DNA of 32,000 nucleotides. It comes from Dickeya dadantii NCPPB 898 (GTDB lineage: Bacteria; Pseudomonadota; Gammaproteobacteria; Enterobacterales; Enterobacteriaceae). How positions within the stretch are numbered: position 1 is the stretch's first letter; each line of letters starts with the position of its first letter. Below the pieces are notes generated by a model. The model was not told the DNA's origin and made no database searches. It worked only from the letters and a program-made list of their open reading frames with translations. The position numbers and the translations under genes are program-made. This document shows positions 1-32,000 of this stretch, piece after piece. The DNA lies in contig NZ_CM001976.1 in assembly GCF_000406145.1 (NCBI RefSeq), forward strand, positions 3,011,337-3,043,336, written 5' to 3'.

Positions 1-1056
1 CGGATTCAGCACTTCACCACTTTTTTTCAGCACGACACTTTCCAGTAACTCACCGGGCAACTGGTGATAACGCAGTGCGTTAAAGATCGTTTTTTCAGCC
101 ACCGATACGGTATGTCTGGCTACATAATGGCGAGCCGCCGGCCGCTTACTGGCGAATGTCGACGGCAGCGACAGGAAAGGCGCGACAAAATATTCCGCAT
201 AAGGGATATCGGTGGAATAACGGATCAGCTGGCAATATAAATCACCCGGACAGCGCCGGGTCAGTTCAATCAGCCAAAAATCATCGCCATTGGCGATAAA
301 TTGCGTATGCAGCAAGCCATCACATAGCTTCAGGTCGGCGACAATACTGTTGATGCAGTCACTGACGGCATTTTTCAGCGTTTCACTCATTTGATGAGCC
401 ACACAGCTGCTATTCACCTGATAAGGGTAGACCGTGCAATATTCATCAACAAAGAACTCACAAACAATCTCGCCGTTACGAATAAACGCCGAATGGCTGT
501 GCAGCGAGCCCTGCTTGAATTCTTCTATCACCACCTGACCGCTTACCGATGCCGATGCGGCCGACTGGTAAGCCGGCAGAATATCCTGTTCGCGCTGAAC
601 CTGAGTAATACCGCGGCCACTGTAGGCATCAACCGGCTTGACCAGAATCGGATACGACAGTTGCCCCACCGATCCAATATCACGTACCGCTTTAGGAATG
701 GGCAGTCCCTTACGCTGTGCATAAGCACGAAACGCATCCTTTTTCAGCAGGATCGCCGTTGTTTCAACCGAATCGAAACCGGGCATACCCAGCGATTGCG
801 CAACCCAGGCGCCGGTTTCGTAAGAGACATCCGTCACGCCCGGCAAAATAGCCTTAATATTTTCCTTTCTGACAATGCCGAGAATGGCCTCTTTGTCCGA
901 ATAATCTTCGACAATCGACCGGGTTGCCCGGATATGACCAGGGTCACCGGGTTTGCCGCTGCACACACCAATCGCAACGCCCTGTTCCAGGCACGCTTCC
1001 AGCAGAGGCAGCGCAGAAAAACCCGCATCAAGCATTAAGGCATCTATAGTCGACAT
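1..1056 (-). CDS. ATP-grasp family ligase (partial; C-terminus lies beyond the left window edge)
   Basis: My reverse-complement translation of 1056->1 gives an uninterrupted 352-codon frame (MSTIDALMLDAGFSALPLLEACLEQGVAIGVCSGKPGDPGH...LKKSGEVLNP). It is missing from the ORF track because its stop lies outside the window. ATP-grasp-like motifs are present: YPILVKPVDAYSGRGI, GQVVIEEFKQGSLHSHSAF and FWLIELTRRCPGD. The ATG is at 1056-1054. The 215-aa plus-strand ORF at 391..1038 is its antisense shadow. Confidence 0.75.
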   Translation of the reverse strand, partial: MSTIDALMLDAGFSALPLLEACLEQGVAIGVCSGKPGDPGHIRATRSIVEDYSDKEAILGIVRKENIKAILPGVTDVSYETGAWVAQSLGMPGFDSVETTAILLKKDAFRAYAQRKGLPIPKAVRDIGSVGQLSYPILVKPVDAYSGRGITQVQREQDILPAYQSAASASVSGQVVIEEFKQGSLHSHSAFIRNGEIVCEFFVDEYCTVYPYQVNSSCVAHQMSETLKNAVSDCINSIVADLKLCDGLLHTQFIANGDDFWLIELTRRCPGDLYCQLIRYSTDIPYAEYFVAPFLSLPSTFASKRPAARHYVARHTVSVAEKTIFNALRYHQLPGELLESVVLKKSGEVLNP

Positions 1057-1083
1057 ATCCATTCTCTGTTACCAATATTTTCT

Positions 1084-1138
1084 CAGGCTTCCCGCTACAA
1101 CGGGGAGCGCGCACGCCCCTTAGGGCGAAGCAAGCCTG
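1084..1138 (-). other. GC-rich multi-stem intercistronic element (REP-like or mRNA-structure element)
   Basis: It lies in the 86-bp gap between the aminotransferase stop (1143) and the ATP-grasp start (1056). The outer inverted repeat is CAGGCTT (1084-1090) / AAGCCTG (1132-1138). It encloses two inner hairpins: CCCG-ctacaa-CGGG (1091-1104) and CGCCC-ctta-GGGCG (1114-1127). Confidence 0.4.
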
Positions 1139-1142
1139 TCAC

Positions 1143-2270
1143 TTAACGCCCGTTTTCACTCAACGTGCGCCCAATAATCTCGATGATGCGATCCTGATCG
1201 CCGCTTTCCAGACCTGGATAAATGGGCAGACACAGCACAGCGTTGGCGATGTCGGTCGCCACCGGTAAATTCTCGGCGCCCGCGCTGCCGAGACCACGGT
1301 ACATCGGAAAACTGCTGATCAGCGGGTAGAAATACCGGCGTGACATGATGCCGTGCTCTTTCAGAGCGTCATAAAGTTTCTCGCGCACATCGAACGAGTA
1401 ATCATTAACAAAAAGCGGGAAGTAGGCATAATTCCAGTCGATGGAATCCGGCACGCTCAGCGTCCTGATGCTATTAATCTGAGCCAACCCATCACGGTAG
1501 TAGCGATAAATACGTTTTCTGTCTTCCAGCGCCTGATCGATATAATTCAGTTGCAACAGGCCAAACGCCGCCTGCACTTCGTTCATTTTGCCGTTAATAC
1601 CGGGAGCGACCACAGTGGTTTCATCCGCAAAGCCGAAGTTTTTCAGATAATCGATCCGTTTCTTCATTTTTGCGTCGGGGCAAATAATGGCGCCGCCTTC
1701 AATGGTGTTGAACACCTTGGTCGCGTGGAAACTCAGAATTGAGAGATCGCCATAATTCAGAATGCTGTCGCCATCCTTTTTCACGCCAAAAGAGTGTGCG
1801 GCGTCATAAATCACCTTCAGGCCGTAAACATCCGCAATATTCTGGATTCGATCGACATCGCAAGGAATACCATAACAGTGGACAGGCAGAATAGCGGACG
1901 TGAGCGGCGTAATCGCTTCTTCAATCTTTTTAGGATCCAGATTACAGGTAACCGGATCGATATCGACAAAAACTGGCTTGAGGTTATTCCACAATAACGA
2001 GTGAGAGGTCGCCACAAACGAATAAGGCGTGGTGATGACTTCGCCGGTAATACGCAACGCCTGCAGCGCCGTCAGCAGCGCCAGCGTGCCGTTCGTGAAC
2101 AGACACAGATGTTTAACGCCCAGATATTCAGCCAGAGCGTGCTCAAGTTGCTGGTGAAAAGGCCCACCGTTCGTCAGATATTTGTTATCCCATATCTTTT
2201 CCAGATAGGGCGTAAATTCATCAAGCGGAGGCAGTAAAGGGCTCGTTACGTAGATGTTCTTACTCATCAT
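1143..2270 (-). CDS. DegT/DnrJ/EryC1/StrS-family PLP-dependent NDP-sugar aminotransferase (375 aa)
   Basis: The ORF 1143..2312 translation is typical of sugar aminotransferases: MSKNIYVTSPLLPPLDEF...NGGPFHQQLE...CLFTNGTLALLTALQAL...DAAHSFG...SILSFHATKVFNTIEGGAI (HATK should hold the PLP-lysine). I trimmed the start to the ATGATG at 2270, which follows AAGGA at 7 nt. The upstream 14 codons (MLLYVWRHKRKDRS) look non-native. Confidence 0.85.
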   Translation of the reverse strand: MMSKNIYVTSPLLPPLDEFTPYLEKIWDNKYLTNGGPFHQQLEHALAEYLGVKHLCLFTNGTLALLTALQALRITGEVITTPYSFVATSHSLLWNNLKPVFVDIDPVTCNLDPKKIEEAITPLTSAILPVHCYGIPCDVDRIQNIADVYGLKVIYDAAHSFGVKKDGDSILNYGDLSILSFHATKVFNTIEGGAIICPDAKMKKRIDYLKNFGFADETTVVAPGINGKMNEVQAAFGLLQLNYIDQALEDRKRIYRYYRDGLAQINSIRTLSVPDSIDWNYAYFPLFVNDYSFDVREKLYDALKEHGIMSRRYFYPLISSFPMYRGLGSAGAENLPVATDIANAVLCLPIYPGLESGDQDRIIEIIGRTLSENGR

Positions 2271-2395
2271 TGACCTGTCCTTGCGCTTATGTCGCCATAC
2301 ATAAAGCAGCATTGTCTGTTTATTATCGCTATTACCGCTGCCGCCACCGCCTTGTCATCCAGGTGAAAAGCAGCCCCTTCGGGTTTTACGTAAGC

Positions 2396-5300
2396 TTATG
2401 ATTCATTTTCCCAGTCAATGCTGAATGTTCTGGGCTCTTTTCCTTCGCAATAAATCTGCCACGCGTTGCGTATGGCGCGTTCGAAATAAATAGACGGCGA
2501 TAAAACGGAATTCATTCTGGCGGCGATGCGTCCACGAATTCCGGCGCGCACGTCGCTGAGTTTTTCCAGTGATTGACGCCAGTACAGCGCCTTTTGTACA
2601 AACTCGTCTTCTTCCGTCGCGATAAAGTCATCCAACCCCAGAATACGCATGGTGACGCTGCCTTGACGTGAAGCGATGGACTCGCCTTCACGAGTCAGCA
2701 CCGGTACGCCCATCCAGGCGGCGTGACTCACCGTGGTCCCACCGGTATACGGATAGGTATCCAGCAGCAGATCTACTTCGCGGTGCATTCCCAGATATTC
2801 TTTCAAGCCGGTCCGCATGCGGAAAGACAGTTGCTCTTCCTTCACCCCGAACTCGACCAACCGGTCACGGAAGTAGTCGATGGTTTCCTGACCCGTCATG
2901 TACCCCATGATTAGCCGGGAATCCGGCATCGCCGTCAGAACCTTCGCCCACAGGGCCAGGGTTTCGTCAGTAATTTTCTGCGGACGATTGAAACTGGCAA
3001 ACGTCAAATAACCGTTTTTCAATGCCGGCAGTTCATTCACTTCCGGGCTATCTTTGACCGGCTCAAAATATTTCACCGAAGGCAAATAAATGATTTTTTC
3101 CGTCAGATACGGATCGAGCGCACCGCCCTGGATGTAATGCAAATCAAGCAGGATGTAATCAACGCTCTTCATACCGGTGGTTCCGGGATAACCGATCCAG
3201 GTCATCTGGATCGGGGCGGGTTTCAGCGCCAGCGCCGGCAACCGGTTATAAGCGGTATGTCCGGACAGATCGATCAGAATGTCGATTTCGTCCTTATTGA
3301 TGAGCGTCGCCAATTCGAGGTCGCCCATCTTGTCGACATCATGCCAGCCAGCCGCGGTCTGTTTTAGGCTCTCGGCCTTTTCATCGTTACGTTGAAAACT
3401 TGAGTAGGCGTAAAGCGAGAACGCGCCTCGATCAAGCGAATTCCAGATAGGTTCAAGGAAATTCGTCACCGGATGGTTGCCAAAGTCGCCGGAAACGAAA
3501 CCAATGCGTAGCGGGCGTTGAGCGGCTTTATCAAGGGAGTAGGCAAACTGGCAGTGATGGCGCTCGGCCGCTTCTTCCACGCGCTTACCGAATAACAGGT
3601 GTTCCTGAAACAGCGCCTGCGGCGTCACATTGACATCGTGAGACAGCCCCAGCAGCAGGTTGCTGTACAGATGAAACGCCTGGGGCATCAGCTCAATGGT
3701 TTTACGATGGTACTGAATGGCGTCTTTTCGCCCCAGGTTATGGCAAACCATCCCCATATGGCTGATAAAATTGGGGTTTTCCGGCTCAATCTGCAGAGCC
3801 TTCTCCATACATTTAAACGCTGAATCCAGGTTATGGGTGAGATTCAACAAAATTGCCAGCGTGTCCCACGCCAGCCCTTTTTGCTTATCACAACGCAAGA
3901 CTTTTCTGGTCAGCGCCATGCCCTGATGCAGTTCGTTCTTTTTCCAGAAGCACACCGCCAGATCAATATAAAAATCCCAGTTGAAAGGCATCAGCGCAAT
4001 TGCTCTGGTAATGATGCTCAGCGCGCCATCAAAATCGCCGGTACGGACATAGGTATTCACGAAGGGATACCAGACCCACAGGTTGTCGGGATAGGTACTG
4101 ATAATCTCTTCCGCTTTTGTTCTGACATCGGCAAACTGCCCCAGTGTGGTTAGCCGATCAATCTCTTCGTACACCTTCCGGTTGAGCGTGTTTCTATCCT
4201 GCGGCTTACTCTTTTTATGCGCCGACGATTTTTCCGGTTCAACAAAGCCGCCCGCACTGGTTTCACTGATGTACATCACCAGCGACTGAATATAAACAGC
4301 AACCTGCCCGGCATCGGCCTCTACGATCGCTTCCTGCAAGTAGTCTCGCCACGCGCGCGGCGTTCCCCATATCACGCCTTTATTACGCAGCGCCCAAAGC
4401 TGGCTGTAAAACGCCTTATCCTTGTTCAGAGTCGATGATGACAGCTGTTGCAGGAACCGCCGCTCGTCACTATCAAGCGACACCGGTTCATGCCAGAAAT
4501 TGAATGCCAGATCGGTCGTGGCAATACCGGGCAACCCAGTCAGCGTCTTATGTCGACTGTTCCGGTAAGTACAATTCCCCATCCGCGTGTAAATGCCATC
4601 GATCCCTTTCACAAACAGGTTCTTTAACGCATCCAGCACATTCTGCCGATGATTCTCAGCTTCCTTTTCCGGCAGCAGGGTATTAAAGACCAATTGATCC
4701 AGAGTCAAACTGGCCGGCCAGGCTTCCCCCAACGCATCCAGAATACTTAATACCACCGGGTTTTCCGTGCTGATGGTCTCACCGTTACCGGATCGGTGGG
4801 CATTCAGCGTAGCGCCATTGCTTGCCGTAACACGTTGAAAATTACCCGCCCAGTTGAAATCCGCCAGCCGGGAAAGCTCGGGGGCCGGCAGCACCGCCTC
4901 CGCCCTCGCCTGTGGAACCAGCATACTGAACCGCTGGGAGCGGTTAACGGCGAAATCGAGGTATTGCTGGCGCAGATAGGTGGTATTTTCAGGGCAAATC
5001 GTCTCGTGCAAGCGCGAAACCTGATCGCCGTAATGCCCCGCCAGTTCTGTGTAGGCGCGAACATCGCCGACATAGGCAAAGCCGGTTTGGGTAATCTGTG
5101 AATAGAAATCAACGAAATAACAAGGCTGGTTCAGCCCCTGCAAATAATGCAGCGCAAAATCCACATCGGACTGTTTTTCCGCTTGTTCAATAAAGGTTTT
5201 CAGCGCCGCATTCTGGGGATTATCCGGGGATGTTCCCAACGACAGATAGGTCAGCATCGCGCGGGCGCTGGTTTGCGCCGTCTTTTCATCATTAGCGAGG

Positions 5301-5848
5301 CTGCTGTGAAGCTGAATAGCGTCCCGCAGGATTTCACCGGTCTTCCACCCTGGATAGGTGTTGTAGCAATAGCAGACGATGCCTTCCGCGGTCAGGTGCT
5401 CACTACAGAATCGCAGCAGCGCTTCCCGCGTCTCGCCACCGATAAGACTGAACAGGCCGTGGATAATGATGTAATCGAATTTTCCAGGATCGCAAGCCAG
5501 CAGAGATTCGAGGTCCAGGGCAAATAACGCGATATTGTCCAGTTCCAACTGCTTTATCAGAGCACTGCCTTTTTCAATTTGCTCCGCATCAAGATCGACC
5601 CCGACAGACTGCGACTGTGGATTAGCCAGCGCAAAAGGCAGCAAATTGCCGCCATCCTTGCACCCAATCTCAAGCACGCGTGCATTTTCCGGCGCAACCG
5701 ACTTGATGCCATAAAGATGTGCGGTAGCTTGCAGATGGAAAGGCGCGGTGTAAGGAACGGGAGGGGCCATCGAACTCAATGGAATTTTACCAGTATCGTC
5801 ACCCAGGTCGTCATTATTCGCTAAAGGTTGTGTATCTGGCATGGTCAC
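2396..5848 (-). CDS. 1150-aa multidomain protein: N-terminal class I SAM-methyltransferase, an extension resembling the methyltransferase regulatory domain, TPR-like repeats, and a C-terminal GT41 (O-GlcNAc transferase/SPINDLY-like) glycosyltransferase; putative flagellin-modifying enzyme
   Basis: SAM motif I VLEIGCKDGG is at aa 58-67 (nt 5648-5677), with DYIIIHGLF at about aa 125. CYNTYPGW is at about aa 161-168, as in MT-regulatory-domain proteins. A helical repeat region spans about aa 560-735 (e.g. GDFDGALSIITRAIALMP, LDSAFKCMEKALQIEPENP). The C-terminus matches bacterial SPINDLY-type GT41 proteins: PLRIGFVSGDFGNHPVTNFLEPIW...DILIDLSGHT...VDLLLDTYPYTGGTTVSHAAWMGVPVLT. The GTG start at 5848 lies 8 nt after AGGA (AAGGAAA); an in-frame ATG is at 5842. 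Confidence 0.8.
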   Translation of the reverse strand: MTMPDTQPLANNDDLGDDTGKIPLSSMAPPVPYTAPFHLQATAHLYGIKSVAPENARVLEIGCKDGGNLLPFALANPQSQSVGVDLDAEQIEKGSALIKQLELDNIALFALDLESLLACDPGKFDYIIIHGLFSLIGGETREALLRFCSEHLTAEGIVCYCYNTYPGWKTGEILRDAIQLHSSLANDEKTAQTSARAMLTYLSLGTSPDNPQNAALKTFIEQAEKQSDVDFALHYLQGLNQPCYFVDFYSQITQTGFAYVGDVRAYTELAGHYGDQVSRLHETICPENTTYLRQQYLDFAVNRSQRFSMLVPQARAEAVLPAPELSRLADFNWAGNFQRVTASNGATLNAHRSGNGETISTENPVVLSILDALGEAWPASLTLDQLVFNTLLPEKEAENHRQNVLDALKNLFVKGIDGIYTRMGNCTYRNSRHKTLTGLPGIATTDLAFNFWHEPVSLDSDERRFLQQLSSSTLNKDKAFYSQLWALRNKGVIWGTPRAWRDYLQEAIVEADAGQVAVYIQSLVMYISETSAGGFVEPEKSSAHKKSKPQDRNTLNRKVYEEIDRLTTLGQFADVRTKAEEIISTYPDNLWVWYPFVNTYVRTGDFDGALSIITRAIALMPFNWDFYIDLAVCFWKKNELHQGMALTRKVLRCDKQKGLAWDTLAILLNLTHNLDSAFKCMEKALQIEPENPNFISHMGMVCHNLGRKDAIQYHRKTIELMPQAFHLYSNLLLGLSHDVNVTPQALFQEHLLFGKRVEEAAERHHCQFAYSLDKAAQRPLRIGFVSGDFGNHPVTNFLEPIWNSLDRGAFSLYAYSSFQRNDEKAESLKQTAAGWHDVDKMGDLELATLINKDEIDILIDLSGHTAYNRLPALALKPAPIQMTWIGYPGTTGMKSVDYILLDLHYIQGGALDPYLTEKIIYLPSVKYFEPVKDSPEVNELPALKNGYLTFASFNRPQKITDETLALWAKVLTAMPDSRLIMGYMTGQETIDYFRDRLVEFGVKEEQLSFRMRTGLKEYLGMHREVDLLLDTYPYTGGTTVSHAAWMGVPVLTREGESIASRQGSVTMRILGLDDFIATEEDEFVQKALYWRQSLEKLSDVRAGIRGRIAARMNSVLSPSIYFERAIRNAWQIYCEGKEPRTFSIDWENES

Positions 5849-6010
5849 AAGGAATTTCCTTCAATACTTTATGCGGAGATAAAATTGTTTGTAGTATATA
5901 AGAAAACCCTTTTCACCAATCCTCTGAGCATCAAATTATAACTTCCCTATTTCGCCGCTTAAGAAGCCGATTTTTATTCTGATAAATTTATTTATCCCGA
6001 CCGTGTCACA

Positions 6011-6046
6011 AAATAAAAAACCAACCCCGAAGGGTTGGCTTTTTTA
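6011..6046 (-). terminator. Rho-independent terminator of fliC (bidirectional in form)
   Basis: The minus-strand RNA reads GCCAACCC-UUCG-GGGUUGG-UUUUUUAUUUU. This is a 7-bp GC-rich stem (6021-6027 / 6032-6038) with a C(UUCG)G tetraloop and a U-tract, 30 nt after the fliC stop. An A-run upstream and a T-run downstream make it symmetric. Confidence 0.85.
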
Positions 6047-6075
6047 ATTCGCTATTGCGACTGCGTAAACAGGGA

Positions 6076-6918
6076 TTACTGCAGCAGTTTCAGAACAGTC
6101 TGCGGTACCTGGTTAGCCTGAGCCAGTACAGAAGTACCAGCCTGCTGCAGAATCTGCGCACGGCTCATGTTGGATACTTCGGTCGCGTAATCAGCATCCT
6201 GGATACGGCTACGTGCGTTGCTCAGGTTGTTGATGGTGTTGCTCAGGTTGTCAATGGTAGACTGGAAGCGGTTCAGCGTCGCACCGATGTTCGCTTTAGC
6301 GGTGTTGATGGTCTGCAGAGCAGTATCAATCGCAGAAACCAGTGCAGTAGCGCCTGCAGCTGTAGACACGTCGGTATTGGTAGTGGTGATACCCAGGCCA
6401 CCAGAAGTAGCGTTGATCAGTGCAGAGCTACCCACAGAGATGGCGTCGTTAGCAGTGGTGCCTGCGCCAACCTGAATGTTGAAGCCGGTAGCGGTAACAG
6501 TACCGTCCAGCAGCGCTTTGCCGTTGAAGTTTGCGCTGGCGGCAACACGGTTGATTTCATCAACACGACGGTTAATTTCAGTCTGGATTGCAGTACGGTC
6601 GTTAGTACCGTTAGTGTCGTTCGCTGCCTGTACGGCCAGCTCACGGATACGCTGCAGGTTGTCGTTGATGGTATCCAGGTTACCTTCAGCGGTCTGAACC
6701 AGAGACACACCGTCGTTAGCGTTTTTAGAAGCCTGAGTCAGACCTTTGATCTGAGCGGTCATACCGTTAACGATACCAGAACCCGCTGCGTTGTCTTTGG
6801 CGCTGTTGATAGCCAGGCCAGAGGACAGACGTTCGATAGCAGTCTGCAGGGAAGATTGAGATTTGTTCAGGTTGGTCTGGGCCAACAGCGACATACTGTT
6901 AGTATTAATGACTGCCAT
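6076..6918 (-). CDS. fliC: Flagellin (280 aa, short form with a minimal variable domain)
   Basis: The N-terminus MAVINTNSMSLLAQTNLNKSQSSLQTAIERLSSGL.INSAKD.AAG and the C-terminus RSRIQDADYATEVSNMSRAQILQQAGTSVLAQANQVPQTVLKLLQ are canonical flagellin D0/D1 sequence. An AAGGAA SD precedes the ATG, and a sigma-28 promoter lies upstream. Confidence 0.97.
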   Translation of the reverse strand: MAVINTNSMSLLAQTNLNKSQSSLQTAIERLSSGLAINSAKDNAAGSGIVNGMTAQIKGLTQASKNANDGVSLVQTAEGNLDTINDNLQRIRELAVQAANDTNGTNDRTAIQTEINRRVDEINRVAASANFNGKALLDGTVTATGFNIQVGAGTTANDAISVGSSALINATSGGLGITTTNTDVSTAAGATALVSAIDTALQTINTAKANIGATLNRFQSTIDNLSNTINNLSNARSRIQDADYATEVSNMSRAQILQQAGTSVLAQANQVPQTVLKLLQ

Positions 6919-6987
6919 AATTATATTCCTTTCATCTCTATTAATGGGGATGGGCTGTTGCCCCCGGTGTCATCACCGTCACTAACT

Positions 6988-7014
6988 GTATCGGCCGGTG
7001 TAAAACAACCTTTA
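6988..7014 (-). promoter_or_regulatory. Sigma-28 (FliA) class 3 promoter of fliC
   Basis: The minus strand reads TAAAGGTT-N11-GCCGATAC. The consensus is TAAAGTTT-N11-GCCGATAA, so each half matches 7/8. It lies about 70 nt upstream of the fliC ATG. Confidence 0.85.
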
Positions 7015-7497
7015 GTTTTTTTTGAAATTTTCGTATCCCCCGGGAAAAACCAGTCAGGCCGGCACCTGCGGTAAGTAGAATAAAGGAAAGACGGTAATTT
7101 GCAGGGAATGTGATAACCACTCATACCGCATTTAACAGCCTGCTATAAAATGTCATTGCCGCTTCATTCTCCCTCTATACTTTATAAGGTATCTTGCGTA
7201 TCAACCTAGTCATGCTGGCATGGGCGCGTTAAGGTTTCATCGTACGCAAACCCAAATATCAGTCAGTAACACAGTCTGTGGTCAGGACATACGTCGCCAG
7301 TGAGTAGATATGATGTCATCGGCTTCTAACATGCAGCCAGCAGCGATACACTCAATGCCGGCGGCAAGCCGAAAACACTCGATTGCAACTGTTGCTCCCG
7401 GCACATACGCATCGTGACGGGATAAAATCCGCAGACAGTTCATGCGCGATGAAAATCAGGGATGGTAACGATTACGCTGAAATTTACATTACGTCTG

Positions 7498-7524
7498 TAA
7501 ACTTTTCGTATACAGTGCCGATAA
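7498..7524 (+). promoter_or_regulatory. Sigma-28 (FliA) promoter of fliDST
   Basis: The plus strand reads TAAACTTT-N11-GCCGATAA (7/8 and 8/8 to consensus). The -10 element ends 38 nt before the fliD ATG. Confidence 0.88.
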
Positions 7525-7561
7525 GACTGTCAGTTCACAATTTAAACGGAAGGGTATCTCT

Positions 7562-9016
7562 ATGGCTACGACGGTTAGCAGTAACTCAGACATCATTTCA
7601 TCGATAGGTATGAACTTGGGTACGTCAGTCAGTGGTTCTTCACTTGACTTGAGTTCACTGATAAGCAAGCTGCAAACCGTTGAAGAGCAGCGGCTGACCC
7701 CCTATAACAATAAGCAGACCTCGCTGAGCAAGCAGGCAACCGCCTATACCACCGTTGAATCGGCGATGAAGAACTTGCAGAGTGCTACCACGACTCTGCA
7801 AAACATGAAGACCATCACGTCAACGGCCGTGACCAGCACCAATACCGCATTCAGCGCCAGCACCGACAGTACTGCGGTAGCGGGTTCCTACAGTGTTTTC
7901 GTCAATAATATCGCGCAGGCGCAGTCGCAAATCTCCGGTAATTTTAGCAGCGCATCAACCGCGTTGGTATCAGGCGGGACTTCCAGCACCAGCAGCACGA
8001 TCACGATTACGCAATCCAGCCAGTCTACGCCGTTGACGATTACGCTAACCGATGACAAAACGTCATTAAACGATATCCGTGATGCTATTAACAACGCCGG
8101 CGGTAGCGTCAGCGCCACTATCCTTAACGACGGCACCAACAACAAACTGATTCTGACGGCAAAAGACACTGGCACGAAATCCGCGATGAGCATCTCAGTC
8201 AGTGGTTCGCTTTCCAGCTCACTGGGCAGTTTCACCGAGCAGGTTGCAGCCAAAGATGCCTCATTCACGATCAACGGCGTGTCAGTAACCAGCCAGAGCA
8301 ATACGGTGACTACCGCCATCAGCGGTGTGACGTTGAACCTTAAAGCGGCCTCCACTACCGGCTCAAACGCGGAAAGCCTGACGATTGCATCGGATATCAC
8401 CAATACTGAAAAAGCAGTTCAGAATTGGGTGACCGCCTATAACAATGTGCTGGACGTCATCAAGACCCAGACCAATTACACTGCGCCGACATCAACCGAG
8501 CAGTCTGACGGCACCCAGTCATCCAGCAATGGTGCGCTGGTCAGTGACAGTACCATTCGTGCAATTAAGCGACAGTTACAGGGCCTGATGAGCAACTTTC
8601 AGGGTAGCGGCTCACTGAACACGATGGCCGATCTGGGAATTACCCAAGATCCGACCAATGACGGTAAACTGACTGTCGACAACACCAAACTGGAAAGCAC
8701 GTTGAAAAGCAGCGCCAGTAGCGTGGCGCAATTCTTTGTTGGCAACGGCACCACCACTGGATTTGCCACTCAAGCGGGAAATTACCTGACCCAGACAGTG
8801 GATTCGGCAGATGGTCTGATCAAATCGGCCCAGGCGAGTATCAAAACCAGCCAGGCTAGCGTAACTAAACAGCTCGCCAGCATCCAGGACAGTATTGATT
8901 CCACGATGGCGCGCTACAAGACCCAGTTTACTAATCTCAATACTCTGCTGTCCAAACTGTCGTCAACCAGTTCTTACCTGACACAACAGTTTAATAAAAC
9001 CAGCAGTTCCAGCTAA
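7562..9016 (+). CDS. fliD: Flagellar filament capping protein (HAP2), 484 aa
   Basis: It sits divergent from fliC and upstream of fliS/fliT. The N-terminus (LDLSSLISKLQTVEEQRLTPYNNKQTSLSKQATAYTTVESAMKNLQSA) and C-terminus (ARYKTQFTNLNTLLSKLSSTSSYLTQQF) match the FliD pattern, and the S/T-rich middle is typical. Confidence 0.93.
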   Translation: MATTVSSNSDIISSIGMNLGTSVSGSSLDLSSLISKLQTVEEQRLTPYNNKQTSLSKQATAYTTVESAMKNLQSATTTLQNMKTITSTAVTSTNTAFSASTDSTAVAGSYSVFVNNIAQAQSQISGNFSSASTALVSGGTSSTSSTITITQSSQSTPLTITLTDDKTSLNDIRDAINNAGGSVSATILNDGTNNKLILTAKDTGTKSAMSISVSGSLSSSLGSFTEQVAAKDASFTINGVSVTSQSNTVTTAISGVTLNLKAASTTGSNAESLTIASDITNTEKAVQNWVTAYNNVLDVIKTQTNYTAPTSTEQSDGTQSSSNGALVSDSTIRAIKRQLQGLMSNFQGSGSLNTMADLGITQDPTNDGKLTVDNTKLESTLKSSASSVAQFFVGNGTTTGFATQAGNYLTQTVDSADGLIKSAQASIKTSQASVTKQLASIQDSIDSTMARYKTQFTNLNTLLSKLSSTSSYLTQQFNKTSSSS

Positions 9017-9029
9017 TTAAGCTAGGTGG

Positions 9030-9065
9030 TGTATGACGTGCGTTGCATTTAGGGCACGTCATACA
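9030..9065 (+). other. Perfect 12-bp inverted repeat (hairpin) in the fliD-fliS intercistronic gap
   Basis: TGTATGACGTGC (9030-9041), a 12-nt loop, then GCACGTCATACA (9054-9065). It starts 14 nt after the fliD stop. No U-tract follows directly; CTTTTTATTT lies about 17 nt further on. Confidence 0.6.
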
Positions 9066-9119
9066 TACAGATATTATTATCTTTTTATTTATTGTTAATC
9101 GGTTATCCAACGCATGGTC

Positions 9120-9530
9120 ATGTATAGAAAGAATGTCAGTCAGGCTTATGCTCAGGTCGGTGTGGAAAGCGCGGTGATGAGCGCCAGTCCACATCAGCTC
9201 ATTGTTATGCTGTTTGAGGGTACCAAGAGCGCGCTTGTCCGGGCTAGAATTCTTATTGAACAGAATGACATCGTCGGTAAAGGGAACGCGCTATCCAAGG
9301 CCATCGATATTATCAGTAATGGGTTGAAACTCGGACTGGATATGGAAAAAGGCGGCGAACTGGCAGAGAACCTTTCCGATCTTTACGACTACATGGTGCG
9401 TCGGTTATTGCATGCCAATATTAATAATGATTTGCAGGCAATCATAGAAGTGGAAGCCCTTCTCGGTAATATTGCGGATGCATGGAAACAAATTGGACCT
9501 GGTTATCAACCAACGACGGAAACGCGCTAA
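9120..9530 (+). CDS. fliS: Flagellin-specific export chaperone FliS (136 aa)
   Basis: MYRKNVSQAYAQVGVESAVMSASPHQLIVMLFEG...ALVRAR...GKG..LSKAI.II.NGL...LD...GGELA.NL..LY.YMVRRLL.AN..ND......VE.LL.NIADAWK aligns with E. coli FliS (MYAAKGTQAYAQIGVESAVMSAS...). An alternative ATG two codons upstream at 9114 is possible. Confidence 0.93.
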   Translation: MYRKNVSQAYAQVGVESAVMSASPHQLIVMLFEGTKSALVRARILIEQNDIVGKGNALSKAIDIISNGLKLGLDMEKGGELAENLSDLYDYMVRRLLHANINNDLQAIIEVEALLGNIADAWKQIGPGYQPTTETR

Positions 9531-9892
9531 TGGAAAACCTCTCTCCATTACTAATTGAGTATCAGGGGTTACTCAAACTCATCCGAAATATCAAGGCCAT
9601 GGCGCTTAACGGATTATGGGATGATGTTGTTGAACAGGAGATAGTTTATATCCAGTCAATAGAGAGAATCAGCCAGATTAACGTTCCAGCCAATATTCCC
9701 AGCACTGTGCAATTACAGTTCCGGCAGCTTCTTCAGGACATACTGGATACGGAATCACAGGTGAAAGAGCTGCTGCAGAACAGAATGCAGGAGCTGGCGG
9801 TACTCATCCAGCAATCACAAAATCAAAAATCGATTAACAACACTTATGCCGAGTTTTCCGACGATATTCTCCCGGGAAAACCGCAGCCCTGA
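9530..9892 (+). CDS. fliT: FliT, export chaperone for FliD / anti-FlhDC factor (120 aa)
   Basis: The ATG overlaps the fliS stop (TAATG at 9528-9532). Its size (E. coli FliT is about 121 aa), its position after fliS and its helical Q/L-rich sequence fit FliT. The ORF-track start at 9482 lies inside fliS and was rejected. Confidence 0.85.
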   Translation: MENLSPLLIEYQGLLKLIRNIKAMALNGLWDDVVEQEIVYIQSIERISQINVPANIPSTVQLQFRQLLQDILDTESQVKELLQNRMQELAVLIQQSQNQKSINNTYAEFSDDILPGKPQP

Positions 9893-9912
9893 TTAACACA
9901 GCCCTTGCATAC

Positions 9913-9946
9913 GAGCCCTGACTTCCCCAAAAGGGGCTCTTTTATT
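9913..9946 (+). terminator. Candidate rho-independent terminator after fliT
   Basis: GAGCCC (9913-9918) pairs with GGGCTC (9934-9939). An alternative inner pairing is CCCC-AAAA-GGGG. TTTTATT follows. Confidence 0.45.
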
Positions 9947-9948
9947 CC

Positions 9949-9990
9949 AAAAAAATCAGGGTGAATAACCATGGTCATTCACCCTTTTCT
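9949..9990. terminator. Bidirectional rho-independent terminator between convergent fliT and fliE
   Basis: AGGGTGAAT (9958-9966) pairs with ATTCACCCT (9977-9985), a perfect 9 bp. An inner AC/GT pairing sits around a CATG loop. An A7 run (9949-9955) lies on the left and TTTTCT on the right, so a U-tract follows the stem on either strand. Confidence 0.7.
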
Positions 9991-10074
9991 CGAAGTGCTT
10001 GCCGAATACAACGATCAATAAAAACACAGCAATCAATAAAAGCAGATATAATAAAACAGCGTTTTGCTTGCCGA

Positions 10075-10389
10075 CTATATCGTCATATTCATGACTTCCT
10101 GGTAAGCCGAGACCAGTTTATTACGCACCTGAACCCCCATTTGCAAAGCAATCGAGGCCTTCTGGTTGTCAACCATGACGTCATTCAGAGCGACCCCAGG
10201 TTTGCCCAACGTGAATGCTTCGGCTTGCGTCTGAGCCTGCGTCCTGGTTTCGTTGATTTTCTCAAGCGCCGCTTTCAGCTCGCTGGCAAAACCAGCCTGG
10301 GACGCAACGTTGGAATCCGGTCCACCGGCTGCTTTGGTTGCGGTAATCTGCATCTGCTGCAATACCGCGTCGATACCCTGAATAGACAT
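10075..10389 (-). CDS. fliE: Flagellar hook-basal body complex protein FliE (104 aa)
   Basis: MSIQGIDAVLQQMQ...FASELKAALEKINETRTQAQTQAEAFTLGKPGVALNDVMVDNQKASIALQMGVQVRNKLVSAYQEVMNMTI is near-colinear with E. coli FliE. A GAGGA SD lies 7 nt upstream. Confidence 0.96.
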   Translation of the reverse strand: MSIQGIDAVLQQMQITATKAAGGPDSNVASQAGFASELKAALEKINETRTQAQTQAEAFTLGKPGVALNDVMVDNQKASIALQMGVQVRNKLVSAYQEVMNMTI

Positions 10390-10721
10390 GCCTGCTTCCT
10401 CAACTAAAGATTGAGAATGATATAAAAACCAAATAAATGATAAACATATGTATATGCAGCAAACGAACTACGGCATCAGCACCGTTTATTTCACATACAT
10501 CTCTTTACAGGTTCAATACGCTACCATATCCATAAGGTAGTAAATCGTATAAATGACATTAAAAATGCCAGCTTATCGACCCATCAAATTTTGCGTAACG
10601 GAAAATAATGGCATGCCGGTAAATGTAGGCGATGAGTTTTTATGATTGCGCAATCAGGGAGTTCTGTTTTGTTACGTTACAACGTTACCCATATCGTTCA
10701 GCAACCAGGCAGAGATAGAGT
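10390..10721. promoter_or_regulatory. Divergent fliE / fliF promoter region (FlhD4C2-dependent class 2 promoters expected)
   Basis: This is a 332-bp AT-rich divergent intergenic region. In E. coli/Salmonella both operons are class 2 (established knowledge). I found only partial FlhDC half-site resemblance (AACGGAAAATAATGG at 10597-10611) and could not position the boxes with confidence. Confidence 0.45.
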
Positions 10722-12443
10722 ATGAACGCCTTAACATCCGGCGCCGCAACCGGTGGGAAAAGCTTTGGCGAGATACTCAACCGTTTGCGTGCCAACCCTA
10801 AAATTCCTTTACTGATTGCTTCCGCTGCGACTATTGCGATTGTTGTCGCCCTGTCATTGTGGGCTCGCGGCCCCGACTATCGGGTGCTGTACACCAACCT
10901 CAATGAACGTGATGGCGGCAGTATTGTCTCCGAACTGGGCAAAATGAATATCCCTTACCGCTTCACCGAAAGCGGCGCGGCCATCATGATCCCGTCGGAC
11001 AAGGTTTATGAAACACGCCTGAAACTCGCCCAGCAGGGGTTACCGAAAGGCGGCGCTGTTGGCTTTGAGCTGCTTGACCAGGAAAAATTCGGCATTAGCC
11101 AGTTCAGCGAACAAATCAACTATCAACGCGCGCTGGAAGGCGAACTGGCGAGAACCATGGAAACCCTGGGGCCGATCCAGAATGCGCGCGTACATCTGGC
11201 CATCCCCAAGCCATCGCTGTTCGTGCGCGAACAAAAATCCCCTTCCGCAGCGGTTACCGTTACTCTGCAACCGGGTCGAGCGCTTGACGATAGCCAGATT
11301 AGTGCCATTACCTATCTGGTTTCCAGCAGTGTAGCCGGTCTGCCGGCCGACAAGGTCACCGTCGTTGACCAGACCGGTAAGCTGCTGACGCAAAATGACA
11401 GCTCAGGACGCGACCTCAATGCCGCGCAGCTGAAATATGCCAATGAAGTCGAAAGTAATTACCAGCGCCGGATTGAAGCGATTTTGACGCCAGTGGTAGG
11501 CGCGGGCAATGTCCATGCGCAAGTCACCGCCCAGATCGATTTCGCCAGCCGCGAACAGACGGATGAACAGTATCAACCTAACCAGACGCCGAATCAGGCT
11601 GCGGTACGTTCTCAGCAAAACAGTCAGAGCGATCAGCGCGGCGGCCCTAACGTAGGTGGCGTGCCTGGCGCATTATCGAATACACCGACACCGGCGCCGA
11701 CCGCGCCTATTTCTACCCCGCCGGCAAACAACGCTAATAACGCGAACAATGCCAATAATGCGAACAACGCTAATGCCAATACGGCGGGTACCAATACTCA
11801 GACATCCGCCGGCAACGCGGCCAATCAGACGTACAACAGCCGCCATGATCAGACGATCAACTATGAAGTTGATCGCACCATCCGGCACACCAAACAAAAC
11901 ACCGGCAATGTTCAGCGTTTGTCCGTCGCTGTCGTGGTTAACTACACGCAGGGCGAAGACGGCAAACCGGCTGCGCTCAATGACGACCAACTAAAGAAAA
12001 TCGAAGCACTGGTCCGTGAATCCATGGGGTTCTCCAATGATCGTGGTGATACCCTGAACGTGGTTAATACACCGTTCACCATCACCGATGCCACTGGCGG
12101 CGAACTGCCCTTCTGGCAGAAACAGGCGTTCTTCGATCTGCTGACAGAAGTAGGCCGCTGGCTGCTGGTGCTGATTGTTGGCTGGATTCTGTATCGTAAA
12201 CTGGTGCGTCCGCAGTTGCAGAGACGTGCTCAGGTGCAGGAAGCAGCCGAAGCGGCAGCCTCGTTGCGCGGTCAGGATGCGGATGTCACCGTCACGCTCA
12301 GTACAATGGAAGAAGAACTGCAGCGGAAATCCGAGCAGCGGGCTCATGCAGAAATGCACAGCCAGCGTGTCCGTGAGCTGGCCGAGAATGATCCTCGCGT
12401 CGTCGCGCTGGTAATCCGCCACTGGATGAGTAACGAACTATGA
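10722..12443 (+). CDS. fliF: Flagellar MS-ring protein FliF (573 aa)
   Basis: [57 protein letters not shown] and [41 protein letters not shown] are canonical FliF sequence. The stop overlaps the fliG ATG (ATGA). Confidence 0.97.
11724..11780 (+). repeat. In-frame (Ala-Asn-Asn)5-Ala-Asn-Ala-Asn coding repeat within fliF
   Basis: GCA AAC AAC / GCT AAT AAC / GCG AAC AAT / GCC AAT AAT / GCG AAC AAC / GCT AAT / GCC AAT encodes ANNANNANNANNANNANAN (FliF aa 335-353). Codons differ between units. Confidence 0.85.
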
Positions 12444-13432
12444 GTCTGACAGGTACAGAAAAGAGCGCCGTTTTATTGATGACTATCGGCGAAGACCGTG
12501 CGGCAGAAGTTTTTACGCACCTTTCAACCCGCGAAGTGCAGCACCTCAGTACTGCGATGGCCAACATGAAACAGGTCTCTCAGTCTGAGTTGCTGGAAGT
12601 TTTGCGCGAGTTTGATATTGAGGCCGAGCAGTATGCGGCGTTGGGTGTGAACGCCGGCGAATACCTTCGTTCTGTCCTGGTCAAAGCATTGGGTGAAGAG
12701 CGTGCCTCCAGCCTGCTGGAAGATATCCTTGAAAGCAAGGAAACCTCTACCGGTATGGAAACGCTCAACTTTATGGAGCCGCAAAGCGCCGCCGACCTTA
12801 TCCGCGACGAACACCCGCAGATTATCGCCACCATCCTGGTGCACCTCAAACGCGCACAGGCGGCGGATATTCTGGCCCACTTCGACGAACGCATGCGTAA
12901 TGACGTTATGCTGCGTATCGCCACGTTCGGCGGGGTGCAACCGTCAGCTCTGGCGGAACTGACCGAAGTGCTTAACGGGCTGCTGGACGGTCAAAACCTC
13001 AAGCGCAGCAAGATGGGTGGTGTTCGTACTGCGGCAGAGATTATCAACCTGATGAAAACGCAGCACGAAGAAGCGGTTATCGATGCCGTGCGCGAATTCG
13101 ACGGCGAGTTGGCACAGAAAATTATCGACGAAATGTTCCTGTTCGAAAACCTGGTGGAAGTGGACGATCGCAGTATCCAGCGTCTGCTGCAGGAAGTGGA
13201 ATCCGAGTCTCTGCTGATCGCGCTGAAAGGCGCCGAACAGCCGCTGCGCGAGAAGTTCCTGCGCAACATGTCGCAACGTGCGGCGGAAATCTTGCGCGAC
13301 GATCTGGCGACCCGTGGTCCGGTACGTATGTCCCAGGTGGAAAACGAACAGAAAGCCATTTTGCTCATTGTACGTCGCCTGGCAGACAGCGGCGAAATGA
13401 TTATCGGTGGTGGCGATGACGCGTTCGTCTAA
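12440..13432 (+). CDS. fliG: Flagellar motor switch protein FliG (330 aa)
   Basis: [53 protein letters not shown] and [22 protein letters not shown] are near-identical in pattern to E. coli FliG. Confidence 0.98.
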
Positions 13433-14162
13433 CTCTTCCAGCAATCTTGACTGGCAGCCATGGAAACTGGATGACCTGTCCTCCCCTACGCCTGCTGTCG
13501 CGGACGTGGTGACGCCGGCATCGTCTTTTCCGGCTTCGCCGTCGGCGCAACCTGGGGACAACGACTTTTTCGGTATGTCCGACTTTCAGCAGCCGGAGGA
13601 TGACCTGGCAACCCTGCGCGAGCAGGTGCTGCAACAGGCGCGGGAGAACGGGTTCGCCGAAGGCAAGCAACAGGGTTACGCCGCCGGTTATCAGGACGGA
13701 CTTCAGGCTGGCACGCAGCAGGGTTTACAGGATGCCGCTCAGCAGCAGCAGCCGGTGATTGCCCAGATGCAACAAATGGTCAATGAATTCCAGCAAACGC
13801 TGGACGCTCTGGACAGCGTCATTGTCTCACGCCTGATGCAACTGGCCTTAACCGCCGCCAAGCAGGTCATTGGCCAATCACCGGTTTGTGACGGTACGGC
13901 GCTAATGGGGCAAATACAGCAGTTGATCCAGCAGGAGCCGATGTTCAGCGGCAAGCCGCAGTTGCGCGTACACCCATCGGATCTGGATCGGGTGGAACAG
14001 CACCTCGGCCCTACTCTCAGCCTGCATGGCTGGCGGTTGTTGGCGGATAACCAGTTGCACCCGGGCGGCTGCAAGGTCAGCGCCGAAGAAGGGGATCTGG
14101 ACTCCAGCATTGCCACGCGCTGGCATGAACTTTGCCGACTGGCAGCACCGGGAGAACTCTGA
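13416..14162 (+). CDS. fliH: Flagellar export apparatus protein FliH (248 aa)
   Basis: WQPWKLDDL near the N-terminus and the C-terminal two thirds ([32 protein letters not shown]...[67 protein letters not shown]) match Salmonella/E. coli FliH. The ATG at 13416 overlaps the fliG 3' end. The ORF-track start at 13407 is a GTG three codons upstream and remains possible. Confidence 0.9.
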
Positions 14163-15532
14163 TGACTGTGCGTCTTTCCCGTTGGCTCTCTTCTATCGAT
14201 GCGTTTGAAAAGCGTATCGCCAATACGCCTGCGATACGCCGTTACGGACGGCTGACGCGTGCGACGGGATTGGTGCTTGAAGCGACCGGCCTGCACATGC
14301 CGCTGGGTTCAACCTGCCTGATTGAACGCCAGACCGGCAATCAGGTCGACGAAGTAGAAAGCGAAGTCGTCGGTTTTAACGGCCAGAAACTGTTCCTGAT
14401 GCCGCTCGAAGAAGTCGAGGGGATCATCCCGGGAGCGAGAGTCTATGAACGCGTCGGCCTTTCCGGCAGCAGCCAGGGCAAGCAACTACCGCTAGGTCCG
14501 GCATTGCTGGGCCGCGTGCTGGATGGCAGCGCCAAGCCGCTGGACGGCTTTCCGGCGCCTGATACCGGCTACACCGCGCCACTGGTGACCGCGCCGTTCA
14601 ACCCGCTTCAGCGTACGCCGATTGAACACGTTCTGGATGTCGGCGTGCGTGCCATTAACGCATTGCTGACGGTGGGCCGCGGTCAACGTATGGGGCTGTT
14701 CGCCGGTTCCGGCGTTGGTAAAAGTGTGCTGCTCGGAATGATGGCGCGCTATACTCAAGCCGATGTGATCGTAGTCGGCCTGATCGGCGAGCGTGGGCGA
14801 GAAGTCAAAGACTTCATCGAAAATATTCTCGGCACAGAGGGGCTTGCCCGCTCTGTGGTGATCGCCGCTCCGGCGGATGTCTCTCCCCTGCTGCGTATGC
14901 AGGGCGCGGCTTATGCTACGCGCATCGCAGAAGATTTCCGCGACCGTGGTCATCATGTATTGCTGATTATGGATTCGCTGACGCGTTATGCGATGGCTCA
15001 ACGTGAAATCGCACTGGCGATTGGCGAACCGCCCGCAACCAAAGGTTATCCGCCTTCGGTTTTTGCTAAATTACCCGCTCTGGTAGAGCGTGCAGGCAAC
15101 GGTATTTCCGGTGGCGGTTCTATCACGGCGTTTTATACGGTGTTGACCGAAGGCGACGACCAGCAGGACCCAATTGCCGATTCGGCTCGCGCCATTCTGG
15201 ACGGTCATATTGTGCTGTCCCGCCAGTTGGCGGAGTCCGGGCACTATCCGGCCATTGATATCGAAGCGTCTATTAGCCGTGCGATGACGGCGTTAATAGA
15301 TGAAAACCATTATTCTGCGGTAAGGCAATTCAAGCAGTCGCTATCCAGCTATCAGCGCAACCGCGATCTGATTAATGTCGGCGCTTATGCCGCCGGTAGC
15401 GATCCGCTGCTGGATCGGGCAATACAACTTTATCCGCAGATGCAACACTTTTTGCAGCAGGGAATGTTTGAGCGAAGCTCATTTGAGGAAGCCTGTCAGG
15501 CACTGGATAACATTTTCCCGTATAATCGGTAG
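14162..15532 (+). CDS. fliI: Flagellum-specific type III export ATPase FliI (456 aa)
   Basis: The Walker A motif [15 protein letters not shown] and Walker B region [19 protein letters not shown] are present, and the sequence is colinear with FliI. The start MTVRLSRWL at 14162 overlaps the fliH stop (TGATG). The ORF-track start at 14132 lies inside fliH. Confidence 0.97.
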
Positions 15533-15540
15533 GAGGACGA

Positions 15541-15981
15541 ATGAGGACTCAGTCTACTTTCGTCATGCTGCGTGATTTGGCCCAAAAAGAGGTTGATGCC
15601 GCGACAACGCATCTGGGTCAGATACAAAAAGCCTATTTGCAGGCTGAACAGCAACTTAATGCGTTGTTAGGTTACCATGATGATTATCGCCAGCGGCTCA
15701 ATGACTCAATGACCGAAGGCATGGCCAATACCTCCTGGCAAAATTATCAGCAATTTATTTTGACTCTGGAAAAAGCGATTGAGCAGCACCAGCATCAGTT
15801 ATTAAATTGGTCTTCTCGTTTGAATCAGGCGATGAAAGCCTGGCAGGAAAAGCAACAGCGACTGAATGCATTTAGTACCTTACAACAGCGCGAACAGACT
15901 AAAATGCTGGCGCATGAAAATCGCCTGGAACAAAAGCGGATGGATGAATTCGCCCAACGCGCATCAATGAGGAAAACATAA
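15541..15981 (+). CDS. fliJ: Flagellar export protein FliJ (146 aa)
   Basis: An AGGAGG SD lies 5 nt upstream. The coiled-coil Q-rich sequence (LRDLAQKEVDAATTHLGQ...YHDDYRQRL), the size and the position after fliI all fit FliJ. Confidence 0.92.
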   Translation: MRTQSTFVMLRDLAQKEVDAATTHLGQIQKAYLQAEQQLNALLGYHDDYRQRLNDSMTEGMANTSWQNYQQFILTLEKAIEQHQHQLLNWSSRLNQAMKAWQEKQQRLNAFSTLQQREQTKMLAHENRLEQKRMDEFAQRASMRKT

Positions 15982-15983
15982 TT

Positions 15984-17309
15984 ATGAACTTGCCAGCAAT
16001 GCCGATCACCACTACGACTGATGCAAGCACAACTGCGCCTCAGGGGAATTCTTTACTTGCGCTGCTGGGCAAAGACCAGCTACCGGAAAATTTTGTTCAG
16101 TTGCTCTCGCAGAAACTGTCATCGGCACAGTCCGCCAAAAAGACCATTATCAGCGATCAGGAAAGCGCCGATCTCAAAGACGCACTGGCAAAAAGCGGCA
16201 TTGAAGCAAACAGTGACGAATTGAATGCCATCCTGGGCGCCTTGACTAAAGGCACCTTGACGCTGGCTGACTTGCAATCAGGCAATTCTCTTGAATCGCT
16301 GCTGGCCAAGGCTCAGAAAAAAGTCAGTGCAAAGGACGAGAAAACGACTGATAACGATGCGCTGGCTATGCAGGCGTTGTTTGCCATGATTCCGGTACAA
16401 ACTACGGCTCAGACAAAAGCGGTAACGGAAGGTACGGCATCCAACTCGTCTTTATCCGACGCGTTGAGCGAGTTGAAAAACGGCAAGACCAGCAACAGCG
16501 TTTTGAGCTCGTTGCTGAACTCGGCGAAAACCGACGACGCATCGTCACAAGATAAATTTACGCTGAATGGATCCGCAACGGCGGATAGTACGGCCGCATC
16601 ATCCCTGGCTGCCGCAGGTACCTCTGCCGCCGCCAAAAATAACGGGCTGCAGGTAGAGGCTGACCAAGCCAAAGATAGCTCCCTGCTGGCATCCCGTAAG
16701 GAAGACAGCGCCAGTAATCCGATAGCGGCATCCGCGCCGGCCGATGCCGGCGCCAACTCGTCATTGCACACGCTGTCGTCACTGTTCGCCAACAATGCCA
16801 CGCCAACGCAACCTGCCGCCCAGCACGTAACCAGCCAGATCAATGCGCCGTTGGGTACGCAACAGTGGAATGATGCGCTGGGTCAGCAGATCGTGATGTT
16901 TAGCCGTAACGGTCAGCAGACTGCAGAACTGAAACTTCACCCGGAAGAGTTGGGCTCACTGCATATCATGCTGAAAATCGAAGACAATCAGGCGCAGATT
17001 CACCTGGTTTCCGGTAGCAGCCAGGTGCGCTCCGCACTGGAGTCCGCACTCCCCCACTTGCGCAGCGCGATGGCCGAGAGCGGCATCAACCTGGGACAAA
17101 GCAGCGTAGGGTCGGATGCCAGCAGTTGGCAGCAGTCACAGCAGCAAGTGGCAAGCAACGCCAATGGTAACGGCGGCGGCAACGCCTCGTCTTATCAGCA
17201 GCAATTCGGCCAATCTGAGCATAACGCCGCCGAAGTTGAACCACTGGCGGTACCGGCACGGCTACAGTCAATGGCAACGGGTATTAATGGCGTTGATATC
17301 TTTGCCTAA
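15984..17309 (+). CDS. fliK: Flagellar hook-length control protein FliK (441 aa)
   Basis: The N-terminal and central regions are Ala/Ser/Gln-rich and look disordered. The conserved C-terminal T3S4-type domain is present (QQWNDALGQQIVMFSRNGQQTAELKLHPEELGSLHIMLKIEDNQAQIHLVS...VRSALESALPHLRSAMAESGINLG). It sits between fliJ and fliL. Confidence 0.9.
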   Translation: MNLPAMPITTTTDASTTAPQGNSLLALLGKDQLPENFVQLLSQKLSSAQSAKKTIISDQESADLKDALAKSGIEANSDELNAILGALTKGTLTLADLQSGNSLESLLAKAQKKVSAKDEKTTDNDALAMQALFAMIPVQTTAQTKAVTEGTASNSSLSDALSELKNGKTSNSVLSSLLNSAKTDDASSQDKFTLNGSATADSTAASSLAAAGTSAAAKNNGLQVEADQAKDSSLLASRKEDSASNPIAASAPADAGANSSLHTLSSLFANNATPTQPAAQHVTSQINAPLGTQQWNDALGQQIVMFSRNGQQTAELKLHPEELGSLHIMLKIEDNQAQIHLVSGSSQVRSALESALPHLRSAMAESGINLGQSSVGSDASSWQQSQQQVASNANGNGGGNASSYQQQFGQSEHNAAEVEPLAVPARLQSMATGINGVDIFA

Positions 17310-17374
17310 TGAAGAAGTTAACGCTTTTTTTATTGTTTATTCATTGTATTGAAGCGGTGAATAGGCGGGATAAT

Positions 17375-17386
17375 CGTGATATCACG
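17375..17386. promoter_or_regulatory. 12-bp perfect palindrome CGTGATATCACG in the fliL upstream region (candidate operator or FlhDC-box core)
   Basis: It is flanked by imperfectly symmetric A/T-rich arms (GGGATAAT ... CATTTATC) and lies about 60 nt upstream of the fliL start. The fliL operon is class 2 in E. coli/Salmonella. The match to the published FlhD4C2 consensus is only loose. Confidence 0.35.
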
Positions 17387-17442
17387 CATTTATCTAATAG
17401 CTGCCTTTGCCATTAGATACTGATAAATAACAGGATATATCA

Positions 17443-17931
17443 TTGGCTACGTCTAATAAGAAAGCCCAGTCAGGCGGTAATAAGAGGTCCCTCTGGCTGA
17501 TACTCTTGATTGTTATCGCCCTGGCAGCCACTGCCGCAGCGGGTGCTGGCTGGTGGTTATTGAGTCATAAAAAAACCGAAATGGCAGCCAGCGAGCCGCC
17601 TCCGCCGCCTGCGCCGGTATTTATGCCGTTGGATACATTCACCGTTAACCTGTTATCTGCGGATAACAACCCGGATCGGGTGCTGTATGTGGGGATCACC
17701 CTGCGACTGCCGGATGAAGCGACTCGTGCGCGCCTGACCAACTATCTGCCGGAAATTCGCAGTCGTTTGATTATGCTGTTTTCTCGTCAGAGCTCGTCTG
17801 TTCTGGCAACGGAACAAGGCAAGCAAAAACTGGTTGAAGATATCAAGCAGGTATTAAGCCCACCGCTGGTTCCTGGACAACCTAACCAGGTAGTCAGCGA
17901 TGTCCTGTTCACTGCTTTCATTTTGCGGTAA
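17443..17931 (+). CDS. fliL: Flagellar basal-body-associated protein FliL (162 aa), TTG start
   Basis: [16 protein letters not shown] (TM helix), [13 protein letters not shown]...[39 protein letters not shown] and [12 protein letters not shown] are colinear with E. coli FliL. The start codon is TTG at 17443, preceded by AGGA at 7 nt. Confidence 0.9.
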
Positions 17932-17936
17932 TCATT

Positions 17937-18953
17937 ATGGGTGACAGCATTCTTTCACAGGCAGAGATTGACGCTCTGCTAAACGGTGACAGTAGCGATA
18001 ATAGCGCTGATGCCAGCAACGCTGCTTCGCAGAAAGACGGGGATGTCAAACCCTACGATCCCAATACACAACGGCGCGTCATTCGTGAACGTCTGCAGGC
18101 GCTGGAGATCATCAACGAACGTTTTGCACGTCAGTTCCGCATGGGGCTGTTCAACCTGCTTCGTCGTAGCCCGGATATTACCGTCGGGGCCATCAAGATT
18201 CAGCCGTATCATGAGTTTGCGCGTAACCTGCCGGTTCCGACCAACCTCAACCTGATACATCTGAAGCCTCTGCGCGGCACGGCGCTGTTTGTGTTCTCCC
18301 CCAGCCTGGTCTTCATTGCCGTTGACAACCTGTTCGGCGGCGACGGTCGTTTCCCCACCAAGGTTGAAGGTCGTGAGTTTACGCATACCGAGCAGCGTGT
18401 TGTGCGCCGGATGCTTAAACTGGCGCTCGAATCCTACAGTGATGCCTGGAATGCGATTTACAAGCTAGATGTGGAATACGTGCGTTCGGAAATGCAGGTA
18501 AAATTCACCAACATCACTACATCGCCCAACGATATCGTGGTGACAACCCCTTTCCATCTGGAAATCGGGACTCTGACCGGCGAATTCAGTATCTGTATTC
18601 CCTTCTCCATGATTGAGCCTTTACGCGAATTGCTGGCCAACCCGCCGTTGGAGAACTCGCAGCAGGAAGATCAGCACTGGCGTGAAACACTGGCAAAACA
18701 GGTACAGCACTCGGAGCTGGAGCTGGTTGCCAACTTTGTTGATATACCGGTTCGACTGTCAAAGGTTTTGAAACTCAAACCCGGAGATATTTTGCCGATT
18801 GATAAACCTGAACGCCTGGTGGCTCATGTTGATGGTGTGCCAGTATTGACCTGTCAATACGGTACGTTAGATGGCCAATATGCCTTGCGTGTTGAACACT
18901 TGATTAATCCAATTTTAAATTCTCTGAATGACGAGGAACCGCTCAATGAGTGA
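17937..18953 (+). CDS. fliM: Flagellar motor switch protein FliM (338 aa)
   Basis: MGDSILSQAEIDALLNG (the CheY-P binding N-terminus), RVIRERLQALEIINERFARQFRMGLFNLLRR and LIHLKPLRG are canonical FliM sequence. Confidence 0.97.
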   Translation: MGDSILSQAEIDALLNGDSSDNSADASNAASQKDGDVKPYDPNTQRRVIRERLQALEIINERFARQFRMGLFNLLRRSPDITVGAIKIQPYHEFARNLPVPTNLNLIHLKPLRGTALFVFSPSLVFIAVDNLFGGDGRFPTKVEGREFTHTEQRVVRRMLKLALESYSDAWNAIYKLDVEYVRSEMQVKFTNITTSPNDIVVTTPFHLEIGTLTGEFSICIPFSMIEPLRELLANPPLENSQQEDQHWRETLAKQVQHSELELVANFVDIPVRLSKVLKLKPGDILPIDKPERLVAHVDGVPVLTCQYGTLDGQYALRVEHLINPILNSLNDEEPLNE

Positions 18954-19362
18954 CATCAAGAAACCGTCCGAAGAAACGGATTCCGTGGACGATCTGTGGG
19001 CTGATGCATTTAACGAGCAGCAGTCGGCAGAAAAAAGCGCGCCGGGTGGTACCGAAGGTATCTTCAAGAACTTTGATGTGCAGGACACTCAGGGTTCAAT
19101 GCAGGATATCGATCTGATTCTGGATATTCCGGTCAAACTAACGGTAGAACTCGGCCGCACCAAAATGACCATCAAAGAGTTGCTGCGTTTGTCGCAGGGC
19201 TCCGTGGTCGCGCTGGATGGCCTGGCCGGTGAGCCGTTGGATATCATGATTAACGGGTATCTGATTGCTCAGGGTGAAGTAGTCGTCGTCTCTGACAAGT
19301 ATGGCGTACGTATTACCGATATTATTACGCCGTCAGAACGTATGCGCAGGTTAGGCCGTTAA
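18946..19362 (+). CDS. fliN: Flagellar motor switch protein FliN (138 aa)
   Basis: MSDIKKPSEE...DIDLILDIPVKLTVELGRTKMTIKELLRLSQGSVVALDGLAGEPLDIMINGYLIAQGEVVVVSDKYGVRITDIITPSERMRRL matches FliN. The ATG at 18946 overlaps the fliM stop (ATGAGTGA). The ORF-track start at 18928 was rejected. Confidence 0.96.
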   Translation: MSDIKKPSEETDSVDDLWADAFNEQQSAEKSAPGGTEGIFKNFDVQDTQGSMQDIDLILDIPVKLTVELGRTKMTIKELLRLSQGSVVALDGLAGEPLDIMINGYLIAQGEVVVVSDKYGVRITDIITPSERMRRLGR

Positions 19363-19778
19363 TGACGGGTACCGCACAACAGACTGTCTCTACGATTCAG
19401 CAGCCGCCCGCGGCTGCTGAATCCGTTATTTCCGGCGGTGCGCTATTGTCGCAAATCGGCACCGCCTTGTGCGGTGTGCTGTTGTTGATCTTGCTGGTCG
19501 CCTGGCTGCTACGAAAACTGGGCATCGCGCCCCAGATAAAAAGCAGTAATGTTATGAAAGTGGTGTCGTCTTGCGCGGTCGGGCAGCGTGAACGTATCGT
19601 AATTGTTGAAGTTGACGATACCTGGCTTGTATTAGGGGTAACGGCTCAGCAGATCACCCATTTGCATACCCTGCCCGCGCGCCCTGTTGGCAATGCGACA
19701 TCGGCAGAAAAAATTGCGCCAGCCGATTTTCTCAAGTTTCTCAAGAAAGCGACCACGCGTCCGGAAAAAACCGAATGA
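19362..19778 (+). CDS. fliO: Flagellar biosynthesis protein FliO (138 aa)
   Basis: It has a single TM helix ([20 protein letters not shown]) followed by [40 protein letters not shown]. It lies between fliN and fliP, with TAATG and ATGA coupling at its two ends. Confidence 0.85.
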
Positions 19779-20551
19779 GTACCACCCTGCGTCCGACTTC
19801 TTTCTCTGCATGGCTGCGTCTGCTACGTTATCCTGCGGCTTCTATTCTGTTGTTGATCGCACCCCACGCACTGGCACAACTTCCCGGTATTATCAGCCAA
19901 CCCTTGGCCAATGGCGGACAGAGCTGGTCATTGCCGATTCAAACGCTGGTTTTCATCACATCGCTGAGCTTTATTCCGGCTGTATTGCTGATGATGACCT
20001 GTTTTACCCGTATCATCATCGTCCTGAGCCTGCTGCGCAACGCATTGGGAACGCCAACCGCGCCGCCCAACCAGGTGTTGCTGGGACTTAGCCTGTTTCT
20101 GACTTTTTTTGTGATGTCGCCGGTGCTGAACCGCATCTATGACGAAGCTTATCGCCCGTTCAGCGAAGATAAAATCAGTATGGAAGTGGCTATCGAGAAA
20201 GGCTCACAGCCGTTGCGTGAATTTATGCTCCGGCAGACTCGGGAAGCGGACTTAGCCTTGTTTACCCGTCTGGCGCAAATTCCTTCACTGCAAGGCCCGG
20301 AAGCGGTTCCGATGCGGGTACTGGTACCGGCGTATGTTACCAGTGAGCTGAAAACCGCCTTTCAGATCGGTTTTACGATTTTCATTCCTTTCCTGCTGAT
20401 CGACCTGGTTGTCGCCAGTGTGCTGATGGCGCTGGGTATGATGATGGTTCCCCCGGCCACCATCTCGTTACCATTCAAGCTGATGCTCTTCGTGCTGGTT
20501 GACGGGTGGCAATTGTTGCTGGGGTCGCTGGCCCAGAGTTTCTATACTTAG
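19775..20551 (+). CDS. fliP: Flagellar export gate protein FliP (258 aa)
   Basis: [56 protein letters not shown] and [33 protein letters not shown] are canonical FliP sequence. Confidence 0.97.
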
Positions 20552-20594
20552 TCGGTGCGGTTACTGCTGTTCACCACGTCAGAGGAATGCCCGT

Positions 20595-20864
20595 ATGACT
20601 CCTGAATCCGTCATGGCTTTAGGCTATGAAGCAATGAAAATAGCGCTGATGCTGGCAGGCCCTCCTCTTGTCGCCGCACTGGTCAGCGGCCTGATTATCA
20701 GCCTGCTCCAGGCCGCCACACAAATCAACGAAATGACCCTGTCATTCATACCCAAAGTGCTGACAGTGTTTTTCACGTTGGTGGTTGCCGGCCCCTGGAT
20801 GCTCAGCGTCATTCTTGATTATATGCGCACAATGTTCAGCCAATTCCCCAACATGATTGGATAA
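20595..20864 (+). CDS. fliQ: Flagellar export gate protein FliQ (89 aa)
   Basis: [54 protein letters not shown] matches FliQ. An AGAGGA SD lies at 20581-20586. The ORF-track start at 20499 lies inside fliP and was rejected. Confidence 0.96.
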
Positions 20865-20866
20865 AC

Positions 20867-21649
20867 ATGGTCACCCTCAGCAGCATCGACATGATCGGTT
20901 GGTTTAACCAGTTTTTCTGGCCACTGGTCAGGATCCTCGCGCTTATTAGCACCGCGCCTATCTTTAGTGAACGTTCTATCACTCGTCGGGTAAAGATCGG
21001 ACTAGGAGTGCTGATCACCATTGTCATTACGCCGAGTATCCCTCACACCTCGATTCCAGTATTTTCCGCCGCCGGTATCTGGATGCTATTCCAGCAGGTG
21101 TTGATAGGCGTGATGCTGGGTTTCGCCATGCAACTGGCGTTTGCAGCTATCCGTCTGGCCGGTGATATTATCGGCCTGCAGATGGGACTTTCGTTTGCTA
21201 CCTTCTTTGACCCCAGCGGCGGCCCGAATATGCCGGTGATCGCCCGGCTCATGAACTTGCTGGCGTTGCTACTTTTTCTGAGCATGAATGGGCATCTATG
21301 GCTGATATCGCTACTGGTCGACAGTTTTCACACCATCCCCATCAGTGCCGAACCTATCAGCGGTAATGTATTTATGACTCTGGCCGAGGCTGGCGGAAGG
21401 ATATTTTCTAACGGGCTGATGCTTGCCCTGCCACTCATCACACTACTGCTGACTATCAATATGGCGCTTGGCTTATTAAGCCGGCTCGCACCACAGCTAA
21501 CCATCTTCGCTATCGGCTTCCCCATCACCCTCTTCGCCGGAATCATCACCGTGGGCTTTCTCATCTTCCTGCTCTCGCCTTATGCAGAAAAACTGTTTGG
21601 TGAAACCTACGATCTGCTGGCTGACTTATTGAGCCGCTTTGTCGGGTAG
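20867..21649 (+). CDS. fliR: Flagellar export gate protein FliR (260 aa)
   Basis: This polytopic membrane protein ([20 protein letters not shown]..., [14 protein letters not shown]) is the last gene of the fliL operon by synteny. Confidence 0.95.
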
Positions 21650-21663
21650 CCCGCTCATTTTTT
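21630..21663 (+). terminator. Weak candidate terminator at the fliR 3' end
   Basis: TGAGCcG (21630-21636) pairs with CcGCTCA (21651-21657) with one mismatch, followed by T6 (21658-21663). It overlaps the fliR stop codon. The stem is short and imperfect. Confidence 0.3.
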
Positions 21664-21736
21664 CCGTTCTTCCCTGTATCTTCCCGACGACGTATCCCAA
21701 ATTACCTGATTCGCATCGCATCGAAAAATACGCAGC

Positions 21737-21772
21737 AAAAAAAAGCATGTCATCTTATGAAGGATGACATGC
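21737..21772 (-). terminator. Rho-independent terminator of flgL
   Basis: GCATGTCATC (21745-21754) pairs with GATGACATGC (21763-21772), a perfect 10-bp stem with an 8-nt loop. On the minus strand a T8 run (21737-21744) follows it. It lies about 55 nt after the flgL stop. Confidence 0.8.
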
Positions 21773-21825
21773 CAAAAAGAATACGCCCGGTTTAAGCGTA
21801 TCCAAATACGGTTCGCTATTCCGTT

Positions 21826-22755
21826 TTATTTATTCAGTTGGAACAGCGAAAGACTCTGCATATCGCTAAAAGCCTTGTATGACGCCTGCAGAGACTGTTG
21901 TTGCATCATATACGTGGAGATGGTCGCAACCATATCGATGTCAACCAAGTCGCTCAGTGTCTGTTTGTTCGCCGTAGTACGATCGGTACCAATGCTATCC
22001 AGCGTATCGATTTCCTGCAGCTGAACGCCCAACGTTGCCTGAGCCGACGACACGTTGGTCAGCGCGTTCTTGAGCTCCTGACTGGCTGCGTTGATAGTAG
22101 CGAGATTCGCGTCTTTGACTGCGGTGGTGGCGCCTTCCAGTGGGGTTTCCAGCGCGCTAATCACGCTATCCAGCGCACCGAAGATATCCGCGGTGCCGCC
22201 CGCGTTGTTAAATACGTCGGAACCGATATGCCCGACAGTCATGACACGGTCAGCATCCACCTGCTGGGAAATGGCTTGATTACCACCCACATAGCTAACG
22301 GTGCCGGACGCATTGGTAGTAAACGGCTGAGAGTCGGTCTTGTAGCCGCCGAAAACATAACTGCCATTGCCATCCGTACTGTTAGCCAGATTGAGCAACT
22401 GAGATTTCAGGCCGCGCAGAGACGTTGCGATAAGCTGGCGATCGTTATCATTCTTTGTACCGTCGGCACTTAACAGCGTCGTGCTGGCAGAGGTCAATGC
22501 GGTTGCCACGTTGGTCAGCACGGACAGCTCGCTATTCATACCATTTTCGGCAAAAGTACGCGCCAGCGCATACTGCTCATTCTGAGCCTGCGCCTGGTTA
22601 ACCATAACCGCCTTGGACGCCGCTATCGGATCATCAGAAGGGGTGAGCACACGAGTATTGCTGGCAAGTTGCTGCCCCGTCTTGCTAAAGGCTGATAATC
22701 CATCTGTGACGCCTTGCATACTCTGCTGAAAAATAATACTGGTACTCAGTCGCAT
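21826..22755 (-). CDS. flgL: Flagellar hook-filament junction protein FlgL (HAP3), 309 aa
   Basis: MRLSTSIIFQQSMQGV......QLASNTRVLTPSDDPIAASKAVMVNQAQAQNEQY and the C-terminus SDLVDIDMVATISTYMMQQQSLQASYKAFSDMQSLSLFQ match FlgL. An AAGGA SD is present. Confidence 0.94.
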   Translation of the reverse strand: MRLSTSIIFQQSMQGVTDGLSAFSKTGQQLASNTRVLTPSDDPIAASKAVMVNQAQAQNEQYALARTFAENGMNSELSVLTNVATALTSASTTLLSADGTKNDNDRQLIATSLRGLKSQLLNLANSTDGNGSYVFGGYKTDSQPFTTNASGTVSYVGGNQAISQQVDADRVMTVGHIGSDVFNNAGGTADIFGALDSVISALETPLEGATTAVKDANLATINAASQELKNALTNVSSAQATLGVQLQEIDTLDSIGTDRTTANKQTLSDLVDIDMVATISTYMMQQQSLQASYKAFSDMQSLSLFQLNK

Positions 22756-22787
22756 AACTTATTCCTTACTATTTTACCGTCACAAAT

Positions 22788-24710
22788 TTAGCTACGGATC
22801 GCCAACAGGGCATCAAAGATCGTCGAAGCAGTCTGGATTACCTTGGCATTCGCCATGTAATACTGCTGGAAACGAACCAGGTCACCATACTCTTCGTCCA
22901 GGTTGACACCAGATACAGACTGTTGCTCAGTAGTCAGTTGCGACACCACATTTTTCTGCGAGGTATCGGTAACCTTGGCGGTGCTGGTTTTGTTGCCGAT
23001 ATCCCCGACCAGGCTGGCATAAGCCTGACTGACACTGGATTTGTTCTCGACAACCTTAGTAGTTTGCAGATTCAACAACGCTTTGGCGTTGGTGTTATCA
23101 CTCACGCCGCCACCAGTTGACGTCAACGAGACGCCGGCCGCTGCAATCTTGGATGAATCCGTCACTTTTACCGACATATCCACGATAACATCGCGAACAC
23201 CCTTGACCGTAAAAAGGTCTTTCGCTGCCGGCGTACCAGAGATATCCAGTTTCATGCCGTCAAAAATCAGGTTGGCCGATGTCGAGCCGCTGGCGGCGGT
23301 ATACGTCGCAGAGGAAGACAGGTCAGCTCCATCCGACAAGCGCGTGACCGACCAGTCATTAGCTGACGGACCAACGAATTTGACGCTATAGTCGCTCGCC
23401 TTGATGTAATTGGTGTCGTTACGGGTCAGTGAGGCAGCGGAAGTAGAGCCTGTCGGGGCAGTCTGCGAAATTGCTGATTGTCCCGGTGATACTTTGAAAC
23501 TGAAAGTATCGCCTGATGCGGCCGAACCGGAAATATCGATAGTGAAACCATCAAAGGTCAATGCGGAGCCTGACAGGGTTGAGGCGGCTGTCGTACCGTC
23601 AGAGCGGGTAACACTCCAGGACGTCCCGTTGTACTGCATCGAGTAAGTATCGCTCAGGTAGGAAGAGGTCAACTCGGTAGCGGACGTATTTTTGGCACTC
23701 TTTAACGTGACGGATGAGCCAACGCCAAAGAAATCCCCACCCTGCGCGTTGTTCAGGTCGAACCCGGCTTTGTGCTGCTGGTTGAAAGCATCGGCAAACG
23801 CCAGCGCCATCTGTCCCAACTGATTGCGGGCGCTATCCAGCGTACTGGTGCGGAAACTGAGCAAACCGCCGAGAGAGCCACCGGTGATGGTGCTTTCTTT
23901 CACTTCGCTCGCACCGGCAATCGCATCGTTATAAGAAACGGTGGTGCGAGTCGGGTCGGTGCTGGATTGGGTCGCAACCAGCGTATTGTAGCTTTTGCCC
24001 TGAACCAGGGTCAGGCCATTTTTCAGTGAGACGTTGTAAACGTCGCCGTCCTGAACCGCCACATCCACACCAACCAACTTATTCAAGTCATTAACCAGGT
24101 TATCGCGCTGGTCCAGCAGATCATTCGGCGCCGCACCGTTATTGGCACCTTTCAGACGAACAATCTGATCGTTGATATCAGCAATCTGCTTGGCATAAGT
24201 ATTAACTTGCGTAACGGTGATGGAAATCTCGCCGTTGATATTGCTGTCCATATCGCGCAGGTACTGATCGGCGATCTTGAACTGGTTGACCAAGGCTTCA
24301 GCTTTACCCAGCACGGTTTGACGTACTGAGGAGTCGCTGGAATTGCTGGTCAGGTTCTGTAGGTTTTTGAAGAAATCCTGAATCGTGGTGGACAGGCTGG
24401 ATGAGCTGCTCGACAACAAGTTATCTATCTTGGAGATCTGACTGTAATACGACGTGGTCGAGCTGCTTGTTGTTTGTGCTGCACGTAATTGTTTAGCAAT
24501 AAAATCGTTGTAGTCACGATTGATGCTGACGACGGTGACCCCATTGCCAATGTAACCGGCGGAAATATTGGTGCCGTTGTTCTGTGCCAACAGTGCATTT
24601 TGACGGCTATACCCTGTAACAGCCTGGTTACTGATGTTGTTACTGACGGTACTTAACGCCGCCTGGGCAGCGCTTAAACCACTCATTCCGGTGTTAATCA
24701 GATTGGACAT
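22788..24710 (-). CDS. flgK: Flagellar hook-filament junction protein FlgK (HAP1), 640 aa, longer than the ~550-aa E. coli/Salmonella form
   Basis: MSNLINTGMSGLSAAQAALSTVSNNISNQAVTGYSRQ and the C-terminus VSGVNLDEEYGDLVRFQQYYMANAKVIQTASTIFDALLAIRS are canonical FlgK sequence. An AAGGAA SD is present, and a sigma-28 promoter lies upstream. Confidence 0.94.
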   Translation of the reverse strand: MSNLINTGMSGLSAAQAALSTVSNNISNQAVTGYSRQNALLAQNNGTNISAGYIGNGVTVVSINRDYNDFIAKQLRAAQTTSSSTTSYYSQISKIDNLLSSSSSSLSTTIQDFFKNLQNLTSNSSDSSVRQTVLGKAEALVNQFKIADQYLRDMDSNINGEISITVTQVNTYAKQIADINDQIVRLKGANNGAAPNDLLDQRDNLVNDLNKLVGVDVAVQDGDVYNVSLKNGLTLVQGKSYNTLVATQSSTDPTRTTVSYNDAIAGASEVKESTITGGSLGGLLSFRTSTLDSARNQLGQMALAFADAFNQQHKAGFDLNNAQGGDFFGVGSSVTLKSAKNTSATELTSSYLSDTYSMQYNGTSWSVTRSDGTTAASTLSGSALTFDGFTIDISGSAASGDTFSFKVSPGQSAISQTAPTGSTSAASLTRNDTNYIKASDYSVKFVGPSANDWSVTRLSDGADLSSSATYTAASGSTSANLIFDGMKLDISGTPAAKDLFTVKGVRDVIVDMSVKVTDSSKIAAAGVSLTSTGGGVSDNTNAKALLNLQTTKVVENKSSVSQAYASLVGDIGNKTSTAKVTDTSQKNVVSQLTTEQQSVSGVNLDEEYGDLVRFQQYYMANAKVIQTASTIFDALLAIRS

Positions 24711-24803
24711 GCTGGGTTCCTTTTACTCTTACTCATGCACAGACAGGAAAGTACCTATTGCCGGGCACAAAAAGATATCGCCGTTATAAATTAACTTGTA
24801 TAG

Positions 24804-24830
24804 CTATCGGCAGGCGGGCTGAAAACTTGA
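24804..24830 (-). promoter_or_regulatory. Sigma-28 (FliA) class 3 promoter of flgKL
   Basis: The minus strand reads TCAAGTTT-N11-GCCGATAG (7/8 and 7/8 to TAAAGTTT-N11-GCCGATAA). It lies in the 126-bp flgJ-flgK gap, where Salmonella also has a class 3 flgK promoter. Confidence 0.75.
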
Positions 24831-24836
24831 GGAGAA

Positions 24837-25787
24837 TTAGAAAATCCCGCTCAGGTCGTGTGTATAAGCCTGAACTGCCTTTTCGCCCGAATTTTTCATC
24901 TGCTGAATCATGCTTACCAGTTTCTTCGCATAAGCCGGATCGGTCGCATATCCTGCTTGTTGCAATGCCACCGCAGCCTGCTCCGCGGTGGACGCGGCAG
25001 AAACGCCGGCATAACGGGGATTCTGCGTCAGCAATTTGGCGTAATCGTTTAATGCTTCCAGATAAGAGCCGTATACGCGGAAGGCCGCTTTGACCTTTTT
25101 AGCGACACCCTGCTCGTATTCTGTCGTAGTCACTTCAGTGACCGGACCATCCCAGCTACTGCCGGCTTTAATACCAAAAATGTTGTGGCTGCGGCGCCCA
25201 TCGGCGGTAGGAATCTCACGCTGTCCCCAACCGGACTCCAGTGCAGCCTGCGCCATAATCAGGTGATGAGGAATACCGCTTTGCTGGCTAACCAGCATGG
25301 CCGGTGTGGACAACCGGGAGATAAAATCGGTGCTGCTCATCGGCAGCGCAGACGATTTCTCCGGCAGCTTAGGTACCGCCTTACGCACCATCTGTTCCAG
25401 TACAAACGAGGGCATGGCACGGGCTAATTGGCCATCGGGCTTGAAAGGTGCCGCTGATGCAGGTTCGTTCCCGGCAATACCCTGACCCATCATCTGTTTT
25501 TCAATCACGGAAGCCAATCCCAGCCCTTTGCCCGACGACATTTGCTGGGCCAATTGCTGGTCATACATTGATGTGAGCATGCGGGTTTGATCGCTGCTGA
25601 AAATACCATCTTTCGGCAACGCGTCACGCATGCTCTTCATCATCATCTGCACGAAGACGCCTTCCAACTGTTTAGCCACAGCGCGGATCCCTTCCCGGCT
25701 CTGGGGATGACTGGATACATCCCGCTTCAGCGCGTTAAGTGACTGTGTCTCATAAGCAGCATTGTTAGACGTCTTCATATCGCTCAT
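24837..25787 (-). CDS. flgJ: Flagellar rod-assembly protein / peptidoglycan hydrolase FlgJ (316 aa)
   Basis: QSLNALKRD......R.VAKQLEGVFVQMMMKSMRDALPKDGIFSS (rod-binding N-domain) and HHLIMAQAALESGWGQREI...NIFGIKA...WDGPVTEVTTTEYEQGVAKKVKAAFRVYGSYLEALNDYAKLL (glucosaminidase domain) are present. The start MSDMK at 25787 overlaps the flgI stop (TGATG). The ORF-track start at 25817 was rejected. Confidence 0.95.
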   Translation of the reverse strand: MSDMKTSNNAAYETQSLNALKRDVSSHPQSREGIRAVAKQLEGVFVQMMMKSMRDALPKDGIFSSDQTRMLTSMYDQQLAQQMSSGKGLGLASVIEKQMMGQGIAGNEPASAAPFKPDGQLARAMPSFVLEQMVRKAVPKLPEKSSALPMSSTDFISRLSTPAMLVSQQSGIPHHLIMAQAALESGWGQREIPTADGRRSHNIFGIKAGSSWDGPVTEVTTTEYEQGVAKKVKAAFRVYGSYLEALNDYAKLLTQNPRYAGVSAASTAEQAAVALQQAGYATDPAYAKKLVSMIQQMKNSGEKAVQAYTHDLSGIF

Positions 25788-26896
25788 CAGATAATTTCCA
25801 GCTTCGCTCTCAGGCAACCGGCACTTTCCATCGCCTGAAGAATTGACATCAGATCCATCGGCGTAGCACCAAGCGAGTTCAACGCCCTGACCACACTGTT
25901 AAGGTTGGCGCTGGAGTTTACTCGTTGCAGCGCGCCGCCCTCCTGACGCACGGAGATTTCCGTCTGCGGCGTCACTACCGTTTGCCCACCCGCCAGCGGT
26001 GTGTTCGGCTGACTAACCACATTTTGCTGATTGATGGTGACGGACAGGTTGCCCTGCGCGACCGCGCAGTTTTCCAGTTGGACATTACGGTTCATGACCA
26101 CCGAGCCGGTACGGGAATTAATGATAACCTTGGCGTCCAGCGTGCCGACATTCACCTCAATATTCTGCATATCGGCCAGGAACCTCACCTGAGCACTGTT
26201 GCCGGCAGGCACCACAACCCGAACAGTACGCGAGTCCAGCGGCGCTGCCGAACCACCGCGACCAAAACGGTTGATGGCATCGCTGATGCTCTGCGCCATG
26301 GTGAAATCATCCTGATTTAACTGCAGCATGATGGTATTGCCGGTGCCAAAGGTATTGGGCAGTTCACGTTCGATGACTGCACCGCCGCTAATACGGCCGC
26401 CCGCCAGTTGGTTTACCTGCACGCTGCTGCCACCCGCGGACGCGCCAGCGCCGCCGATCAAGACGTTCCCCTGTGCGATGGCATAAATCTGATTATCCAC
26501 CCCTTTCAACGGCGTCATCAGCAGCGTACCGCCACGCAGGCTCTTGGCGTTCCCCAGGGAAGAAACGACAACATCCACTGGTTGTCCGGAGCGGGCAAAC
26601 GCCGGCAGCTTAGCCGTCACCATGACTGCAGCTACGTTTTTCAACTGCATGTTGGTGCCGGCCGGAACGGTGATCCCCAACTGGGACAGCATGTTACTCA
26701 GACTTTGAGTGGTGAACGGCGTCTGCGTGGTCTGGTCACCGGTGCCATCCAAACCTACCACCAGACCATAGCCAATCAGAGCATTATCACGCACGCCCTG
26801 AATACTCACCAGATCGCGGATACGCTCAGCCGATGCTGGCGGAGCCACCACCATCAGCAAAGCAAGAAGAACGGTAAAGATTGAAGTGATCCGCAT
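25787..26896 (-). CDS. flgI: Flagellar P-ring protein FlgI precursor (369 aa)
   Basis: The signal peptide is [23 protein letters not shown], cleaved before ERIRDL. The mature sequence is near-identical in pattern to E. coli FlgI ([24 protein letters not shown]...[12 protein letters not shown]). The ATG at 26896 has a GAGG SD 6 nt upstream. An alternative ATG is at 26908. The ORF-track start at 26992 lies inside flgH. Confidence 0.96.
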
Positions 26897-26912
26897 TGTA
26901 TGCCTCATCAAT

Positions 26913-27632
26913 TTAGAACGGCGAAACATTAAGGAAGAACCGTTGCAGCCAGCCCATGGTCTGCGTTTCATTAATGTAGCCATTACCCACATATTCCATA
27001 CGCGCGTCCGCCACTTGCGTTGACGGTACGGTATTGCTGCCGCTGATAGTTCTTGGGTTCACCACCCCGGAGAAACGAATAAATTCGGTTCCCTGATTAA
27101 CTGCAATCTGTTTTTCACCCACGACATGCAGGTTGCCATTCGTCAGCACCTGATCCACGGTAACCGTTATCGTACCGGTGAAGGTGTTATTCGCGTTGGC
27201 ACCGCCTTTCCCGGTAAAATCATCTTTGCCGGTGGCGTTAAATGCGGCCCGGTTGTTGCCCAGTGGGCCTTCCAGCAAACGCGGCGTTGTGGTCATGCCG
27301 AACGAGCCGGAAGCATCACGGCTGGCATTTGCCGACGAACTCTTGCTGGCGCTGACGTTTTCCTGCAGCACAATGGTCAGCGTATCCCCTACGTTTCTCG
27401 GGCGGCGATCCTCAAACATCGGTTGATAACCATAGTTCATCGCCTGACCGGTCTGGAAAATGGATCCGTTGGGAATAGCCTGTAAAGGCGGTGCAGGCTG
27501 CGCTGTCGTTGGGCCGGTCACCACCTTGTCGTGAGGTATATAGGCGCAACCGGACAGTGTTAACATCATCACGTATGCCAGCAGACGGGGCCGACATGGC
27601 TGCAACGCTGCAACCGACTTCGTATTCATCAT
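26913..27632 (-). CDS. flgH: Flagellar L-ring lipoprotein FlgH precursor (about 239 aa)
   Basis: The lipobox is [58 protein letters not shown] and [51 protein letters not shown] match FlgH. The start is ambiguous among GTG 27635, ATG 27632 and ATG 27629. Confidence 0.95.
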
Positions 27633-27762
27633 CACTACGGATATCGCCTTACTTTCAGTAATCTATCCACATATTGAATCAAGGTGGCCACTTTACCCAT
27701 CTGCATTCCAGCCGCAAATCAGTAAAACGCCACCCTATTTAACAAGCGCTACCCAGGAGAGA

Positions 27763-28545
27763 TTACAGCTGGGTCAATTTCTGCAACATCTGATCGGTAG
27801 AAGAAATCGCCTTGCTGTTGATTTCATACGCGCGCTGAGTCTGAATCATTGACACCAACTCTTCGGCGACGTTCACGTTCGATGTTTCAACGAATTTCTG
27901 ATAGATCAGACCCGCGCCGTTCAGGCCCGGCGTGCTCTGGGTCGGCGCACCGGAACTGGCGGTTTCCGCATACAGGTTTTCACCGAGGTTTTCCAGACCC
28001 GCCTCGTTGATGAACATAGCCAGGTTAAGCTGCCCGATCTGTACCGGCGCGGTCTGCCCCTGCTGCGTTACAGTGACCACCCCGTCGCGGCCAACCGTCA
28101 GGTTGCTGGAGTTTGCCGGGATAGTGATCGCCGGCTGAACCTGAAAGCCGCTGGATGTCACCAACTGACCGTTGGAATCCTGCTGGAAAGAGCCATCACG
28201 AGTATACGACGTGGTTCCATCCGGCATCAGCACCTGGAAGAAACCGGCACCTTTGATCGCCATATCCTTCACGTTACCGGTTTCGGAAAAGGAGCCTTGC
28301 GTATGAATGCGCTCGGTCGCCACCGGACGCACACCAGTACCCAGTTGCAAACCTGACGGCAGCGTGGTCTGTTCTGAAGACTGCGCCCCCGGCTGACGAA
28401 CAGTCTGGTACATCAGGTCTTCAAATACGGCACGCTGACGCTTAAAACCATTGGTGCTGACGTTCGCCAGGTTGTTGGATATAACATCCATATTGGTTTG
28501 CTGGGCGTTCAGACCGGTTTTGGCAATCCATAAAGAACGGATCAT
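27763..28545 (-). CDS. flgG: Flagellar distal rod protein FlgG (260 aa)
   Basis: [48 protein letters not shown] and the C-terminus [38 protein letters not shown] are present. An AGGAG SD is present. Confidence 0.98.
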
Positions 28546-28571
28546 CGAGTCACTCCTGTGCGCAAGGGCAC

Positions 28572-29327
28572 TTAATTCATTGCAAGTATCTGATTAGCAC
28601 GTTGCGTATTATCATCAACGTTGCTGATCACTTTCATCTGCATTTCAAAACGGCGCGAGTTGGAAATCATCTCCACCATCGATTCAACCGTATTGACGTT
28701 ACTGCCTTCCAGTACCCCCGGCATTACCCTGACCGTTGCGTCATTCTGTAATGCCGCACCGCGCTGTTGCTGCGCAGCCGGGGACACGCGGAAAAGGCCG
28801 TCGTCGCCACGGGTCACTTCGGTTCCTGTCGCCTTGACCAGCTTCAGGCGCCCGATCTGGGTAACTGTGTTCGCGGCATCGCTAGGGTTCAGCGCGTTGA
28901 TGGTGCCGTCGGGGCCGATAGTAAGCTGCGTCTGAGGCGGAACGTCAATCGGGCCACCGTCGCCCATCACCAGGTTGCCCTGAATGGTCAACTGCCCATT
29001 GGCGTTAATTTCCATATTACCGTTGCGGGTATATGCCTCGCTGCCATCCGCAGAACGCACCGCCAGCCAGCCATCCTGCGAAAGAGCAACGTCCATGGAA
29101 CGCCCGGTGTAATCCATCGAACCTGGGGTGGTATCCACCCCAGGAGTCGAAGATATCACCAGTGTACGCGTCTCATTGGTAACGCCCTGGATTGGCACGG
29201 CACGCATTGCAGACAGTTGCGCACGAAAGCCCGGCGTAGAGGCGTTAGCCATGTTATGCGACGTAACGGCCTGTTGCTCCAGCGTCTGACTCGCCGCGCC
29301 CATCGCTGTATAGATAGCGTGATCCAT
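28572..29327 (-). CDS. flgF: Flagellar proximal rod protein FlgF (251 aa)
   Basis: [37 protein letters not shown] and the C-terminus [35 protein letters not shown] are present. A GAGGA SD is present. Confidence 0.96.
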
Positions 29328-29348
29328 GCAATATCCTCGTTATGATAA

Positions 29349-30548
29349 TTAACGCAGGTTAACCAACGTGTTGAGGATCTGATCCTGCGTCTTGATGGTC
29401 TGGGCATTCGACTGGTAGTTACGCTGAGCAACGATCATGTTAACCAGTTCCTTACTCATATCGACGTTAGAACTTTCCGTTGCCTTACCCACCAGTTTCC
29501 CGAGGTTGCCGGTACCCGCCGATCCAACCACAGCCTGACCAGAATTGCCGGTTGCAGCCCATACGTTGTCGCCTTGCGGAGAAAGCCCTTCCGGGTTAGC
29601 GAAGTTAGCCAGAGCAATCTGCCCAAGAAGCTGGGTTTTCTTGTTGGAATAGGAACCAACAACACTGCCGTCTTCGCTGATGCTGTAACCGGTCAGTTCG
29701 CCCGGCTCATAGCCATCCTGAGTCGGCGTTTTGGTGCTGTTGGAACCGCTATTCTGCTGAACGGTACCCGTAAAAGACAGATTGAACGTGCTGGCGGCAG
29801 AACCGTTCAGCGTCGCCATGCTAATCGTAGCAGGAGTCGTGGTGGTTAACGCACCGCTGGTATTGAAAGACAGCGTGGTCGGCCCCTGGAAACCCGCACC
29901 GGTAATGCTGGTGTCCTGAGCATAGACATCCCAGCTGTTAGAGGCTGATTTCACAAAATACAACGCGAAGTTATGTGCGTTACCCAAACTATCGTAGGTG
30001 GTAATAGAACCTTTATAGTTTGACGTATTAGTCGGATCGGTAGGATCCCAGGTATTCGTGCTGTCTGACGAGTTCAGACTGGCGATGATCGACGCAGTGC
30101 TGGTGGCCTTGGCCGACATGGTGGTTTCCGGAATGCTCAAACCGACCGGATCCGCGCCCTGCTGAATCGCTGGCGGCGTCCCGGTAGCCGGGTAGCCGGT
30201 CAGTTGCAAACCCTGCGCGTTAACGATGTTACGGCTGCTATCCAGCGTGAACTGGCCGTTACGGCTATATACGACGCTGCCATTGCTATTGAGCAGACGG
30301 TAAAAACCATTACCGTTGATTGCCACATCTAATGAACGAGAGGTACTGGTGATAGAACCGTTGCTGAAATCCTGCAGTACGGATGCAACCCGGGTCCCCA
30401 GGCCTACGTTGGAGCCGGCATACATATCGGCGAAAGAGATATTACTGGCCTTGAAACCAACGGTAGCGGAGTTGGCAATGTTGTTGCCAATCACGTCCAG
30501 ATTGTTAGAGGCAGCGTTTAAACCACTGACCGCCTGAGAAAAGCTCAT
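29349..30548 (-). CDS. flgE: Flagellar hook protein FlgE (399 aa)
   Basis: MSFSQAVSGLNAASNNLDVIGNNIANSATVGFK and the C-terminus ESSNVDMSKELVNMIVAQRNYQSNAQTIKTQDQILNTLVNLR are present. A GGAGAG SD is present. Confidence 0.96.
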   Translation of the reverse strand: MSFSQAVSGLNAASNNLDVIGNNIANSATVGFKASNISFADMYAGSNVGLGTRVASVLQDFSNGSITSTSRSLDVAINGNGFYRLLNSNGSVVYSRNGQFTLDSSRNIVNAQGLQLTGYPATGTPPAIQQGADPVGLSIPETTMSAKATSTASIIASLNSSDSTNTWDPTDPTNTSNYKGSITTYDSLGNAHNFALYFVKSASNSWDVYAQDTSITGAGFQGPTTLSFNTSGALTTTTPATISMATLNGSAASTFNLSFTGTVQQNSGSNSTKTPTQDGYEPGELTGYSISEDGSVVGSYSNKKTQLLGQIALANFANPEGLSPQGDNVWAATGNSGQAVVGSAGTGNLGKLVGKATESSNVDMSKELVNMIVAQRNYQSNAQTIKTQDQILNTLVNLR

Positions 30549-30614
30549 AGTGCTCTCCTGAATATTGATGAACTGTTATTCACTAAAAAGTGACGCGCGT
30601 TATATCCGTAACTG

Positions 30615-31286
30615 CTACAAAATCTGACGTACGTTATCCAGCGTGGACTGGCCGCTCAGGCCCAGATCCAGTAATGCTCCGCTGCTGTTGGTAACCACAC
30701 CATTCACGTACGCGTAGTTCAGAGCCTCTACTACCTGCTGAGTCCCATTTGAGGTAGCGGAAACAGAGATTGTATAAGCACCATCTGGCGCGGTGGTACC
30801 GTCAGAGGCCTTGCCATCCCAGGAATAGGCATGAACCCCGGCGCTCAATGAACCCAGTTCCATACTGCGAACTACTTTGCCGGAGCTATCGGTGATATTG
30901 ACGGTAACGTTCTCCGCCGCATTTTCCAGCTCAACGCCGAACGGCGTAGTCGTTTCATTGCCCACCAACACTTTGGTGCCCGGCACCAGCACGCCATGAC
31001 CAATCAATGATGCAGCCTGAATGGACTGGTTACTGTTGATTTGCGTAGAAATGGATCCCAGAGTGGTATTCAGCTTCTCGATGCCGCTCACCGTGTTTAA
31101 CTGAGCCAGCTGAGAGACCAACTGGTTGTTATCCATCGGGTTGGTTGGATCCTGATTTTTCAGCTGGGCAACCAGCAAAGTCAGGAAGCTATTCTGTAAA
31201 TCGGCACTGCTACTTCCGCTGATAGATGATGATGTCGATGTGGACGATGTACTTTGGACGTCACTGACAGAAGAGGTGGTAGCCAT
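30615..31286 (-). CDS. flgD: Flagellar hook-capping / hook assembly protein FlgD (223 aa)
   Basis: FLTLLVAQLKNQDPTNPMDNNQLVSQLAQLNTVSGIEKL and the C-terminal FlgD Ig-like part (YSWDGKASDGTTAPDGAYTISVSA) are present. Confidence 0.94.
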   Translation of the reverse strand: MATTSSVSDVQSTSSTSTSSSISGSSSADLQNSFLTLLVAQLKNQDPTNPMDNNQLVSQLAQLNTVSGIEKLNTTLGSISTQINSNQSIQAASLIGHGVLVPGTKVLVGNETTTPFGVELENAAENVTVNITDSSGKVVRSMELGSLSAGVHAYSWDGKASDGTTAPDGAYTISVSATSNGTQQVVEALNYAYVNGVVTNSSGALLDLGLSGQSTLDNVRQIL

Positions 31287-31298
31287 GAGTTCTCCAGA

Positions 31299-31703
31299 TT
31301 ACTGACCAATGGTTAATGTCTTCAGCATCATCGATTTTGTGGTATTCAATACTTCCACGTTCGCCTGATAGCTTCGGGACGCCGAAATGGTGTTAACCAT
31401 TTCATTGACGGGATCCACATTCGGCATGCGGACATAGCCTTTGGCATCGGCCAGCGGATTTCCCGGCTGATAAACCAGTTTTTCCGGAGAAGGATCTTCG
31501 ACCACTTTGGCGACCTTAACACCGCCAGTCGCCTGCCCCGGCGCTGCATCAACCTCAAAAACCACCTGCTTGGCGCGATAGGGCTGGCCGTCGGGGCCCG
31601 TAACGCTGTCGGCGTTGGCCAGGTTACTGGCGCTGACGTTAAGGCGTTGAGACTGGGCAGAAAGCGCCGAGCCGGAAATATCGAAAATATTAAGTAACGA
31701 CAT
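31299..31703 (-). CDS. flgC: Flagellar proximal rod protein FlgC (134 aa)
   Basis: [33 protein letters not shown] and [45 protein letters not shown] match FlgC. Confidence 0.97.
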
Positions 31704-31736
31704 GAGACATCAACCTTATAGTTGTCGCCAATGCTG

Positions 31737-32000
31737 TTATGATGACCCGGACTGAAGTACCGACATCATCCCTTTGATCTGCCCGCCGATGAGCGTCAGG
31801 CTGCTCTGATACTTGAGGCTGTTATCCGCGAAGTTGGTACGCTCGCGATCCATATCGACCGTGTTTCCATCAAGAGCCGGCTGAGTCGGGACACGATAAA
31901 GCAGATCAAGTTCGGGCGGCTGTACTGTCTGAGCGGGAATATGACGTGCAGACGTCAGGCTCAGCGATACGGATTGACCGCTGGCACGCCCTTGCTCCAT
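31737..32000 (-). CDS. flgB: Flagellar proximal rod protein FlgB (partial; the N-terminal ~50 aa lie beyond the right window edge)
   Basis: [10 protein letters not shown]......[52 protein letters not shown] matches the C-terminal two thirds of E. coli FlgB. The M at 32000 in the ORF track is an internal codon, not the start. Confidence 0.94.

Follow-up and report, generated by a model that had tools for sequence, protein, structure and literature searches.

The fliC-proximal half of the flagellin glycosylation island of Dickeya dadantii NCPPB 898 and a proposed route to its glycan

Gene content and extent of the locus

Downstream of fliC and its terminator, the window (that is, the whole stretch of 32,000 nucleotides from Dickeya dadantii NCPPB 898 analyzed here) carries three genes, all on the minus strand, with the positions and features that the initial annotation had described:

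1-1062, minus strand: ATP-grasp ligase gene, 5′ 354 codons, truncated at the left window edge; orthologue of Dda3937_03422
1143-2270, minus strand: DegT/DnrJ/EryC1/StrS PLP-dependent sugar aminotransferase, 375 aa; orthologue of Dda3937_03423
2396-5848, minus strand: gene for the 1150-aa PKMT-like methyltransferase + TPR + GT41 protein; orthologue of Dda3937_03424 and the 'GT41-2' of De Maayer & Cowan
2429-3580, minus strand: GT41 catalytic domain, aa 757-1140 (PF13844, 145 bits)
3629-4150, minus strand: TPR repeats, approximately aa 567-740 (Pfam TPR_19/17/14/2)
4577-5782, minus strand: N-terminal domain, aa 23-424, class I SAM methyltransferase with MethyTransf_Reg, homologous to Rickettsia PKMT1/2
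4613-4617, minus strand: TTT run, codons 411-412 of the 1150-aa gene, where the strain 3937 record is short of one T
6015-6044, minus strand: fliC intrinsic terminator, a strong hairpin of 13-bp stem with a T-run, separating fliC from the island
6076-6918, minus strand: fliC, 280 aa, with Flagellin_N and Flagellin_C and no D2/D3 domains; the island's substrate
6988-7014, minus strand: sigma-28 (FliA) type promoter of fliC, TAAAGGTT-N11-GCCGATAC, with 14/16 consensus matches

Every other open reading frame (ORF) that was tested in the window or called in near-identical loci was a flagellar gene (fliD/S/T/E/F/I/K/R and flgL/K/J/I/H/E), so that the description of the three genes as the only non-core DNA in the window was a fair one; the ORFs in between were assigned by size and order alone. 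Within the window, base composition did not set the island (1-5848, 51.8% GC) apart from the flanking flagellar genes (52.6% for the rest).

Over approximately 12 kb, the window was 99.3-99.5% identical to D. dadantii contigs, and 99.3% identical to CP002038.1 (strain 3937). The three genes are the orthologues, in the same order downstream of fliC, of Dda3937_03424, 03423, and 03422. FliC, the DegT protein, and the visible 352 aa of the ATP-grasp protein were 100% identical to those of strain 3937 (the ATP-grasp part also to that of L013), and the exact DegT sequence was found in CP002038.1 and 22 other contigs. The 1150-aa protein was 99.0-99.5% identical to two reading frames of strain 3937, in whose record the missing T leaves a methyltransferase ORF and a separate TPR-GT41 ORF of 738 aa, whereas the window gene is intact. 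Another difference is an IS200-type element of 706 bp that immediately follows the fliC terminator in strain 3937 and is absent from the window.

As anticipated in the initial annotation, the island runs on leftward, and in contigs 99.5% identical to the window it comprises six genes and ends at fliA. The latter lies beyond the window, and the fliC-fliA span was read from near-identical contigs. In five of these, with 99.2-99.5% identity to the first 12.3 kb of the window, the fliC stop and the fliA start were 10,518 bp apart, with 50.1% GC between them, which agrees with the D. dadantii entry (10,548 bp, 50% GC) in Table S2 of De Maayer & Cowan 2016, who catalogued enterobacterial flagellin glycosylation islands, including that of Dickeya (PMC4875605). 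The products of the other three genes are a GFO/IDH/MocA oxidoreductase, an FkbM methyltransferase, and 03419, a protein of 475 aa that is a second sugar transferase according to Royet et al. 2019 (PMC6637903) and has no sequence match in Pfam, NCBIfam, or PDB. The initial annotation had suggested that nucleotidyltransferase and dehydratase genes might lie in this part of the island; neither was among the six genes in the near-identical contigs, where the oxidoreductase, the FkbM methyltransferase, and the putative transferase stand instead. Wzx, Wzy, and polyprenol-linked transferase genes were likewise absent from the island in these contigs.

A consensus scan, testing co-regulation with fliC, returned no sigma-28 promoter of at least 12/16 matches upstream of the 1150-aa gene; the only sites at this threshold were those of fliC (7014, minus strand) and fliD (7498, plus strand). 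A perfect TATAAT lies approximately 95 nt upstream of the GTG of the 1150-aa gene, where the sigma-70 scan called no full promoter. FliC itself contains 25 Ser, 32 Thr, and 7 Lys (at 19, 41, 58, 65, 134, 208, and 277) and has a predicted mass of 28,833 Da, or 28,701 Da once Met is removed.

Domains of the island proteins

The architecture proposed for the 1150-aa protein, methyltransferase motif I followed by TPR repeats and a GT41 domain, was borne out by Pfam and PDB matches. Motif I (VLEIGCKDGG) occupies aa 58-67, in a region that matched Methyltransf_12 (PF08242, 2e-14) and MethyTransf_Reg (PF10119, 4e-15, 56.8 bits versus a cut-off of 25.5), upstream of the TPR matches. Against PDB, aa 23-424 matched 5dnk (9e-40) and 5doo (1.5e-38), and on sequence grounds this N-terminal domain is homologous to the protein-lysine methyltransferases PKMT1/2 of Rickettsia. 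Motif I, the GVD acidic residue, FDYIIIHG, and QQYLDF..R..R were kept across 20 homologues (27-81% identity), and GVD85 and H130 aligned with the AdoMet-contacting D102/H146 of RpPKMT1. The Asp position was Asp or Glu in 20/20 homologues, while some distant ones had Arg or Thr in place of the His. Nearly all flagellar GT41 enzymes of enterobacteria carry such a PKMT-like domain as a fusion.

The TPR region aligned in PDB to those of SPINDLY and OGT, as well as to consensus TPR proteins, and by analogy is presumed to be a flagellin-binding module. Membership of the catalytic domain in GT41 was upheld by a Glyco_transf_41 score above the gathering threshold (2.6e-42, 145 bits versus a cut-off of 25), with the TPR repeats N-terminal to it, and its PDB matches were SPINDLY (7y4i, 7e-73) and Thermobaculum OGT (5djs, 6e-66), together with human OGT and Xanthomonas XcOGT. 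Databases name such homologues 'O-linked N-acetylglucosamine transferase'; the content of the locus would argue for another donor. Full-length homologues of the 1150-aa protein in five other species all lay within flagellar loci, rather than mostly away from them, the pattern that the initial annotation had named as contrary to its reading. Among the at least 120 homologues, no Pseudomonas sequences were found in the matches listed.

The second gene is a DegT/DnrJ/EryC1/StrS aminotransferase, as had been assigned (PF01041, 4.9e-101, 339 bits versus a cut-off of 19.8), with its PLP-lysine motif at SFHATK (Lys185). Its true start is MMSKN at 2270 (375 aa); a longer ORF, to 2312, was not called in six related contigs. 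The best NCBIfam model was TIGR04427, the DesI-type dTDP-4-dehydro-6-deoxyglucose aminotransferase (289 bits versus a cut-off of 650), and the protein fell below every NCBIfam equivalog cut-off. The closest solved structure was DesI (2po3, 7e-65), 57 bits above the next match, and the three best solved matches were DesI, perosamine synthetase, and an annotated ArnB-type aminotransferase. We take these three to be 4-aminotransferases, and QdtB, NtdA, and WbpE, which ranked below them (WbpE, NtdA, and QdtB aligned at 1e-39 to 1e-44), to be 3-aminotransferases. The protein thus appears 'DesI-like', short of a proven DesI/VioA-type 4-aminotransferase.

For the third gene, the ATP-grasp fold is a safe assignment from sequence comparison, in keeping with the initial annotation. 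The ORF starts at 1062/1056 and reaches 393-395 aa in full-length orthologues. The Pfam scores of the window fragment were just below gathering (ATP-grasp_4, 23.6 versus 27; Dala_Dala_lig_C, 23.4 versus 24; CPSase_L_D2, 17.1 versus 19.8), whereas the full-length D. undicola orthologue reached 22.7 for CPSase_L_D2 (cut-off 19.8). The fragment also matched NCBIfam PurT (9e-12 over approximately 290 aa) and, in PDB, five ATP-grasp enzymes, including cyanophycin synthetase, carbamoyl-phosphate synthetase, L-amino-acid ligase, and PurT. In near-identical contigs, there is a 4-nt overlap between the ATP-grasp and GFO ORFs, and the two genes form one operon in Royet et al. (PMC6637903). The GFO protein found its best family match in inositol 2-dehydrogenase, far below cut-off.

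We also compared homologous loci in other species. Those of Rahnella (L007) and Serratia (L002) encode DegT orthologues 65-75% identical to that of Dickeya along with a GT41 protein, lack any oxidoreductase, dehydratase, or nucleotidyltransferase, so that the keto-sugar must come from housekeeping metabolism, and have no homologue of the 475-aa protein. The neighbor of the DegT gene varied by locus, being an ATP-grasp gene in Dickeya, PglD-like and hexapeptide acyltransferases in Serratia, and ATPgrasp_Ter with a WbqC-like protein in a Pantoea MAG. In every case, the adjacent enzyme is of an amine-acylating type, which supports an N-acylated amine.

Published function and candidate routes to the glycan

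This island is already known, as a catalogued and experimentally verified locus rather than a new system. The proposal that it modifies flagellin agrees with experiments in D. dadantii 3937, the proteins of which are 99-100% identical to those of the window; the initial annotation was mistaken in knowing of no experimental characterization (PMC6637903; PMC4875605; Ichinose 2013, as cited in PMC12310338). In strain 3937, MALDI gave FliC masses of 32,170 Da for the wild type, 31,034 Da for the 03419 mutant, and 28,890 Da for the 03424 mutant (PMC6637903). The glycan on the 28.7-kDa FliC thereby amounts to approximately 3.3 kDa over several sites, all of it being lost upon disruption of the 1150-aa gene (03424) and about one third upon loss of 03419; Royet et al. 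infer a disaccharide built by two transferases (PMC6637903). Motility of the island mutants was unchanged, while plant maceration, virulence, and fitness were reduced (PMC6637903), and the ATP-grasp gene was the only island gene to be significant in Tn-seq in chicory (log2FC -4.85, q 0.02).

From the primers and the AgeI site, we placed the A4277 insertion of the 03424 mutant at codon ~170, within the methyltransferase-coding part, and the phenotype therefore does not by itself assign the transferase activity to the GT41 domain. The published 'unmodified' FliC exceeds prediction by 57 Da if Met is retained and by 189 Da if it is cleaved off. Lysine methylation persisting in the mutant through the PKMT-like domain was rejected as the source of this excess because the insertion falls within that domain. 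The three MALDI values were also used to estimate the masses of the sugars; a hexose would agree with 1136/7 = 162.3, and the mass of the first sugar then hinges on site number and baseline, so nothing firm was taken from them.

With a probability of roughly 90%, we read the three genes as the fliC-proximal half of the D. dadantii flagellin glycosylation island (Dda3937_03424 to 03419, fliC-fliA), working by the following mechanism. Housekeeping enzymes would supply an NDP-4-keto-6-deoxyhexose, the likeliest precursor being dTDP-4-keto-6-deoxy-D-glucose from RmlA/RmlB or RffH/RffG (of the ECA and O-antigen pathways), which the DesI/VioA-like DegT enzyme would convert to a 4-amino-4,6-dideoxy sugar. 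The ATP-grasp enzyme, using ATP, may then ligate a carboxylic or amino acid to the amine of the sugar, the translationally coupled GFO-family oxidoreductase may tune the oxidation state of the acyl group or sugar, and the FkbM methyltransferase would O-methylate the sugar. The steps from sugar supply to O-methylation are inferred, since the literature searched holds no chemical characterization of the glycan; a search for a glycan structure for Dickeya or Pectobacterium flagellin likewise returned none. Flagellin still in the cytoplasm and awaiting export would be bound by the TPR module of the 1150-aa protein, the GT41 domain would move the sugar onto Ser/Thr in the short central region of FliC, and the 475-aa protein would add a second sugar. 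The PKMT-like domain could add methyl groups, either to flagellin lysines or to a glycan amine or hydroxyl.

The glycan is thus probably an N-acylated, O-methylated 4-amino-4,6-dideoxyhexose with a second sugar. The product suggested in the initial annotation, an N-acylated or aminoacylated, possibly methylated amino sugar, is plausible, with support from the comparative evidence. It is possible, on balance doubtful, that the 1150-aa protein is two enzymes in one, the PKMT-like domain N-methylating lysines or the sugar amine and the GT41 domain O-glycosylating, on a glycan bearing an acyl or aminoacyl group installed by the ATP-grasp enzyme. To our knowledge, sugar chemistry in which an ATP-grasp enzyme, as opposed to an acyl-CoA/ACP transferase, performs the acylation has been described for no flagellin.

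The amino sugar might instead be made within the island from a common UDP- or phospho-sugar, a route that we consider unlikely, with the GFO/IDH/MocA enzyme oxidizing a ring hydroxyl (e.g., C3 of UDP-GlcNAc) and the DegT enzyme transaminating the ketone to a 3-amino sugar. An oxidoreductase is present while a 4,6-dehydratase and a nucleotidyltransferase are absent, and a GFO gene with an adjacent DegT gene is the signature of WbpB/WbpE, GnnA/GnnB, and NtdC/NtdA, which form a keto sugar de novo; in Dickeya, however, the partner to which GFO is coupled is the ATP-grasp gene, not DegT. The GFO protein weakly matched models of UDP-GlcNAc 3-dehydrogenase (1.8e-17) and glycoside 3-dehydrogenase, yet its best family was the distant inositol 2-dehydrogenase. 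Similarly, DegT also aligned to WbpE, NtdA, and QdtB but was clearly nearest to DesI, its best three solved matches being 4-aminotransferases. The canonical GT41 donor scaffold, UDP-GlcNAc, would suit an island-made 3-amino sugar, whereas the 65-75% identical DegT orthologues pair with GT41 in loci without a GFO gene.

Another reading, in our view rather improbable, is that GT41 adds plain GlcNAc to FliC and that the product of DegT, ATP-grasp, GFO, and FkbM is the second sugar, transferred by the 475-aa protein (03419). The database names and the homology of the domain to OGT point this way, although its best structural relative is SPINDLY, a protein O-fucosyltransferase, so that GT41 donors are not confined to UDP-GlcNAc. 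The two-transferase disaccharide of Royet et al. would fit as well (PMC6637903), but Rahnella and Serratia have GT41 and DegT and no 475-aa homologue, which would leave the DegT product there without another transferase. In addition, 2144 Da cannot be divided into whole units of 203 Da, a weak argument given MALDI accuracy. O-antigen clusters often contain members of the DegT, GFO, and FkbM families, and the genes could on that general ground serve LPS, ECA, or capsule sugars as chance neighbors of fliC; this is highly improbable, being refuted by the published flagellin masses, in that the FliC shift depends on two island genes, and opposed by the flagellar setting of all full-length homologues examined and by the missing Wzx, Wzy, and polyprenol-linked transferase genes.

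As the outcome of a genome scan, the preferred reading is a correct rediscovery of a catalogued, verified locus. In plant pathogens, the sugars carried by flagellin influence virulence and may influence immune recognition, and in chicory and celery the D. dadantii island has been documented as a fitness factor. The remaining interest is chemical and concerns the glycan structure, what the ATP-grasp ligase uses as its substrate, and what the PKMT-like domain methylates. If the 1150-aa protein does combine two activities, the split gene of strain 3937 is a natural test of the need for fusing them.

Relation to known systems

The islands of De Maayer & Cowan have GT41-2, DegT, CarB2, and FkbM as components, occupy the fliC-fliA slot, and have a GC content approximately 6 points below that of the genome (PMC4875605). 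Their GT41 protein carries an AdoMet methyltransferase domain, and the ATP-grasp 'CarB2' is common to Dickeya and Lonsdalea (PMC4875605). Their survey did not link the methyltransferase domain to protein-lysine methyltransferases; otherwise, there is no material difference (PMC4875605).

The viosamine island of P. syringae pv. tabaci (VioA, VioS, ACP, VioB, VioR, VioM, and VioT, with Fgt1/Fgt2) offers a stepwise functional parallel, in which the dTDP-viosamine formed by an aminotransferase is N-acylated at its 4-amine, the acyl group is then the target of a reductase, and the sugar is O-methylated (PMC3927599). Acylation there involves ACP/KAS III and an acetyltransferase-type enzyme, a role that in Dickeya would fall to the predicted ATP-grasp ligase, and the reductase is of SDR type rather than GFO type (PMC3927599). 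VioT, a very large transferase (1,173 aa) that completes the pathway, puts mVio on rhamnose, not on protein (PMC3927599). As in Dickeya, the P. syringae glycan is required for virulence and not for motility (PMC3927599).

Rickettsia PKMT1/PKMT2 and Acinetobacter KmtA are outer-membrane protein lysine methyltransferases, and aa 23-424 of the 1150-aa protein align to PKMT1 over approximately 385 residues, spanning the AdoMet-binding and dimerization (MethyTransf_Reg) domains. Unlike these enzymes, the Dickeya domain is fused to TPR and GT41 and lies in a flagellar locus, and FliC has only seven lysines. Salmonella FliB occupies the same slot beside fliC and modifies flagellin without an effect on swimming. 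The analogy to fliB drawn in the initial annotation holds for position and fails for sequence, the methyltransferase domain being homologous to PKMT1/2 and not FliB-like; no FliB model was among the Pfam/NCBIfam matches of the island proteins (E ≤ 0.001-0.01), and kinship to FliB was rejected.

With SPINDLY, OGT, and bacterial OGT-like enzymes, the 1150-aa protein shares the layout of TPR repeats followed by a GT-B catalytic domain, in cytoplasmic enzymes acting on protein Ser/Thr, and differs in its extra N-terminal methyltransferase domain. Among flagellin glycosyltransferases, Caulobacter FlmG transfers pseudaminic acid. By architecture, FlmG (PMC7591256) is likened to the Dickeya protein, combining TPR repeats with a transferase domain.

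Genes of the island and their flagellar surroundings

Three minus-strand genes follow fliC, as the initial annotation had observed and as the open reading frames (ORFs) and Pfam matches confirmed.

Features downstream of fliC in the window
6076-6918, minus strand: fliC, encoding a 280-aa flagellin with N- and C-terminal helical regions only
6044-6015, minus strand: fliC terminator, with a 13-bp stem
2396-5848, minus strand: ORF of 1150 aa (the large protein, orthologous to Dda3937_03424)
1143-2270, minus strand: DegT-family gene, 375 aa, start MMSKN; the ORF is open to 2312, and this shorter gene is the one called in six related contigs
1062 or 1056 (start), minus strand: ATP-grasp ORF, which exits the window after 352-354 codons

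The domains assigned from sequence were upheld by Pfam. Specifically, the large protein matched Methyltransf_12/25/31, MethyTransf_Reg (PF10119), TPR repeats, and Glyco_transf_41 (145 bits), and the DegT protein matched PF01041 at 339 bits. The ATP-grasp protein was sub-threshold in Pfam, with several ATP-grasp models scoring slightly under gathering, and aligned over about 290 residues with PurT-type models and solved ATP-grasp enzymes. The remaining DNA of the window is flagellar, comprising fliD/S/T/E/F-R and flgL-C, with some in-between ORFs assigned by size and order. Near-consensus sigma-28 promoters for fliD (15/16 at 7498-7524, plus strand) and fliC (14/16 at 6988-7014, minus strand) share a 640-bp divergent intergenic region. 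A promoter scan found no comparable sigma-28 site ahead of the island genes, which agrees with the separate promoters reported for them.

Searching for the exact DegT protein sequence returned 23 contigs, among them CP002038.1, the genome of D. dadantii 3937 (PMC6637903). The first 12.3 kb of the window was 99.3-99.5% identical to these contigs; FliC, DegT, and the visible part of the ATP-grasp protein were 100% identical to those of strain 3937, and the large protein 99%. Beyond the complete ATP-grasp gene (393 aa), the contigs carry three further genes, followed by fliA and fliZ.

Genes beyond the ATP-grasp gene in the near-identical contigs
GFO/IDH/MocA oxidoreductase, 377 aa, its ORF overlapping the ATP-grasp ORF by 4 nt
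FkbM-family methyltransferase, 361 aa
475-aa protein, orthologue of Dda3937_03419 (14907-16334 of L013, another D. dadantii locus)

The whole island spans 10,518 bp at 50.1% GC and contains neither a nucleotidyltransferase nor a 4,6-dehydratase, the two enzymes that the initial annotation had suggested might lie in the part beyond the window's left edge; that part instead holds the oxidoreductase, FkbM, and the 475-aa protein. The latter had no sequence match in Pfam, NCBIfam, or PDB. Between D. dadantii and D. undicola it is just 68% identical, while its neighbours are 84-93% identical.

The island in earlier work

Islands of this type were catalogued by De Maayer & Cowan (2016) in a survey of 2,000 Enterobacteriaceae genomes, 307 of which, including 44/44 Dickeya, had a flagellin glycosylation island in the interval from fliC to fliA (PMC4875605). 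Their supplementary table gives the D. dadantii 3937 island as 11,258 bp with 7 proteins and 50% GC (versus 56.3%), and those of other D. dadantii strains as 10,548 bp with 6 proteins; among its components are 'GT41-2', a 1149-aa protein of Dickeya that includes an AdoMet domain, and the ATP-grasp protein 'CarB2' of Dickeya and Lonsdalea, and nearly all GT41 enzymes of these islands bear a methyltransferase domain (PMC4875605).

The six genes Dda3937_03424 to 03419 are exactly those studied by Royet et al. (2019), who found that the island places a glycan of about 3.3 kDa on FliC (PMC6637903). Disruption of the large gene removed all of the glycan and loss of 03419 its outer third, with FliC masses of 32,170 Da in the wild type, 31,034 Da in the 03419 mutant, and 28,890 Da in the 03424 mutant; motility was the same in the mutants, and median celery maceration fell from 109 to 40 (PMC6637903). 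The significant island gene in Tn-seq was the ATP-grasp gene 03422 (log2FC -4.85, q 0.02), given as one operon with 03421 (PMC6637903). Flagellin glycosylation in D. dadantii is also credited to Ichinose et al. (2013) where that work is cited in PMC12310338 and PMC7575072.

The proposal that the locus modifies flagellin thus stands in its core: FliC weighs more than its predicted mass, and it is these genes that account for the surplus (PMC6637903), so the observations that the initial annotation had named as decisive speak for it. Its statement that no experimental characterisation was known was mistaken, given that the island had been both catalogued (PMC4875605) and tested (PMC6637903). The locus is a verified D. 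dadantii flagellin glycosylation island, correctly rediscovered and already known, and what remains of value lies in the glycan chemistry, the ATP-grasp step, and the N-terminal domain of the large protein.

The N-terminal domain and the strain 3937 mutant

Over residues 23-424, the large protein shows homology to PKMT1 and PKMT2, outer-membrane protein-lysine methyltransferases of Rickettsia (5dnk, 9e-40; 5doo, 1.5e-38). The AdoMet-contacting Asp and His of RpPKMT1 (named in PMC11784438) fall within the alignment. Conservation of motif I, its acidic partner residue, FDYII(H), and QQYLDF..R..R extends across 20 homologues with identities as low as 27%, which makes the domain very probably active; candidate targets are the seven FliC lysines or, on the glycan, an amine or hydroxyl group. 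This homology is absent from the papers cited here. Pfam and NCBIfam scans revealed no relationship of the domain to Salmonella FliB, and the fliB analogy of the initial annotation holds for gene position only.

Strain 3937 differs from the window in two respects. A 706-bp IS200-type element (Y1 transposase, 152 aa) lies right behind the T-run of its fliC terminator (5550-6255 of L012, the 3937 locus) and is lacking in the window (6012-6017). Further, the TTT run of codons 411/412 (window 4613-4617, minus strand; L012 7656) is one T shorter in the 3937 record, such that the methyltransferase ORF stops at a TGA overlapping the GTG of a 738-aa TPR-GT41 ORF (TTGTGAAA). The ORF is intact in five other contigs, and the split in 3937 could be a true natural one or a sequencing error.

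This bears on the published knockout. Primers 19732+/- of Royet et al. bracket exactly the 5′ methyltransferase ORF of 3937, and the sole AgeI site in that fragment lies at about codon 170 of the 1150-aa gene (window 5340 region; L012 6931); the cassette of the '03424' mutant (A4277) therefore sits in the methyltransferase-coding part, not the GT41 part. Its loss of glycosylation reflects either polarity or a gene that is truly one ORF. Should the frameshift prove genuine, wild-type 3937 would show the fusion of methyltransferase and TPR-GT41 to be dispensable for glycosylation. By prediction, FliC weighs 28,701 Da if Met is removed and 28,833 Da if it is kept, and the published 28,890 Da of the mutant stands at +189 or +57 Da, which may be calibration error. 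Methylation by the PKMT-like domain is impossible as a source of this excess because the mutation disrupts that domain.

Related loci and a putative route to glycosylated FliC

Full-length homologues of the large protein (37-84% identity) taken from five other species were all in flagellar loci (5/5), bearing out the association with such loci. Among the matches listed, the family occurs in Pectobacteriaceae, Cronobacter, Citrobacter koseri, Mangrovibacter, and Alcaligenaceae. The D. undicola island has the same genes without FkbM. The Rahnella bruchi locus has fliR followed immediately by the large protein and DegT. The Phytobacter order is fliC, large protein, sulfatase, ATPgrasp_Ter protein, and then fliA. 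A Pantoea MAG encodes the large protein, an ATPgrasp_Ter protein, FkbM, a WbqC-like protein, and DegT, and has upstream an MCP chemoreceptor gene and ORFs that match Rahnella fliI-fliR in size and order only. The Serratia marcescens locus comprises two flagellins, two large-protein paralogues, DegT, two hexapeptide acyltransferases, and then fliA. In this strain, 1001295B, the flagellins are in tandem and the paralogues divergent (34% and 43% identity to the query; L002, 3882-13423), suggesting that each flagellin has a transferase of its own. In the survey of De Maayer & Cowan, 111 Serratia genomes yielded no glycosylation island (PMC4875605).

The candidate amine-acylating enzyme is swapped between related flagellar loci: a PglD-like and a second hexapeptide acyltransferase in Serratia (L002 13459-16040), ATPgrasp_Ter and WbqC-like proteins in the Pantoea MAG (L004 13348-18533), and ATPgrasp_Ter with a sulfatase, without DegT, in Phytobacter (L003 14168-16719). 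The pattern resembles a modular toolkit whose constant part is the methyltransferase-TPR-GT41 enzyme.

DegT had DesI, the dTDP-4-keto-6-deoxyglucose 4-aminotransferase, as both its best family model (289 bits) and its best solved structure (2po3, 7e-65). Next among solved enzymes came perosamine synthetase and an aminotransferase annotated as ArnB-type, which are likewise 4-aminotransferases, and the 3-aminotransferases QdtB, NtdA, and WbpE scored below these matches. Because its score lies under the curated cut-off, DegT can be called 'DesI-like' only. DegT orthologues (65-75% identity) accompany the large protein in Rahnella and Serratia loci from which oxidoreductase, dehydratase, and nucleotidyltransferase genes are all absent, so that their keto-sugar substrate must be a housekeeping metabolite. 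The obvious candidate would be dTDP-4-keto-6-deoxy-D-glucose, which is made in Enterobacterales by the ECA and O-antigen pathways. The same argument was made for rmlB by De Maayer & Cowan (PMC4875605).

The gene beside DegT differs by locus and is always of an amine-acylating type (ATP-grasp, PglD-like/hexapeptide acyltransferase, or WbqC-like), which supports the proposal that the new amine would be N-acylated, in Dickeya ATP-dependently by the ATP-grasp enzyme. TPR repeats joined to GT41 are the architecture of cytoplasmic protein O-glycosyltransferases, and this part of the large protein would transfer the sugar onto FliC. Its best structural relative was SPINDLY (7e-73), whose donor is GDP-fucose and which therefore sets a precedent in the GT41 family for a deoxyhexose donor. 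The Rahnella locus, being just two genes, argues that the GT41 enzyme takes the DegT product. After N-acylation, the roles that VioR and VioM have for the modified viosamine of P. syringae would fall in Dickeya to the GFO enzyme, whose gene is coupled to that of the ATP-grasp enzyme, and to FkbM.

Follow-up and report, generated by a model that had tools for sequence, protein, structure and literature searches.

A methyltransferase-TPR-GT41 fusion gene beside fliC in Dickeya dadantii: a probable flagellin glycosyltransferase with a protein-methyltransferase-like N-terminal half

Directly downstream of the flagellin gene fliC, Dickeya dadantii NCPPB 898 carries a long open reading frame (ORF) that joins a methyltransferase to a glycosyltransferase, which raises the questions of whether this is one genuine gene and what each half does, and to which substrate. 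We analysed the 32,000-nucleotide stretch of DNA that contains it (hereafter, the window). The ORF, the orthologue of Dda3937_03424, occupies 2396..5848 of the minus strand (stop codon at 2396-2398), on which all features described below also lie, and comprises 1150 codons, as the original prediction had stated without giving the strand. It starts with GTG, with the Shine-Dalgarno sequence AAGGA 8 nt upstream; NCBI-style calls place the start at an ATG two codons downstream, giving 1148 aa. From the N to the C terminus, the product consists of a module similar to protein-lysine methyltransferases (PKMTs), a linker, TPRs and a GT41 domain. The four domains called originally (a SAM-methyltransferase core, PF10119, about six TPRs and GT41) agree in their boundaries with those obtained from Pfam and from an AlphaFold2 model of the whole protein, which was built from an alignment of 92 sequences (pLDDT 89.3, pTM 0.88). 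The linker between the two halves (aa 540-551, 4196..4231; pLDDT < 50) is the sole internal disordered stretch of the model.

The ORF is a real, intact and conserved gene. The same full-length architecture is present in more than 90 proteins from Dickeya, Pectobacterium, Brenneria, Cronobacter, Citrobacter koseri, Mangrovibacter and Alcaligenaceae, with homologues of about 1080-1200 aa found down to 27% identity, and the ORF is unbroken in five other D. dadantii contigs. Because the architecture recurs in this way, the fusion is neither a chance ORF nor an assembly artefact, and the original view of a genuine fusion, not a frameshift product, is borne out. The reference genome of D. dadantii 3937 (CP002038) does show two ORFs here, of 386-416 aa and 738 aa, as expected if two neighbouring genes had been merged by a sequencing error in the present assembly, but that split is due to a single T absent from the TTT run at codons 411-412 (4615..4617). 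Apart from this 1-nt deletion, and an IS200-type element upstream in 3937, the correspondence is close: the window gene is intact and shares 99.2% nucleotide identity with Dda3937_03424. Given the intact contigs, the full-length homologues and the 3937 deletion, together with a model that is confident over the junction region, we consider two genes joined by error to be extremely improbable and rejected this explanation.

The N-terminal half forms a PKMT-type module at aa 25-540 (4229..5776), whose subdomains are a SAM-binding, a dimerisation-like, a middle and a C-terminal helical one. Within it, Pfam detected Methyltransf_12/25 at aa 58-157, in the class I SAM-binding Rossmann core (aa 55-165, 5354..5686; motif I E60-x-G62-C-x-x-G66-G67-N68), and the 'methyltransferase regulatory domain' MethyTransf_Reg (PF10119) at aa 234-311 (4916..5149; E 4e-15), with the invariant motif Q295-Y-L-D298...R303. 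The region after the core had been described as an extension with a regulatory domain. The PF10119 assignment stands and the separate extension does not, the PF10119 region being part of the PKMT fold and no appendage. A phmmer search of the PDB matched aa 23-424 to PKMT1 (5dnk, E 3e-40), followed by PKMT2 (5doo, E 6e-39). Foldseek on the predicted model recovered the four-subdomain PKMT fold: the best eight matches were all PKMT1/2 (E 1e-28, about 530 aligned columns, TM 0.59-0.66), the next was the Mtb H3K79 lysine methyltransferase Rv2067c (6e-14), and generic methyltransferases did not appear before 5e-8. The C-terminal winged-helix domain PF21782 was not reported by Pfam in the fused protein at E <= 0.01; the structural alignment of the predicted fold extends across that part, and the stand-alone relatives of the module (530-565 aa) do carry PF21782. 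No FliB family was found among the Pfam or NCBIfam matches of the window protein.

Residues D85 and H130 of the core align with Asp102 and His146 of PKMT1, which contact AdoMet by hydrogen bonds (PMC11784438), and neither varies among 68 stand-alone relatives or in any of the Dickeya fusions. The window protein retains each of the 58 columns found to be invariant among these 68 relatives. By this conservation and the predicted fold, aa 25-540 form a complete PKMT-type protein methyltransferase module with intact SAM-binding residues, which is apparently active. Stand-alone-invariant residues have drifted in the Achromobacter and Cronobacter fusions (H130 to T/R, W168 to A/N and E60 to A), and by this drift the module may be non-catalytic in some fusion clades.

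The genomic position of the stand-alone relatives bears on the likely substrate. In all five loci examined (Pectobacterium parmentieri, Alcaligenes faecalis, Thauera aromatica, Castellaniella defragrans and Bordetella bronchialis) the methyltransferase gene directly adjoins a flagellin gene, and in P. parmentieri the order fliC-methyltransferase-fliA corresponds to the slot of FliB in Salmonella. No glycosyltransferase gene was called within the 6-8 kb read on either side in four of the five loci; in C. defragrans, a GT2 gene lies about 5 kb from the methyltransferase gene. The occurrence of stand-alone homologues beside flagellin genes, mostly without a glycosyltransferase gene, favours methylation of flagellin over that of sugar. 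Flagellins encoded next to a PKMT-like module also contain about twice as much lysine (medians 3.2-3.4%) as those beside TPR-GT41 genes lacking a methyltransferase (1.6%; Mann-Whitney p 2e-5), a contrast that is confounded by phylogeny. Sugar and flagellin had both been named originally as possible targets; the PKMT-type module moves the odds towards flagellin, and methylation of the sugar by the N-terminal half appears the less likely of the two.

The C-terminal half begins with about six TPR helix pairs (aa 557-737, 3638..4180), matched by Pfam TPR families at about aa 585-730 and presumed to be a flagellin-docking module, and continues with a GT41 catalytic domain of the SPY/OGT-like GT-B type (aa 743-1147, 2408..3622), supported by Pfam, PDB sequence matches and Foldseek. 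The match to Glyco_transf_41 (PF13844) starts at aa 757 and has E 2.6e-42 and 145.2 bits, where the curated cut-off is 25. The PDB sequence matches included SPY, OGT and XcOGT (E 1e-73 to 1e-43), among them SPY 7y4i over aa 607-1140 (E 7e-73), and Foldseek returned SPY (E 1e-36) and the Thermobaculum terrenum OGT 5djs (TMt 0.91, rmsd 2.2 A), as well as hOGT and XcOGT. In the AlphaFold2 model a TPR superhelix is followed by the two-lobe GT-B fold, and both this GT41 fold and the SAM-binding fold of the original prediction are upheld by profile searches and Foldseek. The essential GT41 residues are kept: the phosphate-binding Lys (SPY K665, hOGT K842) is K958, with 74 K and 18 R among 92 fusions, and the D-x3-H motif (SPY D491/H495, hOGT D554/H558) is D788/H792, present in 92/92. 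Together with N954-R955, Y1034 and T1038-T1039, these residues line the donor site, the last three corresponding to SPY Y744 and T748/T749 and being kept across fusions. O-glycosylation with a 4-amino-4,6-dideoxyhexose as the donated sugar is very probably the activity of this half. In Burkholderiaceae and Oxalobacteraceae the TPR-GT41 proteins as a rule have no methyltransferase part, and no Pseudomonas protein was found among the 127 significant matches.

The presumed substrate, FliC (6076..6918), is a 280-aa flagellin without D2/D3 domains, identical to FliC of D. dadantii 3937 (ADM99043), with a calculated mass of 28,701 Da minus the initiator Met. There are 15 Ser/Thr residues in aa 141-190. 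FliC has only seven lysines (at 19, 41, 58, 65, 134, 208 and 277), and its Ser/Thr-rich segment (aa 135-207) has none, an observation that counts against lysine methylation. The gene is followed by an intrinsic terminator hairpin (6015..6044; 13-bp stem and T run), and the fusion gene therefore needs its own transcription start within the following 167 nt. Directly downstream of the fusion gene lies a DegT/VioA-like nucleotide-sugar 4-aminotransferase gene (1143..2270), whose ORF reaches 2312 with a likely start at the Met at 2270, and which is nearest to dTDP-4-keto-6-deoxyglucose aminotransferases according to NCBIfam. Next comes an ATP-grasp-like gene (1..1062), the orthologue of Dda3937_03422, which continues past the left end of the window. 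The island has the same gene order as in 3937: the GT41 gene is followed by those for the aminotransferase, the ATP-grasp protein, an oxidoreductase, an FkbM methyltransferase and a second glycosyltransferase. The FkbM-type enzyme gives the island a sugar methyltransferase of its own. A survey of 79 species loci revealed a flagellin gene within 10 kb of the GT41 gene in 43, and a VioA-like aminotransferase (58-73% identical) at most 400 nt downstream of it in 37 of the 76 loci assessable for this gene. This pairing is conserved over Beta- and Gammaproteobacteria.

The flagellin-glycosylating fusion and its role are already known from the literature. An insertion mutant of Dda3937_03424 (A4277) produces FliC of 28,890 Da instead of the wild-type 32,170 Da, a loss of about 3.3 kDa of modification, and FliC modification depends on the gene, as does fitness in planta; FliC of the second-glycosyltransferase mutant has a mass of 31,034 Da (Royet 2018, PMC6637903). 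These data and the position beside fliC agree with the flagellin-directed glycosyltransferase that had been predicted. The mutant cassette lies at codon ~170, in the methyltransferase part and upstream of everything else, so the 3937 experiments cannot separate methyltransferase from glycosyltransferase activity. De Maayer & Cowan had in 2016 already compiled methyltransferase-GT41 fusions from the flagellin glycosylation islands of enterobacteria, as a class 'GT41 with AdoMet-MTase domain', and assigned the methyltransferase domains in them to glycan methylation (PMC4875605). The N-terminal half has been little studied; its recognition as PKMT-like, and its tie to the stand-alone 'SmtA' methylase, appear in neither PMC6637903 nor PMC4875605.

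On balance, we favour a cytoplasmic enzyme in which two catalytic modules, a flagellin O-glycosyltransferase and a flagellin-lysine methyltransferase, are dedicated to the flagellin encoded immediately upstream. The TPRs would dock unfolded or FliS-bound FliC, and the GT41 half would act as the priming flagellin O-glycosyltransferase, placing the first sugar on Ser/Thr residues in the central segment of FliC, which is short and exposed. This sugar would most likely be a dTDP-activated, N-acylated 4-amino-4,6-dideoxyhexose, made by the VioA-like aminotransferase and the products of the downstream ATP-grasp, oxidoreductase and FkbM-methyltransferase genes, and the second glycosyltransferase (Dda3937_03419 orthologue) would lengthen the glycan. 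The PKMT-type half would most probably methylate epsilon-amines of FliC lysines, as a functional analogue of FliB to which it is unrelated. A literature search yielded no biochemical or mass-spectrometric report of methyl-lysine in Dickeya flagellin.

The chief competing possibility, which we regard as rather unlikely, is that the N-terminal methyltransferase acts on the glycan and couples its tailoring to transfer, by O- or N-methylation of the sugar or of an acyl or aminoacyl substituent, whether before transfer, on the nucleotide sugar, or afterwards. The assignment of such domains to glycan methylation in the literature (PMC4875605) agrees with this, as do the scarcity of lysines in FliC and the fact that methylated flagellin glycans are common, examples being the 2-O-methyl-viosamine derivative that VioM produces in P. 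syringae and the N,N-dimethylthreonine of P. aeruginosa. The ATP-grasp ligase of the island could attach an amine-bearing substituent, and a lysine-type N-methyltransferase might accept such an amine. Against these points, the three closest structural relatives are protein-lysine methyltransferases that match over the whole 530-residue multi-domain fold, the stand-alone homologues adjoin flagellin genes mostly without a glycosyltransferase gene nearby, and an FkbM-family methyltransferase is already present in the island.

It is improbable, to a greater degree, that the PKMT-like half is catalytically silent and serves the GT41 half as a scaffold for dimerisation or for holding the substrate. 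In favour of this, PKMTs have a dimerisation domain (PMC11784438), GT41 enzymes work as dimers (PMC9715652), several fusion clades have lost stand-alone-invariant residues, TPR-GT41 proteins lacking the methyltransferase prevail in two families, and the 3937 reference encodes the parts as separate ORFs while its flagellin is glycosylated nonetheless. The Dickeya clade, however, keeps every SAM-binding and family-invariant residue, and such full retention is not expected of a pseudo-enzyme. As for the linkage, GT41 does include N-glycosyltransferases, and we count seven NX(S/T) sequons in FliC (N18, N100, N103, N169, N224, N231 and N250), the five reported originally having missed N100 and N250. 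An HMW1C/NGT-like enzyme that modifies Asn in these sequons is nevertheless very improbable, and the original view that either linkage was possible is hard to maintain: the protein scores 17.6 bits with the NGT equivalog model NF049992 against a cut-off of 1000, the PDB sequence matches included SPY and OGT (E 1e-73) and no NGT or HMW1C structure, and the flagellin glycosylation systems compared here are O-linked. Overall, the folds, the fusion and the link to glycosylation foreseen in the original reading hold, and the N-linked option and the possible FgtA homology that it raised are not supported.

The dedicated TPR-containing flagellin O-glycosyltransferases FlmQ (Burkholderia cenocepacia), FlmG (Caulobacter), FgtA, and Fgt1/Fgt2/VioT (P. 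syringae) are likewise encoded near fliC, and all lack the PKMT module. FlmG (596 aa) combines TPRs with GT-B and transfers pseudaminic acid. At one Burkholderia locus, a TPR-GT41 gene whose catalytic domain is 41% identical lies between flagellin and VioA-like genes, a position that suggests the flmQ type. FgtA of P. aeruginosa PAO1 (PA1091), once suggested as the closest analogue and possible homologue, is a GT2 fused to a CD0244-like phosphotransferase (PMC11833859); Pfam gave no GT2 match for the window protein, and we rejected this homology.

With SPINDLY and human or bacterial OGT (7y4i, 8dtf, 5djs, 3pe3, 2vsn) the Dickeya protein shares TPRs followed by a two-lobe GT-B fold, the essential Lys and the D-x3-H motif. 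In the cytoplasm, these enzymes transfer a single sugar onto Ser/Thr of a protein, as is predicted for the Dickeya protein. Unlike them, it has only about six TPRs and a 540-aa N-terminal methyltransferase, probably uses a dTDP-aminodideoxyhexose instead of UDP-GlcNAc or GDP-fucose, and is presumably dedicated to one secreted substrate. With the lysine methyltransferases of outer-membrane proteins, Rickettsia PKMT1/PKMT2 (OmpB) and Acinetobacter KmtA (AtaA), it has in common the multi-domain fold, the SAM-contacting Asp and His, and PF10119. All are cytoplasmic enzymes with targets bound for the cell surface, the Dickeya target being predicted, whereas the Dickeya module is joined to TPR-GT41 and associated with flagellin rather than autotransporters. 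Finally, the chemistry and substrate proposed here are those of FliB, the Salmonella flagellin lysine N-methylase, which is not homologous: FliB is a [4Fe-4S] enzyme (PMC8598068) and the Dickeya module a class I SAM methyltransferase, a stand-alone relative of which takes the place of fliB between fliC and fliA in P. parmentieri.

The open reading frame at 2396..5848, on the minus strand of the window, consists of 1150 uninterrupted codons, and the observation of a single long multi-domain ORF was correct. It begins with a GTG preceded by AAGGA at a spacing of 8 nt; in other annotations the start is an ATG two codons later, which gives a product of 1148 aa. All the domains named in the original prediction were found in Pfam: a class I SAM methyltransferase core (aa 58-157), PF10119 (aa 234-311), TPR families (about aa 585-730) and Glyco_transf_41 from aa 757 (145 bits, cut-off 25). 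The full-length AlphaFold2 model, obtained from an input alignment of 92 sequences, reached a pLDDT of 89.3 and a pTM of 0.88; it displays about six TPR helix pairs between residues 557 and 737 and a sole internal disordered stretch at aa 540-551. The protein is present on D. dadantii contigs; together with the FliC identity given below, this assigns the window to D. dadantii, though to a strain other than 3937. We also counted 21 copies of ACCGGT, the AgeI site, in the window against 6.2 expected from shuffles; seven lie inside this ORF, and the excess may stem from codon-pair usage for Thr-Gly (ACC GGT).

The fliC gene (6076..6918, 280 aa) is located directly upstream on the same strand, and its product is identical to FliC of D. 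dadantii 3937. A strong terminator hairpin (6044-6015) separates the two genes, and a by-eye search upstream of the large ORF gave no convincing match to a sigma-28 promoter. In the 3937 reference (L091, CP002038) an IS200/IS605-type element of ~700 bp (10907-11614), encoding a Y1 transposase of 152 aa, lies directly after the fliC terminator and upstream of the large ORF, at a point corresponding to position ~6013 of the window, from which it is absent. Downstream of the large ORF are a DegT/VioA-like aminotransferase gene (1143..2270/2312) and, cut by the edge of the window, an ATP-grasp-like gene. The aminotransferase ORF has 389 codons from its first ATG and 374-375 aa in most annotations, the true start being likely the Met at 2270 (MMSKNIY...). 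The remaining genes of the window are fliDST, fliE, fliF-R and flgL-flgB. Two long ORFs with no family match are almost certainly not genes: 9961-10407 (+) runs antisense to fliE (minus strand, 10075-10389) and 6055-7074 (+) to fliC. An ORF of 86 aa between fliR and flgL (21764-22024, +) also has no family match. In a D. dadantii draft assembly (L087, 7902-9355) the fliD call is broken into an ORF of 350 aa and another of 105 aa, pointing to a frameshift or to faulty assembly of this record.

The large ORF is an already described object. De Maayer and Cowan (2016, PMC4875605) examined what 2000 Enterobacteriaceae carry between fliC and fliA and found flagellin glycosylation islands in 44 of 44 Dickeya, with an AdoMet methyltransferase domain on nearly all GT41s of such islands (194 strains). 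Royet et al. (2018, PMC6637903) reported that disruption of Dda3937_03424, the orthologue in strain 3937, shifted FliC from 32,170 to 28,890 Da and lowered virulence, with motility the same as before; FliC of a second glycosyltransferase mutant had 31,034 Da, and flagellin decoration was found to influence the fitness of D. dadantii in plants. Since the window gene shares 99.2% DNA identity with this locus, neither the fusion nor its part in glycosylating flagellin is new, and the original prediction, as written, adds little to the published glycosyltransferase role. The remaining interest lies in the identity of the front half as a PKMT-like module, related to the protein-lysine methyltransferases of Rickettsia, and in its flagellin-linked stand-alone relatives.

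We examined what the published masses can reveal about this front half. One of the primers of Royet et al. matches the start of the ORF exactly, and the other end corresponds to a stop codon absent from the window. In the 3937 reference (L091 13015, CP002038.1) one T is missing from the TTT at codons 411-412 (window 4615-4617), and the gene is split into a methyltransferase ORF of 386-416 aa and a TPR-GT41 ORF of 738 aa that overlap at GTGA; the window and five further D. dadantii contigs carry it intact. The missing T may stem from faulty sequencing or be a genuine lesion of 3937; if real, it would mean that the GT41 part functions unfused. As 3937 may carry a broken copy, the existing mass data are uninformative on methylation. 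In addition, the amplified fragment has its sole AgeI site at codon ~170, so the published insertion mutant, A4277, breaks the methyltransferase core and everything downstream, and its masses cannot separate the two activities. FliC of A4277 (28,890 Da) is 189 Da heavier than calculated for the Met-less protein (28,701 Da), a difference equivalent to about 13.5 methyl groups. Residual methylation by the front half was considered and rejected, since mapping of the primers and of the AgeI site places the cassette inside the Rossmann core; MALDI calibration, a retained Met (+57 Da) or another cause is more likely. The difference between 32,170 and 31,034 Da, divided by 162.14, equals 7.0, which would fit the addition of seven hexoses by the second glycosyltransferase. 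The mass of the first sugar would then come to 306 or 333 Da per site depending on the baseline, from which no conclusion was drawn.

For the C-terminal half, the best matches of the PDB sequence search were Arabidopsis SPINDLY (E 7e-73, aa 607-1140), T. terrenum OGT, human OGT and XcOGT, and Foldseek agrees with them (5djs, TMt 0.91, rmsd 2.2 A). Residue roles and SPY-to-hOGT equivalences were taken from the SPY structure paper and mapped by alignment with the SPY sequence. The essential Lys K665 of SPY corresponds to K958, the D491/H495 pair to D788/H792, Y744 to Y1034 and T748/T749 to T1038/T1039, and the mapped positions are invariant or conservatively replaced among 92 fusions. The N-glycosyltransferase (NGT) model scored only 17.6 bits, far below its cut-off of 1000, which speaks against the N-linked option initially considered; to judge from the sequence, O-linkage is likely.

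By scanning a single genome for each species we obtained 79 loci, mostly of MTase-less betaproteobacterial relatives and not of Dickeya. A flagellin gene was found within 10 kb of the GT41 gene in 43 of the 79, and a VioA-like aminotransferase gene, its product 58-73% identical, less than 400 nt downstream in 37 of 76 assessable loci. In most loci (Paraburkholderia, Burkholderia, Massilia, Janthinobacterium and others) TPR-GT41 occurs with no methyltransferase, so that TPR-GT41 and the aminotransferase make up the conserved core. This suggests that the donor is a 4-amino-4,6-dideoxyhexose; in NCBIfam the aminotransferase comes closest to dTDP-4-keto-6-deoxyglucose aminotransferases. In Candidatus Symbiopectobacterium (L001, 8707-15036) we also found the MTase-TPR-GT41 gene duplicated in tandem downstream of fliC, and tandem pairs of GT41 genes in several betaproteobacterial loci (L016, L021, L040, L043, L064 and others).

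For the N-terminal half, the PDB sequence search uncovered unexpected matches to the Rickettsia protein-lysine methyltransferases PKMT1 (E 3e-40, aa 23-424) and PKMT2 (E 6e-39). Because GT41 matches filled the Foldseek list of the full-length protein, this half (aa 1-540) was modelled apart, with a pLDDT of 80.3. PKMT1/2 take the first eight places in the Foldseek list of this model, with about 530 aligned columns, ahead of the H3K79 lysine methyltransferase of M. tuberculosis; generic methyltransferases follow only after a gap of six orders of magnitude. D85 and H130 align with Asp102 and His146 of PKMT1, which contact AdoMet (PMC11784438). These matches indicate that what had been described as a regulatory domain is simply part of a complete PKMT fold. 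A further sequence search with this half retrieved many stand-alone relatives of 530-565 aa with about 40% identity. The family comprises 1,970 clusters at E < 1e-30, and fusions represent about a third of the best 150.

In all five stand-alone loci inspected (Pectobacterium parmentieri, with the order fliC-MTase-fliA, Alcaligenes faecalis, Thauera aromatica, Castellaniella defragrans and Bordetella bronchialis) the gene directly adjoins a flagellin gene. The flagellins of P. parmentieri and A. faecalis, which lack neighbouring glycosylation genes, contain 16-17 lysines. The P. parmentieri gene is evidently the 'SmtA/FMI2' of De Maayer and Cowan. In three Achromobacter loci (L007, L010 and L015) fliC lies between a stand-alone PKMT-like gene and an MTase-TPR-GT41 fusion, the fused copy having drifted methyltransferase motifs (H130 to T, E60 to A, W168 to A).

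Taken as a whole, the product of the large ORF is most likely a two-enzyme polypeptide that works on flagellin before export. The TPRs would hold FliC, the GT41 domain would put the first sugar on a Ser/Thr in the exposed segment (aa 141-190 contain 15 such residues), and the PKMT module would methylate the flagellin protein, with lysines as the most probable target. The median lysine content of flagellin is 3.2-3.4% beside a PKMT-like module versus 1.6% beside an MTase-less GT41 (p 2e-5, a value that ignores phylogeny), and the same trend is present in high-GC loci. The weak point of lysine methylation is that D. dadantii FliC has seven lysines only, at positions 19, 41, 58, 65, 134, 208 and 277, none of them in aa 135-207; a literature search for methylated flagellin in these taxa found no report.

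A serious rival is that the N-terminal half methylates the sugar instead of the protein. Against it, none of the five stand-alone loci had a called GT41 gene, and in four of them the 6-8 kb covered on either side yielded no glycosyltransferase gene of any kind, C. defragrans having a GT2 gene about 5 kb off; the island itself also encodes a separate FkbM-type methyltransferase. It is also possible that this half is purely structural, especially in the Achromobacter and Cronobacter clades of the fusions, which have drifted (H130 to T/R, W168 to A/N, E60 to A). Speaking against this for Dickeya, the window protein retains 58 of the 58 columns invariant among 68 stand-alone enzymes, and all of these are kept in the Dickeya clade. 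A more far-reaching reading, of which we are somewhat more doubtful than confident, is that FliB is not the sole type of flagellin protein methyltransferase and that PKMT-type enzymes are a second, unrelated and widespread family. Its members would stand alone beside fliC in P. parmentieri, Alcaligenaceae and Thauera and be fused in Dickeya and relatives to the flagellin O-glycosyltransferase, so that one polypeptide would both lysine-methylate and glycosylate a single secreted substrate ahead of its export.

Among bacterial patterns, flagellin is the main one sensed by plant (FLS2) and animal (TLR5) immunity, and the PKMT-type enzymes of Rickettsia, to which the family of the front half is related, shield OmpB from ubiquitin. 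If the front half methylates flagellin, flagellar lysine methylation would no longer be a speciality of Salmonella and FliB but would have a second enzyme family, and Dickeya would be a natural system for the coordination of two modifications on one substrate.

The initial interpretation holds in its main lines but errs in details, namely the N-linked option, the regulatory domain and the analogy with Pseudomonas FgtA. FgtA of P. aeruginosa PAO1 is a GT2 plus phosphotransferase protein (PMC11833859), unlike the window protein, and is thus non-homologous. FlmG of Caulobacter is a 596-aa pseudaminyltransferase with TPR and GT-B parts. In a Burkholderia locus (L071) a TPR-GT41 gene, with a catalytic domain 41% identical, lies between flagellin and aminotransferase genes and is probably of the FlmQ type. 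In P. parmentieri the stand-alone relative of the methyltransferase half occupies the same fliC-fliA slot as the non-homologous FliB in Salmonella.
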